Source: Octopus vulgaris (lineage: Eukaryota). Taken from it: DNA of 64,000 nt. The position numbers were made by a program, and so were the translations under genes. Under the pieces are notes generated by a model. The model was not told where the DNA came from. It was given only the letters and a program-made list of their open reading frames with translations, and did not search any database. Of this stretch, positions 1-64,000 are shown piece by piece (within the stretch, counting starts at the first letter, position 1; the number at the start of each line of letters is the position of its first letter). The stretch spans positions 28,706,001 through 28,770,000 of the forward strand of contig OX597827.1 of assembly GCA_951406725.2 (NCBI GenBank). Reading direction: 5' to 3'.

Positions 1-175
1 CGACGCGTTGCGTTCTTGAGCAAAATACTTCATTTCATGTTGCTCCAGTCCCCTCAGCTGGCAAAAATGAGTAACACTGCGATGGACTGGCGTCCCGTCC
101 AGCTGGGTAACACATACGCCATAGAAACCAGGAAACCGGGCCCATAAGCCTGGCTAGGCTTTAAAAGGGCGCATT
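1..175 (+). mobile_element. tRNA-derived SINE, CORE-like central domain plus tail P (5' part outside the window)
   Basis: GTTCTTGAGCAAAATACTT...GCTCCAGTCC..CAGCTG central domain and GGACTGGCGTCCCGTCCAGCTGGG tail; near-identical to the copy at 57338-57565. Confidence 0.8.
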
Positions 176-427
176 TATTTTATTTTTATAATCATATAGT
201 ATACTTTCTAAAGCTCCTCTGCAGATATCGGCTACCAAATGCTATAATGATGTGGGACCTCTTGTGTTACTGCACATACATGCGGAAATCCTTAAAATCC
301 GTAATGTTTATACAAACATATTAATAAAAGAAGATAAATATGTAACAATACATACCTATATATGTGAATATGTATATAGGTATATATGAATACGTGTATA
401 TATGAATATATACATACGTTATGCCAT

Positions 428-737
428 ACAGGTGTGTGGCTTAATAGCTCGGGCATTCGACACAACATCGTTTGATCATGAGTTGATTCCAAGCAACCTG
501 TTGTGTCCTTGAGGAGACACTTTTTTGCACGTTGGTCCAGTCCACGAACCTAGCAAAAATGAATTGTACTTGTAATTCAAAGGGCCAGCTTCGTCACACT
601 CCGTATCAGATGGAATCTCCCCGAGAACTACGTTACGGATACGTGTTTCTGTAAAGTGCTCAACCTCTTTCAGGCTACTTTCACGTTGATTGGATCAACT
701 AGAGCGCACGTCGTCATAACCGACGGAAAGTAAGGCC
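428..737 (+). mobile_element. Diverged tRNA-derived SINE, CORE-like domain plus tail Q
   Basis: Degenerate A box (TGGCTTAATAG) and B box (AGTTGATTCC), TGTGTCCTTGAGGAGACAC central domain; tail AAAGGGCCAGC...GGATCAACT matches the 52969-53342 copy. Confidence 0.7.
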
Positions 738-1582
738 ATAAGTATGTGTGTGTGCATGCATGTGTATGTGTGTATATGTATGTTTGTATGAATGTATGTA
801 TGAGTGCGTGTGTGTGTGTGTATGTGTGTTTGTATGTATTTATTTGTGTATGTATGAGTGCGTGTGTGTGTATGTGTGTGTATATATGCAGGTATGAGTG
901 CATGTGTGCATGTACGTGTATGCATGTGTGCGAATGTGTGTGTTTGTATGTATTTATTTGTGTATGTATTAGTGCGTGTGTGTATATGTGTGTGTATATG
1001 TGTAGGTATGAGTGCGTGTGTGTATATGTATGTGTGTAAGTATCTATGTAATTATGCATGTTTCTAACGCTGCCTCTTTATGTGTATGATTAGGTGAATT
1101 TGCGTGTGTTACTTTATGTGTGAGTATGTGAGCGGTGTGTGCGCGCGCGTGCGTGTATATGTGTGTGTGTATGTGTGTGTGTGTGTTTGTGCACGCATGG
1201 GTGTATTTATGTAAGTGCTTGATACATCATAATCCAACACTGAAGGCAAAAATTGGAGTTAAATGTTTGCTGCTGAGAAAATAATCGTTGCTTTTGCATG
1301 AAATCTATTCAAAAACAATCCTGAAATCCAGGCAACGTTTTATCCGGCACTTGGATTGAAAACTCCAGCCTGCAGCTCAAACTTTTGGCCACAAATCTCC
1401 ATTGTTGCAACAGCTTATCGCCAGTGAAACCGTTTTAATTAGGTTAGAATACATTTACAACTTTTCATTCGTTACCTTTGTATCAAATATATCTGGCATC
1501 TGAAGGATCTCCGTCGTGTTCGAAGATCGATGAAATTACTTGCTTCTGTTTCTAACGTGTAACTGGCGGAGAATCTCTTATG

Positions 1583-1960
1583 TTTTACTTGTTTTAGCCA
1601 TTTGACTGCGCCCATGTTGTGGCACTGCCTTTTAGTAAATTTTTGTTTTGGTTATTTTCTGTGTTTTAGGAAAATGAAACGAACCCGCTACTTACTGTAT
1701 TCTTTCAAGCCTGGTACGTATTCTATCGATTATTTTGGCCGAACCACTAAGTTACGGGAACATGAGCACACCAACGTCCAGTGTCAAGCGGTAAAGGAGG
1801 ACAAACACAGACACAAAGACACACACACATTATATACTACAGGCTTCACATTATATATAACAGGCTTGTTTCGGTTTCCGCCTACCAAATCCACTTACAT
1901 GACTTTGATTAGCCGAGGCTATAGCAGAAGATATTTGTGCCAAACAGTCGGACTCGATCT
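1583..1960 (-). mobile_element. SINE family 3 (internal microsatellite, CR1-like tail), diverged
   Basis: Shares TTTTACTTGTTT..CATTTGACTGCG, AAGTTACGGG and CTACCAAATCCAC blocks with the 14862-15247 and 20663-21188 copies. Confidence 0.7.
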
Positions 1961-2406
1961 ACATTAAAATTACACGAATTTGAGGAATACTCAACCAATT
2001 CAACCTTAATTTCTGAAGGCAGGATCTGTATGACACATAGGGTGGATAATGTTGAAACATGAATTATATAAGAATCCATCCAGCGAGCTTCTCAACAGTT
2101 TCCCTCTCTTAGATTTCATTATCAAGATACAGGTAGTACTGAAACTAAAGAAAACATCTACCCAAGATGCGGACTTAGCAATTCGGTAAGGGAGAACCAG
2201 TAGAATAAATACCTGGGGGTCAATGTAAACACTCCAAGTATGGCCGCAGTCAAATGTCTGCAACAAAACACAACAGAACAAATGATATCTGATTTCTTTT
2301 CCAAATGTTTGCCTTAACCTTTTTGTTGGCACCTTATAATTCTCAATTATTTATCTTAAACAAGCTCATTAACGAAAGCTATCATTCCTTAAGGCGTTTG
2401 TTGTTA

Positions 2407-2628
2407 CAGTAATCCCTCGACTATCGCGGGTGTTACGTTCCAAAACCCCCGCCATAAGTGAAAATCTGCGATGTAGAAACACTACGCTACTGTATATCTT
2501 TTAAAAATTATTTTTATAATTTGTATATATTTATTTTACTATAAAGGCAAAATAACACCACGGAGGAATCAACTTAAGCTTAAATGATAAACCGCGATAG
2601 GTGAACCGTGATATGGCAAGGGGTTACA

Positions 2629-2629
<1 letters not shown>
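2407..2629. mobile_element. pogo/Tigger-like MITE
   Basis: TA|CAGTAATCCCTCG...GCAAGGGGTTACAG|TA imperfect TIRs with TA flanks; second copy at 58504-58642. Confidence 0.75.
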
Positions 2630-2665
<36 letters not shown>

Positions 2666-2725
2666 TATAGATATAGATAAAGATACATATACATATATAT
2701 ACACATATGTATGTGTGTGTATATA

Positions 2726-2828
<103 letters not shown>

Positions 2829-3458
2829 TTATATATGTATGTATGTATGTATGTAAAACTGAAAGATTAAAATTAATCAAAGGACATACTAAATATTTAA
2901 ATAACAGCGAAAACTCTTATTTAAATCGGCAAAATACACTGATGATAACTACAGAAATCAACTGCCCGAAGGCAAACGGGCAAAGAAAATGTCCCAACGT
3001 ACATTTAGGTATTTTGACTCACGCAAAGCGAATCAGTTGCAGCGCAGACTTCAACACGACGGGTTGGGAATCTCTATCATGGTAACGCGTGCTTAGGAAG
3101 TTAAGGCTATTCTTGCAAGTACAGAAACCGGTCCACGTGAGTCCTGATACTTAAATGTACGTTGGGAGATTGTCTTAGACCGTTTGCCTTTGGACGGTTG
3201 ATTTCTGTCATTACTATCAGTGTATTTTGTCGATTTAAATAAATGTTTTCGCTGTTATTTCCAGCAGGTAGACATACTTATTATGTCCTTTGATTAATTT
3301 TAATCCATCAGTTATTTAATGCTTTTTGGGGGACCTGAAATCGCCTGTATTATTGAATCTGTTATCATTTTTAAATTGGTACACTAGATAATAAAAGAGG
3401 CAATGATATCTTCGCAAATTATTTTATTATTTTTTCTCCTGAATTATTTGCTCCGTAT

Positions 3459-3528
<70 letters not shown>

Positions 3529-4782
3529 ATAGAAAGAGGATTCGATATATATATCGGAGGATCAACACCAAGAAGGAAGAAATATTATTTACATATATTT
3601 ATTCGTCTTCCTGACAAGTAGTTAGAGGAAGGAGAAGTTGCTATCTTCCAGTAGAGCGGGAAAGTGTAAAGCATACACGGTGCTGACTAGGAAGGAAGTA
3701 AGGATAAAGTTGGCTCTGCTCTTATTTGCTGTATGCAAATGAGTTCGTTATTGGGGTCCAGAACTCTCGTTGGAAAAAGTTTTTCGCGTCCGTGTAGGGC
3801 CTACCACGTCACGTCCATTCACGGGTGTTGCTGTAGCTCAAATTAATGAGTATCGTGTCAGGGTAGACAAATGGCGTCCCAGTAATAACGATCTCTTCCG
3901 TACTGCTAGATCCGTTTACATTCTCCATTTTATTTTCATATCACCAAGTATGTAAACTGAGGGAGAATTGTCTCTTATTTCTAGTAACGTTCAAGCGATT
4001 GCGTACAAACTAATTCATCAACTCCAAGCATGGGTGTTGCTAGAATTATAAAGTCTCATTTTAAAATTGAACAATAGCGTCCCATCTGTAAAGAACCCCT
4101 CCGTGTTTACATATCCCTTTGAATTCCATTGTATCTTAAAATTATAATGTGTGTAATCTGAAGAATATTTAGCTGCTAATTCTTGCCAATCGGAAGACCA
4201 CGTACTATTTCCGTATCTAATTCATCTTAAAGTGTTTCTATTCTATTGGAGCGGAACACCGAAATTTGTAAAAAGGGTATCGATAAATGTCATAGAAAAA
4301 TTCTGAATTCCAAGAACAAAAAAGCATCAGACATCATATTTCCCTTTTTCGCCATAATATCAGTCGATTCCAATATATCATATTTACTGTGCGTTCTTCA
4401 AATATTTATCAAAGAACATGTTTTTAGTTTCAAGTCTTTCGCTTATCGTTTATTTATCTTGACTTATTATTTTGCTAAGCTACGTATCACGTATGTGTGT
4501 TTGTGTGTGTGTGTGTGAGCAGGAGATGCATGATCAAAAATACATACATACATATACCCCCACACATACACACACGCACATATGTATATATACATATACA
4601 CACACCACAGACACACACACACACATATATAAATATGTTAGGATAAACATGACTATATAGATACGTGTGTATATGTCTTTCTTCACTCAACATACACATG
4701 TATATACTTATATATGTATGTAGGTAAGTGTATGTTAATGTCTTATTTTCTTTGTTACATTCTCGCACAAATATTTATAAGC

Positions 4783-4825
<43 letters not shown>

Positions 4826-4964
4826 TACATATAGATAGAGAGAGATAGGGGTGAGAAGGAGGAGAGGGAGTGGGAAATAGAGGGAGAGAAAGATACGTAC
4901 AAACATACATATATCGACAGACAGATGTACATATATAAACCTATATATATATATACATATATAT

Positions 4965-5038
<74 letters not shown>

Positions 5039-5039
5039 G

Positions 5040-5070
<31 letters not shown>

Positions 5071-5071
5071 G

Positions 5072-5104
<33 letters not shown>

Positions 5105-5105
5105 G

Positions 5106-5151
<46 letters not shown>

Positions 5152-6142
5152 TTCACACACACACACACAAGTGACGATTATTATTTTTCTTGACATAAAT
5201 GCTTTTCGTCATCAACACATTCTGTACACCATCATCATCAACAACACCACTACCATCAACATCACCGTGACCAGAAGCCCCCCTCCACCACCACCACCAC
5301 CACCACAACGTTTCCTCGTGATTGTTGGTTTCACTGTTTGTATACTTACTTCGCTTTTACTATTTTTCTTTTCTATATTTCTTCATTTTTACATGTGTGT
5401 GTGTGTGTGTGTTATTTTTGTTGTTTGTCAGGGGTGTATGGGTGTGGGAAGGTGGGTGTGTCTTTGTTTTCCTTCTTTTTTCAATATCTTAATATTGATC
5501 TCTGCGTCTTCTATTTGCCAGTTGATTGATTACTTGACAATCCCAAATGGCTGCCAGTCGCTACTTTATTTTTACTTACATACGCAACCCCCACCTCCCC
5601 ACACACACACACTATACACCCCACAACCACCACAACGGCGACGACCACCACCATCACCACCACCAACAACAACAACAACCATCGCTAGACAGGCATTACA
5701 CCACAACGTACCACCATGAAATAAATGCTACACAGTTATCAGTAAGAACAGTGAGATGATGATTAGAGAAAGACCAGACACATACGCACGCGCGCATGTG
5801 TGTGTGTGTGTGTGTGTGTGTTTGAGGAGGTGTAGTTCTTCATTCTTGCATTAGACCAGCGATTATTATCTACAGTAAGTCTTTTATTCATTGTGTATCT
5901 TCATTGTTCTCACATTTTTCTTCGCTTGTCATTCTTGCCTTCCATAATTCACTTTGATGTTTTTTTTTTTTCTTTTTTCTTATGTTGTTGCCTTTATTTA
6001 ATATACTTACAAACACACACGCACTAAAGCAGAAAGACAGACTCCAACTAGCAATCACGTAGCACAAACACACACACACAGACACACGCTTATATGAATA
6101 TGAAAATATGTATGTACACATAAGTGTGTGACCAGTCATGTT

Positions 6143-6201
<59 letters not shown>

Positions 6202-6789
6202 GTATATATATATATATATACATACATATACATATATATATAAACATGTATATATATATATATGTATATATATACATATATATATACATATACATACATT
6301 TATATATATACATGTATATGTATATATATGTATATGTTATATGAATCTATGTATATATATATATACATACATACATACATATATATATATATATATTATG
6401 AATCTATGTACATGTATGTTTGCATTATGCATATATATCTGTATGTATATATGAAAACATTTCTTTCAGGAACTAATTAGGCCACTGTCAAACCAAGGGA
6501 CTCCAATCATTTAGTACCGAGTTAAGATAATTACTGAAAAGTTATTATGGTACACAAGCATATATCTTTCAACATACAGACTCACATACAATAAATGCAC
6601 ATATACATAATTTGTTTTTACTATTTATGTGTGATTCTGTTGTTCTAGCTATCATTGTTCTTAAAATTTTGCTGTTGTCCTTGTTTTAGCTCCAGTTAAA
6701 TTCTAATCGATTGGGGAATCAGCCAAACGTATTGCAGCTGTGAAAATTTAGTCTATTTGTTATTTTCAAGGTCCAGTATAATATAATAT

Positions 6790-7212
6790 GGTCGAAGGCC
6801 CCATTCTACAGAAAGCGAGCGAACTCAGAGGAAAAGTGACAAAGGAGACCCCAGGAAGCGTTTCAAAAACCAGCTTACCCAGGTAACGTTATATACTCCA
6901 GGATGAGAGCGAGTCGCAGAACAGTGGTAGAGCAAGACTACATCATGACTGCATCGCGACTGTATCGAGATTGTATCAAGACTGCTGTGAGCAATTCTGA
7001 GAGGGCCAGAGAAAATGCAGCAGAAAAGAAACGCCGAATGAGGACAAAGTCCCTCGTCCCTCGTTAGATTCTTGCATACATATTTGCCCCAAATGCACCA
7101 GAGCCTGTCGTTCAAAGATCGGTTTCCATAGTCACTTAAAGGCTTACCCTGCTTCTCCATGATCCTCCAACGCAAAGAAATTGCCATCATCTCTCATCAT
7201 CATCATCATCAT
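6790..7212 (+). mobile_element. RTE-clade LINE 3' fragment (decayed)
   Basis: Translates to GDPRKRFKNQL...AAEKKRRMR...ICPKCTRACRSKIGFHSHLK (RTE C-terminal zinc finger), followed by a (CAT)n tail. Confidence 0.7.
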
Positions 7213-7939
7213 TCGTAACATGTGCAGCGTTCGAAGATTATGGTGATGTGATTATTATTTATAGCAGACCGACCGATCTTGTGCAGACTTGTTCTTCGGT
7301 TTCTTCATACTTGTTATTGTTGTTATAGTTGCTCCTCTTGTTGTTGTCCTTCTTCCCGTTACTTTAACCATTTCTGTTTCCTTTTACAAACAAAAACTTT
7401 AGCGCCATCGTTTTGCTCTACAATTCCTGTATTGATACAAGTTGTTACTTTGCTATTTGTTCCTTCCCAGCTTTATTTTAAGATCTCACAGACTGCACCG
7501 TTATTTTCCTGTTAAATATTTCAATTGTTAAGCTATACAAATAATAACTTACAAAGTAAAATTACTCGACATTTTCTCACACTTAACGCCTTTCATTTGT
7601 CTACAAGTACTTACTACAAATTTGTTTCATATATTCTTAATTCATTGTCAAGTGTTACGCGGTTACGCCCCTTTGTTTCTTTTTAAGTCATTGCAACAAC
7701 TGTTTATTAACGGCTGACAAAATTACCTTAAATGAACAAAGACAGTTCAAACAGACAAGGAAACAGAAATGAAATTTTATTTCTTTTATTCTGGTTAGTA
7801 TGGTCGGCTTATAACATTGGCGTTGCATTTGATAAATAAATATTGTGATGTCTCAGCATTAAACTTGCTGCACACGCACACACACATACCGTATTATATA
7901 TTATATTTCCACGATGTAAATATTTGTGTATGTATATAT

Positions 7940-8075
7940 ATGGTTCAAATGTACAGAAAACAAAACACAGAGACAAGCGACGGAATAATAAGGAGGTGTA
8001 TTAGTTTGACACTCGAGGGAAATGGAAAAAGACATTGACGTTTCGAACCTACGCTCTTCGACAGAGAGGGACGAG
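7940..8075 (-). mobile_element. Penelope-type terminal repeat fragment with a degenerate hammerhead
   Basis: Minus strand CTGTCGA-A-GAGCGTAGGTTC-GAAACGTC...CTCGAGTGTCAAACTAATAC is homologous to 61030-61155 and 55785-55895. Confidence 0.55.
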
Positions 8076-8189
8076 GTGGGGAAATGGAGAGATGAGAAAA
8101 CGGAGAGAGAGAAAAAAGCGTGTCTGGATAACCAGCTCCGCATGTTGAAATGCGTGTGTGTATTTGTATGTTCAAATACATATATATAA

Positions 8190-8385
8190 TATTCTTCTCT
8201 ACGCTAAGCACAAGGCCCGAAACTTTGAGGAAGAGGAACAGTCGATTATATCGACTCCAGTATGCAACTGGTACCTTATTGACTCCGAAAGGATGAAAGG
8301 CAAAGTCGACCTCGGCGGAATTTGGATTCAGAACGTAAAGACAGACGAAACACATTTCGCCCGGCGTGCTAACGTTTCTGCCCTT
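8190..8385 (-). mobile_element. SINE family 2, alternative tail
   Basis: Minus strand GGCAGAAACGTTAGCACGCC...GTCGACTTTGCCTTTCATCCTTTCGG. Confidence 0.8.
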
Positions 8386-8557
8386 CATATATATATAATA
8401 TTTTCACACCATTGGTTATGGCGATAAGTGCACCAGTTGATCTGATGAACGGAACAGCTTGGTCGTGAAATTAGGGGCTAAGTGGTTAAATATTCCTCAA
8501 ACACCCGTACTTTTAACTAGGTTTTTGGAAAATATAAAAAAGAAATTCGTCAGTTTT

Positions 8558-8965
8558 GGCGGCGAGCTGGCAGAAACGTTAACACGTCAGGCGAAATGCT
8601 TAGAGGTATTTCGTCTGCCGCTACGTTATGAGTTCAAATTCCGCCGATGTCGATTTTGCTTTTCATCTTTTCGGGGTCGATTAAATAAGTACCAGTTACG
8701 CACTGGGGTCGATATAATCGACTTAATCCCTTTCTCTGTCCTTGTTTGTCCCTTCTATGTTTAGTTTTTGTGGGTAATAAAGAAATAGGTATTTCGTCTG
8801 CCGTTATGTTCTGAGTTTAAATTCCGCCGAGGTCGACTTTGCCTTTCATCCTTTCGGGGTCGATTAAATAAGTACCACTGGGGTTGATATAATCGACTGA
8901 ATTCGTTTGTTTGTCCTTGTTTATCCCCTCTGTTTGTAGCCCCTTGAGGGCAGTAATAAAAATAA
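8558..8965 (+). mobile_element. SINE family 2, tandem dimer with Tx1-like tails
   Basis: Head GGCGGCGAGCTGGCAGAA, B box GAGTTCAAATTCC, body GC(C)TTTCATC(C/T)TTTCGGGGTCGA; second unit restarts at GGTATTTCG (8788). Confidence 0.85.
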
Positions 8966-9390
8966 GAACGTGAGTATCAATATTGAACACGAATAGTCAG
9001 TTTGATGCACGTGAGACAAACAGAACGGAGGTGTCGTTATCAGCGGATGTGGGTGGCTTGAAAAGTAGCGGGGTGCATCCCTTTTATATATTTTAGCCTC
9101 TTACTATGACACATATTGCATTTCATCCTTTCGGGGTCGTTAAAGTAAGTACCAGTTGGGCATTGGAGGCGTTGCAATAGACTTAACCTACGCCCCCCTC
9201 CCGAAATTACTAGTCTGGGACCTAAATTTTAAACCAATATTTGTTTCAGCTCTCAAATACTAATGAGGTCAACCTTGTCTTTGTTTTCCTTTTGGAATCG
9301 ATAAAACAGAATCGATAAAACCTGTCAAGTACAACAATCAATTTTATCGTCTGCCCCACCTCGTTGAATATTTCTGAATCTTTTACTTAA

Positions 9391-10228
9391 CCCATTCACT
9401 GCCAAATGTTTTTTTCATATTCTTTGGCTTTGCCAGGTGTCTTGGGAGTTAAAATAACATACGATATTTCAATTTTCTTCTTATGTAGAATATTTTGGAA
9501 ATTTTTTGCAAAAGTCCCAAAAGGGGAACGCAAAAAAAAAGCATATTTATCCTTTTCTATTCAATTGAAATAATAAACAACTTTTTCCTTTTCCTTTTTT
9601 TTTTTTTTGAATCTATAGTATCAAATACGAATGTGTACGAAATATCAATGAATGATATGGATGGGAAATGCCAAAAAAAAAATGAAAATTTTCAGTTAAT
9701 ATTTTTGTAATTCAAAAATTGCGATTTATGACAAAATTTCTAAAATTAGCCAGAGCTAATGATATTTTTTGTCGCCTTTTTCAAGCCTATCCAGGCTCAT
9801 GGGCTCGGTTTCCCGGTTTCTGTGGCGTATGTGTTCCCCCCAGCTGGACGGGACGCCAGTCCAACGCAGCGTTACTCAAGAAACAGGACGATAGAATGAG
9901 AGAAAGTTGTGGCGAAAGAATACAGCAGGGGTCACCACCACCCCTGCCGGAGTCTCGTGGAGCTTTTAGGTGTTTTTGTTCAATAAACACACACAACGCC
10001 CGGTCTGGGAATCGAAACCGCGATCCTCAAACCGCGAGTCCGCTGCCCTAACCACTGGGCCATTATGCCTCCACAGATCTAATAATGAGAATCTTTAATT
10101 ACTAAATACTGTTAAATACACCTCTGCAAATGCAATGGACATAAGCAATTCACTTTAAATACAACGAACAACCGGCAAGGAAACCGTTTTCAGTAGATCC
10201 CCAAATGGGGCTCTTGGCAGGCAATGGG
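9391..10228. mobile_element. piggyBac-like non-autonomous element interrupted by a SINE
   Basis: TTAA|CCCATTCACTGCCAA ... TTGGCAGGCAATGGG|TTAA; 13/15 TIR match and TTAA on both sides. Confidence 0.75.
9772..10075 (-). mobile_element. tRNA-derived SINE, central domain Y plus tail P
   Basis: A box TGGCCCAGTGG, B box GGTTTCGATTCC; tail matches 1-175. Confidence 0.85.
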
Positions 10229-10547
10229 TTAAATTATAAATAATTATTTAGGGCGTTACCGCGTCAGCTGTCAATTACTGGTATTAATGCTGTCGACTGA
10301 CTATCTTCTTTCATAACATTTAGATTTCTGCCTAAATTTGAAACGGGTAATGGACTGGCAGAATCCTTAGAATTTGGGACAAAATGTATCATCGATCCCT
10401 ACAATCTGAGTGCAGATACAACCATGGTCAACTTTGCCCTTCAGTGTTTCGTGGTAGTGGTGGTGGTGCGGGTAAGTACTTGTCAATTACTAGGGTCAAC
10501 GCAATTGGTTTTCACCCTCTCCTCCAGATTGCGCCAAATTTAGTGTG

Positions 10548-10850
10548 AAGGAACGTGGCCTAGTGGTTAGGCTTGCGACAATCCCGATCGAAAGATCGTG
10601 GTTTCGATAACCAAACCGGATGCGTGTTGCGTCCTTTAGCAAAACACTTCATTTCACAGTGCTCCAAACCACCTAGCTGTAAATGGGTAACCCTGTGGCG
10701 GAATAGCCGTCAGATCAAGGCTAATGTTAGCCTGTCTGCCTGTCCGCCTAGTCAGCAGGGTGGCATCGTTCAAAAGCTAAATGTGAAGCTCACTGTGACC
10801 AGCGATCTATGACAACATCTTATAAACTGGTCATGTGATCACGTGATGAT
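10548..10850 (+). mobile_element. tRNA-derived SINE with CORE-like domain, diverged
   Basis: TGGCCTAGTGG A box, GGTTTCGATAACC B box, GTCCTTTAGCAAAACACTTCATTTCAC central domain. Confidence 0.65.
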
Positions 10851-11056
10851 TGTTAAACAGTAGTTATAGTGCAGCCTCAAGTGAGTCTTCGTTCACATCT
10901 AGGATCAAGTTCATTCCAGTCATGACGAATAGGTCAGTTGTACATCGAACACCAGATCGTCCTTTCTGGCTATTTCTTTTTTTCTTTTTTTCTTTTTTTT
11001 TCGTCTTTCCCGCTCGAAGATGTGATTTGAGGCAGATTTTGTCTGCTATCTTTTAA

Positions 11057-11107
<51 letters not shown>

Positions 11108-11629
11108 CAGCAACAGCAGCAGCAGCAGCAGCAGTGGTGGTGGCGGTGGTGGTTACCGCAGCCGCCAACACCGCCACGTATTGTTCTCGCCGTCATCTTC
11201 GTCGAAAGGCATTGCAAACTTCACGGAAAGCAACCTTGCATTGTCACCGGAAGTACATGTGGCGCATGTCAACTATGCTTCATTAGCGTAAGAAGAACAT
11301 GACTCTATGGAAGTACGTTTGCATTCAAACACATCTCTTTGTTATCTTCGTACACCATCCACAGTCATTTGCCTTGCCTCCTTCATACATTTCTTTCGCT
11401 CACTCTCTCTTTCTCCCTCTTTCTCTCTCCCTCACTCTCTCTTTTCTCAGTCTTTCTCCCGTCACTCTTATTCTGTCTACATACGCATTTATCTATCTAT
11501 CTATCTATCTATTTATCTAACGATATCTCTTTCTCTTTCTCTCTCTCTCTCCCCCTCGCTCTCTCTCTCTCTCTCATTCTCTGCATGTATGTCTATCTAT
11601 CTACCTACCTACCTATCTCTCTTTCACTA

Positions 11630-11688
<59 letters not shown>

Positions 11689-11763
11689 CTTTCTCTCACT
11701 ACCTCTTTATCTCTCTCTCTCTATTTATCTATATCTATGTATCTATGTATCTATCTCACTCAC

Positions 11764-11846
<83 letters not shown>

Positions 11847-12671
11847 GTATATATATATATCTGTCTAACGCACCCTGTTCCTCTCTCTCCCTATCTTTCT
11901 CTTTCTCTCTCTCTCTCTATTTATCTATCTATCTATCTATTTAACTGTCTATCTATCTATCTATTTGTCTGTCTGTCACGTACGTACAGACTTTCACTAC
12001 TCCATTCTATGTCCATCGCTAAGGCTGCCTCTTTCTGCATTTTTCTCATCAGTTCTAAAAGTTTTTTCTCTCACTGGCATGGTATAGCACTCGTCCTTCT
12101 CTCTCGTCTCCCTCTCTCATAAAACACATCACGCTCGCACACACACACACACACACTCCTTCTCTCTCTTTCTCCTTCTATTTCTCCCGCTCTCACACCC
12201 TCTCTCTCTCTCTCTCACACACTCGTACACACTTCCTCTTTGTCACTTAACTGACGTGATATACTTTCCTCTCTCATCTGCGGTGTTTTACTGTTACTCT
12301 CCTCTCTTCAAATCACACACACACACTTCGCACACACTCTTTTCCCTCTCCCCTCTCTTTCCTTCTCTCTCTCTCTATATATATATATTTTCCTTCTTAC
12401 TCTCTCGTTACCCCTCTACCTCTCTTTCACTTTCACCTTTTCTCTCCTTCGTACAGTATATTGAAAATTGCACTAAATGTACCGAATTTTCGCAAAACGC
12501 ACTGTTACGCTTAATTCCAACGTTGGAAAAGAAAATATAAGACAAAACAAAAGAAGAAAAAAAAATTGAAATCACGTTGCCAAATTTTCAAAGTTTTTCT
12601 TCACTCCGTTGTAAACAGGTTCGTAGGAAAAAGGGAAGGATAAAAAAAAAACGCCCAGACGAATAAAATAA

Positions 12672-12675
12672 TCAC

Positions 12676-12709
<34 letters not shown>

Positions 12710-13090
12710 GTAATAATAATACTAATAATAATGTAAGAAGAAGGAGGAGGACAAAGAGGAGGAGGAGGAGAAGAAGGTGGAATAGGAGGAGGAGGGGGAG
12801 AAGAAAAAGAAGAAGAAGAAGAAGTTGATGATGATGATGATGATGATGGAGGTGGTGATGATGATGGTGAAAATAAGAAAAAGAAGAGGAGTAGGAAATG
12901 GGAAGTAGAAGAAAAAGAAAAAGAAGGGGAAGAAGAAGAAGAAGAAGAAGAAGAAGAAGAATGATGATCACAACGACGACGTCGACGATGACAATGACCA
13001 CGACTATGGTGATGATAATGATGATGATGATGATTATGATGACGATGATGGTTATGGTGATGATAATGACGACGATGATAAAATAATAAC
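12672..13090. repeat. Compound trinucleotide microsatellite (AAT, AGG, AAG, ATG)
   Basis: Directly visible runs. Confidence 0.95.
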
Positions 13091-13714
13091 GAGTTGTTTT
13101 ATATATATATATACTTTTTGGGGTCTATTTTGATTTATCATGTTTGCTGTATATTATTTGTGTTAAATATAATGGTGTCATTTTTTTCCATCTTATAAAA
13201 TGTATTTTATTTTCTAATTTTTAAATTTGTTTCAATTTATCTTTGTACGTTTGTTGTTATTTCGACAAATGAGAACCAGTGAATGAGTAACGCATTTAAA
13301 GGTTTCTGAAGGAAAAAAAAGAAATTAGGAAAAATGAAAAGAAATTCTGCTGAAAGAATTGTAAACGTAGTCAGATTTTTGGGAGAATATGTTCAAATTG
13401 AAGGTGTATGTGTATGAATGAGTAACGAAAGAAAGAGAGGAGAATGAGCGAAAGAGATTTTGGTGTGTGTATGTGTGTGTGTGTGTAAAGAGAGGGGGAA
13501 AGAGAGAGTGTTGTGTGTGCGTGAATGAGTGAGGTTGAAAGAGACAGAAAAGGTACGAAAATAGAAGGATCAGAGGGAAGGAAAATCAGCGAATGAGATA
13601 GAGGAGGAGGGAGCGAGAGAGAAAGAGAGATAGCGAAAATGAAAGAGCGGACCCAAACAGAATTTTAAAAATGAGAATGAGAAGTAAATAAAGAATATAT
13701 ATAAAGAATATATG

Positions 13715-13810
<96 letters not shown>

Positions 13811-14861
13811 TATATACACATATATATATATACAAACATGTATATGTAAATACAGATGTATACATTCACACATATATACATACATAGACACATCCATACA
13901 CACGCACATACACAGATGAATGTGTTTGTGTGTGTACCAATGCTGAAAAATCTTACGAAAGGGGTTCTAAATTAAAGAGAAAAATGGATACACTTTTTCG
14001 CCATGAACGCTCGTAAGAAAAAGCATTTTTTGGCAGGTTTCGTGAGTCGCAAAAGTGCGATACGTTTTACCTGGTATTTTCCCTTTTTCATTCCTTCTTT
14101 CTTTGTTTCTTTCTTTCTTTTTTCTTTCTGTCTTTCTTTCTTTCCTTCCTTCTTTTTTGTATGTTTTATTCTAATTGTATTTTTCCACTGCTCGTAGTTA
14201 GTCCTTTTCTAAACCATCTTCTAGGTCTTTTCTACAAGTGCCAAATGGAAGGTGGAAGATGGAGAAATTGGTAAACGAGATAAAAGGAACTTTCTGTTGT
14301 GTTCTGTTGTGAGAACTAGCAATGTGATACACCTTGGGGGCAAAAAAAGTGAAAAAGAAAAAAAACAAGAAGAATTAAAGAAATTGCTTGGCAAGATAAA
14401 AGCAACGAACACGTGATGATTTGGTGGATCGAAGCAGGGTGAAGACGAGGGGGGGTGATGGTCGGAGGAGGAGGAGGAGGGGGCGAGGAGAGGCGGGGAG
14501 GGGGAGGGGAGGAGATGGAGGAGGTTGAGGAGGAAGCAGAGGAGAAGAAAGAAGAGTGGTTTTTAAGCATAGAAAGATGAGGTAGTTAAGGCTTCTGGAA
14601 GAATCAGATAGGTTGATAGAATGTTTAAGAACGAGAGATCGCAGAAAATGATATGGAAACACAAAACGATTGTTACGTCGAAGTGAATGAAAAAATTCTG
14701 GGGGGAACGGTGGGGGGAAATTATATTTAAAATTAAATTTAAGAAAGAAAGAAAGAAAGAAGGAAACGAGACATACATCATAAAGAATATTCCCCTTCTT
14801 CAGTTGTCTCTGTTTCATCTACTCCGCGTTTCGAAGTTCTGGGGTCGAGTTTTTTCGACTA

Positions 14862-15011
14862 AAAAGGCAAATCAACCCCAAGATTTATTCTTTGTAAGCC
14901 TAGTACTTATGCTATCAGTCGCTTTTGCCGGGGACGTAAATACACCAGCATCGGTTGTCATGCGATGTTGCGGGGATAAACACAGACACACAAACATATA
15001 TACACACACAT

Positions 15012-15076
<65 letters not shown>

Positions 15077-15247
15077 CATATATATACGACGGGCTTCTTT
15101 CAGTTTCTGTCTACCAAATCTACTCTCAAGATTTTGGACTGCCCGAGGCTATAGTAGAAGACACTTGCCCAAGGTGCCACAGTGTGGGACTGAACCCGAA
15201 ACCATGTGGTTCGTAAGCAAGCTACGTACCACACAGCCACTCCTACA
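14862..15247 (-). mobile_element. SINE family 3 with internal (TA)n/(CA)n
   Basis: Minus-strand head GGAGTGGCTGTGTGG...GGTTCAGTCCC, GCACCTTGGGCAAGTGTCTT domain, embedded microsatellite. Confidence 0.85.
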
Positions 15248-15791
15248 CTAATAATATTTTATTTTAAAAATACAATTGGATATTTTTAAACATCGAATGT
15301 CTATGGGGTTCCATCATTAAATAGGAATCAAAAGTGTCGGCGGCCCAAAAATAGTTGAAAATCCCTGGTATAACTGGAAAAACCAGAACGTAGTCCTGGA
15401 GCTTACACAATCAGGGACTTGAGTAGGCTTGGTACTCAACAGGACTGTTGTAAACTAGTTTATATAGGTTAACACATTTTTAGCCTGTCTTCTCTGTGCA
15501 AATGATTCCATGCTGGAGCAGCAATTTTACAAGAAAAGAGAGATGAATGAATTATCGATTTTGCCACAAATTTATATTCACAGACCTACCAACACACTAA
15601 CTCACGCGTCGATAGATAAGAATACATATGTGTATATACATACATGCATATATATGTGTATATATATACATGTATGTATATATATATATATACATACATA
15701 TATAATCATATGAAAATATACTGACATACATATATATATATATACACACACAAATATGTAGATTCATATTTATTTATGCATTGATATAGAC

Positions 15792-15930
<139 letters not shown>

Positions 15931-16570
15931 TATACATATATATACCTGTTTTGCAACGACCTAGATTTTTCCATATTCTTTTAAATTTCTTTTTTAACTT
16001 AAAATTGCTTACGTATTCTTTTTTCTTATATTTATTTAGGATCGATAATATTTAAAATATTAATTCTCCGCAATTATTTGTCAACTGGTAAATTGAAGAG
16101 TACATTTTTTGACAGTAGATATAAATAAAATAGCAATAAATATATGACACTTGGCTATTATTAGTCTTATATCGAATTACCGAATCATTTAAAACCCCCA
16201 TTGTATTGAACACAGAGTTTAAACGAACGGAGCAACATACTCGCTCCGACTAAAATCTGACGTCATTGTGCGTGGTTAATCTCAATGTGATAATGGCCGA
16301 TGTAATTGTTCGTTGGTTTCTGGGTTGAATATTTTATTCAAGTTTTATCGTATAAAGAGCGGTAGAAAATGAATAAAAGAGAGGTACAGAGAGAGTTAAT
16401 ATAAGAGGGGTAGGATAAGGACTCATGCGAGATATGGTTACTTGCGATACTGTCTTTTTAAAAAAATTAATAAAATACATGGTTTAATTTTTTGAAATGA
16501 AATTTTGCAGAAGTAGTTTTCGATGTAGCAGATTGCGATGTTGGTGATAAAAGTTAGAAGAACATTAACA

Positions 16571-16765
16571 TATTCTTTTATTCTTTTACTTGTTTCAGTC
16601 ACTTGATTGCGGCCATGCTGCAGTACCACCTTTTTAGTCGAAAAAATTCGACCCCAGAACTTATTTCTTTGTAAGCCTGGTATTTAGTGTATCGGCCTCT
16701 TTTGTTGAACCGACAAATTACGGGGACGTAAACACACCAACATCGGTTGTCAAGCGATGGTGGTG
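16571..16765 (-). mobile_element. SINE family 3, 3' half
   Basis: TATTCTTTTACTTGTTTCAGTCA..GCGGCCATGCTG tail block. Confidence 0.8.
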
Positions 16766-16769
16766 AGGG

Positions 16770-17105
16770 AACGAATTAGCTTACCCCTTTCTGGTTTTAA
16801 GAAACCTATTTCCTCAAGATTGGTATTTAGGCAATGCGTTACATATCCCAGGACCCCAATAATTACAGGCATAAACCTGAACTTGTAATCTGGATAGAGT
16901 AACTGCAGATTTCTCAATAGTTCAGCATAGGTGTTCTCTTTTTCACTTATCTTCAGCTCTATGTTAATATCCGTTGAGCAGCTAATTTCCACAACTGTGC
17001 ACAGTTTCCCTTTTCTCTCCCAAATCATATCAGGTCTGTTGCGCTTACATTTTATTGAGGTCTTCACTGGGCCATTCCACTAGCATTCCCTTTTATTATG
17101 AATGG
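16770..17105 (-). pseudogene. Restriction-like endonuclease (RLE) domain fragment of an R4/NeSL-group non-LTR retrotransposon
   Basis: ORF 16750-17067: RPD...VVEISC...K..EK..Y...FMPVIIGVLG, the PD-(D/E)xK RLE signature. Confidence 0.75.
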
Positions 17106-17685
17106 CTATGTATGTATGTATGTATGTATGTATGTAGGTATGTATGGATGCATGCATACATGCATGTATGTATATGCATTATATATGTATTTTATGAGTA
17201 TTTATGTCCGTAGGTAGGTCGATATAATGGTATATTTGTATATACATTCTCTAAAACGTGGAATACCAAAACCTATTCAAACTTTTCTACATTTCTGTAG
17301 TTTATATCAGTGTCGATGAAACCAAACCAGTTTTAAGATTCTTGAAGACAATCTACACAATTCGCTTCGCCATTGAATGCTTCGCGCACGTGCATGTGAA
17401 TGCATGTGTGCGCACCTGTACTTGTGCGTGCGTGTATCGATGTATGTTTGTGCGTTCTTCGAATAGTGCTTTTCTTTTTCCTTTTTTTTCTTTTTTAATT
17501 ATCTCTTGGTAATAGCTTTTCCACCTTTATACGTGTTGCTGCCTTAAATCTTCAATATTGGGATACGCCATTTGTTGCGTGACACAAAACATATTTAGGA
17601 AATATAATAAATTAATTAGGATTGCACGTTGCGTGCGTGTCTATATATATATATAGGTGTATGTGTGCGTGTATGTCTTTGTGTG

Positions 17686-17729
<44 letters not shown>

Positions 17730-18014
17730 CATATACACACATGCACGCAGACACACATAACGCGCATGTACTGTGTTTAAAACGGTCACCTGTTATTGAC
17801 AAACTAGTTATCGCTTCTACACCAACTGAACCTACTCTCCACGGAACAATCGAAACCAGGAAGCCGTTGCTTCGTTGCTTAACTGACATGCTAGAAGAAG
17901 CAACCAAGTCTCCCTCATACCACACTACATACTCTTTTGTCAATAAAGCAAATAGAGAACAACACTTTCGATAATTTAATACCGGTTACGATGCCACTTA
18001 ATTTACTGTACACT

Positions 18015-18052
<38 letters not shown>

Positions 18053-18471
18053 CAGTAGCAGTAGTAGTAGTAGTAGTAGTAGTAGTATATGTTATTAGTT
18101 TTGCTGTGGTGGTGGTGGTGATGGTTGCGGTAGTAATAATAGTAGAAGTGGCGGGGGTCACAGCAGCAGTAGTTGTACTACTGCTAGTACTAATGCTGCT
18201 GCTATTACTACTTCTACTACTGCTACTACTACAATAGGGCGGGGAATGTGTGTGTGCGTGGGGAGGAACATTGTTGCAAACCTATTTGAGATATTAATTT
18301 TTAAACTGAGATAATGAGAACTCTTGCAGAAGGTAATAAGAACAAAACAAAACAAAGGGAAAAAACAAGTAACAACATCAATAACAATAAAGAACATCTA
18401 CAAATAACCACAACTACGACAAGAATGAATACACACAGCATAAGTACAAATATATATACTCGCACATATGT

Positions 18472-18512
<41 letters not shown>

Positions 18513-18741
18513 ATAATACATATGTGTATATATATATATATGCATATGTAAATATGCATATCTACATTTACATATATATATATGTGTGTGTGTATGTATG
18601 TATGTATCTATGTATATATAACTGTATGTATGAATGTATGTATGCATGTATGCATATACGCATATATACATATGTTCATGAATATGCGTACATATGTATT
18701 TACGTACACATACATATACATACATACACACACAAACACAT

Positions 18742-18773
<32 letters not shown>

Positions 18774-19349
18774 GTGCATGTATTTACACACATATATATA
18801 TATATATGCATATATGTATATATATATTTTTATAAACACACATACGTATATACACATATACACGTATATAAATAGGTGTGTATATATATATATATATATG
18901 TATACATGTATCCATATTATGTATTTGTGCATAGTGTATAGATATGGAAAGATGGCGACTAAACGGAAGCAGGAAATGAGTGTAGGAAGCTTTGTCGTTG
19001 TTATCAAATGTGTGTTTTACGCGATTCTTAGTTCCTCTGTTACCATTTACTTGGTTCTTTCACATCTAAAGAATGCCAAACCAACATTGTGTTAATAGTA
19101 ATTACAAAACAGAAGTGTAACGTGATTGGAGTTATCTTCTGAAAGACTCGTTCGTTTACAGATACAAACACACAAACACGCATACACACGAAAAGCGTGC
19201 ACACATACCCGTAAACATGAACAAAATGGCGGTGCCCCAGCATGGCCACAGCTCGCGAGTTGAAACTAGATGAAAATGAAAAATGAAATAATACCCGCTC
19301 ACAAGTATGCGTGTGCGTACATATATGCGTTCTTGTCCCATTTTTATTT

Positions 19350-19383
<34 letters not shown>

Positions 19384-19617
19384 CATTTATATATATATAT
19401 AGCGACGTACGTACAATTTGTTCTCTCTCTATATATATATATATGGATAGGTGTGTGTATTCGTATGAATCTCTGTGTATATCTATAAATGTGCACACAC
19501 ACACACTCACACACATACATATATATACATATAATATATTTATATTGTATATGTTTACGTGTGTCCATATGACGTGTGTATGCACACACATTCACACGCA
19601 CACATAAACACACAGAC

Positions 19618-19660
<43 letters not shown>

Positions 19661-19840
19661 ATGTACACACTAAACACATGTGTATGTCTGTAGGTATCCG
19701 AATGTGTGTGTGTGCGTGAATGTAACAAAAGAGAACCAAAGAGAGAGATAGAGAGAGAGGGGGAGGGAGGGAGGGAGAGGGAGAGTGTGAGTGAGTGTGA
19801 GAGACAGAAGGAGACGGAAAGAGAGAGAGGGAGAGTGACG

Positions 19841-19873
<33 letters not shown>

Positions 19874-20185
19874 GATCTGAATTGTAGAAATTAGTCGATG
19901 ACAAAAGTGACGGTTTTCGTGAGCTGCGTTATCGAGCAGAGGGGGAAGGTGGCGGTAGGGACGAGGGATGTCGTTTGGTGGCGATGGCAGTGGCGGTGGT
20001 AGGAAGGAATAGATGACATTGAAGGCGCAAACGAATGCAATAATGAAAGTTCCTTTTTTTCTTTCTTTTTCCTTTGCAGAAGGAGTAGTGTGAGGAAAAG
20101 GGGGAATTTGGGGGTGGGGGAGAATGGAAGCTGATATAGTCACGAATAGGGTTTTCAATATAGAAAATCACATATTCATAACATT

Positions 20186-20218
<33 letters not shown>

Positions 20219-20379
20219 CACAGCAGATGTATGGTAACTAATATCTACATGATACGTAACCGATCGTAACATTCAGAACTACAACTCGTATATTTACATG
20301 CGTAGAGGGGTGGGTGGTATGTGAAATATCCTATACGTACGTATTCACACCTACAAACACAGATACCTAAAATAGACAC

Positions 20380-21312
<933 letters not shown>

Positions 21313-21462
21313 TACATACATACACACATATATGCGTATATTTATATTTATATATGTATACATATATGTGTGTCTGTGTGTTTGAGTGCGCTTGTGTGTT
21401 TGTATCTGTATATGTATGCTTATGTACATATATATGTACATGCTTATGTGTATACATATATG

Positions 21463-21517
<55 letters not shown>

Positions 21518-21521
21518 TATT

Positions 21522-21557
<36 letters not shown>

Positions 21558-22632
21558 GGTGTGTGCCTTTCTGTGTCTTTATGCGCATATATCCTTATAT
21601 ATGCACTTGTGTACAATAGTGCATGTGGTGTGTGTGTTTGCGTGTTTATGTCTGAATAATCAAATCCTCATTCTTACACAAAATAGGTAAATATGTATAC
21701 TCTGCTCAATTTCCAAACCTCTATTTACTTTCAAAGATGCAAACATTTCATTATTTAATAGCAGCAACCTCCACCACAAACCCCACCACCTCCACCACCG
21801 CTCTCCTGTACATATTCCTAAACATTATTCCTAAATTATTTCTCATAGCTAAACATCCTGATAGCAACAAGTCAATAGAAGAGAGGGTCGCTCGTTTTTC
21901 AATAGGTTCGGGATAGACTTTTGTAAAGTCTCTTTTCCTTGCAACCAATACAAACACTCATTGGAAACTAGAACGCTACAATGCAAACACGAAACATGCG
22001 GATTTGGAGAACAGAGCGAATGAAGATAGCGCTGAAGAGGTTATATGGAAAACCTGTCTAGAAGAGAAGGAGAAAGAGCGATAGAGGCCCGGAGGAATGA
22101 AAGAAAACAAGGAAGAAGGAAAAAGGGAGAAAGAGAAGTGATAATTTTGAAGATGAAGGAACGATGCCTAGGATATTCGCAATCAAATAGAAATACTCTC
22201 ACACAACAGAAATATTCATTATTTCATCATGAGGCAAACAACTCAAATTTCTTTCGGGTTTTTGGCATTTTAATAAGTTTCCCCAGCTACTTATTGTTAT
22301 AAAATGGCCGCCATCTGTCTCGTTGACTGTCTTTCCATTTAATTTTCAAGTTCTGATTATACAGAAGTTGACTTACATTCCGAATATAACTGCATTTCAT
22401 CTTAAAATCTCATACCTCCTTCAGAAAACTTGCCCTGCTCTCTTCACTTCTCCCCCCCCCCTCTCTTTCTCGGCAAAATTTCCTCACTTCCGCTTCCGCT
22501 AATGTTTACAGTCTTTCCTATAATTATAAAGTTCTCCCCTACACACATGCACATATGTATTTATGTATATGTATACACACATATATATACAAATGTATAC
22601 ATATATACATATATAGAGATTTAAATATATAT

Positions 22633-22682
<50 letters not shown>

Positions 22683-22860
22683 CTAACTACATTTTCTCTT
22701 CTCTCTTTATCTGCTTGTGTTCATCGACTCCGTTATCGATCAATACTAACCTTCACTGTGCATCACAACAGGTTTCCCTGTCAGCCATAAACAATGATGT
22801 CCAAAAAATGTTTGCTTAGTCACAATTTTTTCTTTGCACATTTGCAAGAATACAAACGTG

Positions 22861-22933
<73 letters not shown>

Positions 22934-23464
22934 GCTAATATACACAGACATGCATTCCTACTTTCAAATACATATACGTACACTTCTAACTATTTATGTA
23001 TCTGTATTCATGTATAAGTATGTGTTTATCTGTGTCTGTTTACCTAGATACGAAGTAAAGAGTAAGAAAGAAAAGCTGATGTGTTTATGATATCATAAAT
23101 ATATTAAAGATGTATAGATATATACTACACACCTTCATACATACACATGCATATATGTTCGCGCGCACGGGTGTATATGTATGTGTATGTTTGTTAAGAC
23201 TTCAATCCAAACTTCGAAACCAGCGCCACGTTCGACTGGTGCTGCCTGATTGCTTAGCAAGTAAACTTGATGTTGAATTTAAACAACCGCACGCCACGTC
23301 AGCAAGTCAGTCAGCCACAACTATGAGGTTTGAACACCATAGTTTTTCACTTAACAATCTCTTCCAAATTGAATAATAAACCATTTTGAGGACCAAAACC
23401 GTTAGCACGCTGGGCAGAATGCTTTGCGGCATTTCGTGCGACATTACATTCTATGTTCGAATTC

Positions 23465-24869
23465 CTCCAAGATCGAAGCACAGCACTGTCCTACCCACTG
23501 TCAACCACTCTGGTGTTACCAGGTCGGTAGTTAACAAGGTGTTGAGTTGTGCAGCTATTCGTGCATGACATTCACCAAATCTTTTGATCCAGTAGCCATG
23601 AACTCCATCTGGTGCCGGGGCATTCCTGTTGCTCATTTTTTAAATTTTTTTGCTGATTTCCTTCACTCCCTAACTGAAATGACTAGTTCTGCCTGTTTTG
23701 GACAGACTACTTTTTGTTTCAGTTCTTGCAACCATTCAGCATCCTTCTTGTGCTCCTTGTCTTTGGTATCAACTTTTCATCTGTACACCCTCCATTTATT
23801 TCTTTATAGAATCTTTTCTAATCTACACTGAATAACGTTTTCTGATGGTATCCCTTCATTCTTTGGTCTATCTTACCTTTTTTGCTTTCTTTACAACGAG
23901 GCGCTGTTTTTTCAGTTCCTTCCTTACTACTTTCAGGCCCTTTCTTTCAAAATCATACGTCCTGTCCAGTGCCCTGTATTTTTGTTAGCTTTTAAACCCC
24001 ACTTCTCCTTTCGGTCTAACACAGAAATGTCGTTCAAGAGCATATCTAACCCGCCTGTATTCTTCTTTTCTCCCATGGATCTTTTCTTTTGTCACTCCCA
24101 TTATATATCTTTTTCTTGACATCAACACCCATATTTTCTGCTACGACAATACTTGCTGCCTTGATCAAACTGTTTGTTTCTGTGATGTTTTTTGTTCTGA
24201 TGTATTTCAGAATCTCATTCCCATGTTTCGTGTCTTGGTTCAATTCCACTGATCAACCTTTTTAAGGTTGCAAATAATGTCACTATCATTCTCCTGTAGC
24301 CTTGCCTTTATTCTGTCGTAGATTGCCTTTTGTTCATCTGACATATCACCATTAGTTTTAGTGTCTTCTTCCAAACTATTTATATGCCTCTCATCGAGCA
24401 AGATAATACTGTTCCTTTTCTGTGGTTTATTAGAAATCTCACCTCTGTATTTTGCACTGAGATTACTTTTATCAGTAAGGACTGTATTTTCATCTTTTCC
24501 TCTGTTGCTGTTTTCCAATACCCGTCTTTTGAAGGCTTCGAGCTCTACTTCTGTGAACCAACGACTTTTTTCTTATTGCTCTAGCTTGATCACATAATCT
24601 CTGTTCCGTGAGTTGAAACAAGCCTCTTTCTCTCCATTGACCATTCATACGTTGTCGGTATCCCCTAATATGTACATTACTTTCGTCTACGTGATTGCTC
24701 AGATAGTAATACTCCATAACCACAACATTGACTTGTTTGTTCCATCTACGCCGTGTGTGCTCGTCCATTGCTGGATGACAGTAGGCAGCAGTTGGGCCAG
24801 TATCTCTGAGCCTGCCGGGTGCAACACTGTCACCATCAAGGACTTCAGTTTCATTACTACCGTGGTTCA

Positions 24870-24870
<1 letters not shown>
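23465..24870 (-). pseudogene. R4/Dong-like non-LTR retrotransposon, 5' half (N-terminus to start of RT), frameshifted
   Basis: RRRW..VVMEYYY...GYRQRM..W.ER...TEQRLCDQARAI; ITETNSLIKAASIVV; APAPDGVHGYWIKRF...PEWLTVGRTVL. Confidence 0.8.
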
Positions 24871-24909
<39 letters not shown>

Positions 24910-24940
24910 TTCTATATTTAAGAGATGAGGAATTATGTAC

Positions 24941-25174
24941 ATTATTTATATTTGAGGATATTTGTCCTCATCTTTTCTGTTGTTAACACTTCACCGAGTC
25001 CTGCAATTCACATCAGTTCACGCGGATAGCCGCGCTCTTCATCGACGGGGGATCACGCAGATCATCCGTCGATGAAGAGCGCGGCTATCCCCCTGAACTG
25101 ATGCAAATTGCAGGACTCAGGGAAGTGTTAACAACAGACAAGATGAGGACAAATATCCGTAAAATATAAATAAT
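24941..25174. repeat. Long inverted repeat (about 108-bp arms, 17-nt loop)
   Basis: 24941-25048 is the near reverse complement of 25066-25174; inner GGATAGCCGCGCTCTTCATCGACGG pairs perfectly. Confidence 0.9.
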
Positions 25175-25254
25175 ATAAATGTAAATAATGATAATTATTG
25201 TTGTTGTAGTTGTAGTTGTTGTTGTTGTTGTTGTGGTTGTGGTTGTAGTTGTTA

Positions 25255-25435
25255 AGGCAGGTAGAATGCTTCATACCATTTTGTCTCTCATAACGTTCTG
25301 AATTAAAAAATCCGCCAAGGTCAACTCTGCTAGTAATCTTTTTTCGGGGTCGATAATATAAGTACCAGTTAAGCATTGGGGTCCAATTTCCCCCTATCGA
25401 GATATTTCTGCACTTGTGCAGAAATTTTAAACCGG
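25255..25435 (+). mobile_element. SINE family 2, diverged
   Basis: ACGTTCTGAATT..CCGCCAAGGTCAAC..TTTCGGGGTCGATAATATAAGTACCAG. Confidence 0.7.
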
Positions 25436-25436
25436 G

Positions 25437-26700
25437 ATTATTATTTTGCTAGTAGATGCTAATTTAGTTAGCAGGTATTTTATCTTCAGACTTAGGGACA
25501 AGTTTCCTCAAAATATCAAGAATTTTTCTTCGGATTCTTGCAGAATTTAGAATGGTACAATTCTGCATGTCGACAATGCGAGTTACTGTTCCAATCTGCT
25601 TCAGTCTTTGAGGCAGCATTTCGGGTGTTGTGCTAAGCGGACCAATTACTGCAGGAATAATCGTTGCCTTGTTCTTCCATAGTCTCCTCAGGTCTCTGGT
25701 TACATCCTCCTATTTCTCAGTTATTTTTCATTTTCTTTGGTATGAATTCCGGCATCATAGGGAATTGCAAATCTATTATGTTACACTGTTTTTTTTTCTT
25801 TTTGTCCTCTCTGATCATATCCGGTTTTCTTACTATCAACTACACGGTCAGTCTTTATAGGAAAACGCACAAGATGTTGTACTTATCATTTTCTTTCACT
25901 GCCTCTCTTTTCTATTATTTTGAAGCCCACACACTCGGCTAACATCCCAATACACTCTTTTGCTTATACAGTCATGCTTACGTTTACACTCCTTTTGTGC
26001 TAGTATACTGCACTCGCTCAAAATGTGGCGGATACTTTCGTTTCATTTCCTGAAGATGCTACATCTGTTGCCTGACTGGGTCTTTACTGTATAAAGTTTG
26101 TTCTAAGTTTTGTTCCTGAGCGGCTATAATTAGCGTTTTGGTCTCTCACCTCAGGTTCCCATCCGTCAGCCAGCAGTCCTTCACTTCTGTTATTCTTGAT
26201 TTGTTGCATGAATTGGTCATTTAGTCCCTTCTCTTCCCATCTGTTTGCGTTGTTGTTCTTTCTTTACCCCTTCAATTCTTTTACTGTGTCGGTCACTTTT
26301 GGGTATCTTTGGCTACCGATGGCATTATTTCTTTACTCTGCGCAAAATTATTTTCCACGTCCAAAATCGCACAACTAATCGATTCATCTGCATTTAGTAA
26401 TACTCTACCACCTTCATTTCTTCGTATGCAGAGTCGGTTGATATTATTATTTTTAGGATGGAGTACATTATACGTCGTGAGTAGCTTTCTAGTTCTTCTG
26501 TCCAAGTTCTGGAGTTCGACTTTTGTCGATTTCAGAAAGGGATCAGAGTATCTCAATACGGGCATAGCCCAAGTTTTTGTGGCTTTAATGATGTTCCCGT
26601 CATTTAATTTTATTTCGAGCACCTTCCTTATTCTCCTTTTGTACTCTTTATTGACTTTCTCTCTCATTTCTCCTTCCATTATCCTATTGTCGTGTGGCTT
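25437..26700 (-). pseudogene. R4/Dong-like retrotransposon, 3' half (RT thumb, degenerate zinc knuckle, RLE, tail)
   Basis: EYKRRIRKVL..KLN.GN.IKA..TWAMPVLRYS...LDRRTRKLLT....HPK...RL...R.EGGR; downstream RKPD and IIPAVIGPL remnants; ends in AATAATAAT. Confidence 0.8.
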
Positions 26701-27216
26701 CCTCTCAGCAGCGATTTAATGATGTCTTATGATAAATTGATGTCATCTGAGTTTACCTTCCGGCCTCTCTACTATTATCATTAATACGCAATTAGAATAG
26801 CGCGATATAGAATAAAGCACAAAATGACTTTCTTTATTGAACTGAACGGCGTTTCAAGGTTGTGTCCCTTTTCGTAATGTTCGAAATAGGATGAGAATGT
26901 TGAGAGGTGAAAAATACACAGAAATGCTGAAATTTAAAACTGCAAGTGGATGACCCTGCATCCCAACTTATGCCAAAAACATATCCAAGTTTCGCTTGTT
27001 TGTCACTGGTTAAAACAAGGAAAAAAAACAAGAAAAATAAAAGAAAAATGGGAAGAGAACTCTTACTCAAAAAGTTTTATATAAATCTAATGGAATTCTC
27101 CAGTCATTTTGTTCATAACTCTACTCAAGAATGAGTTTATATAAAAAATATATATTAATATTACGATGTATTTGCATTGCAAGTGACCTGATCTGAGATC
27201 GTGTACTGGAACGAAA

Positions 27217-27465
27217 ACAATTGCAGCGTGGAAGGTTATAAGCCATTTAAAAACCCACAAAAACCGTTAGATTCACTTTAAAATTTATATTTAATTTGCC
27301 AAAATATTTTCGTCGCTTTCAGATCGCACGAAATTTTGTCAGTGAACAGGTCGCGGTCTCAAAGCGACGAAAATATTTTGGCAAATTAAATTTAAATTCT
27401 GAAGGGAATCTAACGGTTTTGTGTGTTTTTAAATGGCTTATAAACACCTTCAACGCTGCAATTGT
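27217..27465. repeat. Fold-back element (about 103-bp arms), Penelope-type inverted terminal repeat
   Basis: 27217-27319 is the near reverse complement of 27361-27465; a homologous single arm lies at 39328-39420. Confidence 0.85.
27335..27385 (+). ncRNA. Minimal type-I hammerhead ribozyme candidate, G3-C8 variant
   Basis: UUUGUCA-GUGAACA-G-GUCGC(9 nt)GCGAC-GAAA-AUAU-UU-UGGCAAA. Confidence 0.6.
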
Positions 27466-27536
27466 CTTGTATATTAATATATAAGAGGCTAATATATTAG
27501 CGCTAAGCAGTGACAAGTATAAAGGTAATATTATTA

Positions 27537-28045
27537 CCAGTCCAAATATGCTTGAGACACGTTCGAGCTGGGGAACAAGTAATTCACTGTGTTTTGTCAT
27601 AGAGAAAATCTCTCGCTGTTGACAAATGGTGTGGATATACCTTGATCATTTCGCAGCGCCACCTACCTAGACTGTGAGCTGCTGGCATCGAACGTACCTC
27701 AAGCATATTTGGACTGGTAATAACATTGCATTTACACCTATCGCTGCTTAGTGCTTCTCCTCCGTAATTTGCTTACGGTCAGCCGCCGCATTGCGCTATC
27801 ACCAGGAAAAGCACAAGGGAGACAATCTCTTTGATCAGTATGGAGGATCACTTGCCTGGTGTCTGTGGCCGAAGAGGATACAACTGCACAGAAATGCTGG
27901 CATCTCACAGTCAAGTTAGTTGGCGCTGTGAACTGACCTAGATGTATCCACGCCATTTGTCAACAGCGAGAAATTTTCTCCATGATAAAATACAGCGAAG
28001 GCCTTGTTCCCCAGTTCGAGCGTGCCTCAAGCAAATTTGAACTGG
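27537..28045. mobile_element. MITE with about 100-bp TIRs and TA flanks (Tc1/mariner-like)
   Basis: TA|CCAGTCCAAATATGCTTGAG...CTCAAGCAAATTTGAACTGG|TA; extra right-end copies end at 27717 and 28761. Confidence 0.7.
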
Positions 28046-28059
28046 TAATAATTATTTCA

Positions 28060-28255
28060 AATTTTTGTCACTAGGGCAGCTTGGAGGAGATGAAAATTAC
28101 ACCCACCCGCCCCAGTCTTCAGCTGATACTTATTATCATGACCACGAAAGGATGAAAGGCAAAGTAGGCCTTTGTGGAATTTGAACTCAGAACGTAGAGA
28201 CTGGCGAAAAACTGCTAAGCATTTCGTCCAGCTTGCTAACGATTCCGCCAGCTCA
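28060..28255 (-). mobile_element. SINE family 2
   Basis: Minus strand GGTGAGCTGGCGGAATCGTTAGC...GAGTTCAAATTCC...GCCTTTCATCCTTTCG. Confidence 0.8.
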
Positions 28256-28305
28256 CCGATTGTATCATTATCATTATCATTATTATAATAATAATAATAA
28301 TAATA

Positions 28306-28334
<29 letters not shown>

Positions 28335-28353
<19 letters not shown>

Positions 28354-28748
28354 TCTACTCTAGGCAAAAGGCCTTGAAAATGTTGGGGAAGGGGGCTAGT
28401 CGACTATATCGACACCAATACGTAACTGGTGCTTATTTCCTCGAACCCGAAAGGATGAAAGGCAAAGTCGACCTCGCCGGAAATTGAACTCAGAACGTAA
28501 AGACAAACGAAATATCTATTTCTTCACTACCCACAAGGGGCTACACACAGAGAGGACAAACAAGGACAGACAAACGGATTAAGTCGATTATATCGACCCC
28601 AGTGCGTAACTGGTACTTATTTAATCGATCCCGAAAGGATGAAAGGCAAAGTCGACATCGGCGGAATTTGAACATAGAACGTAGCGGCAGACGAAATACC
28701 GCTAAGCATTTCGTCCGGCGTGCTTACATTTCTGCTAGCTGGCCGCCT
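28335..28748 (-). mobile_element. SINE family 2 composite: Tx1-tailed unit (28517-28748) joined to an alternative-tail unit
   Basis: Minus-strand junction AAGAAATA|GATATTTCG. Confidence 0.85.
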
Positions 28749-28880
28749 TCATTTGGACTGGTAATATTATTGCACAAATATATTTATTTTGATATATAGA
28801 AAAGAACAGAAATGGAGCAATAAATATCAATGAGAAGTTGATCATCGGTACGAAAAGTTCATAGATGAATTGTAGTTCAG

Positions 28881-28965
28881 AACCATTTACAGCTGTTTCT
28901 GTTTATCAAATCGAAGTAAATTTGCATTTATCTCGTTCCATTTAAGGAACATCGTCAGAATGATT
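28881..28965 (-). ncRNA. Type-I hammerhead ribozyme candidate with extended stem II
   Basis: AAUCAUU-CUGACGA-UGUU...AACA-GAAA-CAGCUG-UA-AAUGGUU; canonical core, GUA site. Confidence 0.6.
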
Positions 28966-29149
28966 TAGAAGAATATCAATAGGAGAAAAAGGGAAATGAA
29001 AGAAGAGGAAAAGCGTAAAAGAAAATGGGAAAAGTTTGTTTATTTTCATATATTCTGCGAGTTGAAAATTTGTGGAGACAGAATACTTTCTATCCATGGG
29101 TACTTGGAGGCGTTCGTCAAAATTATAGTTGTTTTATTCTTTTTTATTT

Positions 29150-29655
29150 TTATCTTTTACTTGTTTCAGTCATTAAACTGCACCCATGCTGGTGCACCGT
29201 CGTGAAGAATTTTACTCGAATGAATCGACTCGCAATACGTTTTTGCTAAAGTCTGGTAATTATTTTATCGGTGTCTTTTTTCAAAACTGTTGAGTTACAA
29301 ACACGGACACAAAAATAATCACTCACACACACACATACACACACAAACACTCTCACACACACGCTCATACACAGTCACGCACACACTCACATACACACAC
29401 ACGCACACGCATACACATACACTCACACACTCACTCACTCTCACACAATCACACGCACACACTTCCACAAACAAACACACACACACGCACATACAGACAC
29501 ACGCATTAACACACATACACACAAATCCTGTCACAAGGCTTTGGTCATCCCGAGGCTTTAGTAGATATATTTGCCGAAGATATCACGAAGTAGGACTGAA
29601 CCCGGAACCATGTGGTTGGGAAGCAAGCATTTTGCCACACATCTATACCTGCGCC
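29150..29655 (-). mobile_element. SINE family 3 with expanded internal (CA)n
   Basis: Tail and head blocks flank a degenerate CA tract. Confidence 0.75.
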
Positions 29656-29984
29656 TGTTTTAAGTTCAAATTCCAGTGAAGTCAGCTTTGGCTTCCATCC
29701 TCCTGCGGTCCCTAAATTTGTAAGACCGCCTCTTCTCGAATTAGAAACAAATCACAGGTCTTGGATTGGAAATCCCATTACAGAGTCGGTCAAAATGCTT
29801 TGCTTAATCGTTCCGGTTATTTCGATTGCGTGATGTTAAATCCGGCATATCGTGAGCTTTGCTTTTCATCCCTCAAGATTCGATATCATAATGTACCAGT
29901 TATATACTGGCGTCGATGTAACCGACTTGGTTCCTATGCGAATTTTCTGGTCCTCTGCATATTTTTATGACGCGAATGAGGGTA

Positions 29985-30336
29985 ACGGTGTTGTTGTAGT
30001 TGATGATGACGATGATGGGGTGGTGATGATGGTGGTGATGATGGTGGTGGTGGTGGTGATGGTGATATGGACGATGATGGTGAAGAGGAAAAGGAGGAGG
30101 AGGAGGAGAGGATGGGGGAAGGTGACTACAGCGCTACAACAACAAAGACAACGACTACAAAGACGTCGACGATAACCCCGACAACGACATATTGAGACTG
30201 ATGATGATGATGACGATGATGATTATGATGGTGGTGGTGGTTGTGGTGGTGGTGGTGGTAGTTTTGGTGGTGACGATGATGGTTATGATGATGGTGGTGG
30301 TGGTAGTGGTGGTGGTGTTGGTGGAGGTGGTGGAGG

Positions 30337-30370
<34 letters not shown>

Positions 30371-30900
30371 GGTGGTGGTGATGACGATGATGGCTATGAT
30401 GATGGTGGTGGTAGTGGTGGTGGTGTTGGTGTTGGTGTTGGTGGTGGTGGTGGTGGTGGTGGAGGTGATGATGATGATACTGTTTGAAATAGAAACGTAT
30501 GCAGTGATAGCGGCAGCGGCGAGGGCCTTGATGGCGGTGATGGTAATGACGGTAGCAGAGTTGATGATGGCGGCGAGGTTGACGGCGATCATGTCCGTGG
30601 CGGCGGCGGTGGTAGCGGTGATAGTAGTAGTGGTGGTGGTAGTGGTGGTGGCGTTGCTATTGGCGGTGGAAGTGTTGGCGCCGATTCCTCTGTTGATGTC
30701 TTCAGATCTGCTACATCAAGAAAACTAGTACAGGTAAATGGTGACGAATTAGTTGAAACGATTTAGTGACAGATACCACAAGAGCAGCAGCAGTAGCGGC
30801 AGCAGCAGCAGTAGCGGTAGCAGCAGTAGCAGCAGTAATTGCAGCGGCAACAAGAACAAGAGAAAATTTTAAATTAATGATAATTGAAAATATTAGCATC

Positions 30901-30932
<32 letters not shown>

Positions 30933-31198
30933 AAGAAGAAGAAGAAGAAGAAGAAGAAAAAGAAGAAGAAAGAAAAAAGAAGAAGCAAAAGAAGAAGAAA
31001 GAAAAAAGAAGCAAAAGAAGAAGAAAGAAAAAAGAAGAAGAAGAAGAAGAAGAAGATGAAGAAGAAAACAGAAAGAAAGAAAAAAGAAGAAGAAGACGAA
31101 GAAGAAAACAGAAAGAAGGAAAAAAGAAGACGAAGAAGAAAAGAAGAAAGGAAGAAGAAAAAGAAGAAGACAGAAAGAAAGAAGAAAGAAAGAAAGAC

Positions 31199-31241
<43 letters not shown>

Positions 31242-31900
31242 AGATGAAGAAGAAAATAAAGAAGGAGTAAATTGGGATGTGGATAATGATGATGATGATG
31301 AAGTGAGTGAGGTGGTGGAGTGGTGTGGGAAAGGAAAGTGAAGAATAGGTCCAAGAAATTCGAAAAATAACTAAACGAAGGAAAACTGCAATAAGAGGCA
31401 GTGGTGTTGTTGGTGGTGGTACTTATGCTGGAGCCCAAGGTAAAGGTGACGGCGGTGATGATGAGGGTGGGGGTGGGAGTGGGTCAGGTGGTGTTGGTGT
31501 TCTTGGTGGTGGTAGTGATGGTGGTGGTGGTGGTAGCGGTAGTAGTGTTACTGTTGCAGATGGTGGTGCTGGTGGTGGTGGTAGTGGTTATAGTGGTAGC
31601 GATGATGTCTGAGGTGTTTTCGGTGGCTGTGGTGGTGATAGTGGTGGGAGCAGCGGTTAATTGTTATTGTTGTTGTTGTCGTTGTTGCTGGCGGTAATGT
31701 TCATTATGATGATGATGAGGTTGGAAACGATTGTGACGTACATAGTGACGAAGAGATTTGACAATGTTAAAGGTGAGGAGAATTGAAGAGGACGACGATG
31801 ACGCTGGTGATGATTATGATGACGATGATGATAATGATGATGGTGGTGGTGGGGATGATGATGATGATGATGATCATGATGATGATCATGAAAAGATAAT
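29985..31900. repeat. Large compound trinucleotide low-complexity tract (GTG/ATG, GCA, GAA, GAT)
   Basis: Directly visible, strand-biased purine/G-rich runs. Confidence 0.95.
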
Positions 31901-32837
31901 GATGGTGAGAAAACCGACTACGATGGAGATGAGTTTTGAGGTAAGAGCAAGACAAGGAGAGAAAACAAAAGTGAGGCTGAAGGAGAGAGATAGAGAGAAA
32001 GAACAAGAAAGATAGAGGGGCGGACCGAGAGGTGGAGGGGAAGGGCTGTGCTATTTGTTTATTTATTTATTATATTGTTGTTGCTGTCGTCGTCGTTGTT
32101 GTTGCTGTTATTGTTGATGTTGTTAAGTTGTTTGATCTTTCTTCACATGTACATTGCCGCAGGCCAAAATGATGGCTGAAACAACAAAAACAACAACAAC
32201 AAAAGCAGCAGCAGCAGCAGCAATATCTGGATAGCACATGTTAACACACATACACACGCACATGTATAAGCATCACAGAAAAAATTAAACACACACATAA
32301 CCAAATATGAATAGATACATACATACATACATACATACATAACACACACACACACACACACGGATATATGTGTGTGTACGTGTGTGTGTGTGTGTTGTGT
32401 GTGTGTTTGCGGAGATTTGTGTATGCCTGCATACAAACAACTTACAACATACAACACACATATGTGTATACGTGTATGTCTGTATACACACAGGCAGAGC
32501 TAAATACATACCTTGACTCATACATATATATACATACATACAATGTACATGAAATATATATATATATATATACACATACAATTATATGCATATATATGTA
32601 TATATATACATATGTGTATGTATATGTATATACATATATGTATATATATATATAAATATATATATATATATGTATATATATATGTATATACATATATGTA
32701 TATATATATAAATATATATATATGTATATATATATATACATATATATGTATATATGTATGCATATATATATATATATATGTATGTATATATACATATATA
32801 TATATATGTATATATATATGTATACATATAAGTATAC

Positions 32838-32872
<35 letters not shown>

Positions 32873-33233
32873 CGCCAATAAAGGTAATACCCATACTTAT
32901 TTACTTTCATACGCACGTAGAAACTCGTATACGCATAGACGAAAACATACTCGCGCATAGGTATAGAGCTATCTTTTCACGAATGTTTATCAATGTATGT
33001 ATATATGTATGTATGTATGTATGTATGTGCGCATGTCTGTATAAGTAAATATAGGTTTGTGTGTGTTTGTGTATACCTAGGTCCTCACACACGCGCGTGC
33101 GCACTCACAAATGCACAGAAACACACATATATACCACATATATACATAAATACATACGCTCTGACACATAAATACATACACTCGGACATATGTACATATA
33201 CATATATATCGAAATATATATTCATTTATTTAT

Positions 33234-33277
<44 letters not shown>

Positions 33278-34196
33278 TGTGTTTGTTAGTCTGCTTACGA
33301 CAGTATATGCATATATATATGGCTTTACATACAAATGCATTTGTACGTTTTGTCATTCAGGTGTGTTTGTTTGTATATGGGTACACGTGTGTGTCCATGC
33401 ATGTTTCAATGTATATATATGTATATGTATATATGTATATATGTATATGTATGCATGTATACATATGTACCTAAGTATATGTGCATGTACATGTGTATGT
33501 ATATATAAGCACCTTTGTACGTATATATTAATACACCTGATCTCTCTCTCTCCATATATGAGTGTAATATGAGCGCGCACCATAATTTGTCATGAAGTGT
33601 GCGTGCGTCTGTTAGTATAAACTGTGTCGTGTGTGTGTGTGTGGTTGTGTGCGTGTATGTGTTTGAATCGGTGTGTTTATGTGTGTATATGTATGCATGT
33701 GCAAGTGTGTGTGCGTGTGTGTAAGTAGGCATATCACTGAATCAAAATAGAAGAAGAAGAAGAAGAAGAAGAAGAAGAAGAAGAAGAAGAAGAAGAAGAA
33801 GAAGAAGAAGAAGAAGAAGAAAAAGAAGGTAACGATGACGAAAGAAGATATGATTTAGCGATGAGATATAACAGAGGGGTAGGGGTAGAGTTGTGGCAGA
33901 AGTACGTGTTACTGAAATTGTGTGTGTGAGCGTGTGTGCGTGTGAGTGTGTGCGTGTGCGTGTGTGTGTGTGGGTGTGTGTGTGTATGTGTGTGTGAGTG
34001 TGTGTTTGTGAGCGTGTGTGTGTGTGTGTGCATGTGTGCTATAAGGGTGGTGTGGTGGAGTGGTGGAATGGTGGTACTCGAATATTATTGTGATGGAATT
34101 AAGAGGACAAAATGAGAAATGGTAAGAATTAGAAAACGAAATCCTAAACAAAAAATAATACAAATTCTGAAGACAGCAAAATTTATATAAATGAAA

Positions 34197-34232
<36 letters not shown>

Positions 34233-34676
34233 TGTATGTATGTATGTATGTATGTTTGTATGTATGTATGTATGTATGTATGTATGTCTATACACATAAA
34301 AGCGTGTACACGCACACACACACGCACACTCATATGTATGTATGCATGGTGTGGATGTGTATGTCTACTGAAACAAATACGCAATGTAAAAAAAAAATCT
34401 TATTGATTTCTAACTTATTAAGAATGATAACCGAAGATCTGGATATAATTAAATGCAAAAATTGAAAAGGAACTTTAATATGGATATATATATATACGTG
34501 AGTGTGTGTGTGTGAGAGAGAGAGAGGGGGAGAGAGAAAAGGATAGAGAAAAGTTTCTAAAATTTCAAGCAAGTTAGATAGTGTCTTAGATTAAGAAGCT
34601 ACATAGGCATATTGGTGGTGGGGGGCATAGCTAGTGGTATATGTATATGTGTATGTGTATATATAAATATATACAG

Positions 34677-34720
<44 letters not shown>

Positions 34721-35672
34721 GTCCGTATATATGTATATATATATATACAGGCAGGTAGATAGATAAATAGCTAGATAGACGTATATATATACATATATAT
34801 ATGCATTTATATATATATATATGTATGTATGTATATATAAATATATCCGAGGCGTTCAAACGTATGAGTGTCGGGGACACAAACGGACGCACACACATAT
34901 ACACAGAGCTTGAAAGAGGGAGAGAGGGAGAGAGATTGCGTGGTTTTGGTCAGGTAAATAAATAAGATAACTGTATGCCGGTAGTTTATCCATAAATGTA
35001 TCTGTATGTGCGCCGCGTGTATGATTAAAATATACACGTATATATATATATATATATATATACAAGCAGGTAGATAGATAAATAGCTACATAGACGTATA
35101 TATATACATATATATATGCATTTATACAAATATATACATATATGCAAATACATCGATATATATCATATACATATATCATATATTATATAGATGCATATAT
35201 GTACATTAGAACACAAACACAGACACACACACACATTTCTATATATGAATGAGTATTCTATAAGATATCCCTATCGATGTATAGATAAATGTGCGGTAGA
35301 TGGCGTTGGAAACTGTTGTGAAATGTGAAAGAGAGGAATGAGTACAATGTATGGTTAGGAAAAGAATATGTGAAAGGAAGGAAAGAAACTGAGAGCGAGA
35401 GAGAGAGAGACAGACAGACAGAGAGAAGGGGGAAAAGTGATAGAGTAAAGGAGAAAATGTGAATAAGTGAGAGAATGAATGAAATAATAGGTTTACTTAA
35501 GTCTTGGAATTAAAATGGTTAAACAGAGTGAAGAAGGAAGAAGAATTTGCGAAATGGAAGTTGCGATGACATAAAGAAGACGTTTGTAAGCGTATGTGGG
35601 AGTAAAAGAGGGCGATTTGGGAGGGGGGTGGATCTCGATTCTCACCGTTTCCCCTATATACTGTTTCTGTGC

Positions 35673-35703
<31 letters not shown>

Positions 35704-35797
35704 TAAATATTTTAACTTGAGAATTCTCAGCAAACCTAAAAGTTATTCTTCTTCTTTCCCTTTTCTTTCCCACTCTAGAGAACCCAGTTTATATTTG

Positions 35798-35867
<70 letters not shown>

Positions 35868-35876
35868 ATATATATA

Positions 35877-35922
<46 letters not shown>

Positions 35923-35963
35923 TACATACATGTATGTATGTATGTATGTATGTATGTATGTAT

Positions 35964-36045
<82 letters not shown>

Positions 36046-36593
36046 CCTTAGTTATTTTACTTTCTTCTTCATCACCTTCCTATAATCTTGTTACTTTGAA
36101 ATTTCACGATTCCTTGCCGAATATTTTTCCGCTGCCTCCAAATCACCAGGGAATTGTGCTGCCGCCCCCCCCCATACACACACCCCACTTCGCTTGATAC
36201 AGTAAAAGAAAGAAGCTAACCGATACACAATTCCTGAACTTAAACAACGATAACCACTACTACTACTACTACAAATACTGCCGCCGCTGCTGCTGCTGCT
36301 AGCTGTTGTTATTTTTCTGTTTGTGCACCTGCTGCCTCTACTGCAGTTCCACATATTGGTACCTGTTTGTAGCAGGAATTTGACTGCAAAACTAATGGTA
36401 GCTGTCGCAATTCGAATAGTTAAAGACACTGTTTTTTTTGTTGTTTTTTGGGGGGGATTGGTAGCGCCGTCGTTCAATATTGATATTGCTGTTGTTGTCG
36501 TTGTTGTTGTTGTTCCTACTGTTGGTAATGTTTGTGCTGCTGCTGCCGCTGCCGTTGCGGTTGTTGTTGCTGAAGTTTCCTCTGTTGCTGCTG

Positions 36594-36631
<38 letters not shown>

Positions 36632-36880
36632 GAACAAACGTGATAATGGTATGAAAATTCATCTGAGATTCCATTACGATAGCACGAGTCTACCTCGCCA
36701 TTTCCCGGCGGAGTTATATGTATATTTTTTTTTTCATTTTTCCTTCCTTATCTTTTATTTATTTATTTATTTATTTATTTATTTTAGCTGCAACTTTCCT
36801 CACTTGCAAATGATTAGAATCATTCTATTGAAATAGCAGGTATAATTGCACCTGCGTAATCTAATTTGAAGACTTCGTGG

Positions 36881-36944
<64 letters not shown>

Positions 36945-37389
36945 GCCTTTCGTCGCATCTCTAAGCACGTGCTTTATGACTTCTACAGTCGTCGTGACGT
37001 TCGCCATATTCTACGTGACGTCGATAAAAGATTTTCGAGAATAACGACTGTGAGGTGATAAAAATAGATTTGGTGAATTACTTTCGATAACTTTTATATT
37101 GAGCTATAAGGGGCAGGTAATTGAACAATGATTTCAATTTCGATTCTCATAACACAGTGGCTAATTTTCCATTGGTCGAACACATGAGTCGAATATTCCC
37201 GAATCTGCAAAGAAATTTGCTTGAGTTTATCCGGTTAGAAACCGAAGCAACACTACACGCGGAAAGGAACCTGCTTTTTCAATTGACTTGCTAAAAGTTA
37301 CAACAAAACTCCTCTAAAATCACGCCTTCACATGTAATCGCTGACATGTAGACATTGACATGTAGTTCGTAATTTAGTTCACATCTTTG

Positions 37390-37805
37390 GGATTGAAAGC
37401 TATACCAACCAGCGAACCGGATGCCACTGCATCGTACAAAAGATCCCGTCCTCTCCATCTAGAGTAAGGACACATATTATTGTAGCAGTTTAGATTTCAG
37501 GGGCCTACAACTTTTCGACACTCTGCCTAACAACATCGGATATATGTGAGGTACAGGGGTGGCTGTTTTCAAAGAACATTTCGACAAATTTTGTATCTGA
37601 GGTACCAGACGAACCTACACCGTCGTAGGGAGCAAAAAGGAAAGCAACTCTGCCCAAGTCACGGCTTCACAAAAACAAAAAAAAACAGTTCCGCAGAGAA
37701 AGCCGACAAGTGTGTGTGAGATAAAAAAAAAAAAGAACAACTGCCTTAAAGGCGTGTTGCAGTATGACTACAGTCTGTAGCTGAAACTAGTAACCATAAA
37801 AATAA
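37390..37805 (+). mobile_element. CR1-group LINE 3' fragment (decayed)
   Basis: Translates to ...FRGLQLFDTLPNNI...VAVFKEHFDKF..EVPDEPT, typical of a CR1-group ORF2 C-terminus; followed by a tail resembling SINE family 3. Confidence 0.65.
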
Positions 37806-38217
37806 CATCTTTGTGTTATGAAGGGAAAATAAGTATTTGTCATTTTTGAAACGCTTCTCATGAGAGATCCATAAACGCTTCTCATGAGAGATCCATAACA
37901 ACAGCACAAAGAAGAATAAAAACGAAGGATTTCAAATATTGCTTCGGGAATTGTCATCCAACCACGTACATGCCAATTTGTTCATTGTTGAAGTTTTCCT
38001 CCAAGGTGTTCCAGAGTAAAGGAGTCTAATAAAAATATATTCTTGTTATAGAGCGTTATTAAATCCACGTTCCGCTATTAATTTACAAACGTGAAGTTTC
38101 ATAACTATCTTTCTTTCTTTCTTTTTTTTCTCCCTAAAAAGAAACGCTCTACTTTGTAATTTGTCCCCATTGTGTTCAGCTCTGTGTGGCTAATAAAGAA
38201 ACATATCTCTGTCTCTG

Positions 38218-38256
<39 letters not shown>

Positions 38257-38316
38257 ATATATATAGAACAATCTTACTTAGAAATGGATGCGTGCGTTCA
38301 GTCATATATAAATAAA

Positions 38317-39192
38317 TAAATAAAACATATGCATATATACATACATATATGTACGTACCTACCTCTACATGTATATATACATGCATATATGGGTACAGGA
38401 CACCAAAACAAAACGTCGAAAACAATGAGAAACGAAAACATAAACACAAAACTGAAGAAATGGACATATTTTTTTAAACAACGAAAAAATAGAGTACAGG
38501 ACATACAAACAAGGAAAATTCCCCTTCTTCAGTCGCCTTAATTTCATCTACTCCACGTTTCGAAGGTCAGGCGATACATGACTTCAATGAAATTTTCCTT
38601 CCCGCGGAAATCAAATTAAATAAAATTTGAGATTTTTTTGCGGAGGGGTAAAAATGGTAACAAAAACAGGACAGTAACGACAGTACAAAATATAAACAGG
38701 GCAAAGGAGAATAACAGTAATACAAACAAGGAGGGCTGTTAAGCCAAACGAGATAAAAAATGTTTACGAACGCTATTCTTTGGCATCGGCAGAGCAACAG
38801 ATTTTACCGTCCCTACCTGGAGGAAGCTGGAGAAGAAAAGACAGAAATAGGCATCTCATCACGTGACCGCGACGGGACGGAGGAGGAGGAGTAAGAGAAA
38901 GGGAGAGAAAAAACGGGGATGGTGGTAGAGAAAAGAATGAAGAATGAGAGAGAGAGGGAGAGACAGTAAGGTAGAAGGAAAGGAAAGCCAAAAGAATGAA
39001 GGCTGAGAAAGGGAGGGGGAGAGAAAGGTTAAGAGTGCGCATCAGTATTAGTCCATTTCCTCAGTTTTGTGTTTATGTTTTCGTTTCTCATTGTGTTCGA
39101 CGTTTTTTTTTTGGTGTCCTGTACCCATATATGCATGTATATATACATGTAGAGGTAGGTACGTACATATATGTATGTATATATGCATATGT

Positions 39193-39200
<8 letters not shown>
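38317..39200. mobile_element. Non-autonomous element with about 150-bp inverted repeats (Penelope-type)
   Basis: 38317-38465 is the near reverse complement of 39051-39200; internal hammerhead remnant at 38540-38595 (-), homologous to 14787-14835. Confidence 0.7.
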
Positions 39201-39234
<34 letters not shown>

Positions 39235-39361
39235 ATATAGGGTAAAAAATTATTAATTCATATTTAATAAATTTCACCATGTAGTTTCGGTATGGAAAGG
39301 AACTATATTCGGTAAAAACTTATACAAGAACCGTTCGATTCACTTCAACATTTAAGTTTAA

Positions 39362-39406
39362 TTTGTCAAAATATTTTCGTCACTTAGTGACCTGTTCACT
39401 AACAAA
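39362..39406 (-). ncRNA. Minimal type-I hammerhead ribozyme candidate, G3-C8 variant (second copy)
   Basis: UUUGUUA-GUGAACA-G-GUCAC(UAA)GUGAC-GAAA-AUAU-UU-UGACAAA. Confidence 0.6.
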
Positions 39407-39684
39407 AATCCGTGCTGCATATACAAGAAGTGTTATATATAATTATAACAATAATTATATATATAACAATAATAATTATTGTTATATATATATATAAATT
39501 CAATTTGAAAATTCCACCAGAATGGACGAAAGCGAGATTATATGATATTTGATATATGATGTATAAAAGCATGTAATATACAAATAAATATCCGTAAATA
39601 TAAAACCATCCGAATTTTTGAGTACCTCATTTCTTCTAATATAAAATACCTGTACATCATCTCCAAACCATCTAATATATATAT

Positions 39685-40671
39685 TGTTGTGAGTTCAACT
39701 TAAGGACAGAGCCGGCGACCTACATTTGGCAATGAATCCATTGTTCTGCTAGATGCGGGTTGATTAATTAGCTCTGGGGAGACTCCCCGACCCCTTCGGG
39801 TGAATTAGGGTTCATTTGGAGGGCTGCCCCCTTAAGTAAGCAGTTCAATGTGTGAGAGACAGTGAAGAAGCGGAAGAAGAAAGTAGTGAGGAAGACAGAT
39901 TAAGGAATCTGAGCGGGGATAGAGAGAGTATTAGAGCTAAGAGAGATTGAGGGTAGTGACAGAACCAGAGGTTTTGGGCAGTCGGTATTTGGTCGTCAAG
40001 GCGAGCGGTTGGATTTAGGAGCGAGGATTTTGGAATTCAAGGCAAGCGTTTAGCAATTTGGAGTTAGCAGTACTGAGAGAGATGAGGTGCAATATGAGAC
40101 ACTGGCTATTCTAGTAGGAACTAAGGTACGTGAATTGTGTATTGATATGTGAAGAAAAAGAAGGAAAAAGAATCGATGTATTGAAATGTTGAAAAGAAAT
40201 GGGACAGTAAAAAAAAAAGAACAATGTGAACTGTGTAAAGATATTGTGTACAGAGTTGTTGAAGAGAGAACGGTGTAATGAATATTGAACTGTATAGGCC
40301 TTTAATGTCCTTTGAACTGTAACTTTAATGTGTTTTGAAACTGAACTGTTGTCTCCGGACGTGTACTCTTGAAATGCATTTGATGTGTTGATTCTGTTAC
40401 TTGTATTTACCTGATGTATGTAATTGATGTTGTAACAATTGATTGTCATAAACTAGTTGTTAAATGTGAGCCAATTGCCTTGCCTCTTTGTGTCTCTCTC
40501 GATCGCCTCCGCTGTGTCTCTGTGTCTCTTCTTGCTGCGGCTGCTGTTGTAGTTGTTGTTGTTGTATCTCTCTCTTCTCTCCGAGTTTCCGTGGGGAACA
40601 TTTGCTGCATCGAACGGGCCTGTGTGAGGGATTCCGTAACAGCTTTCGTTCGACGGAATCCCCTCGTAACA
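39685..40671. mobile_element. Solo LTR (Gypsy-like)
   Basis: TGTTGTGAG...CTCGTAACA termini (TG..CA, 7/9 inverted match), ATAT on both sides, non-coding 987 bp. Confidence 0.6.
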
Positions 40672-40869
40672 ATATATATATATATATATAACAAATGTAG
40701 GCTAAAAATTTTTTTCCGGGAAAAAAATTTAACAATGGCCAGCACATCAAAAAATACCTTTAAAGGTTAAATTTATAAATAATTTACAAGATAAGGGCAA
40801 AGGAAAAATTCTAATGCCAAATATGCCGAAAAACAGACAAAAATTGTCAATCTTTTGCCCTTATCTTGT

Positions 40870-40934
<65 letters not shown>

Positions 40935-41172
40935 AGAAAGACAGAGGGTTAGAGAGCAACGGTTTGCTTTGCGCTTCAAGTGTCACGCTACGGCGATCTA
41001 CAGGTTCTCATGTAGAGTTCAGATTTTTGCACAAAGCCAGCAACTTTGAGAGACTGTGTGAGTCGATTACATCAATAGGGGTCATTTATCATATTGAACC
41101 GTTATTCCTAACACATATTTCTCTGACCGTTATTTTTTTGTACATACATATAAATAGACACACATTCACAAA

Positions 41173-41203
<31 letters not shown>

Positions 41204-41612
41204 GCTCATATATAGAATAAATAATTATGATTCAGTTGAATTACGTATTTAAGTTGAGGCACCAAGTCTGTCCAGCATTGTCCGCACATATTTTATTCAC
41301 CGATATATATATATAGACATACATACATACATACATACATACATGCAGATATGCATACATACATACATATACATATGGAGGGAATCCAGAGGTAGACTTC
41401 ATCAGCTGTTAGACATTATATTATGGCTATTTATTTATTCAAAACAGATTCTAATAATATATATAAATACGTGTGTAAAGTACTATTAATTTCTAGAATA
41501 TAGAAAGAAGACCAGATTCTTACAGCTGTTTCTGCCAAGAGATCACAGTACCTCACATGTTTTTCCATCTTTTCCCTTAGTTGGTTGGATTCACAACCTC
41601 AAACTCTCTTTG

Positions 41613-41764
<152 letters not shown>

Positions 41765-41797
41765 ATATGTATGTATATATATATATATATACATATA

Positions 41798-41850
41798 TAT
41801 TCTTTTACTTGTTTCAGTCATTTGACTGCGGCCATGCTGGAGCACCACCT
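41798..41850 (-). mobile_element. SINE family 3 tail, truncated next to the Helitron 5' end
   Basis: TATTCTTTTACTTGTTTCAGTCATTTGACTGCGGCCATGCTGGAGCACCACCT. Confidence 0.8.
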
Positions 41851-42400
41851 ATAATCTTTATATATATAAAACTGAGAATGTGTGTCTGTCTGCCTGTCTG
41901 TCTGTTTGTTTCCCTAAAACTTGAGAACTACACAACCAATTTCATTCAAAATTTACACATGCCTTACTTAGGGTCCATGTATTTTCATGGGCAAAATAAT
42001 GCTCAACTTCTTCCTAGGGCGAGCCCATAGCAATATCATATCTTCTCCACTATATCAGTATTACGTGTTAAAAGTGAAACAAAAACATTTCTCTATTTTA
42101 TGTCAGATATTTCACTTAAACAATAAAAATAATAATAACAATTGAATTATATGTAGTAAGAAATAATTAAAATCAAACCAGAGTATAATATAATCGTAAC
42201 ATAACAAAAGTAAAAATAGCAATTGGTATAAAATTGCATCAATGACTTGAACTTGAATAAGTGGTTTCACATGAATGGGAATAAATTAAAAATAAAATTA
42301 GCGTGCAGAAATGGAATAGTCTAGATGGATAATAAAATAAATCAAAGAAAAGACTATTGTCTATAAAGTATACAATGTAGAGAAAATAGAAGATTTGAGC

Positions 42401-44327
42401 ACATGGCGGAACGCAAAGAGTGTGTTGGTTAGTTATTTTGCATGTGAAAATTTGGAAAAAAACTGTTAAAAAATTGTCAAAAATTGAATCGCTTGAGGCG
42501 TTTGCCGCTGCGTGTTTGAACCTTTTATAGAAGGTGTGTCGACCCTCAAGTCATGGAGACTTACGCGGGGGTCGCCACAATAAAAAGTGACGAGTCTCTT
42601 AGAATAAGAGAAGTGTTCTTTAGAAAAGAACAATTGAAGGAATACGAGAAGTTCGTCAAAAGGGAGGGTGACAGCGTGAAGCTGGTCCCACCTGTTGAAA
42701 CAATAGAGGAGAGAAATAACAAGACGATAACGTATAGAACGCAAGATAGAAACACGAGAAAACTGGTGAGAGTGACGATTGAAGAAATAGAGAAATGTCT
42801 GGGGGACATCATGAAAAAAGCGACTTTTGTAGACAGAGGAAAGAAATATGGTACGGTGGAGGTGAGATGCGCAACAAAGGAAGTGGCGGCCTCATTGGCT
42901 TCCACTGTCCTGAAAGCCGAAAATTTCACTATGTGGCCGACGTATAAAGGAAGACGAGGGGTACGGGTAAGAGTCCCAAAGGTGCCCCCAGATATTAAAA
43001 CAGAAATGCTGGTAACAGCCATTATTGGAGCAGCAAAGGAGGAAGTAGAAATAGGGTCAATCAAGGAGACGAACGTTGTAAATTGGAAGGGATTCGGAGT
43101 AGAGTTGTGGCTGATGGCCACAATGGAAGACATCGAAAGATTTCCCTTCCAAATAGAAATAGAAAACGAGAAAACAATTAGTGTAATAGTGGAGGGCAGA
43201 AAACCGAATTGCTACCTGTGCGGATCAAGAGGGCACATAAAAGGAATGTCCGCTGTATGAATTCACAGCGGAGCAAAAAGAGACACAAAGTGGAGAGAAG
43301 GAAAACGAACACGAAGGAAAGAACAGCGAAAACAAGGAAAAGGAAATAACGGAGAAACAACAAGAGAAGGGAAGTAACAGCGCACTGAAGGAAAATGAAA
43401 ACAAAGGGAAGAAGATAGTAGAAAAGGAGCAAAATTCACAGGGTGCAGAAGTAGTGGAGAAGGAGCCAAGGCAGAAGCAAGAGAAAGAAAAGGAAAGTAC
43501 ATTAAAGGAAAGAGAAAAAGCAGGAAAAGAACAAGAGAAGGAACAGAACCAAGAGAAAGGAAAAGATGGTATGCAAAAAGGAAAAGAAACAACAGGAAAG
43601 GAACATAAGGCACAGGGTAGAGAGACGGCAGACAAAGAGCCAAAAAGACAAGAGAAGGAAAAAGAAAGAAGAGAAAGCAAAAAGAGAGAAAGAGAGAAAC
43701 CGAGGGAGGAGAAAAAAGAGGAAGTAAGTCCTAAGAGAAAAACTAGAGAAAACGTAGGTGCGAATAGAAAATTCAAATACTATGGAACGTTGATCCATCA
43801 CAGGCACTGTGAGGAGATGGAAGATTTAATAAACGTAACAAATGGATATACGTGGGTCAGGATGGGCACCGAATGGAAAGAAACAGGTGCACTCGTCCAC
43901 GAGAACGACGCTGAGGCGTTCATCGAGGCAGCTGGCAGGAACGTGACAAAACATATGAAATGCCGACTTACAAGGTGGACACGAACGATGGAAATTTACC
44001 ATGATTTGGTAGAGATAATGGAGTATATATAAAAGAAAAGGTATTGTGAAAACTTTAATTTGGAAATGATAAAAAGAACTTTAAATTCTGGAAAAAAAAA
44101 AATGTTGAACTTTGTAAAATTTTTGAAATGTATGTTGAAAATGTGTAAAATGTTTTTATTTGGAAAATATTGTTGACGAATAAAAAACAAATGACGAAAT
44201 GTAACCGCTCGATTTCGGGGATCGAGTGGGCATTACACCACATTGTACAAACTTCATAATTCATTATTCATTTTTCCCCATTGTATTGTCCCATCTATGT
44301 TCGCCCCTAGTGGGTAATAATAAAACA
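42401..44327 (+). mobile_element. ORF1-only non-autonomous Tx1/L1-like element (unit A)
   Basis: Shares the head ACATGG.GGAACGCAAA and the 3' tail with the downstream LINE; encodes only a Gag-like ORF1. Confidence 0.75.
42553..44032 (+). CDS. Gag-like ORF1 protein (CCHC knuckle, long Lys/Glu-rich region); one frameshift near 43243
   Basis: RGKKYGTVEVR and VEGRKPNCYLCGSRGHIK/ECP; a +1 shift joins ORF 42553-43260 to the stop-free frame ending at 44032. Confidence 0.75.
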
Positions 44328-44553
44328 ACATGGAGGAACGCAAATCGCGTGTGTAGTGAGTTATTATATTTTTCCTTAGTGTATATTTTCTCCGTTATAT
44401 TCTACTGTGTGTCTAATTGTCTTTGTTTTTTGTTGTACAACTGTTGAAGTCAACCTTCGTGCGAGGGCTTCGTGTTGGTGTTCCCCCCTCCGTGGGGGAA
44501 AAACTATCATTATTGCGGCTTGTGCCAAGGGCTTGTTAAGCCAGTTGCTCGAG

Positions 44554-45836
44554 ATGGAATCCCCCATCTCATATTCCCCTGTGACTAGTGAAGCAGAATC
44601 ACCGGCGGTGTCGCCAATGAAAAAAGATATTGCAGCTCCAGCGAAAAAATTTTCAGAAGTAGCTGGCAAGAAAATCAAAAAAATAAACGTCGAAGACCTA
44701 AAGAAATATGCGGACTGTGTGACAAAAGAGGGCACGGAAGTGACAGTGGTCACAAACGCCCCAAAACAGGAAGAAATTGCTAAAAGAATAATAATTTATA
44801 AGACCTTTAATGATACAAAAAATTGAGGAAAAAAAAATCGAAAATTGCTTAAAACCAATAATGGATAAGATCACATACATCAATAGAGGAAAGAGATACG
44901 GCACAGTGGAGGTGCGATTCACAACAGAGGAGATAGCTAAAAAAACTATCTATGGAGCCAATAAAAGCGGAGAACATTGTTCTCCTCCCCCTGTATAGAG
45001 GAAAAAGAACATCAAAAATCACCATGAATAATATTCCGCCAGAAGCGGATGCCGAATGTCTGGTGGCAGCAGTTATGGTAGGCCTGGAGGGAAAAATAAA
45101 CATCCTCCAGGCCACAGTAGAGGAAGAAGAATTCTGGAAAGGACAGCGGATAATAATAGCCATCCAGGCAGAAATTCAAACATTGGAGGAGATTCCAGAG
45201 ACTCTAAAAATAAGCGAAGAAGATAGAGTAATAGTTTTCGTAGAGGGCAGAAAGCCGAGGTGCTTCGGCTGCGGCAAGAAGGGGCATGTAAGGGCGAAAT
45301 GCCAACCCCAACCCAAACCGCAGGAAGCAGCTCAGCCAGGTGGAAAAGAAGAAGTGTCACCAGTAGCAGCGTCGGGCGGCCCAGAAGGGACGGCTGAAGG
45401 TGTGGAGGTGACAGAGGCAGCGGAGCCAGCGACGGAGGAAAAAAAGAGCGAGGTAACGAAAAATGAGGAGGGGTGGTCAAAAATTACTAGAAAAAAAAGA
45501 AAAACTGAAACCACCCCTCCCAAAGTGATCATAAAGAAGAAAAGAGAGTCGATGAACTTATTTATGGCCGTTAAGGCATCGAACAACAGACTCGGGAATG
45601 TGTTGGCAGCTATGGCCAAAGTGGAAAAAATAGGAAAAAAAAATGACTATATAGTGTACAGAATAGGCCGGAAGGATTACGGACGGATAAAGTCCGAATT
45701 CTTTCATGACGTGGGCCCGCTCAGAATGGATATAACATCTCCATATATATTCGAGGGCCTGCGTCAGACTCCCCCACGAGGCCCAGAAAAAGAGACAAAC
45801 AAAGAAGAAAAAGAAAAAAACGAACCACTGATATAA
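44554..45836 (+). CDS. ORF1 Gag-like nucleic-acid-binding protein; two frameshifts at A-runs (about 44820 and 44942)
   Basis: RGKRYGTVEVR; VEGRKPRCFGCGKKGHVRAKC (CX2CX4HX4C); homologous to the unit A ORF1. Confidence 0.8.
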
Positions 45837-45844
45837 AGTAAGTA

Positions 45845-48800
45845 ATGGATTACATTTATGTTGGTTGTTTAAATGTGCGCGGCCTGGGATCAGGCTGGAA
45901 GCAAGGTCGCTTCCTGCATGATATCAGGTCGAGTAATTTAGATGTTATTGTTGCTACAGAAACCCGGTTAGAGGGGCCAAGAGGTCTACTCCCGCTGTTT
46001 GACGGCTACGAGAGTTTTTTCTCTCCTGGCAGTCCTACAGGCGGGGGTGGGGTGTTGGTCCTATTAAAAAGAAACCGGGTTTCTGAGAAAAAGTTAATTT
46101 TTGCAGATCCAGAAGGTAGGCTGGTCGTCATGGATTTGACGTTCAGTAACGGTAAAGTTATCAGACTGGTTGCAATTTACGCACCCAACCATAGAGGGCA
46201 AAGTGATTATTTTCGTGAACTGGAAAACTTTCTTGGTACTTCGCATTCATTAGTTGTGCTAGGAGACTTTAACACAATTTGCAAAGCGGATGTAGATTGT
46301 GTTAGCTCGCGTCCAGATAGAAAAGGTAACAGTGGCTTCATGGAACTGCTAAGCCGCTTTGAGCTAGCAGATCCTTATAGGCTGGAATTTCCGAACGCTC
46401 CATTGTGGACATGGTCAAACAGCGACGGATCTTCCAGGTCATATTTAGATAGAATACTAATTAGAAAAGTAGACAGAAATATAGCTAAGTGTCCACAGTT
46501 TTACCTGGTCAGCTACAGTGATCATAAAATGGTCACCTGTAAGCTTGACATAGATAAGGTTAAAAATAGAGGATCCGGTTACTGGAAACTTAATACGTCC
46601 CTTTTGGCGATTAAGGAGTACAAAGACCGGATTAGGACTATAATTCAGAGGGCACTCTCTGGTACCATCATTAATAACAAATGGTGGTACGCCCTCAAAC
46701 GAGCCATCAAATTCGAGTCAATTAGATATAGCATAGGAGTAGTGGCTAGAGAGGCTAGGAGGGAAACTACTCTAGTTAAGGAATTAGAGGAAGCCTTGAA
46801 AACTGGCTCCGCGGCTCAGGTGACGTCCAAGAGACTGGTGTTAAACCAGCACCTCGAGGCCAAACACATGGGCTGCATTGTCAGGGCTAGGATCCGCCAT
46901 ATGGGTTGTGAAGGAATCAACGCCGTGAGATGGGTGGAAGCTCAGCATGGTAACGATGCCACGATTCGATCTTTGACGAACCAACAAGGTGAGTTGATAA
47001 ACGAGCCCGAGGAGATGTGTGAGGCCTTTCAGGAGCACTTCGCTCAGCTTTTCGGTGAGTGCGGCGGACTGGATAGGAGAAGGGCCTTTACGGACCTCCT
47101 CGACGGGCTGCCGCGCTTATCGGGGCGAGATGCGGAGGGCTGTGAAGGGCCAATCACGCCTGGGGAGGTGGTTGAGGCGATGGCGGACTGCGGCGCGGGC
47201 AAGGTGCCGGATTTAGATGGTCTACCCTATGAGTTATATAAGAGTATGCCAGACTTGTTCGGGCACCTACTGGCGGAGGTCTATGCGAACTGGCAGCAGA
47301 ACGGGCTCATACCCAGATCTGTGCGCCGGGGAGTAGTGACACTCGTCAGAAAGGACCCGAGCAAGGGGGAGTGCATTGATAATTTTAGGCCCATCACTCT
47401 GCTAAACACAGAGTTGAAGATTTTGGCCAAAGTGTTATCGAAAAGATTGGCGCGTGTCGCGGATGGTCTGATCGGGGAGGTACAGACATGTGCCGTTCCG
47501 GGCAGAACCATTCAGGATAATCTCCATCTTATGCGGTACACTATAGAGGGGTTTAATAGCGATTCTGGCAAGGGTGGGGCACTGGTCCATTTAGACCAAT
47601 CTAAAGCATTTGATAGGGTCGACCATCGCTACCTGGTATCTGCCCTGGCACAGTTCGGGCTGAGCCTCGGCTTCCTCAGGTGGATTATCCAAATTTACGA
47701 CAACATCGACTCGGTAGTTCGGGTGAACGGCTTCTTGTCGAAGCCGTTCAACGTCAAACGCTCGGTTCGTCAAGGGTGTCCGCTCTCCCCGCTTTTGTAT
47801 GTGATGGCTCTTGAGCCATTACTGCGAAAACTGAGCGGCATCCCGAGACAGCCAGGTAGTGGAAAATCGGTGTCAGCGTACGCGGATATCACCATCATCG
47901 TAACCGAAATGGACCACATACGTAAAGTAGGCAAGGCCATAGAGGTTTACGAGACGGTGACAGGAGCAAAAGTTAATCGCGAAAAGTCAGTCGGCTTGCA
48001 ACTCGGCACCTGGAGAGGCAAGTCGATGCCTCCTGACAGCGTCGTGGGACGTTTGACGGAGGGTCCGATTAAGTTGCTAGGGGTTTGGTTCGGTCCAGAC
48101 CTCCAAATAGAGAAGAATTGGGGCGAGGTATCGAGCAGGGTGGCTGCAGTAACCAAGACCTGGTCTTGGCGGTGGCTATCCCTGAAAGGGAGGGCGGAGG
48201 TAGCCAATGTGTTTATCGCATCGGTTATCACCTACCGCCTTTCCGTCGTTCCTTGCCCTGATTCGTGGTTGATCAAGTTGGAAAGACAGCTCTTCTACTT
48301 CTTGTGGAAGGGCGGGAAACCACTTGTGAAACGCTCTACTTGCTGTCAACAACCGTTAAAGGGTGGGCTAGGGATGCCTTGGCTGATGATGCGCAGACAT
48401 GCGCTGAGGTTAAGACATCTGTGGCTCTACCTGGATGGTGAACGGGTGTGGTCTCCGCTAGCAAAACTGATGTTTCCCAAGTTCACTAGTTTCGGTGGAT
48501 GGGAAACCTGGCTGAATCGTAGATCGAAACTAGGCACATGGTACACGGAGTGTCGCAAGGCTCTCCTGCTATTCCGTCGCTCGTGCAACGCCTGCGGTGG
48601 GGGTTCCACCACATTCTTCTATAGAGGGTTGGTAGAGGCGGAATGTGAAGATACCTTGGGGGAAACCCTAGGTCTCGACGATAATCAGCTGGCCAGTCTG
48701 TTCCGACGTACGTTCGAGCCGAAGACACTGGACAACTTCCAGAAGTCTCTGGCATGGCAATGCTACAGAGGAGCTCTACCTGTTCGGGATAAACTCGCAA

Positions 48801-49228
48801 GGCACGGTGGCCAAGACAATCCAATATGTCCAAGATGCGAGCGGGATAGGGAAACCGTCCCGCACGCTATTGTTCATTGTTCGGACGTGTCTGAGGTGTG
48901 GGTTTATGCCGAACAGCTGTTGTCAAGCACACGAAGAGTACAGCTGTCGACTGAATCGATTACAAAAATTGACCCACCAGATTTCCTCGCGAAAGAAGGT
49001 AAGAATTGTTTTCTCGTAGTAGTAGCAATTGCGAAAGAGGTGATATGGAAGACGAGAATGAAAGGTTTACAGTCAGGCAAGTTCATCTCCAACCCTGGTT
49101 TGATGAATTATTTCATCTTTCACCTGAAAAGGAAGATAGGGCTGGAGAGAATATGCCTGACTAGGAGAGTGTATGAAGAACGATGGAAAAATGTAGCACG
49201 AAAGTTGCGAATGGATGTTACCACATAA
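45845..49228 (+). CDS. ORF2: APE endonuclease, reverse transcriptase and C-terminal Cys/His domain (Tx1/L1 clade), 1127 aa
   Basis: LNVRGL, ATET, IYAPN, GDFN, SYLDRI, SDH (APE); GYWKLN; FRPITLLN, LDQSKAFDRV, VRQGCPLSPLLY, YADI (RT); CPRC...ET..H..VHC. Confidence 0.95.
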   Translation: MDYIYVGCLNVRGLGSGWKQGRFLHDIRSSNLDVIVATETRLEGPRGLLPLFDGYESFFSPGSPTGGGGVLVLLKRNRVSEKKLIFADPEGRLVVMDLTFSNGKVIRLVAIYAPNHRGQSDYFRELENFLGTSHSLVVLGDFNTICKADVDCVSSRPDRKGNSGFMELLSRFELADPYRLEFPNAPLWTWSNSDGSSRSYLDRILIRKVDRNIAKCPQFYLVSYSDHKMVTCKLDIDKVKNRGSGYWKLNTSLLAIKEYKDRIRTIIQRALSGTIINNKWWYALKRAIKFESIRYSIGVVAREARRETTLVKELEEALKTGSAAQVTSKRLVLNQHLEAKHMGCIVRARIRHMGCEGINAVRWVEAQHGNDATIRSLTNQQGELINEPEEMCEAFQEHFAQLFGECGGLDRRRAFTDLLDGLPRLSGRDAEGCEGPITPGEVVEAMADCGAGKVPDLDGLPYELYKSMPDLFGHLLAEVYANWQQNGLIPRSVRRGVVTLVRKDPSKGECIDNFRPITLLNTELKILAKVLSKRLARVADGLIGEVQTCAVPGRTIQDNLHLMRYTIEGFNSDSGKGGALVHLDQSKAFDRVDHRYLVSALAQFGLSLGFLRWIIQIYDNIDSVVRVNGFLSKPFNVKRSVRQGCPLSPLLYVMALEPLLRKLSGIPRQPGSGKSVSAYADITIIVTEMDHIRKVGKAIEVYETVTGAKVNREKSVGLQLGTWRGKSMPPDSVVGRLTEGPIKLLGVWFGPDLQIEKNWGEVSSRVAAVTKTWSWRWLSLKGRAEVANVFIASVITYRLSVVPCPDSWLIKLERQLFYFLWKGGKPLVKRSTCCQQPLKGGLGMPWLMMRRHALRLRHLWLYLDGERVWSPLAKLMFPKFTSFGGWETWLNRRSKLGTWYTECRKALLLFRRSCNACGGGSTTFFYRGLVEAECEDTLGETLGLDDNQLASLFRRTFEPKTLDNFQKSLAWQCYRGALPVRDKLARHGGQDNPICPRCERDRETVPHAIVHCSDVSEVWVYAEQLLSSTRRVQLSTESITKIDPPDFLAKEGKNCFLVVVAIAKEVIWKTRMKGLQSGKFISNPGLMNYFIFHLKRKIGLERICLTRRVYEERWKNVARKLRMDVTT

Positions 49229-49470
49229 ATGTAAAACCGGACGAAACCAAAGTATCAGTGGGGAGACGGGGCTCGTGGGGTCCGAGCTAAACCCGCTCCC
49301 ACTCCATCCGTAATGTCTTCCGGTCTGTTCTCCATTCGATTTTTTATATTTTGTAATTTTTTGTAAATTTTTAAAATTCGCTTTGTTGTAAAACCCATTC
49401 GTGTATCTGACCCCATCATCAGATTGTATTGTCCCATCTATGTTCGCCCCTTGTGGGTAATAATAAAACA

Positions 49471-49790
49471 ACATGGAGGAAAGCACCTTCGAAAAGTGTC
49501 TTTGTGCGACTATGAAAGATATCTAATCAGAGGCGGTAAAGTCGCCACAATAGAAGCAAGGTTCGAGTCAACGGAGCGTGCAAGGGAGTATTCGACTCGA
49601 ACTTGCAAAGTGGAATTATATTTTACTTTTCCCTTTATATCTGGGACGTAGGACGTCCGGAAAAAAATTTTTAATGCATCCCCCCACCCCAGAAGTAGAG
49701 GTAGGCTGTATTGTAGCCACGCTTCTATACAAGAGGGAGGGCAAGATACAATTGATCGAAATTACAAGAGACGGGCTAACAATTCCAGTC
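49471..49790 (+). pseudogene. Third Tx1-like unit (C): head motif plus a deleted, frameshifted ORF1 fragment
   Basis: ACATGGAGGAAAGCA head; IRGGKVATIEARF...LLFPLYLGRRTS...PEVEVGCIVATLL..EGKIQL aligns with ORF1 of units A and B. Confidence 0.7.
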
Positions 49791-50149
49791 TGTTATATAT
49801 TTTGAGTATTGTTATCACTAGCGATATCAACATATAACTTTGTATTTCGTATTTTATGTGTAGATGTATATATATAGAAGTACATGTAATATGTACACAT
49901 ATATATACACATATATACATGCACTAGCACTATGACCCGGCAAGGCCGGGTCTTTAATGCTAGTATATATATATATATATATCATCGACCGCATATACTC
50001 AATGCTTGTTTTCTTGTTCGTTGGTTCGCTGCGTACATCGCTCTAGAGACGACTCCTGCATAACACTGGATGTTAGAATACCTGAAAGTCATATGCAAGT
50101 GAGACACCATGCTTCCAGTCCCATCCAAGGGTGGTGGATACCGACATTT

Positions 50150-50276
50150 CGCTGCTTTCAGTTTTCGTCCACTTACAAGACTTTGGTCGACCCGGTGATG
50201 TTATAGAAGACCAGCTGTGGGACTGAACCGGAAACCATGTAGCTGGCAAGCAAACTTTTTTACCACACAGCTACGT
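50150..50276 (-). mobile_element. SINE family 3, head fragment
   Basis: GTGGGACTGAACCGGAAACCATGT...ACCACACAGC. Confidence 0.7.
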
Positions 50277-50336
50277 CTATACATTTACATACACGCTCAT
50301 ATTTAAGTTGAGGCACACACACTCATATGTGTGTGT

Positions 50337-50435
<99 letters not shown>

Positions 50436-51041
50436 GTGTGTGTGTTGTGCATATATGCAGGTATTTATACATATATATTTGACACGTTATCTCGTTTGGA
50501 ATTTCTGTATCGATAATTTTTACGTAAACTAAACACTAGACGCAGAAATCCACAGGTTAAACAAACAGCAATTCATGAACGGGTATTTTGAAAAACTATT
50601 GGACAAAGAGTCATGGAACAACACAAGTAGAATAACAACAACAGCAACAACGAAATAAAAGGAAATAAACCTAAAATTCGACAGACACCAAACCTATTAA
50701 ATATGCACAAATCATACGCCAAGTGAATGATATAAATCAAATGAACACCAACCGCAGAATAGGTGAGCACATGATCAGAAACCCACGTAAACCAAGAAAG
50801 AAAACGTGTTACAACAAACTATATATTAACGTGAGTAATATACTATTAAAACAACTGAAATTAAAAACTTTCTGAAGAATAATAAATCAGAAACTTGTAA
50901 ACCCAGGAGCCGGTGACTAACGACCAATGTGGTTTATAGATTTCTATTGTAAACGTGTAGGTTGTAAATTTCATGACTATGGCTGCTATTCTGGCAGTAA
51001 ATTCAGTTGCATACTATGGGGTTGCAGAGTAGAGGAAACGA

Positions 51042-51865
51042 GGCGGCGAGCTGGTAGAAACGTTAGCACGCCGGACGAAATGCTTAGCGGCATTTCGTCT
51101 GCCGTTACGTTCTGAGTTCAAATTCTGCCGAGGTCGATTTTGCCTTTCATCCTTTCGGGGCCGATTAAAGAAGTACCAGTTACGCACTAGGGTCGATATA
51201 ATCGACTTAATCCGTTTGTCTGTCCTTGTTCGTCCTCTCTATGTTTAGCCCCGTGTGGGTAGTGAAGAAATAGGTATTTCGTTTGCCGTTACGTTATGAG
51301 TTCAAATTCCTCCGAGGTCAACTTTGCCTTTCATCCTTTTGGGGTTGATAAATTAAGTACCAGTTACGCACTGGGGTCGACGTAATCGACTTAATCCGTT
51401 TGTCTGTCCTTGTTTGTCCTCTCTATCTTTAGCCCCTTGAGGGCAATAAAGAAATAAGAAATGTTAACACGCCGGACAAAATGCTTAGAGTCCGTCTTTA
51501 AGTTTTTGAGTTCAAATTTCACCGAGGTTGACTTTGTCTTTCATCCTTTCGGGGTCGATAAATTAAGTACCAGTTGCGTACTGGGGTAGATTTCATCAAC
51601 TTGTTCACTCCCTTAAAATTTCGGGCCTTGTACCTCGAGCACAAAAGAATATTCATACAGGAAACAAGGTGGTGAGGTGGTAGAATTGTTAACACGCCAG
51701 AGTCCGTCTTTAAGTTCTGAGTTCAAATTCCACTGAGATCGACATTGTCTTTTGTCCTTTCAAGGTCGATAAAATAAGTACCAGTTTATACATGGGTCGA
51801 TGTAATCGATTAGCCTCCCCTCTGGACCTTGCTGGACTTGTGCCAAAAAAATTTGAAATCGATAT
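51042..51865 (+). mobile_element. SINE family 2 cluster: two Tx1-tailed units, one alternative-tail unit, then a fourth copy
   Basis: Units start at 51042, 51273, 51458 and about 51668. Confidence 0.85.
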
Positions 51866-52968
51866 ATCTACACGAAACAACACAAAGCAAAACAGTGGAG
51901 TCGTATGCTGGTAACACATCTATACGCTGTTGAATTCCACAGAAAACATGTTTAAAGAGAAATTAATATATGCACTTGAAACAGCATTATATTAAAATGC
52001 CACTGGGGCAATTATTTAATGTATATTTAAACGAAAAAAACACTAGTTGTAATATTTCTTCTGAGAGAAACTTCTGAAAAAGATATGTATTTTGACAGAC
52101 TCAAGATTTTACTCGTAAAGCAAGTTGATTCTAGGTCACTATGTTTCGACCTGATTTAGTCCCCTCAGTAACAAATAAAACAGGTTCTGAGTTAAAGCAA
52201 AAATGCTTGTTCCAATACAGAAATCGATCAACAAAACATTTACTGATTCGTGTTAAAGCTAGTTAAACTAAATTTAAATTCACATACAAACTTGAAAAAT
52301 CTATTTTTCAAAACATTATTTATGTATTTTATAATTTCATTGCAATTGTATTTTGCATATCACTATAGCTATGGTGCAAGCTTTCTCTGTAAACTTTTGG
52401 GAATGACACATTAATTTGGGTCTACATTAATCACACTGAGTTAAACAGCGAGAGAATTTAACGAAGGACTTATTTAAACAATCACCCGAGAAGGAACACC
52501 TTGGATGCAAGATAATGATTGTGCAACATCTCACCAATGTATGAATGGTGTAAGAATGTGTTGAAACAATCGGAATGGTTTTACATAAATAATGCCGTTA
52601 ATTGCATCTATCATTTATCTATATAACATGTAGAATATATATATATACAAATGTGGAAGAGTACTGTCTGTAAATTTGTCAGACAAACATTTCAAAGGGA
52701 CATTTGTAAAAAGAAAAAAAGAGTGATATAGCTTTGCTCAAAATTGGGATTGGTTTTTGGACACGTTCTTTCGACCTGATTTCTTTCCCTCCAGTCAGGA
52801 ATAGTTTGTAAATGCTGAGGTAAGCTGAAACTGTTTGTTGCGATATACGAATCGGTAAATGTTATGTTTACCAATTCGTGATTGAGACAGCCAGGCTAGA
52901 ATGAAATTATTATACGCTATTGAACGAGATAAAATTTTACTGCGTTATTCTTCCACGTTTGCATATCG

Positions 52969-53342
52969 TGGCACTCCCTCGGTTACGAAGACGAGGGTTC
53001 CAGTTGATCCGATTAATGAACAGCCTGCTCGTGAAATTAAAGTGCAAGTGGCTGAGCAGTCCACAGACACGTGTGCCCTTAACGTAGGGGAGATTCAGCG
53101 TGACACAGAGTTTGACAAGGCTGGCCCTTTGAAATACAAACAGGTACAACGGAAACAGGAAGAAAGAGTGAAAGTTGTGGTGAAAGAGTGCAACAGGAGT
53201 CACCGGCACCCACTGCCGGAGCCTCGTGGAGCTTTAGGTGTTTTCGCTCAATAAACACTCACAACACCCGGTTTGGGAATCGAAACCGCGATCCTACTAC
53301 AGCGGGTCCGCTGCCCTAACCACTGGACCATTGCGACTCCAC
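52969..53342 (-). mobile_element. tRNA-derived SINE, central domain Y plus tail Q
   Basis: A box TGGTCCAGTGG, B box GGTTTCGATTCC; head/body as at 9772-10075, tail as at 428-737. Confidence 0.85.
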
Positions 53343-53889
53343 ACGTTTGCATATACATTATAATTGCATAATATGTGGATGTATCTCACGCAATATAGTT
53401 GGAGTTCAGAAATCTAACTCGATAACCTTTAGTAACACAGATGGGGAGGAAAACAAAAATTAAATGTATATCCACAAATCTACTACAGATAATTAACCCT
53501 ACTTCGATTCTACTACCTCCACTGTATTCAATATTGTTTCAATTTAATTTATTTCTTGACATTTCCCCCAATTTATTGTACCTCATCTTTTATTATATTT
53601 TATTTTTGTTTTATTTTCTTCTATTTCTTCTCATGTTTCTCTCTATCTATCCTACTAACGGCATTACCCATTATCTTGACAGACGACATGTATTAATAAA
53701 AAGTAAACAGAAACGCAACGCTAATGACGTATAAACTTGATGGTGAAAACTCAAATTTCAGCGAAGAAATTTTAGCAAGACGCAACGGATGTGTTTAATG
53801 TAGAGAGGCGAATGTCACTAAATATTGAAGATGGAGATTAGAAGATTAGAGTATGAAGTTATGAGTTCTATAAACATAATTAATGATAA

Positions 53890-53959
<70 letters not shown>

Positions 53960-53963
<4 letters not shown>

Positions 53964-55348
53964 TAGTAAAAAGTGAAAAAACTACAGAAGGCTTGTTTTA
54001 AAAGGTTAAAAAATATATACTTGAGTCAATATGTCTGAAGAATATTATAAATTTTTTCTTACAATGACATAGTTTAGAAGAAATGACCGGTTTCGCGTTC
54101 AGCTTTTCAAATTTCTTACATCGTTATGTTTATGTTGAGAAGAGTAATCGTTATGTTTATGTTGAAAAGAGTTCTAGATAAGGGGAGGTAATAAGTGATT
54201 TCTTCCGGTGTAAGGGAGATAATCGCTTAAAACTTTTTGCCTTTCCTTTGGGGTGAATTTCTCTGTATAAGTATGTTGGAATGGTTAAGTCTGGGCTTGT
54301 ACTTTTCAATGAAGAATGTTTCCTTGTTTAGTCTAATTTGTGTTGGTGTTCCGATAGCATATTGGTAAAATGGAAAGATTAAAAATTGTGGTAGTGGTTG
54401 CTTTGCGCATTTCTCAATGTGCTCACTAAAAGGTATCATTCTGTATTCTGGGAATGCAATCTGTTGTCGATGCAGTGTGCATCTATGTCTGAGTGATAGT
54501 CCCGTGGATCCCACGTAGTCTTGGTGGCAGCCCGAGCATTTTATGACATAAATTATGTTTTCAGAGGCACAAGTAAAATTAGATTTGATCTTGAATTTCT
54601 GTCCCTCTTTGAAGAGGAATTCTGATCCTTCTAGCAGGTTTGGACATGTTGCACAGTTCAGTCTACCACATTTTTTTTACTTTTGCATCCGTAATTTCAG
54701 AAAACAATTTTGCCTTTGTGAGAATCTTTTTAAGTGATTTAGGTTGTTTGTAGCTTTTAATGATTTGGTGTATGTTTAGAATTTCCTTTAATTTGGGGTC
54801 CTTATGAAGTATTGGTAAATTCTGGGCGATGATGGTGAAGGCTTCTTTGTTTCTGGGGTTGTATGTGGATATGTAAGGTAGTATTTTCGGGGAAGGTGTG
54901 TTGTTGTGTTGAACTTTTCTTAAAGTTTCTATGTTGATTTCTGTTGCACGTCTGATCCCATCCTCTATGAGTTGAGCTGGGTAATGTCTGTCAATTAGGG
55001 TGTTTTTGAGTTCTTGCAGTCTAAAGTTCCTGGTATTTTGTTCTGACAGTATTGTGCATATCCTTCTTGCAAGGTTGAAGGGGATGTTTGTTTTAGTGTG
55101 TCTTGGGTGGCATGAATTAAAAAGAAGGTATTGTTTGGCGTCTGTGGCTTTGTAAAAAATGTCTGTTTCTATTTTAAGGTTAATTTTTTTAATTAGTATA
55201 TCCAAGAATGGGAGCTCCTTTTGGTTGTATTCCATTGTGAACTGTATATTTGGGTGTATGCTGTTCAATAGGTTTTTAAATTTTAGGAGTTTATCTGTGT
55301 TTTCCTTCCAGAGTATAAAACAATCGTCCAGGAATCGTTTCCAATTCT
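53960..55348 (-). mobile_element. 5'-truncated Penelope-like element (RT C-terminus plus GIY-YIG endonuclease)
   Basis: [35 protein letters not shown]; after a frameshift CATC...FTCASENIIYVIKC..C.QDYVGST. Confidence 0.9.
54078..54117 (-). ncRNA. Minimal type-I hammerhead ribozyme candidate, U3-A8 variant, in a Penelope 3' repeat
   Basis: AAGAAAU-UUGAAAA-GC(UGAAC)GC-GAAA-CCGG-UC-AUUUCUU; perfect 7-bp stem I, GUC site. Confidence 0.7.
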
Positions 55349-55352
55349 CTTT

Positions 55353-55403
<51 letters not shown>

Positions 55404-55489
55404 TCAGGCACATACATATATACATATATATATACATACACACACACACTCACACACGCATGTATGTATATATATATACATATATATAT

Positions 55490-55645
55490 ACACGACGGGT
55501 TTCTTTCGGTTTCCGTCTACAAGATCCAGGCACAATGCTTTTGTTGGCTCGATGCTAGAGCAAACGTCACTCTCCCATGGTGCTACGCAGTGAGACTGAA
55601 CCCGTAAACATATGGTTGGGAAGCAAAAATTTTACCAAAGAGCTA
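55490..55645 (-). mobile_element. SINE family 3, head fragment
   Basis: ACGACGGGTTTCTTTCGGTTTCCGTCTAC...GACTGAACCC. Confidence 0.7.
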
Positions 55646-55665
55646 CACTTTCACTTTTACCTAAA

Positions 55666-55703
<38 letters not shown>

Positions 55704-55902
55704 AAATGGCTACCTTACCTACTTATATATAAAGTCTTTCTCACATACACATTCTGAGAACGAATGAAAGTGTAAAGAATGAAGGTTCGAAACGTTAAAG
55801 ACTTTTTCAATTCCCGAGCCTTATACTAATACGTCTGTTTGTTGTCTACACCACCTGTCTTCGTCTTTTGTTTTTGTTTGTGAATGCTCCCTCTATATAC
55901 AC

Positions 55903-55946
<44 letters not shown>

Positions 55947-55969
55947 GTGTGTGTGTGTGTGTGTGTATA

Positions 55970-56021
<52 letters not shown>

Positions 56022-56443
56022 TAACTGATTTGGGATCTAAAAGACCACAATGAACAATTTCATTTAGAATGGTTGATTCTCTCAATCTCGATACCTTATG
56101 ACAAAGGCAAGGAATTCTGTCTTCTCTGCAATTCTGAGCTATTTTTCATTATTTTTTCTAAAAATCCCCTAGTAAACACGGTTATAAAGCGAGCATACAG
56201 ATGTAAACATTGGCAAAAACACACATTTAGTGCATATAAGTAGCCTCCATCATTATATATAATTTAAACTTTAATTTCCTTTATACTTAACATTCACTAT
56301 TAATATCCCTACTCTTTCTGTTAGCTACTTATGACGTTATATCATATAACGTTTTTTTAAACAATATTAATAGCGTTTATTAATCGCTATACAAATCCAT
56401 CATTTTTTGCTAAAATGTCTTATTGACGAGTTTCGTTTTTTTC

Positions 56444-56529
56444 ACTTTTCTGAAGAGAAGATTGCATTGTTTATACCATTTATTCTTTTGAATAATATCA
56501 GTGGAATTTTCGAAACATGTGTCGAAAGT
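56444..56529 (+). ncRNA. Type-I hammerhead ribozyme candidate with long stem II
   Basis: ACUUUU-CUGAAGA-GAAGAUU...AAUUUUC-GAAA-CAUGUG-UC-GAAAGU; canonical core, GUC site. Confidence 0.65.
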
Positions 56530-57337
56530 AAAAATATTTGATTTACACCTGCGTTAAACTCCATTTATTTATTCATATATATAAACATATATATATATAT
56601 AGATATGAACAAATGCAAAAGACACATACCAAACACTCACACACACACACAAACACACATTCATACACACATTACGGTCATTCGTTAATGGTTTCAACAT
56701 CTGAAAGCATACATTTCATTCAATGAGCGCTATAAATGTATTTTTCTTGCGTGCAGTAATTACTAGGTTCCTAACAGCAACTTGCTTTTTATATTAAAGC
56801 AAAAACCTTTTCGATTAGGATAAAAGCAAGACAAATCATCTTTCTCAATCGTCAGGCTGTGTCCAGGAGTATTACAGAACATAACTGCAGGTTATTTATG
56901 AGAATTCGTGAGAATAACCATGTATATGGTTAAGATCACATCGATCGTAGTTATTAGCTCGATAGCTTCCAGCATGTAATAGGCTGGTAGTTTACTCTGA
57001 TGGAATATTCATTAGAATTAATTAATTAATCGATAAATAATATTTCATCTGGAACGGTTTCGTAAAGATTACGTGTACCCTACAATTCCAATATCCAGTA
57101 GTAACATTAGTTGCGTATAACGTGCGGTAAATAAATCCAGGCAATCTGATGAATGACAATGTGACAGCCATATTCCTATGACATAATGGACGTATAATTA
57201 ATAAAACGTCTTGCGATAGAAACATATGTAGCACGTCTATACTTAAAATTTTATTTGATATATATATGTGTGTGTGTGTATGTGTGTGTGTCTGTATGTG
57301 TGTGTGTGTATGTGTGTGTGTATGTGTGTGTGTGTGT

Positions 57338-57565
57338 GGAGGCGCGTGGCTTAGTGGTTAGGGTGTCAGCATCATAATCGTAAGATTGTGGTTTCGATTC
57401 CTGGACAGGGCGACGCGTTGTGTTCTTGAGCAAAACACTTAATTTCACATTGCTCCAGTCCACTCAGCTGGCAAAAATGAGTAACGCTGCGAAGGACTCG
57501 CGTCCCGTCCAGCTGGGGAACACATACGTCATTGAAACCGAGAAACTGGGCCAATGAGCGCATTT
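57338..57565 (+). mobile_element. tRNA-derived SINE, CORE-like domain plus tail P
   Basis: A box TGGCTTAGTGG, B box GGTTTCGATTCC; followed by (TTA)n. Confidence 0.85.
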
Positions 57566-57572
57566 GTTTTTA

Positions 57573-57639
<67 letters not shown>

Positions 57640-58503
57640 CATATATATATATATATATATATAAAGGTCTAACAGATATTTTTTTTAGTACTAAAATCAT
57701 CTACGCGATACATTCCAGAAGTTTTGAGACACTTTCTGGTTATTACTGTCTTAGATTATTCTAATTTCAGTCTATCATCACTATGCATCTAATAAGTTGG
57801 ATTGCCAACTTTTGTTAATGGAGATTGAAGGAGACGCTTGTAACATAACTTGATAACATTCTTTATCTCGTATTCTCTTTAAGTTGGTATCATTAACTAA
57901 AGTTTCAATTTCATTGACTTCCATCTATTTTTAATTCATTTGTAGTGTTTCTGTTCTTTTTTGCAAACATTTACTTTTCACTTCCTTAACACGCGTATTT
58001 TTCAACAATCATTCTGCAATATTAAATATTTCCATTATTCCCTGCCATACTTTGATTTAAGAATTCTACAGACCAGTTTGTATTTCTTATATCCTCTCTA
58101 CCTATTTCTTTGATTCACTGACTCCGTATCTTTCCCATATCTTCTCTCTCTTTCTCCCTCTCTCCTCACTATCCTTCTATGTCCGTCTCTCTGCTTCCCT
58201 ATCCTTCTCACTTTCTCACTATTTAACTTCTTATCTCGGTTTTCTTAATATAAATTGTGGGTCTATTTACACCATTCTTCCCACAAAATTAGCCTCTCTT
58301 GCACAGTCTTCATCTTCCCTATAATTAACTCCCTATCTATAATTTTTGCGTTACAGTTGCCTCAATTAATCACAGAATGCCATGGTTCTTACAAATTGTC
58401 CGCCTACTTACGACAAACCTTGTGATTTTTAACTTGTTTCAGCCTCTCTCTCGCCCCTCTCTCCCCCCTCTCTCTCTCTTTCACCGCCGTCCATGCTTAT
58501 ATA

Positions 58504-58642
58504 CAGTAATCTCTCAACTATCACCGGTGTTACGTATCAAAACCCCACCGTGATAGGTAAAACTCCGTGAAGTAGAAACAAACACCACTGAGAAATCGAC
58601 GTAGGTTTCAATAATAAACCGCGATATGGCGAGGTATTACTG
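58504..58642. mobile_element. pogo/Tigger-like MITE, short copy
   Basis: TA|CAGTAATCTCTC...CGAGGTATTACTG|TA; homologous to 2407-2629. Confidence 0.75.
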
Positions 58643-59029
58643 TATATATACGTATGTGTGTATGCATATCTGTGTATCTGTGTGTGTGTGTGTGTGCGTG
58701 CACATGGGAGAACTACAAATGTGGACAGTGTCCTGTAATTTCTTGCTGAAAAACCAACACATAAGATTTGCTTAGACTGTTGAAATATTTGTGGTGCACC
58801 TGAGTTAACTCCTTCCATTAAGTCAACATTGCCTGAGTAGGCACACAGTGTGCCACTCATGGGAGTGATCAGAAAGCAACGTGAGATGCAGTGTTTTACT
58901 GGAGAAGAAAAGGCACCGTCCGGTCCTGGAATCGAAACCTAAGATTTCGCTGTCGTGAATTATACTCAGTGACCTCTCGGTCACGCACCCTCATATATAT
59001 GTGTGTGCTTATATATGTGTGTATTTCCG

Positions 59030-61157
59030 CGACACTCTACCTACATCTAATGAGGACTGCTTCATCGACCTGGGATGCCGACCATCCCAGTGGACGCCAC
59101 CTCATGGCCAGTTCCAAGCAGTCGATCTTTTTGTGGGCGCCTGCCAGCGCGCTATGGACCGGTTTAATTTTGCCAGGCGCCCCGTCATCTAAACATCTCC
59201 CCAGCTGAACTCTCGGCCCTTTCATGTCGCCGACGCCGCACTGACATCATGATCAAAACGGCCGGCAAGGGTGGAGCCATGGTGGTGTGGTGCGCAGACT
59301 TCTACACGACCGAAGCTCTCCGCCAACTTCAAGACACCTCCTTCTATTGCCCTCTGACCCCATGCCCAGCAATTAACAGACTGTGTCCTCCACTATCCAT
59401 GACCTCATCTCCTCCTCCTGTCTCTCCCCCACCGCCTCCAACATCATTGTCCGCACCCTTCGCAACACCACTATTTACGTCCTCCCACAAATCCACAAAC
59501 CTAACAACTCTGGCCGCCCCAGCATCTCCAGATATCTGAACCGTGTCCTTGCCCCCACCCCTAGTGGCTTCCCTCCCCTCTCACATCCATGACACCAACC
59601 ACGCACTTCGTTTGTTCAACTCTTTCTCTTTCTCTCCTGGCTCCTCTAAACTTCTCTTCACCCTCGACATACTGAGTCTTTACACGGTGATCTCTCACCA
59701 CGAGGGGCTGCGTGCACTCCAAAATTTCCTTGACCGTCGCCCCCCCCCCCACCTGACACATCCACACTCGTTCGTCTGGCCGAACCTGTACGCTCACTCA
59801 ACTGCTTCTCGTTCGCTGGTGATTTCTACCAGTATTTTCGGGAGAGGCCATGAGAACGAGAATGGGCCCCAACTATGCGAACCTGTTCGTTGGCTATGTT
59901 AAGGCCCAAATATTCTCAATATGCTCCCATCCACTCTGCCGCACTTGCCCTTACCTCTCCAGCATCACCCTTCTCCCCGGCACCCATCATCGACCCTATC
60001 ATATCACTGACTCCTTCACCTGCACTTCTACCAATATCATCTACTGCATATCCTGCTCTCTCTGCCCTTCTCAATACATCAAACAAACGAGACGCCGCTT
60101 GGCTGTCCGGTTCGCGGAACACCTCCGAGACATCCGACTCGGCAATGACACCCCGGTCTCGCGCCATTTCCACTCTACCAGTCGCTCTTTGCCGCACCTG
60201 TCCGTGTTCAGATTGTTCTTGCACAGGGGACATCCGGAATCCCGTTTGCACCGTGAACAGGGATCAATCTACTCTCTTCGCTCCTTTGCACCACATGGGC
60301 TCAAATCTCCTCCCCTTTTCATCTAACCTTCTCCCCTCGCCTCTCTCTCCCCCTCATACCTACCTACTCCAACCTACTTCTCCTATCTTGCTCCGACTCC
60401 TACTTCTCTTCACTCCTACCTCTCTTCACTCCTACTCTCCTTCTCTCTCCTCTTCACTCCTACCACCTTCTCCTTCCTCCCTCTCAGTGTTACCCTTCCG
60501 TCGTAAGACCACCCCACCCTTACACATTCCACCTCCACCTTCCCTATACTCCCCCATCCCTTACAACCACTCTCAATAGCCACCTCTACCCCCACCCTCC
60601 GCCTACACACATACCCCACCGCTACCCCCATCCTCAGCCTAACCGACAACCCACCCTTGCTTTCCCCACTTTCGCCTCCCCCACCTCCCAGCACCATCAT
60701 ACCACACAACACACAACTACAACTTACACCACCATACCACACAACACATCACATCACAACATACATCAGCACTGACCACTCCTTAGACACACATTCACAC
60801 ACGTACACATACACACACGCACACGTCAAGATCACCAACCCTCTTCCACACGCACATAAAAACTCTCTTATACACACGCACGCGCACCTTCGTTTTGCGG
60901 TCACCACTACTTTATTATCTCCCCTTTTCCTTAGCTCTCGTTTGTGACCCTTCTGTCTGGCATTCGTCATGATAGATCGCTAGCCAATACACATCCTTTA
61001 TTTTCTGTCCTTGTTTCTTTCTGTGTTCCTTTCTGAGGAAGAGCATAGGCTCGAAACGTTAAACACTTTCACTTCCCGAGCGTTATACCAATATTGTCTA
61101 GACCACCGGTCTTCGTCTTCAGTTTTTTTGTGAATTCTCCCCCTAATTCTCCCCCTA
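59030..61157 (+). mobile_element. Decayed Penelope-like element (RT N-half, internal deletion, GIY-YIG, pyrimidine-rich 3' region)
   Basis: IKTAGKGGAMVVW, YVLPQIHKP, LFTLDILSLYT, MGPNYANLF, then CRTCP...FTCTSTNIIYCISCSLC..QYIKQT...RFAEH. Confidence 0.85.
61030..61063 (+). ncRNA. Minimal hammerhead ribozyme candidate in a Penelope 3' repeat
   Basis: CUGAGGA-A-GAGC(AUAG)GCUC-GAAA-CG-UU; stem I is weak (UUU/AAA). Confidence 0.5.
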
Positions 61158-61430
61158 TATATATATATTTATATATGTGTGTGTGTGTATTTATACACAC
61201 ACACTAACACACACACATATATATACATAGATATATGTATACATTTAGACTTACATATATACATATATATATATATATTAATATATTGACATTGCACAAT
61301 CTAAAAAATATGCACTCAATACGTGGTTTAGGTTCATGTTTACGCGGCATCATTTGGTGATTCATTTCATTCTTATTTCAAGTTTCCCATACTTCGCGTC
61401 AGGCAGAAAGTATATGGAAAAATAAACGAA

Positions 61431-61471
<41 letters not shown>

Positions 61472-61483
61472 TATATAGAAGGA

Positions 61484-61532
61484 GCTTCTACAGGACTAGT
61501 ACTGTTTCATTCAAGAGAAATCTTCAGGAAGC
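61484..61532 (-). ncRNA. Type-I hammerhead ribozyme candidate embedded in (TA)n
   Basis: GCUUC-CUGAAGA-U-UUC(UCUU)GAA-U-GAAA-CAG(UACUAGUC)CUG-UA-GAAGC. Confidence 0.6.
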
Positions 61533-61587
61533 ATATATATATATATGTAGGTTCATAAATACATGATACAATATGTATATATATATT

Positions 61588-61662
<75 letters not shown>

Positions 61663-62161
61663 TGTTTATGTATATATATATATGTATGTATGTATGTATG
61701 TAGTATGTATGTATGTATGTATGTATGTATGTATGTATGTATGTATGTATATATGTATGTATATGTGCATATATAAAATGTTTTACTCTTTCCTTGCCAT
61801 TATTATATACATTTCATTTCCATTTCTCTTTGCCTCCAAAATTTGCTAAACCTATTTGTTTTTGTTTTTTTCAAAATTTATTCAATTTTCTCTTACCTTA
61901 TTTATTTCTCTTAAACTTATTTTTGCTTTCTTCTTATTATTATTACTCTTTTCTGATTTTGCAACGTTCCTTCGATTAGTTTTATTGTAATATTCTTTTT
62001 GTGTTCTTTAGTAATTCCACCTCGCCTGCCTATATCGCATGTAATCTATCGATATTGTACACACACACATACACATATATGTGTATGTATATATATAGAC
62101 ATACACATACATATCTATATATGTATATATACGTATATATGTATAAACACATACACATATA

Positions 62162-62246
<85 letters not shown>

Positions 62247-63461
62247 GCATACATACGTATACATTTGTACCCATATATGTAGGAAAGTATGTATATATGC
62301 ACTCGGAATATAACATAAATTCTTATGGTCTAAGTTCCCATATATATATACGTATGAATATATATACATATACATATACACATACATATACATATACACA
62401 TACATATACACATGTGTGTGTGTGTATGTGTGTATGTATGTGTGTGTGTATGTGTGTGTGTGTATAATGTACGTACGTATGTAAAGGAATGCATAAATTA
62501 TTGTTGTTTTTCTTTCACCCTGTAGTCGTAGATCAATTTATCTTCCGAATCAACAATCTGCTACCCAAGCCCCCTCACATCCCATCCATTCCCCCATTAT
62601 ACCTAAACACACACCAGCAAATCTCTTCTCCACTTGCTAATATATTATTTCTTCCTTTCCACATTTCCTTGTTCCTTTCCCTTTCGTCTTTATTTATTTA
62701 TTACTTAATATACTTTTATTCTTTTACCAGTAACAGCATAGTTTATTTCATGCAACCCCGGCCACGTCATTTTTGTCTTCCATAATTACCCTCCGTTTTA
62801 TCAGTCTATACTCCCTAAAGCTCCTTCCCCCCCCCCCATCCCTGTTCTCAGTCTATTTTGTTTATTTCTTCATTTCATCTGTATTTCCTCTCTATTTAAC
62901 TCACTCTTTTTTCATTTGTTTTGTTATATGTTATATATATATACATACATTGATACATACATGCATATATATATATTATATAGTATTATATATTATGTAG
63001 TATTATATATTATGTATATATATTTATATATATATATATATATATATATAGTATTATATATCATGTATATATAGTTATATTTATATATATGCAATTATAT
63101 ATAATTACATATGTATATATAGTATTATATATATGTATCAATAGTTTTATATGTATATATTTTTTAAAACATTTTGTATATATATATACGCACGCATATA
63201 CCTGCATTATGGATCTCCATGTGTCTGTATGCCTACGTTCGTTTGTGTGTGTATAAATAAATGTATATATGATTATATTTATGTATGTATGTATGTATGT
63301 ATGTATGTATGTATGTATGTATGTATGTATGTATGTGTGTGTATGAGTGATGTATTTATTGTGCATCACAATGTGAGATATCAGGCTCTTCTATTAGTTT
63401 CACCATGCATAGCGGCTCCTTTGTATATATATCCATATGTATATAAGTACATATATATATT

Positions 63462-63504
<43 letters not shown>

Positions 63505-64000
63505 CAATAATAAATCTCTGAACGAGATGTAAACAGTAACTGCTCGACCACGTAAAGTATGCTAGCCATCTCAATATGGTTAACCACTAAGGCTGGGTGT
63601 TACTGTAGCTTTTAGCCCCAGGAGATCATCGTCTCCAGCTGGCTTTAGGCACACTTTCTGTGCCCCTATGGTATTTGCAAAGGGAGGTCATCCCTCTCTC
63701 GTAAACCTAAGCGAAACGCACGGACTGCAGTTACTAGGTTTTGCCTGTCTTCAGCGTACGGCAGTCACCGGTTTACGATTAATTCTTTATTACGATTATA
63801 AAATCAGTACATAGAAGAACAATACAGGACATACATACAAAAAAACAGTTAAGTGGTTCGTTTAAAAATTCCCACAATATATGGATTATTCATTATACAA
63901 AAAACAAAAAAAACTGTATTTAAATTGTCCTTTGCATTGACAAATATAACATTACATTAGATTGAAATCTTACCGATATATTTTAAACCCCGGCAACCTA

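Follow-up and report, generated by a model that had tools for sequence, protein, structure and literature searches.

A SINE of Octopus vulgaris with a LINE-derived tail and recurrent joints to the head of its own family

Target-specific insertion is known from several LINEs of the Tx1 clade, with Tx1L inserting into Tx1D, Keno into U2, and Kibi and Koshi into microsatellites (PMC4494074, available part). The same part of that source describes the closest known case to the one presented here, the SINEU-3/Tx1-Mar system of crocodilians, in which SINEU-3 is likely mobilized by a Tx1-clade LINE and 313 of 347 copies have Mariner-N4_AMi as flanking sequence; a retroposon is there counted as target-specific, by Kojima's criterion, if over 20% of its flanks are of one type. 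Both systems likely involve a SINE inserted into another repeat via a Tx1-clade LINE. However, as described there, SINEU elements have snRNA heads, poly(A) tails, an unrelated DNA transposon as target and visible duplications, whereas the SINE analysed here has a LINE-derived tail, its own family as target and a scar-free 5' side. Unlike our case, the Tx1-clade targets named in the available part of PMC4494074 include neither a SINE head nor a related ORF1. A model for the single head of our SINE is offered by R2, in which RNAs carrying upstream 28S sequence yield uniform 5' junctions that are attributed to annealing of the cDNA to the target; R2 differs in being autonomous, in its restriction-like nuclease and in its rDNA target (PMC3774820, available part). 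Tandems of Alu and of Dip/B1 also consist of several SINE units arranged head to tail, but those in the available part of PMC10702118 are full-length units or fixed dimers, whereas the units here have fixed internal starts and vary in subfamily and tail. Our search by motif found no paper, and in the openly accessible literature we found no described SINE with a Tx1-derived tail or one targeting its own head; an existing Repbase or Dfam entry is possible. Nesting within the own family is reportedly seen in Zepp of Chlorella, which inserts into its own copies; Zepp is an L1-like autonomous LINE and not a SINE. For Octopus vulgaris itself, recent activity of L1-Tx1 families and of SINEs has been reported, in keeping with the elements described here.

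We analysed a 64,000-nt stretch of Octopus vulgaris DNA (the window), which is eukaryotic, AT-rich and rich in microsatellites. A BLAST search of the 64-kb window with a 228-nt unit (51045-51272) as query recovered 14 copies of a SINE of about 228 nt, with a 64-nt LINE-derived tail at the end of five of them. Outside the window it matches 146,953-284,304 contigs per DNA run, and it is short, non-coding, highly repeated and interspersed. We take it to resemble octopus SINEs, and presumably it also resembles the MetaSINE superfamily with its 66-bp Meta domain. An A-box-like motif at head positions 8-19 (up to two mismatches) and a B-box-like motif at positions 72-80 (up to one mismatch) are present in all three heads examined, both being pattern matches without a chance control. 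ARAGORN predicted no tRNA gene and Rfam gave no tRNA match; diverged tRNA-derived SINE heads are often missed by tRNA searches. The tailed copies lie in three clusters, A, B and C, composed of the following units:

8558..8787, + strand: unit A1, SINE head, body and, at 8725-8787, a LINE-derived tail of the GGGT type; position 1 of the unit is 8561
8788..8964, + strand: unit A2, first base is head position 45; LINE-derived tail 8900-8964, GGGC type
8965..8971, + strand: head-like stretch after A2, 7 nt like head positions 12-19, then non-SINE DNA
28517..28747, - strand: unit B1, head, body and LINE-derived tail (28580-28517, GGGT type)
28350..28516, - strand: unit B2, first base is head position 45; belongs to the other subfamily, with C58T and G60T, and has a different tail with (AAT)n at its end
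51042..51272, + strand: unit C1, head, body and LINE-derived tail (51209-51272, GGGT type)
51273..51456, + strand: unit C2, first base is head position 45; LINE-derived tail 51393-51456, GGGC type
51457..51653, + strand: unit C3, first base is head position 12; older subfamily, different tail

Unit A1 is a mosaic, its head (8558-8604) having G22A and C44A like the older C3 (51457-51489) and its body being closest to B1; an older unit, F, has only G22A in common with the A1 head. B2 (28506, - strand) and C2 (51283, + strand) both have C55T despite their different subfamilies. The window also holds pieces near 16662-16669 (- strand) and 29140-29200 (- strand) of a second, unrelated repeat, presumably SINE-like, one of which contains AAGAAATA without the LINE-derived tail. 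Three frames, at 54227-55403 (-), 59168-60326 (+) and 26296-26715 (-), have the appearance of decayed retroelement ORFs and gave no Pfam match at E 0.001; by eye we take the first two to be Penelope-like.

The original prediction had placed direct joints between this tail and an internal position of the head at 8787/8788, 28517/28516 (- strand) and 51272/51273, and all three are present, the 20 nt after the tails matching the head from position 45 at 18, 15 and 18 of 20 positions, respectively. A 17-mer spanning this joint occurs three times in the window with up to two mismatches, against a mean of 0.04 in shuffled sequence, and 0 of 100 shuffles reach three. The second type of joint that it proposed is equally real at 51456/51457, where 18 of 20 nt match the head from position 12. 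The further possible case near 8966 did not hold, as only 7 nt (AGAACGT) at 8964/8965 resemble position 12; the best 20-nt match of the following DNA anywhere in the head is 11/20, and the A2 tail therefore runs into non-SINE DNA. Hence the claim that none of the tailed units has a clear end in unique DNA stands for four of the five tails and fails for A2, and the tails divide into three joined to position 45, one joined to position 12 and one that precedes only seven head-like bases. With 14 copies in 64 kb, and with the loci taken as independent in a simple model, three of five tails would by chance meet at one and the same position, whichever it is, with a probability of about 3e-9. The downstream unit at the 28.5-kb locus, B2, does carry a different tail, as had been noted. 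GC precedes all three target sites in most copies, a motif too short to weigh. Together with the final 6 nt of the tail, head positions 47-52 make up a short inverted repeat (51267-51280 and equivalents) that spans the position-45 joint and replaces part of the 5' stem arm of the head.

The folding of the head raises the possibility that entry is guided by structure, with the long inverted repeat of the head extruding as a hairpin, its loop being nicked and any tailed RNA being primed there. A 13-bp stem is indeed predicted in the head (28-40 with 45-57), and its 3' arm begins exactly at position 45; in C1 it has a z of -3.37, only 1 of 200 shuffles being as stable, and A1 folds alike. Yet B1 at minimum energy folds otherwise, position 12 lies away from that loop, and the units seen at the position-45 and position-12 joints in the window are all LINE-tailed, with no other tails among them; we therefore think this explanation very improbable.

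We compared the segment 51030-51299 with four of the 24 public runs listed (X1, X4, X10 and X23), leaving aside X18-X20, in which the shares are small; X10 consists of contigs and X23 of raw RNA reads under the same species label. In contigs whose match begins at 51092 (at least 804 in X1 and at least 1009 in X4), the majority letters upstream are the tail followed by GGT, and their agreement of only 0.57 (X1) and 0.53 (X4) indicates that the upstream letters are a mixture. The joint to position 12 (51272 to 51056) is found in 891 raw reads with 148 starts in X23, and in contigs four times in X10, once in X4 and not in X1. The depth of the first bin past the joint, taken relative to that of the last tail bin, is 0.956 in X1, 0.951 in X4 and 0.649 in X10, values that reflect contig depth rather than copy number and are biased upward as contigs that run on are favoured, and 0.056 in the raw RNA reads of X23. 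We judge the ratios of about 0.95 in X1 and X4 to be inflated, because under one species label contigs give 0.65 (X10) and raw reads 0.056 (X23). Of the tail-end depth in X23, 26% continues into position 12 and about 3.5% into position 45, both joints together accounting for only about 30% among the joints (15 out of 633) and loose ends (24 out of 1612) that were listed, a share that counts against targeted insertion. Set beside the 20% threshold introduced above, head joints thus follow 4 of the 5 tails in the window and at least about 30% of the X23 tail-end depth, the latter being a read share and not a genome-wide count of loci.

Both joints, then, recur widely, in runs of three organisms, which differ in how tail types and joints are balanced: at 51260 the tail has C in 11% of depth in X1 and X4, against about 90% in X10 and X23. 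A strict link between the GGGC tail and position 12 was rejected, for X10 has 91% C at 51260 and yet 65% of depth runs into position 45. Searches of metagenome, genome and viral collections with the tail pattern returned 0, 7, 6 and 0 loci; these 13 loci were considered as relatives of the SINE and dismissed as chance, as none matches beyond 20-29 nt around the pattern.

If the clusters descended from one inherited dimer, the downstream units should resemble a single monomer. The p-distances among the partners at position 45 are 0.125 (A2-C2), 0.152 (A2-B2) and 0.183 (B2-C2), the upstream bodies are closer to each other (0.058-0.092), and A2 and C2 have no derived body letter in common. Neighbours are likewise distant, B1-B2 at 0.158 and C1-C2 at 0.133, against 0.058 for B1-A1. 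Differences from the local majority over positions 65-164 rise downstream in two of the three clusters, from 5 to 11 in B and through 6, 8 and 12 in C, while cluster A (6 to 4) is without an age gradient. Two other origins of the clusters were rejected. Insertion of a bare tail with a 120-bp duplication would make neighbours sisters, which they are not; and if the downstream units were later, 5'-truncated insertions, three tail types would have to be truncated at the same base, a late arrival being also contradicted by the greater divergence of the downstream units in B and C.

The same distances weigh on a local tandem duplication of positions 45-228 in place, as the seed of a SINE-derived satellite. 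Such satellites exist in reptiles (PMC10702118, available part), the units here do lie head to tail, and in the approximately unbiased (AU) test sister pairs within a locus, at p 0.051-0.061, are not formally rejected. Against this, B1 is closer to A1 than to its own neighbour, C1 and C2 differ as given above, neighbouring units have different tails, and the same breakpoint occurs at unlinked loci, so that tandem duplication is already disfavoured and, of all the explanations considered, appears the least credible.

A further indication comes from the subfamily letters next to the joint in the public runs. At 13 and 15 nt past it, letters of the other subfamily make up 8.8 and 7.8% of depth in X1, 17.5 and 9.2% in X4, and 17.2 and 18.2% in X10; in all bodies, the same letters reach 14.1 and 10.4%, 20.3 and 14.4%, and 39.9 and 37.2%, respectively, giving a ratio of downstream to all-body share of 0.43-0.86. 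With an inherited joint and an even spread of crossovers along the body, no more than about 11% of them should lie ahead of the 13-nt site. A subfamily mix so close to the joint therefore makes it likely that one and the same base had two founders or more, and these, together with the second site at position 12, point to a site-specific cut. Overall, for fixed recurring joints followed by mixed downstream subfamilies, independent insertion on repeated occasions is a better fit than a single dimeric master.

The main rival is a set of composite masters, under which a joint would have formed only once or on a few occasions; dimers and trimers would then have been transcribed into a single RNA and amplified whole via the LINE serving the outermost tail, and template switching or gene conversion would have swapped the downstream part. 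Dimeric SINEs are common (PMC10702118, available part), and several of our observations suit such an origin. Clusters A and C are alike in architecture and have the same order of tail types, which counts against independent targeting; a GGGT-tailed unit stands in front of both GGGC-tailed units and of one of the nine other copies (Fisher p 0.055). Letters are shared mosaically among units. In the comparison of trees that the original prediction proposed, the AU test rejects neither a clade of all downstream units (p 0.061) nor A2+C2 (p 0.061), and trees of the ten 120-nt bodies have no starred branch. On the other side stand the two subfamilies that begin within 13 nt of the same joint, requiring at least two founders, the dissimilarity of A2, B2 and C2, and the different balance of the two joints between organisms. 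We consider composite masters an unlikely source of the joints, though far less so than structure-guided entry or tandem duplication.

The target duplications around the clusters speak to both readings. The first copy of the one at cluster C is the following feature:

51030..51041, + strand: 12-bp target duplication, likely 5' copy; further copies at 51656-51667 (10/12) and 51869-51880

The three copies of this 12-mer flank cluster C and SINE F, in the manner of two insertions of non-Tx1-tailed SINEs at one site. A 16-bp duplication (15/16; 28035-28050 and 28751-28766, - strand) encloses cluster B together with an older SINE, D, the two being separated by an (AAT)n/(TAT)n tract. Around cluster A there is a possible duplication (10/12, 27 nt past the tail), a weak one, as 4 of 105 random pairs score as high. 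The duplications bounding B plus D and C sit after non-Tx1 tails, a placement that counts for composite masters in so far as composites may also have been copied whole; it is explained just as well by a target SINE that was already there as by movement of the entire composite.

The tail itself can be matched to a LINE present in the window, with the following features:

44339..49470, + strand: L1/Tx1-type LINE, nearly complete; broken ORF1 with a CCHC pattern; no poly(A)
45842-49228, + strand: ORF2 frame of the LINE, 1128 aa; endonuclease, RT and zf-RVT
49423-49470, + strand: 3' tail of the LINE, homologous to the SINE tail
42412..44327, + strand: ORF1-only relative with the 3' tail of the LINE (98% over 59 nt), placed upstream of it in tandem

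All five SINE tails align to the last ~45 nt of the LINE 3' UTR with scores of 36-41, which 0 of 2000 shuffles equal, while six other tails of the same SINE score only 12-18. The 64-nt tail of the SINE thus has its like at the 3' end of an L1/Tx1-type LINE, and the name Tx1 given to the tail by the original prediction has indirect support from this homology. A conserved hairpin in the tail is not supported, the folding of only one of the five tails beating shuffles. The LINE belongs to the L1 group: its ORF2 has the Pfam domains Exo_endo_phos, RVT_1 and zf-RVT, a set common to all L1-group elements, and its endonuclease part matches L1 ORF2 chains. Membership of the Tx1 clade is plausible. A CX2CX4H pattern is visible in ORF1 (zf-CCHC matches with E 0.064 and 0.56 fall below the cut-off), a domain scan of ORF1 found no Transposase_22, and ORF1s with a CCHC knuckle instead of Transposase_22 have been linked to Tx1 (PMC5203782, available part). 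In an RT tree of 25 rows, which takes in 24 of 50 matches and contains no named Tx1 reference, the LINE groups with unnamed proteins and one fish protein, apart from plant L1s. No homologs of its ORF1 were found among longer proteins, and an Atlas search returned generic RT clusters only.

An 11-mer in three copies bounds the LINE pair, at 42401-42411 (10/11), 44328-44338 and 49471-49481, the last two being identical, and what follows 49481 is a piece of an older ORF1 (49590-49766, with 39% over 59 aa and E 2e-7). At this one locus, the LINE and its ORF1-only relative look like two insertions at a single 11-bp target in an older ORF1, with the fixed target and duplication that serve as a mark of the Tx1 clade. 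The sandwiched duplication has a counterpart in tandem insertions of SINEU, and in combining an APE endonuclease with an RT and sitting twice at one 11-bp site the LINE is like the target-specific Tx1 LINEs (PMC4494074, available part). The matching place in the ORF1s of the LINE and of the ORF1-only element is one or two letters off the target, a difference that may protect the pair from self-insertion. Same-site tandem insertion by a LINE with a homologous tail counts for targeted insertion of the SINE as well. The target and last bases of this LINE differ from those of the SINE, so that it is a relative of the SINE's partner and not the partner; no LINE with its 3' end joined to head position 45 or 12 was found, which counts against targeted insertion.

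Taken together, we consider it probable that the clusters arose as copies were inserted repeatedly, and in the site-specific manner of Tx1, into SINE heads, annealing of cDNA to the target having made the 5' ends seamless; both steps we infer. The insertions proposed by the original prediction are favoured by the recurrence of the fixed joints beyond the window and by downstream units unlike one inherited monomer, while the sequence-specific cleavage and homologous 5' junction within that proposal are deductions. Under repeated targeted insertion, a Tx1-type endonuclease of the partner LINE would nick the head at position 45 or 12, and the nick would prime reverse transcription on the SINE tail. 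The SINE RNA would start with the same head as lies upstream of the nick, so that the cDNA could anneal there and the 5' side could heal without a scar, leaving one head instead of two. The newcomer would then sit behind an intact A and B box, and the old copy would be left as a trailer without an A box. Rounds at position 12 and then at position 45 could build three-unit clusters.

An insertion of this kind that failed to anneal is expected to leave a double-head joint. R2 does leave a minority of duplicated junctions (PMC3774820, available part), whereas there is none here among the 15 of 633 joints listed; this suits composite masters, and under targeted insertion almost all events must be seamless. 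Transcription bears on both readings too. A1 and C1 owe their T4 at position 94 to a letter that is in the minority (92% C in X1), and cluster B has no T4 run before its outer tail, as composite masters would have it; from a majority sequence lacking a T4 stop before the downstream unit, read-through transcripts are predicted, and copying of some composites as a whole, by the LINE that serves the outer tail, was probably a second route.

We suggest, more tentatively than the insertion model itself, that this is a 'cuckoo' SINE, a family of very high copy number which, once it has a Tx1 tail, may spread almost only by entering its relatives' heads at two fixed positions, with scar-free takeover of promoter and location, served by a group of LINEs that target other retroposons; one such LINE target would be an older ORF1 of the LINE's own kind. 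New copies of such a SINE would add no new genomic sites. If targeting is correct, the SINE's own head would be an added target class for site-specific retrotransposition, and the family a natural, very-high-copy case of scar-free insertion guided by 5'-side homology. The endonuclease family may have switched between short targets, which would make APE specificity testable. Such insertions would be invisible to annotation based on target-site duplications or on presence and absence, age and copy estimates of a SINE-rich genome would be biased, and thousands of dated nested events would be on offer.

Follow-up and report, generated by a model that had tools for sequence, protein, structure and literature searches.

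Within a 64,000-nucleotide stretch of Octopus vulgaris DNA (hereafter the window; contig OX597827.1, positions 28,706,001 to 28,770,000), an ORF1-only unit and an L1/Tx1-type LINE very probably entered an older non-autonomous Helitron through two separate target-primed insertions, both made by a site-preferring lineage. Relatives occupy the same exact spot at dozens of loci, and the retrotransposon family therefore likely aims at the Helitron and is not its cargo. The Helitron arms are older than the LINEs that they surround, and the ORF1-only units share the LINE 3' tail.

The Helitron and the units inserted in it

The outer boundaries of the composite, all of whose features lie on the forward strand, are the real ends of a non-autonomous, canonical-type Helitron. 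As the earlier note had described, the left arm (41855..42400) begins at 41855 with TC, preceded by an A and followed by TATATATAAAA and (TGTC)n, and the right arm (49486..49963) closes with a hairpin (GACCCGGC/GCCGGGTC, 49934-49952), 7 nt, and a terminal CTAG (49960-49963) followed by T. This hairpin is far more stable than expected by chance (fold z = -6.2, none of 200 shuffles equally stable), as is that of another copy, L014 (z = -5.0), and both conform to the GC-rich hairpin that lies some 10 nt inside the 3' end of Helitrons; a perfect 8-bp stem is the variant of the window copy, other copies having a 6-bp stem and a 7-nt loop. Both ends belong to one family, not to different Helitron families or insertions: the left arm is joined directly to the right arm, in an empty form, at 24 of 29 other loci. 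The family is non-autonomous and about 1.04 kb long, with 315 exact empty junctions in the genome; a first look with the left arm returned 1,033 candidates (the best 40 of these at 91-100%), and a further genome search returned 2,413. Among the 33 empty copies with both ends located (49 examined), 30 end in CTAG, 29 have the CTAG|T junction, and 28 have the 5' TC, the A before it being part of the search rule and hence providing no independent count. Insertions appear to fall between A and T, with unique flanks that show no target duplication by eye, as in canonical Helitrons. Many Helitron copies lie in (TA)n. No RepHel partner with these arms was present among 20 fetched 10-kb loci, a search in which Helitron_like_N matches were scored for 150 of 1,172 candidates; one locus (L199) gave a single 52-nt match to the 3' end, 1.8 kb beyond another Helitron-like end. 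An Rfam scan of 41000-51000 produced 41 weak matches and none at the gathering score, and the target is therefore no known RNA gene.

Between the arms, the earlier note had reported about 7.4 kb of head-to-tail units with no target-site duplication (TSD) and a last unit lacking a 3' tail. The head-to-tail arrangement on one strand stands, but it comprises two units spanning 7,070 bp (42401-49470), and the other two observations do not hold. A 15-bp duplication both flanks and separates the units: its left copy (42401..42415) is altered at 2 positions, with 1 further change just upstream, its middle copy (44328..44342) carries 1 change, and its right copy (49471..49485) is identical to the empty target, which at this position (site A) reads ..GAAGATTTGAAC|ACATGGAGGAAAGCA.. 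across the empty family. The last unit has an ordinary tail, which stops at 49470, and 49471-49963 is Helitron interior, alignable with the right portion of empty copies. Contigs from independent public sequencing runs carry the empty form, with 42400 joined to 49471 in two (X1, X15) and 42390 joined to 49471 in a third (X19). The right arm also includes, near 49782, the downstream half of a second target (site B), which is unused in the window copy.

Unit 1 (U1a; 42416..44327) is a 1.9-kb non-autonomous retroelement that encodes ORF1 only, here in two frames (42520-43260 and 43241-44032) with a break near 43238; a copy at another locus, L091, retains an open frame of 504 codons. A weak CCHC knuckle scores below the cut-off (Pfam zf-CCHC, E 0.064). 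Unit 2 (U2; 44343..49470) is a full-length LINE of 5.13 kb with an A-rich tail, and it ends with the 48-nt tail of unit 1 (97% identical over 63 nt including the TSD). Its ORF1 is broken in two frames (44380-44826 and 44937-45836) and shows a C-x2-C-x4-H-x4-C motif with Pfam scores below cut-off, while ORF2 (45845..49228; 1,127 aa) encodes an APE endonuclease, a reverse transcriptase (RT), and a C-terminal zinc finger (Exo_endo_phos 6e-14, RVT_1 6e-27, zf-RVT 1e-8), with L1 ORF2p as its best PDB match (2e-63). This domain set, together with the upstream ORF1, the TSD, and the A-rich tail, is that of the APE-type L1 group. The window ORF2 is likely inactive, to judge from the absence of one Asp of its YADD motif. 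Homologue searches returned no protein named as Tx1; the nearest named match was a protein from Argonauta hians, at 63% across the RT region. The RT motifs probably resemble those of Tx1, and the assignment to Tx1, as opposed to another L1-group type, is tentative. Among 11 U1a and 22 U2 copies, both window units included, private A>G changes, the mark that A-to-G editing would leave, were not in excess over G>A.

Preference for one Helitron family, and the relative ages of LINE and arm

The earlier note's alternative in which LINEs of one lineage target this Helitron family is supported. With a LINE-only query, 24 of the 30 best-matching 3' ends adjoin the Helitron right arm, at two exact bonds and all in the same orientation (16 at site A, the window included, and 8 at site B). 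A tail query gave 322 exact matches, the first 100 of which were sorted by eye; among these 100, terminal ends numbered 32 at site A, 5 at site B, and 4 at a third site (C), a further 40 were internal junctions with A- or B-type duplications, and 19 lay elsewhere. Site C's ends are counted with the family because the element around them is a longer version belonging to it, and thus 41 of the 58 terminal ends among the tail matches listed fall within it. Both proportions (24/30 and, among those listed, 41/58) lie above the threshold of >20% of flanks in one repeat given for target-specific LINEs in the parts of that study available to us (PMC4494074). Each of the three sites is linked to a LINE clade or grade. 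Targeting is a preference and is not strict, with 6 of 30 ends in the LINE query and 17 of 58 terminal ends among the tail matches listed lying off the Helitron. Hallmarks of target-primed insertion are present: at the off-target loci, clean duplications of 9-24 bp were found at 10 of 18 examined, plus one altered (L136), and at site A a unit that lacks its 5' part is flanked by a clean duplication of 16 bp. When extra off-target copies were sought with one tail variant, only 9 matches were returned.

The abundance of the Helitron family, with its one to two thousand candidates, invites the idea that LINEs nested in it by chance, a reading we regard as vanishingly improbable: by our estimate, 5,000 copies with 3 sites each would receive about 3 in a million random insertions at these bonds, against the 24 of 30 observed. 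Nor is the composite a single copy with unrelated flanks; it is multi-copy with a common breakpoint.

The ages of insert and arm bear on whether a LINE array came into a Helitron, by capture or otherwise, on one or a few occasions and was then spread by rolling-circle copying, as the earlier note had offered in its alternative of an array carried as cargo. In favor of such copying, both Helitron ends are intact and composites are numerous. At site A, however, filled arms are never closer than 2.4% whereas LINEs differ by as little as 0%. Across 35 filled loci (L119, with another unit type, being left out), the adjacent LINE kilobase differs by 0-0.7% in the 30 closest pairs, against 3.9-9.2% for the arms, and LINE and arm distances are uncoupled (Mantel rho 0.03, p 0.34); this and the TSD depart from what captured Helitron cargo would show. 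In a tree of 36 filled and 37 empty right arms (73 loci with a usable arm, leaving out L085, L088, and L065, in repeat places, and L036, on a short unplaced contig), the two kinds are interspersed, with 29 label changes where shuffling gives a mean near 24.7. Because the arm trees are star-like, without a starred branch, they cannot by themselves exclude one origin. At site B, LINE distances are mostly 2-5%, about the size of the arm distances (median 5%), and three filled left arms are 1.3-1.6% apart, so that composites may have been copied there. In addition, L036 matches L037 at 99% through the LINE end and the adjoining ~160 bp of arm. Against such copying, filled site B arms have no state of their own relative to 30 empty ones and adjoin two different unit types, and one ORF1-only family occupies long as well as short forms of the Helitron. 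The one near-identical site B pair, L277/L278, was considered as a composite transposition and rejected: the two also share their outer flank, and are thus a segmental duplicate. At site A these results refute cargo spread as the principal route; at site B it was not shown, and as a general account we consider it very unlikely.

Growth of arrays and the choice of site

Under sequential target-primed insertion, ORF2p from intact copies would mobilise the ORF1-only RNAs in trans via the common 3' tail, and each insertion would leave upstream Helitron sequence and a copy of the duplication at its 5' junction, so that the next unit would usually enter at the 5' end. Arrays contain from 1 to at least 10 units of varied make-up. 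In the longest, the ORF1-only units toward the 5' end differ by 0.2-1.9% from the closest copy at another locus, while those toward the 3' end belong to an older group ~5% away; L137 and L119 show the same age polarity, L091 and L095 are ambiguous, and L129_5p is a short fragment whose unit distances are meaningless in this comparison.

Some arrays have a different signature. L120 contains five neighboring units only 0-0.6% apart with the same leader, and the two units of L137 are identical over their first 300 nt; such identities suggest that DNA-level duplication or conversion may contribute. A stronger form of this argument would confine targeting to the first insertion and attribute most of the later growth to unequal crossing-over or gene conversion among the units of an array, and it can also call on units 5-7 of array A020 (0.2-0.5% apart) and on mosaic units in L137. 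We judge it improbable, since the window's two units are different families with only the 48-nt tail in common, many arrays mix families and leaders, and several units are as close to other loci as to their neighbors (0.2% between A020_2 and L119).

With respect to the 5' junctions, transcription of full-length RNAs of the inserting lineage would likely begin within the Helitron arm, several bases before the cut, such that a target-like leader would overwrite the left copy of the duplication. Of 17 filled loci, 15 have a left junction that departs from the target; ungapped mismatches in 19 nt average 4.4, a figure raised artificially by a 1-nt deletion in L101 and by the shorter duplications of site B, against 0.2 in 15 empty copies (a control that left out L003, L023, and L026, whose anchor was shifted). 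In L137 and L113, two full-length copies at off-target sites, a clean duplication of their own is followed by a Helitron-like leader. Together, the rewritten duplication copies and these leaders suggest that flank-bearing RNA helps to set the site. A putative promoter element, the TATA-like word TATAAAG (42362..42368), begins 39 nt before the insertion point, with equal spacing at site B and 39 nt to TATATGAA at site C; at off-target sites, an AT-rich word 38-41 nt upstream was seen by eye in about 4 of 11, not clearly above chance in a window of 63% AT.

Site choice is the least certain step of the proposed sequence of events. Most likely, a short endonuclease preference for cutting in an AC|A or CA|A word would be narrowed by RNA-borne flank sequence and/or a promoter in the Helitron arm. 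That the endonuclease alone reads the site, moving from C to B and then to A through its amino-acid changes and leaving the leaders as a by-product, is a serious possibility that falls short of being probable; it touches only this step and is compatible with the insertions proposed here. Such reading is established for Tx1L-EN, according to the passages available to us (PMC1950540). In the octopus lineage, some seven residues consistently set B-type endonucleases apart from A-type ones, one of them beside the hairpin loop, and sites A and B have upstream sequence and cut distance in common. Yet the hairpin-loop residues hardly vary among copies from A, B, and C, the three sites have little sequence in common although all lie in one Helitron family, and off-target sites, two of which were struck twice (L135, L137), have only a 3-4 nt word in common. 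The loop's position is presumed from the L1-EN structure, alongside passages of PMC1950540.

More tentatively still, and with the odds leaning against it, the landing site might be inherited through the RNA and a borrowed promoter (the TATA-like box 36-39 nt upstream of the cut) instead of through the endonuclease alone, with rare hops founding the C, B, and A lineages while the loop remained unchanged. If so, copies inserted in a Helitron would be transcribed from that box, carry target flanks on their RNA, and re-insert at the same kind of site, and a rare hop within the Helitron would found a new, self-perpetuating site lineage.

Related systems and broader context

Tx1 targeting of DNA transposons and TSD-spaced arrays have both been published (PMC4494074, PMC2718515), and the comparisons that follow refer to the portions of these and other sources available to us. 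Described cases include Tx1-Mar and SINEU-3 in Mariner-N4_AMi, Tx1-9_AMi in Harbinger, and Tx1-8_Crp/Tx1-4_AMi in LTR elements (PMC4494074). As in the octopus, the Tx1-type LINE there has a preferred position within a non-autonomous transposon, and its non-autonomous partners use that target too; tandem copies separated by a TSD are read as sequential insertions, and hitchhiking was raised and rejected. In contrast, the octopus target is a Helitron-type element, the partners are ORF1-coding units of 1.8-1.9 kb rather than snRNA-headed SINEs, arrays reach at least 10 units, and the use of three sites within one target family tracks the LINE tree. Tx1L of Xenopus, found in Tx1D, is likewise a site-specific APE-type LINE that forms composites with a non-autonomous DNA transposon; however, Tx1D is assigned to the piggyBac type, the targeting by Tx1L is called stringent whereas ~20-30% of octopus ends are off-target, and the passages concerned describe no arrays for Tx1L (PMC4494074, PMC6719617, PMC1950540). 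Drosophila R1 in 28S rDNA also forms tandem arrays: its copies are separated by a TSD (14-bp), growth was proposed at the 5' TSD, and off-target full-length copies carry upstream target sequence that was read as a target-derived RNA leader (PMC2718515). R1 differs in its clade, in its rDNA target, in the lack of described ORF1-only partners, and in that its leader-bearing type makes few arrays, whereas leader and arrays go together in the octopus (PMC2718515).

The octopus lineage is useful beyond its own case: one lineage, three unlike sites used in apparent succession within one target family, and ORF1-only partners that follow provide a natural series for asking whether target switches arise through the endonuclease, RNA-borne flanks, or tethering to a promoter. 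Stacking of ORF1-only with autonomous elements also occurs at Drosophila telomeres, where HeT-A (ORF1-only) is arranged head to tail with TART and TAHRE, and HAL1 is a further parallel for the ORF1-only units; the octopus arrays differ in being interstitial, endonuclease-cut, TSD-spaced, and distributed over many loci. The LINE family is still young, with intact ORF2 frames of 1,132 codons in four copies and LINE kilobases that are identical between loci.

With these insertions, a rolling-circle element joins the transposons that LINEs use as a safe landing site. The Helitron as target gives a twist to jumping genes that land in other jumping genes, and no LINE targeting Helitrons was found in the literature searched, a scope that Repbase and the supplements and figure 3 of PMC4494074 lie outside. 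The composites mimic Helitron gene capture and therefore matter for repeat annotation. The portions of the octopus repeat annotation available to us, in which the words 'nested' and 'rolling' do not occur, list recently active L1-Tx1 and Helitron families (PMC13282606).

The Helitron host and its LINE units

Helitron-type ends were confirmed in the window sequence at the positions proposed by the earlier note, with canonical end features and a 3' hairpin whose fold scores z -6.2; within 49924-49963 this hairpin continues as an imperfect palindrome as far as the terminal CTAG. The left 556 bp, searched against the 2.8-Gb assembly (G000; window at C14:28706001-28770000), had 1,033 candidate matches, the best 40 of which were scored. 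Among 29 other loci fetched, the left arm is contiguous with window 49471-49963 in 20 and with 49775-49963 (a short form) in 4, and LINE units occupy the window's insertion point in 5. Because left arm and 49471-49963 are contiguous in empty copies, both ends belong to one family of ~1.04 kb, and the supposedly tailless last LINE unit, 49471-49963, is Helitron sequence. The empty junction, GAAGATTTGAAC joined to ACATGGAGGAAAGCA, has 315 exact matches in G000 (control, 0), and empty long and short forms are present in contigs of independent runs.

An autonomous partner with matching ends was not found among the Helitron loci fetched. Numerous RepHel matches on many G000 contigs have the same score, and their open frames span 1,400-1,744 codons, which indicates young autonomous families of Helitron; in the loci fetched, the ends of these are unlike those of the window family. 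At locus L199 a related Helitron end forms a 14-bp palindrome that is almost perfect, at least seven tandem copies of a 147-bp left-arm piece occur at L218 (oriented 1-1046), and seven empty short forms lie on one strand within 90 kb at G000:C27:24.19-24.28 Mb.

No target site duplication had been noticed around the array, and yet the 15-mer of the empty junction occurs three times in the window, at 42401 (2 changes), 44328 (1 change) and 49471 (0 changes). Between these copies lie unit 1 (42416-44327), with ORF1 only, and unit 2 (44343-49470), with ORF1 and an ORF2 of 1,127 aa (EN-RT-zinc finger); a 48-nt tail is the only sequence they have in common. Both are damaged: their ORF1 frames are broken, and one Asp is missing from the YADD motif of ORF2. 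Among named proteins the closest to the RT region comes from Argonauta hians (63%), in keeping with an octopod-like host. The LINE falls in the L1 group and shows a preferred target, with Tx1 clade proper as a candidate label.

Insertion into dispersed Helitrons

LINE units enter this non-autonomous family at three exact points: site A (the window's), site B in the short form and site C in a longer form. With window 48900-49466 as a LINE-only query, the 30 best of 2,110 G000 candidates comprised 16 adjoining Helitron at site A (window included), 8 at site B and 6 at neither. A tail pattern gave 322 matches, the first 100 of which, in genome order, were classed by eye (internal ones by duplication alone) as terminal A (32), terminal B (5), internal A-type (35), internal B-type (5), another recurring site (4) and elsewhere (19). 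All four ends at the recurring site are site C, where the LINE is 77-90% identical to unit 2. Helitron arms adjoin none of the 19 remaining matches, all fetched; 2 of these are internal junctions of off-target pairs, and at 4 loci the unit is from another family with the common tail. With site C counted in and the 2 internal ends removed, 41 of 58 terminal ends therefore lie within this Helitron family. Exact matches, which are lower bounds, give at least 79 filled junctions at site A (of 30 examined, 24 were terminal and 6 internal) and at site B at least 13 (12 terminal) vs at least 105 empty short forms.

The earlier note offered two readings, a Helitron carrying the array as cargo or a LINE lineage targeting the Helitron. 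On a right-arm tree of 36 filled and 37 empty arms, star-shaped and without any starred branch, 29 switches of the filled/empty label are required, vs about 24.7 on average after shuffling (495 of 500 shuffles were as low). Right-arm distances are 6.2% (filled-filled), 6.4% (filled-empty) and 6.6% (empty-empty), and the closest filled pair is at least 2.4% apart. The decisive test is the comparison of LINE and arm distances: in the 30 closest pairs from 35 filled loci, the LINE kilobase adjoining the arm differs by 0-0.7% and the arms by 3.9-9.2%, and across the 35 loci the distances are uncoupled (Mantel rho 0.03, p 0.34). Since near-identical LINEs adjoin diverged arms, the LINEs entered Helitrons well after these had dispersed. 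Site B, which is older, gives a weaker test: no character state is private to the 16 filled arms when set against 30 empty arms, two unit types adjoin the insertion point, and arm and LINE distances are of similar size. The one near-identical site B pair, considered as a copied composite, proved to be a segmental duplicate. The targeting reading thus stands, given ends at shared exact sites and LINEs younger than the arms, and the cargo reading falls at site A and is improbable at site B: the system is a real, multi-copy Helitron-targeting LINE with ORF1-only partners. Separately, L036 (C188) and L037 (C15) share 99% identity across the LINE end and the adjoining ~160 bp of arm and are divergent beyond, a pattern explained either by 3' transduction or by chimeric assembly in a 2-kb contig.

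Published accounts describe Tx1-type LINEs with a preferred insertion point in elements of piggyBac, Mariner, Harbinger or LTR type (PMC4494074, PMC6719617, PMC1950540), and tandem LINE copies around the duplication, with a hitchhiking reading rejected (PMC4494074). The target of the lineage in the window is a Helitron; a literature search, with coverage exclusive of Repbase and the target figure of PMC4494074, found no LINE with a Helitron target.

Site choice

In a tree of unit 2 (U2) 3' ends (62 rows), site C rows fall in a single clade (100), those of site B form a basal grade, and those of site A make up a clade (99) within which off-target copies are nested; A and B rows never mix. ORF1-only (U1a) units split likewise (5 A, 6 B; 100/99). 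Site thus follows lineage, and succession in time alone could account for the pattern. B and A endonuclease types differ at about seven positions, the hairpin-loop segment being nearly constant. ATT opens the off-target duplication of 4 of the 5 copies that are B-type or basal and of 0 of the 9 in the A clade, counts that come from related, hence not independent, copies.

Left junctions are altered relative to the target within 19 nt in 15 of 17 filled copies, vs an average of 0.2 mismatches in 15 empty ones, and altered variants recur at different loci. In the full-length off-target copies L137 and L113, the insertion's own duplication is followed by a Helitron-like leader, and L136, at a look-alike site, has a leader of L135 type. 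The word TATAAAG lies upstream of sites A and B, its start 36-39 nt away, and TATATGAA begins 39 nt upstream of site C, a post hoc observation in which neither word is a perfect TATA box; in the 1,584 nt of the long Helitron form TATAW occurs just 8 times, and the L137 leader starts about 30 nt past the TATA-like word. Such a word was not clearly present at corresponding spacing upstream of off-target sites. The account of site choice as a whole is one that we infer from sequence comparison, and a model in which the landing site would be inherited via RNA or promoter is tentative and somewhat less likely than not.

The downstream sequences of the off-target insertions L113 (G000:C6:4.91 Mb) and L135 (C3:38.18 Mb) are similar, possibly marking a fourth target in another repeat. 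At L114 (G000:C2:42.09 Mb), the insertion point of a U2 copy coincides with the 5' end of a different Tx1-like element. A near copy of the conserved LINE 3' tail is present at the end of, or within, an abundant SINE-like repeat (L106 oriented 9400-9480; L096 2125, 2309; L145 4409), which suggests a SINE-LINE pair.

Array growth

Off-target copies at 18 loci (clean 9-24 bp duplications, 10; altered, 1; none found, 7) show ordinary TPRT. Fetched arrays range from 1 unit to at least 10, drawn from several families, on one strand, with a duplication copy between units. In the longest, ORF1-only units on the 5' side differ from copies elsewhere by 0.2-1.9%, and those on the 3' side fall in a group that stands about 5% off; L137 and L119 show the same 5'-young pattern, and L091 and L095 can be read either way. 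These arrays lend moderate support to growth at the 5' end, in line with the model proposed for R1 arrays (PMC2718515). Near-identical neighbours at L120 and mosaic units at L137 mean that DNA-level copying may also contribute. Editing marks were not seen in the U1a and U2 copies compared.

The U2 copies at L137, L129, L130 and L113 are mosaics, with divergence of about 20% over parts of the 5' UTR/ORF1 and of <4% over ORF2, which amounts to swapping of the ORF1 region. The same arrays also stack one or more additional families of 1.7 kb units, unlike either window unit but with the same tail (L102, L105, L116, L127, L128). One unit at L116 apparently cut its target 11 nt upstream of site A, and a U2 copy at L105 (oriented 4286-5029) contains an internal inversion, as twin priming would give.

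What the first reader, a model, noticed from the sequence alone, without database searches (positions are those of the whole stretch)
42401..49790. Three divergent Tx1-like units joined head-to-tail through a conserved 63-bp junction
Seen: 44280-44342 and 49423-49485 are identical at 61/63 nt (3' tail plus ACATGGAGGAA.GCA head), and unit A also starts ACATGGCGGAACGCAAA. The three ORF1 sequences are clearly diverged paralogues, so this is not a tandem duplication. Known: Tx1-clade endonucleases are often sequence-specific, and Drosophila HeT-A/TART form similar mixed arrays. Inference: these elements insert immediately upstream of the conserved head of relatives (self-targeting), or are built by template jumping.
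Basis: partly seen in the sequence, partly recalled or inferred. Interest (0 to 1): 0.8.

Follow-up and report, generated by a model that had tools for sequence, protein, structure and literature searches.

The report
Two retrotransposons stacked inside a Helitron
In what is likely an octopus genome, two related LINE retrotransposons, one with both genes and one with only its first gene, sit one behind the other at a single spot inside a very abundant, Helitron-like DNA repeat, likely because they inserted there in turn and copied the short target each time, and the tail they share also ends an abundant short repeat that they likely mobilise.

Summary
The 63-bp match is real (61/63), but this is not three units. 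'Unit C' is the right half of a high-copy, Helitron-like repeat whose left half lies upstream of unit A. Contigs from 4 of 4 runs join the two halves without the 7-kb insert, and both flanks are 17-127 times deeper than A. The repeat carries an ORF1 fossil that the insert splits at profile position 68. The insert is A (1.9 kb, ORF1 only) plus B (5.1 kb, ORF1 + APE-RT-zinc-finger ORF2). The junction is a 48-nt 3' tail shared by A and B, plus an 11-15-nt motif present three times and present in the empty site, so likely a target-site duplication. The tail also resembles the ends of five SINE-like copies in the window. Best reading: sequential insertion at one site, as known for Tx1-Mar/SINEU-3 in Mariner and for R1 dimers. 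Family-wide targeting is not shown, and an element-encoded head is not excluded. My searches found no report of a Helitron target or an ORF1-only Tx1-like family; SINEs with L1-clade tails are rare. New variant of a known kind; interest 0.45.

The parts
41855..42400 (+). Left arm of a high-copy, non-autonomous Helitron-like host repeat (starts TC after an A)
   Evidence: sequence; depth 21-127x that of A in 4 runs; joined to the right arm in empty copies
42305..42400 (+). Left part of an ORF1 fossil carried by the host repeat (profile positions 37-68)
   Evidence: 7.3-9.0 bits, 0 of 300 shuffles reach 9.0 (top 8.3); P0077 and P0100 hit both flanks collinearly
42401..42411 (+). Copy 1 of the 11-nt motif (ACATGGCGGAA; 15 nt if CGCA is included); likely target-site duplication
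   Evidence: inference from the empty site
42412..44327 (+). Element A: ORF1-only (HAL1-like) non-autonomous element
   Evidence: covered along its length in 4 of 4 runs
42553..44032 (+). ORF1 of A, about 490 aa, CCHC knuckle, one frameshift near 43238
   Evidence: most contig depth lacks this frameshift (table 4)
44280..44327 (+). 3' tail of A, 47 of 48 identical to the tail of B
44328..44338 (+). Copy 2 of the motif (ACATGGAGGAA), between A and B
44339..49470 (+). Element B: full-length two-ORF L1/Tx1-group LINE, decayed copy
44554..45836 (+). ORF1 of B, at least two frameshifts, CCHC knuckle
   Evidence: 79-92% identical over 121-138 aa to named Octopus proteins
45845..49228 (+). ORF2 of B, 1127 aa: APE endonuclease, reverse transcriptase, C-terminal zinc finger; RT motif reads YADI, one Asp short
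   Evidence: [YF]ADD in 38 of 50 homologues
49423..49470 (+). 3' tail of B, ending TAATAATAAAACA; similar to SINE-like tails
49471..49481 (+). Copy 3 of the motif, belonging to the host repeat (the original target)
   Evidence: joints and loose end
49471..49772 (+). 'Unit C': right part of the ORF1 fossil (profile positions 68-168), frameshifted
49471..49963 (+). Right arm of the Helitron-like host repeat
49934..49963 (+). Helitron-type 3' end: 8-bp GC-rich hairpin (49934-49952), 7-nt spacer, CTAG (49960-49963), then T
   Evidence: z -4.47, 0 of 200 shuffles; only such structure in the window
51042..51460 (+). One of several SINE-like repeats whose 3' tails resemble the A/B tail (tails also near 8742, 8917 and, on the minus strand, 28563)

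Best explanation
A full-length L1/Tx1-group LINE (B) and an ORF1-only relative (A) sit in tandem at one site inside a high-copy Helitron-like repeat, and they likely inserted there one after the other, each insertion likely duplicating the 11-15-nt target ACATGGAGGAA(AGCA). Shown: the two-element anatomy, the split host repeat, the empty site in other copies, the motif in three copies, and the shared tail. Inferred steps: (1) the host repeat took up a piece of an old Tx1-like ORF1 and spread it to very many copies; (2) a B-family endonuclease nicked the bottom strand at …TTTGAAC/ACATGG… and reverse transcription started on the RNA's 3' end, possibly helped by ACA microhomology; (3) a second nick 11-15 nt downstream duplicated the target and rebuilt the full site at the element's 5' junction; (4) A, which cannot move itself, was recognised through the same 48-nt tail and went into the rebuilt site, pushing B to the right. 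The 63-bp 'junction' is therefore tail plus target copy. The same tail recognition likely also mobilises the abundant SINE-like repeat. Confidence in the nested anatomy alone is about 0.93; the figure given is for the whole mechanism.
For: Empty site: 4 of the 15 joints shown link 42386/42390 to 49470/49471/49474, and each of 4 runs (4 studies, 3 organism labels) holds at least two of these; a 29-contig loose end before 49474 reads like the left flank. Flanks are 17-127x deeper than A. ORF1 profile built from 150 database hits: left flank 37-68, right flank 68-168. Helitron-type ends. Motif only at the three boundaries. A and B share 5' sequence after the 11-mer (score 27, vs 11 and 8 against the host). 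Tail matches five SINE-like tails, 0 of 2000 shuffles each. A looks younger than B: long contigs differ from A at 0 of 261 and 6 of 480 letters, from B's 5' part at 27 of 263 and 17 (+15 gaps) of 282 (table 8). Precedent: tandem SINEU-3 copies sandwiching a TSD in Mariner-N4_AMi (PMC4494074); R1 tandems separated by 33-nt TSDs (PMC5932611).
Against: One locus only; no genome was held, so flanks of other A or B copies were not tabulated. No listed contig spans the block, and 473 joints and 5192 loose ends were not shown. The joints have sides of 19-37 letters at 85% likeness, which the tool flags as repeat-prone. Motif copies 1 and 2 share C at position 12 where the host has A, and copy 1 has a further difference, which fits an element-encoded head as well. 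The tail ends ACA and is followed by ACATGG, so the exact boundary is unsure. A second joint, tail to 49778, in 4 of 4 runs puts a tail next to host sequence without ACATGG, so any specificity is not strict for this motif. The age order is weak: other long contigs differ from A at 38 of 270, 50 of 362 and 30 of 238 letters. The tail stem shows no covariation (0 of 6 pairs changed on both sides).
Confidence: 0.6

Rival explanations
1. The motif is the elements' own 5' end (it looks like a YY1/ETS-type core promoter; recalled, not tested), the endonuclease homes to that head, and the ORF1 fossil in the Helitron-like repeat happens to mimic it.
For: Copies 1 and 2 agree with each other (CGCA) against the host (AGCA), B's head matches the host at 14 of 15, and A and B stay alike for about 38 nt.
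Against: Needs a chance 14-of-15 mimic, whereas a duplication needs none. No tail-to-A-head or B-to-B joint is among the 15 best joints shown (473 hidden), and the tail-to-49778 joint has no head motif.
Confidence: 0.15
2. A and B arrived in one event: the reverse transcriptase finished B and jumped to the 3' tail of an A RNA (template jump), or copied an A-B read-through RNA.
For: Identical tail ends and identical spacing at both junctions; both RNAs would bind the same enzyme through the same tail.
Against: The middle motif must then be B's own head and match the host target by chance. B's copy carries more lesions than A's, which suggests different ages.
Confidence: 0.12
3. No family-wide targeting: one chance insertion into an abundant repeat, a second drawn in by the first, and any further copies spread by hitchhiking with the rolling-circle element.
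For: Helitrons make up about 1% of the O. vulgaris assembly (PMC13282606 supplement row), so one hit is not rare. Only one locus was seen.
Against: Does not explain by itself why the second element used the same nucleotide; a tail-to-host joint at a second place occurs in 4 of 4 runs.
Confidence: 0.08
4. Assembly chimera joined through the 63-bp repeat, or a true three-unit head-to-tail array as first proposed.
For: No listed contig spans the whole block.
Against: The longest identical run in the repeat is 29 nt and the window has no N. Both outer flanks rebuild one host repeat at the right nucleotide, which a mis-join would not do, and C continues the left flank.
Confidence: 0.05

Closest known systems
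Tx1-Mar and SINEU-3 in Mariner-N4_AMi, crocodilians (PMC4494074; passages and section 15 read)
   Same: Tx1 elements and a non-autonomous partner prefer an abundant non-autonomous DNA transposon; tandem copies sandwich a 16-bp TSD by sequential insertion.
   Different: Here the host is Helitron-like, the site lies in an ORF1 fossil, and the partner is an ORF1-only element with an almost identical tail. Preference was measured there (90% for SINEU-3) and is not measured here.
Xenopus Tx1L in Tx1D (PMC1950540, PMC4494074; passages)
   Same: APE-RT element at a fixed site within a DNA transposon.
   Different: Tx1L endonuclease specificity is shown biochemically; untested here. Relationship of B to Tx1L was not tested by phylogeny.
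Drosophila R1 tandem dimers (PMC5932611; passages)
   Same: Double insertion at one site leaves a target copy between the elements.
   Different: R1 targets rDNA and the tandems described are of one family; here two different elements, about 31% identical in ORF1.
HAL1, half-L1 (PMC5753468; passage; the original paper was not held)
   Same: Non-autonomous L1 derivative encoding only ORF1.
   Different: Described from mammals; A shares a defined 48-nt non-poly(A) tail with its partner.
Stringent SINE/LINE tail pairs (PMC3472496, PMC3747384; passages)
   Same: SINE and LINE share the 3'-end sequence.
   Different: Only 3 of 58 SINEs in that 2012 survey had L1-clade tails; the examples in the passages I read were from maize/sorghum and a green alga. 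The stem-loop is not supported by covariation here.
HeT-A/TART telomeric arrays (passage in PMC5932611; otherwise recalled)
   Same: ORF1-only and RT-bearing elements head to tail.
   Different: Those add to chromosome ends; this block is internal, inside a split repeat, with a likely target duplication.

Membership tests
L1/Tx1 group of non-LTR retrotransposons | ORF2 with N-terminal APE endonuclease, RT and C-terminal zinc finger | tested here: met
   Pfam PF03372, PF00078, PF13966 above cut-off; endonuclease hits in PDB are all L1 ORF2 or its chimeras, 9 of 9; catalytic motifs present, RT motif one Asp short
L1/Tx1 group of non-LTR retrotransposons | ORF1 upstream with CCHC knuckle; no LTRs; A-rich 3' end | tested here: met
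   CX2CX4HX4C visible; zf-CCHC above cut-off in 5 of 14 ORF1 homologues scanned; only long direct repeat is the 63-mer
Tx1 clade (strict) | RT phylogeny places it with named Tx1 families | tested here: inconclusive
   Tree of 47 rows (B plus 46 of 50 hits) has no named Tx1 reference; B falls in a 9-row clade (97/96) with a fish protein whose ORF1 part has ZCCHC3-type domains; ORF1 profile vs that protein weak, E 0.0004, probability 36%
Tx1 clade (strict) | Target preference: over 20% of flanks in one sequence type (criterion of PMC4494074) | not testable with these tools
   No genome held; one locus with two insertions plus one tail-to-host joint
Non-autonomous Helitron | 5' TC, 3' CTRR, subterminal GC-rich hairpin, insertion between A and T | tested here: met
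Non-autonomous Helitron | Interspersed high copy number | tested here: met
   flank depth 17-127x that of A in 4 of 4 runs; no second copy in this window
Non-autonomous Helitron | Ends shared with an autonomous RepHel-coding element | not testable with these tools
   no genome held
HAL1-like ORF1-only element | ORF1 but no ORF2 in this copy; 3' end shared with an autonomous partner | tested here: met
   0 hits of 50 ORF2 homologues in A; tail 47 of 48
HAL1-like ORF1-only element | Spread as a family in this form, not a single deleted copy | tested here: inconclusive
   A's own 3' UTR is covered in 4 of 4 runs and joined to a tail in one run's listed joint; no listed contig spans ORF1 stop to tail
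Stringent SINE/LINE pair | Shared 3' tail | tested here: met
   77-84% alike over 30-49 nt; 0 of 2000 shuffles for each of 5 tails
Stringent SINE/LINE pair | Conserved stem-loop with compensatory changes | tested here: inconclusive
   6-pair stem 93.8% paired over 8 sequences but no two-sided change, 500 of 500 shuffles reach it; fold z-scores -2.2 to +0.4
Stringent SINE/LINE pair | Partner has a tRNA-derived polymerase III head | tested here: inconclusive
   A- and B-box-like words by eye (consensus recalled); no tRNA hit in ARAGORN or Rfam
HeT-A/TART-type telomeric array | Added at a chromosome end, no split target | tested here: not met
   both flanks are halves of one repeat and 14 kb of other sequence follows

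The most novel reading that the evidence does not exclude
An octopus Tx1-like lineage homes to a short site that mimics its own 5' end, and a rolling-circle transposon that captured an old ORF1 fragment has spread this site as thousands of landing pads. The same enzyme, through one 48-nt tail, moves three kinds of passenger: itself, an ORF1-only half element and the genome's abundant SINE.
Probability: 0.2. Interest if true: 0.7.

Novelty: new variant of a known kind. Interest (0 to 1): 0.45.

Why it matters
If the preference holds family-wide, it adds Helitrons to the list of Tx1 targets and gives a defined substrate for an endonuclease with a new specificity. The shared tail names a candidate engine for an abundant octopus SINE; SINEs are 11.6% of the O. 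vulgaris assembly (PMC13282606), and L1-clade SINE partners were rare in a 2012 survey (3 of 58; PMC3472496). It also gives a likely ORF1-only element outside mammals. Each piece has a known parallel, so a specialist would find it neat and testable, not startling.

Tried and rejected
No whole genome was held. An exact search for the tail in metagenome contigs gave 0 matches; the ORF2 search there gave 1 locus, a 1.3-kb contig at 26% identity, not used. Using spurious peptides across the junctions to read flanks from the protein collection found nothing. Five look-ups of earlier findings returned nothing. No RNA holder was listed on record, so expression is not addressed. Rfam and ARAGORN found no RNA gene in the window, so an snRNA or tRNA target is not supported. 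RNAalifold and pair counts gave no covariation for the tail. The atlas search only repeated the APE-RT-zinc-finger call. A 63-bp TSD around B alone was considered and rejected: 48 nt of it is a tail also found on SINE-like repeats, and the left flank lacks it. Local similarity of the A and B 5' UTRs beyond 15 nt is not significant when unanchored (38 of 500 shuffles); only the anchored comparison is suggestive. Literature searches: Tx1/target/tandem, octopus/Tx1/Helitron (28), HAL1 (31), Tx1/SINE/tail (44), 'inserted into Helitron' (45; 0 occurrences in the 18 listed), octopus SINE (53), ZCCHC3/Tx1 (65), self-targeting (66), the 11-nt motif (73; 20 of 24 listed, none on transposons by title). 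None listed this system. Repbase Reports and subscription papers are not covered, and the O. vulgaris supplement held gave only summary rows for my terms, so curated libraries may already describe these families.
Full report
1. Observation. The two stretches 44280-44342 and 49423-49485 match at 61 of 63 positions (blastn E 6.6e-24), and similarity stops sharply on both sides. The word ACATGG[AC]GGAA occurs three times in the 64-kb window, at 42401, 44328 and 49471. The ORF1-like sequences are diverged: A vs B 36 of 115 aa, C vs B 39% over 59 aa. The window has no N. The match is real and far beyond chance.

2. Host organism. The window is AT-rich and full of microsatellites. Five ORF1 homologues looked up by name are all Octopus proteins, two of them 79% and 92% identical to parts of B's ORF1. 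The genome is therefore likely an octopus; the species was not determined.

3. Element B (44339-49470). ORF1 runs 44554-45836 with at least two frameshifts. ORF2 (45845-49228) is an open 1127-aa frame with APE endonuclease, RT and C-terminal zinc finger, all above Pfam cut-offs. All 9 PDB hits of the endonuclease are L1 ORF2 or its chimeras. The RT motif reads YADI, where 38 of 50 homologues have [YF]ADD, so this copy is probably inactive. A tree of B and 46 of the 50 hits (those aligning over at least 230 aa) has no named Tx1 reference; B groups with two unnamed proteins (100/99) inside a 9-row clade that includes a fish element. 'Tx1-like' is therefore a likely label, not a tested membership.

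4. Element A (42412-44327). It has one gene, an ORF1 of about 490 aa with a frameshift near 43238 that most contig depth lacks (1226 of 1380, 21493 of 31415, 15719 of 24731 and 381 of 617). After the stop come about 250 nt of AT-rich UTR and the tail. None of 50 ORF2 homologues hits A. A is covered along its length in 4 of 4 runs, with some near-identical long contigs (0 differences in 261, 6 in 480) and some diverged ones (38 in 270, 50 in 362). It is likely a multicopy ORF1-only family, like HAL1 (PMC5753468, passage), but no listed contig spans its ORF1 stop to its tail.

5. 'Unit C' is the split target. Its translation starts in mid-ORF1 right at the supposed head. A profile built from 150 database hits, without window sequence, maps the flank left of A to positions 37-68 and C to positions 68-168. 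The left match is weak alone (9.0 bits; 0 of 300 shuffles reach it, top 8.3), but P0077 and P0100 hit both flanks in order. Contigs settle it. Of the 15 joints shown (473 hidden), four link 42386 or 42390 to 49470, 49471 or 49474, and each of 4 runs from 4 studies holds at least two of them. The letters between read TTTGAA or close variants, and a 29-contig loose end before 49474 ends GATTTGAACACC, like the left flank. The two bins on the left flank and the last bin on the right flank are far deeper than the insert: 21-127 times A on the left and 17-89 times on the right. The tool warns that depth is no copy number and that short-sided joints at 85% likeness often come from repeats; here they are read as other copies of the repeat, not as this locus.

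6. The host repeat. Joined, the flanks make a 1039-bp element that starts TC after an A (41855) and ends with an 8-bp GC-rich hairpin, a 7-nt spacer and CTAG before a T (49963). The hairpin folds with z -4.47 and is the only such structure in the window. These are the canonical Helitron ends (recalled). Other joints show variants lacking most or all of the ORF1 fossil (42321 to 49779 in 3 of 4 runs; 42393 to 49775/49776 in 3 of 4), so the fossil is a module present in some subfamilies.

7. What the 63 bp are. The first 48 nt are the 3' tail of A and B (47 of 48 identical). This tail matches the ends of five SINE-like copies elsewhere in the window, 0 of 2000 shuffles each, and contig depth on B's tail reaches 335,506 at 49445 in one run, where a SINE-type extra A is also seen. 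A tail kept almost unchanged between elements 31% identical in ORF1 is best read as the RNA signal for the reverse transcriptase (inference from stringent LINE/SINE pairs; PMC3472496 passages). A 6-pair stem can form in 93.8% of cells, but without covariation, so structure is not shown. The last 11-15 nt belong to the empty target and recur at all three boundaries, as expected for a duplication made twice.

8. Mechanism. Inferred: nick at the ACA boundary, reverse transcription from the tail, second nick 11-15 nt downstream, target rebuilt at the 5' junction, second insertion into the rebuilt site. B first and A second fits the rebuilt-site logic and B's heavier decay, but the order is weakly supported. 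A tail-to-49778 joint in 4 of 4 runs (sides 20-21 letters, 5 letters fitting either side) shows a tail, of LINE or SINE type, next to the same host repeat at a second place that also begins ACA. This hints at a wider preference for this repeat and argues against strict need for ACATGG. It could also be a deletion derivative of one insertion.

9. Against and open. One locus only. No long read spans it. The 5' flanks of other copies were not visible, so I cannot separate a duplicated target from an element-encoded head: copies 1 and 2 share CGCA against the host's AGCA. No tail-to-head joint that goes back appears among the 15 shown, but most joints were hidden. Attempts to reach other loci failed.

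10. Comparison. Tx1 elements are known to prefer other transposons: Tx1L in Tx1D, Tx1-Mar in Mariner-N4_AMi, Tx1-9_AMi in Harbinger, two families in LTR elements; tandem SINEU-3 copies sandwich a TSD (PMC4494074, passages and section 15). Double insertion with a TSD between is general, R1 included (PMC5932611, passages). Tx1L endonuclease specificity is shown in vitro (PMC1950540, passages). O. vulgaris has 80 L1-Tx1 and 84 Helitron families, 13 L1-Tx1 families recently active (PMC13282606, passages and supplement rows). I also read passages of PMC3747384, PMC4758252, PMC10294476 and PMC12988792; none described this pairing. PMC4824008 was seen only in a search listing. Nine searches listed no report of a Helitron-targeting Tx1, an ORF1-only Tx1 family or a Tx1-tailed octopus SINE; Repbase Reports and subscription journals are outside the library.

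11. Verdict. It works like Tx1-Mar with SINEU-3: sequential insertion into a DNA transposon. New are the Helitron-like host, the ORF1-only partner and the tail shared with a SINE-like repeat. New variant of a known kind; interest 0.45; most novel reading 0.2 likely, worth 0.7 if true.

Noticed in passing
window 8558-8968 (+), 28398-28748 (-), 51042-51460 (+): The SINE-like repeat is a partial dimer at three loci, with the same tail-to-internal junction (tail followed by G[G/A]TATTTCG), so likely an internally duplicated subfamily; at 51457-51809 further truncated units follow head to tail.
   Followed up: partly
window 49923-49964: The Helitron-like end is a larger palindrome: ACTAGCA before the hairpin and TGCTAGT after it, so hairpin plus CTAG-T reads on both strands.
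   Followed up: no
window 42321/49779 and 42393/49775: Host-repeat variants lack all or most of the ORF1 fossil; their right breakpoint lies within 3 nt of the tail-to-49778 joint, so this spot may be an older insertion hot spot.
   Followed up: partly
window 38158-38202 (+): A further, more diverged copy of the tail (nhmmer E 0.038) followed by a TC microsatellite, without a recognised body.
   Followed up: no
window 41815-41853: A short piece of another repeat (SINE-like; recalled) lies directly left of the Helitron-like element, which is followed by a TA run on the right.
   Followed up: no
window 44244-44254 and 49387-49397: A and B 3' UTRs share TTGT.AAAC in register about 35 nt before the tail, a hint that the recognised 3' region is longer than 48 nt.
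   Followed up: no
P0088, P0138: Database proteins in which a piece of this ORF1 family is fused to apparently host sequence; may be gene-model artefacts or exonised fragments.
   Followed up: no
window 42401-42430 and 44328-44357: The ATG of the motif opens a short upstream ORF in both A (9 aa) and B (8 aa).
   Followed up: no

Follow-up and report, generated by a model that had tools for sequence, protein, structure and literature searches.

Several described systems resemble parts of the locus reported here, and they are summarized below as given in the accessible portions of the cited papers. In crocodilians, the Tx1-type LINE Tx1-Mar resides in a non-autonomous DNA transposon, its tandem insertions sandwich a target site duplication (TSD) of ∼16 nt, and a group of SINEs, SINEU, is linked to Tx1 (PMC4494074). 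SINEU elements combine an snRNA head with a poly(A) end; no LINE that shares their 3′ end was found, and the link consists of common targets (PMC4494074). A hairpin-forming 3′ end of ∼45–80 nt held in common with an L1-clade LINE is found in ZmSINE2/3 with LINE1-1_ZM of maize and sorghum and in SINEX-3_CR with L1-1_CR of Chlamydomonas; in these pairs the hairpin is backed by compensatory changes and the tail is terminal (PMC3472496, PMC3747384). SINEs with an L1 tail account for only three of the 58 SINE–LINE pairs in Ohshima's table, all of them plant or algal (PMC3747384). HAL1, HeT-A and Ag-Sponge are non-autonomous LINEs that have only ORF1 (PMC5786205). In molluscs, the octopus tRNA-Deu SINEs and the Deu/Nin SINEs are very abundant and modular, their body being conserved while their tails can be exchanged (PMC8967140, PMC11481361, PMC4824008), and their reported partners are CR1, CR1-Zenon, L2 and Nimb (PMC11481361, PMC4824008). 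SINEs make up 11.6% of the Octopus vulgaris genome (PMC13282606). The accessible octopus literature gives both tRNA-Deu SINEs and L1-Tx1 families, and a pairing of a SINE with L1-Tx1 was not found in it (PMC13282606, PMC8967140, PMC9115989, PMC10294476, PMC4758252, PMC5804259). Likewise, the titles and abstract openings searched contained no animal SINE with a Tx1 tail; Repbase, Dfam and the 2026 O. vulgaris library may hold these families.

In a 64-kb stretch of the O. vulgaris genome, the window of this study, a Tx1-like LINE (LINE B) and an ORF1-only unit (unit A) stand in tandem within a Helitron-like element, and one of the tails of a SINE (tail 1) resembles the 3′ end of both. As with Tx1-Mar and SINEU, the LINE lies in a non-autonomous DNA element, copies of a short motif are sandwiched in the array, and a SINE is linked to the Tx1-like element. 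Unlike in the SINEU system, a common tail provides the link, the array sits in a Helitron-like host, and the SINE mostly does not use the target. The hairpin-forming 3′ end held in common with an L1-clade LINE recalls the plant and algal pairs, but here the host is an animal, the hairpin shows no two-sided change and the tail is mostly internal. Unit A, like HAL1, HeT-A and Ag-Sponge, retains a 5′ end, ORF1 and a 3′ end without ORF2; it differs from them in being paired and in tandem with a site-specific Tx1-like element, and its ORF1 is far from that of LINE B. The SINE has the modular build and abundance of these molluscan SINEs, but its tail 1 resembles an L1/Tx1-type end. None of these elements represents a new kind. 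All counts below refer to the window, which is rich in microsatellites, and to public contigs from four of 24 listed runs (X1, X2, X3 and X14, the last possibly an RNA run); SINE loci with tail 1 number only three.

LINE-type units and their Helitron-like host

LINE B extends from 44328 to 49470 on the forward strand. Broken pieces of ORF1 with a CCHC knuckle (44380–45836) precede an ORF2 of 1127 aa (45845–49228) that encodes an APE endonuclease, a reverse transcriptase (RT) and zf-RVT (Pfam Exo_endo_phos, 5.7e-14; RVT_1, 6.4e-27; zf-RVT, 1e-8). Using a library that gave only L1 and R2 relatives, ORF2 matched human L1 ORF2p over residues 3–863 with an E-value of 2e-63 and R2 proteins with 1e-21. 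The nearest named relative of the RT region is a protein of Argonauta hians (64%). By these comparisons LINE B is an L1-group element, its EN-RT being nearer to L1 than to R2 and APE, RT and zf-RVT all being present. A first-pass annotation of this DNA had called the LINE Tx1-like. Its L1-group and Tx1-like traits agree with that name; the Tx1 label is one of traits and target use rather than of placement in an RT tree, the homologues including no clade-labelled Tx1 reference. An ORF1 with a CCHC knuckle is a trait of the Tx1 clade, and the knuckle is visible in the ORF1s of both A and B; the Pfam match is weak (E 0.06), and Atlas neighbours with zf-CCHC/RRM lie at 0.88–0.90. Preference for DNA transposons as targets, common but not universal in Tx1, is seen here as two elements at one site. 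The YADD motif of this LINE B copy is one Asp short, and contigs from all four runs have three extra bases at that place. With its ORF1 fragmented and this Asp missing, the copy is probably dead.

Unit A (42401–44327, forward strand) is an ORF1-only non-autonomous LINE. Its ORF1 (∼42553–44032), which contains the CCHC knuckle and in this copy is frameshifted near 43238, is followed by a 250-nt 3′ UTR and by no ORF2; a tblastn search of unit A with ORF2 found nothing. The ORF1 had no homologue among the longer proteins searched, and its identity to the ORF1 of LINE B is only ∼30–57%, over short pieces. The 5′ leaders of A and B are similar, and the tail of unit A (44280–44327) is identical at 47 of 48 positions to that of LINE B (49423–49470), which contains GCCC-N5-GGGT and AATAAA. 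The two 3′ UTRs align only in their last 63 nt (61 of 63 identical), corresponding to the 48-nt tail plus a 15-nt motif. HAL1-type elements keep ORF1, lack ORF2 and have the 5′ and 3′ ends of their autonomous partner; unit A has the same composition and, by analogy, likely works like HAL1. All bins of unit A were covered in the four runs, with variant contigs, the depth not being a copy number, and one X14 contig covers 43642–44268, crossing the ORF1 stop and the UTR. The near-identical tail, the common 5′ leader and the same tandem insertion site together point to mobilization by the B-type machinery. As judged from sequence, it is very likely that this machinery moves unit A, and to this extent the earlier proposal that the LINE family mobilizes the ORF1-only unit is supported.

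Units A and B are inserted in tandem at a single site of a host element that spans 41855–49963. Helitrons start with TC at the 5′ end, terminate in CTRR at the 3′ end behind a subterminal hairpin, and insert between A and T. The 5′ part of the host (41855–42400, forward strand) starts with TC after an A. Its 3′ part, which together with the third copy of the 15-nt motif (49471–49485) occupies 49471–49963, ends with an 8-bp hairpin (49934–49952), CTAG and then a T. The terminal hairpin is strong relative to shuffled sequences (z −4.35). As all four features are present, we take the interrupted element to be a non-autonomous Helitron.

The 15-nt target or TSD-like motif is found at all three junctions of the array, at 42401–42415, at 44328–44342 between A and B, and at 49471, the first copy differing from the last at two of 15 positions. 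A scan of the window with a 16-mer revealed no further site at two or fewer mismatches and one chance-like site at three. Joints that correspond to the empty site, from 42386/42390 to 49470/49471, were observed in at least three of the four runs (X1, X2 and X3; among the 15 joints listed of 579). The uninterrupted site also appeared among the loose ends in at least 29 contigs of X1 and at least four of X14 (among the 24 loose ends listed of 5378). In X1, X2 and X3 the tail was also joined to position 49778 of the same host (again among the 15 listed joints). The leaders of A (42401–42460) and B (44328–44390) are target-like and differ from the host copy at the same position; LINE-type units may therefore have at their 5′ end a target copy that belongs to the element itself. 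The leader also resembles a YY1 site. An snRNA target like that of Keno was considered for the 63-nt block and rejected, Rfam giving only sub-threshold microsatellite matches on 42000–52500. Named targets of Tx1-like elements in the accessible literature are piggyBac, Mariner, Harbinger, LTR elements, snRNA and microsatellites, and Helitrons are absent from them.

Some further features of the window were recorded. The Helitron-like element is inserted directly beside one copy of another repeat family, which has a distinct conserved end (41770–41854, 20641–20725, 16579–16631, 29153–29198, 1583–1625 and 2232–2266), presumably a CORE-type SINE of octopus. The stretch at 39680–40660 is GC-richer and free of microsatellites, contains a polypurine run and has TA repeats at its flanks; it is possibly a solo LTR or another element. 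On the minus strand, 36094–36747 gave a weak Pfam match to the C-terminal domain of TMEM106 (E 0.0017, below the cut-off), perhaps a host exon.

The SINE and its tails

A profile of the SINE body found 17 matches in the window. Sorted by eye, five have tail 1, three have tail 2, five have a tail resembling tail 3 and four have none. The copies of tail 1 are at 51226–51270, 51410–51455, 8745–8785 and 8917–8961 on the forward strand and at 28563–28520 on the minus strand. Each of the five aligns with the terminal ∼45 nt of LINE B (49423–49467, forward strand) at ∼75–80% identity over 41–46 columns. Local alignment scores of the five tails were 36–41 against the terminal 70 nt of LINE B and 31–36 against those of unit A. 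Dinucleotide shuffles gave a mean of 13–15 and a maximum of 25–31, and in each of ten tests none of 2000 shuffles matched the observed score. When 12,786 70-nt windows from both strands were ranked, the ends of LINE B (38.4) and unit A (33.6) came straight behind the five SINE tails, the next window scoring 27.8, so that, SINE copies aside, nothing in the 64-kb window matches tail 1 better than the LINE-type ends. A blastn search with the LINE B end retrieved 44280–44342 (61/63 identical) and the SINE tails. The alignment of the SINE tail with the LINE end reported in the first-pass annotation is thereby confirmed, and homology of the tail between the SINE and both LINE-type units is supported. 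Identity between SINE and LINE is ∼75–80%, compared with 98% between A and B. In contrast to tail 1, tails 2 and 3 scored 10–16 against the LINE end, which is the level of the null. Stringent SINE–LINE pairs share 35–80 nt of 3′ sequence, and tail 1 and LINE B share a stretch of this length. The match is also within the range of bivalve pairs, which share 35–61 bp at 72–95% in the accessible part of that report (PMC11481361). No match was obtained with the tail pattern in viral, metagenome and prokaryote collections, with a SINE body pattern, with ORF2 in metagenomes, or by blastn against plasmids; this is expected for an animal repeat and is uninformative either way.

The shared tail had been described as the 3′ end of a SINE at 51042..51650. 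This did not hold. The element at 51042–51655 (forward strand) is a trimer whose terminal tail 2 shows no relation to the LINE end when aligned with it (scores 14–16). Monomer 1 (51042–51272) consists of a head, the conserved body and tail 1 with its LINE-like part at 51226–51270; monomer 2 (51273–51455) begins at head position 48 and has tail 1 with its LINE-like part at 51410–51455; monomer 3 (51456–51655) begins at head position 14 and ends in tail 2. At the expected places, 51030–51041 and 51656–51667, lies a 12-nt TSD-like direct repeat with 10 of 12 matches (background 0.26% for a 20-offset search). If this repeat is the TSD of the trimer, the primed end was tail 2. A separate monomer with tail 3 follows from 51668 to ∼51862. 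The second SINE copy (8558–8968, forward strand) contains two tail-1 monomers, the last tail 1 having no clear monomer behind it, and the third (28345–28748, minus strand) contains a tail-1 monomer and then a monomer terminating with tail 2 plus a TAA run. A TSD of the second copy is doubtful, an 8-nt match lying 25 nt beyond the tail, and was left out of the analysis. The monomer-1 copies are 88–91% alike. The SINE body may be of the tRNA-Deu/Nin type. A check of the head for tRNA features gave an A-box-like match at 51052 and no strict B-box match, and ARAGORN and Rfam found no tRNA.

Four of the five tail-1 copies are internal, with the next monomer, entered at head position 48 or 14, directly behind them (15–18 of 20 positions agree with the SINE head). 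At the tail 1 near 8964, the following sequence has only 10 of 20 matches to the head. SINE copies that terminate in tail 1 may thus exist, the 8558 copy being a candidate. The 26 nt past this last tail 1 (8965–8990) look like the beginning of monomer 3 joined directly to the end of tail 2, as might be left by the deletion of a third monomer. In a stringent SINE–LINE pair the shared sequence is terminal in the SINE, and neither the internal position of tail 1 nor the tail-2 end of the trimer agrees with this.

Insertion sites were also compared. The two TSD copies of the trimer match the LINE target motif at 10/15 and 9/15 positions. Among 14 SINE flanks from eight loci one reached 10/15 and 13 were at 9/15 or below, with a background of 2.2% per flank; the resemblance is not significant after counting, and it is located exactly at the TSD. 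No SINE copy was found in the Helitron-like site of A and B, only one such element being recognized in the window. The possibility that the LINE target lies inside the SINE was rejected, the sequence behind the LINE tails matching the SINE head at only 9–10 of 20 positions. Mobilization of the SINE by this LINE family, which the first-pass annotation had proposed, was not borne out: tail 1 is mostly internal, the trimer ends in a tail that matches the LINE end at background level, and the copies lie outside the Helitron-like site. On the reading preferred here, the three-member system proposed with it reduces to the pair of LINE B and unit A; the likeness of the trimer TSD to the target is the one hint of SINE membership.

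A GCCC-N5-GGG(U/C) stem-loop had also been claimed for the SINE and LINE tails. The structure can form in six of seven tails, and the 8734 copy, although decayed, still pairs. In the seven sequences all 27 cells of this short 4-bp stem pair, variation being mostly in the loop, and RNAalifold applied to the seven tails selects it (−3.96 kcal/mol). Folds of single sequences, however, favor a longer outer stem that reuses the same GGG, with pair probabilities of 0.0–0.5 for the short stem. In this outer stem 49 of 56 cells pair, and both LINE-type tails fold into it by preference. Folding energy is clearly better than that of shuffles in one of six tails (z −3.65), the others having values of +0.02 to −1.47. 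Neither stem contains two-sided compensatory changes in the seven sequences; all stem changes are one-sided C/U swaps opposite G. A stem-loop in the tail is therefore plausible from these predictions, with the 4-bp and the 8-bp outer stems competing; the claim survives as a hairpin that can form but is weak.

Tails 2 and 3 (51601–51655, 28345–28398 and 8185–8240; 51811–51865 and 25386–25440) do not align with tail 1 but often share its CUUG(U) loop, on a stem of reversed polarity. A small hairpin around this loop is present in four of eight predicted folds, its stem differing from that of tail 1. Since such hairpins are common in tails 2 and 3, a sister Tx1 origin is possible, and both tails may come from sister Tx1 families. 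Copies with tail 2 end beside TAA or TA runs, which might point to a Dong/R4 element. By Pfam, no further LINE or RT fragment occurs among 40 of the other ORFs of the window, and the source of tails 2 and 3 is therefore not traceable in it.

Origin of the shared tail

The best reading of the locus is a two-member pair, Tx1-like and HAL1-like, together with a SINE that has a borrowed tail and to which another tail was added later. With slightly better than even confidence we propose that a B-type RT reads the common tail and moves unit A, and that the SINE took its tail 1 from a related Tx1-like family, this tail now being mostly buried in a multimer with another terminal tail. The proposal builds on four direct observations: the similarity of the tails, the A–B tandem with the motif at its junctions, the empty site in other runs and the layout of the trimer. 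The endonuclease of B would nick the Helitron site, and target-primed reverse transcription (TPRT) would leave a duplication of 15–19 nt that renews the target, allowing A and B to stack in tandem. Unit A, retaining the 5′ leader, ORF1 and the tail, would borrow ORF2 as HAL1 does. A SINE monomer ending in tail 1 would once have existed and been primed by a Tx1-like RT. Template switching could then have placed full-length tail-1 RNA ahead of 5′-shortened monomers, joining the two at head positions 48 and 14; tail 1 would thereby have been buried and priming passed to a LINE that reads tail 2. Both tail exchange and template switching are known in other SINEs, according to the accessible parts of two reports (PMC5786205, PMC4824008). 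Points against the best reading are that tail 1 is present at three loci only, that it is terminal in the 8558 copy, that tails 2 and 3 often form hairpins around the CUUG(U) loop, and that the TSD of the trimer resembles the LINE target. The last likeness would fit insertion by B-type machinery even for a trimer ending in tail 2.

It is unlikely, in our judgment, that three members form a functioning system around a single hairpin, with unit A and the SINE both mobilized by the B family or by one very closely related to it. The tail match above chance, the full pairing of the 27 cells with variation chiefly in the loop, the likeness of the trimer TSD to the LINE target and the 8558 copy that stops near tail 1 would all suit such a system. 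Weak targeting by a SINE has a precedent, SINEU-1 and SINEU-2 having a target occupancy of only 13–23% in the available text (PMC4494074), and L1-Tx1 has been recently active in O. vulgaris, with 13 families and 421 insertions given in the accessible part of that study (PMC13282606). Against this, only one of the five tail-1 monomers lacks an internal position, tail 2 is what terminates both the trimer and the 28748 copy, all but one of the 14 SINE flanks stay at or below 9/15 matches to the target motif, and the SINE–LINE identity of ∼75–80% falls far below the 98% of A and B. We find it distinctly improbable that the transfer ran in reverse, with Tx1-like families taking the tail of the very abundant SINE, or that both obtained it from a LINE of another clade. 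The SINE body is dense (17 in 64 kb), making capture by template switching easy; the tail is near-identical in A and B while all else has diverged, which suggests that it travels between families; and the partners reported for mollusc SINEs are CR1, CR1-Zenon, L2 and Nimb in the available text (PMC11481361). However, both LINE-type units terminate exactly with this segment, directly before the target motif. Another upstream context joins the same tail at an X14 loose end at 49422, which fits a functional LINE tail, and the 40 other ORFs yielded no other RT fragment.

Relatedness might also be mimicked by convergence on a generic 3′ signal composed of a U-rich tract, a small hairpin and AATAAA. 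The match is short (41–46 columns) and partly of low complexity, and the folding energies are mostly no better than those of shuffles. Yet 0 of 2000 shuffles reached the score in all ten tests, the LINE-type ends held the top non-SINE rank of the 12,786 windows, and the other tails of this SINE (2 and 3), which are also 3′ ends, fail to match; we regard convergence as very improbable. Scarcely credible is an account in which the insertion of B into the tail of A produced the shared 63-nt block as a single long duplication, leaving B without a tail of its own. It would explain 61/63 identity beside unrelated upstream sequence in A and B, but the last 15 nt belong to the empty site of the host. 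Variant contigs at 49416 and 44271, slightly upstream of the respective tails, in several runs, with depths summed in the thousands and far higher than for the single long contigs listed, further suggest that both links between UTR and tail are multicopy, depth being a poor measure. In a broader scenario, about which we are rather doubtful, stringent recognition of RNA tails would operate in an animal L1-group lineage. Octopod Tx1-like families would read a small CUUGU-loop hairpin and would have been the source of all three SINE tails, with the same loop and a swapped stem; they would have driven one of the largest expansions of octopus SINEs, served an ORF1-only parasite and become nested in a Helitron.

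A tail common to a Tx1-like LINE, its ORF1-only companion and a SINE is evidence from an animal for the ancestral stringent recognition that Ohshima proposed in the L1 group. The shared tail is a short, mutable element suited to direct assay. The buried tail of the SINE is likely the trace of a former partnership, for which there are few reports from animals, and the sharing of this tail offers a candidate for a past driver of octopus SINEs.
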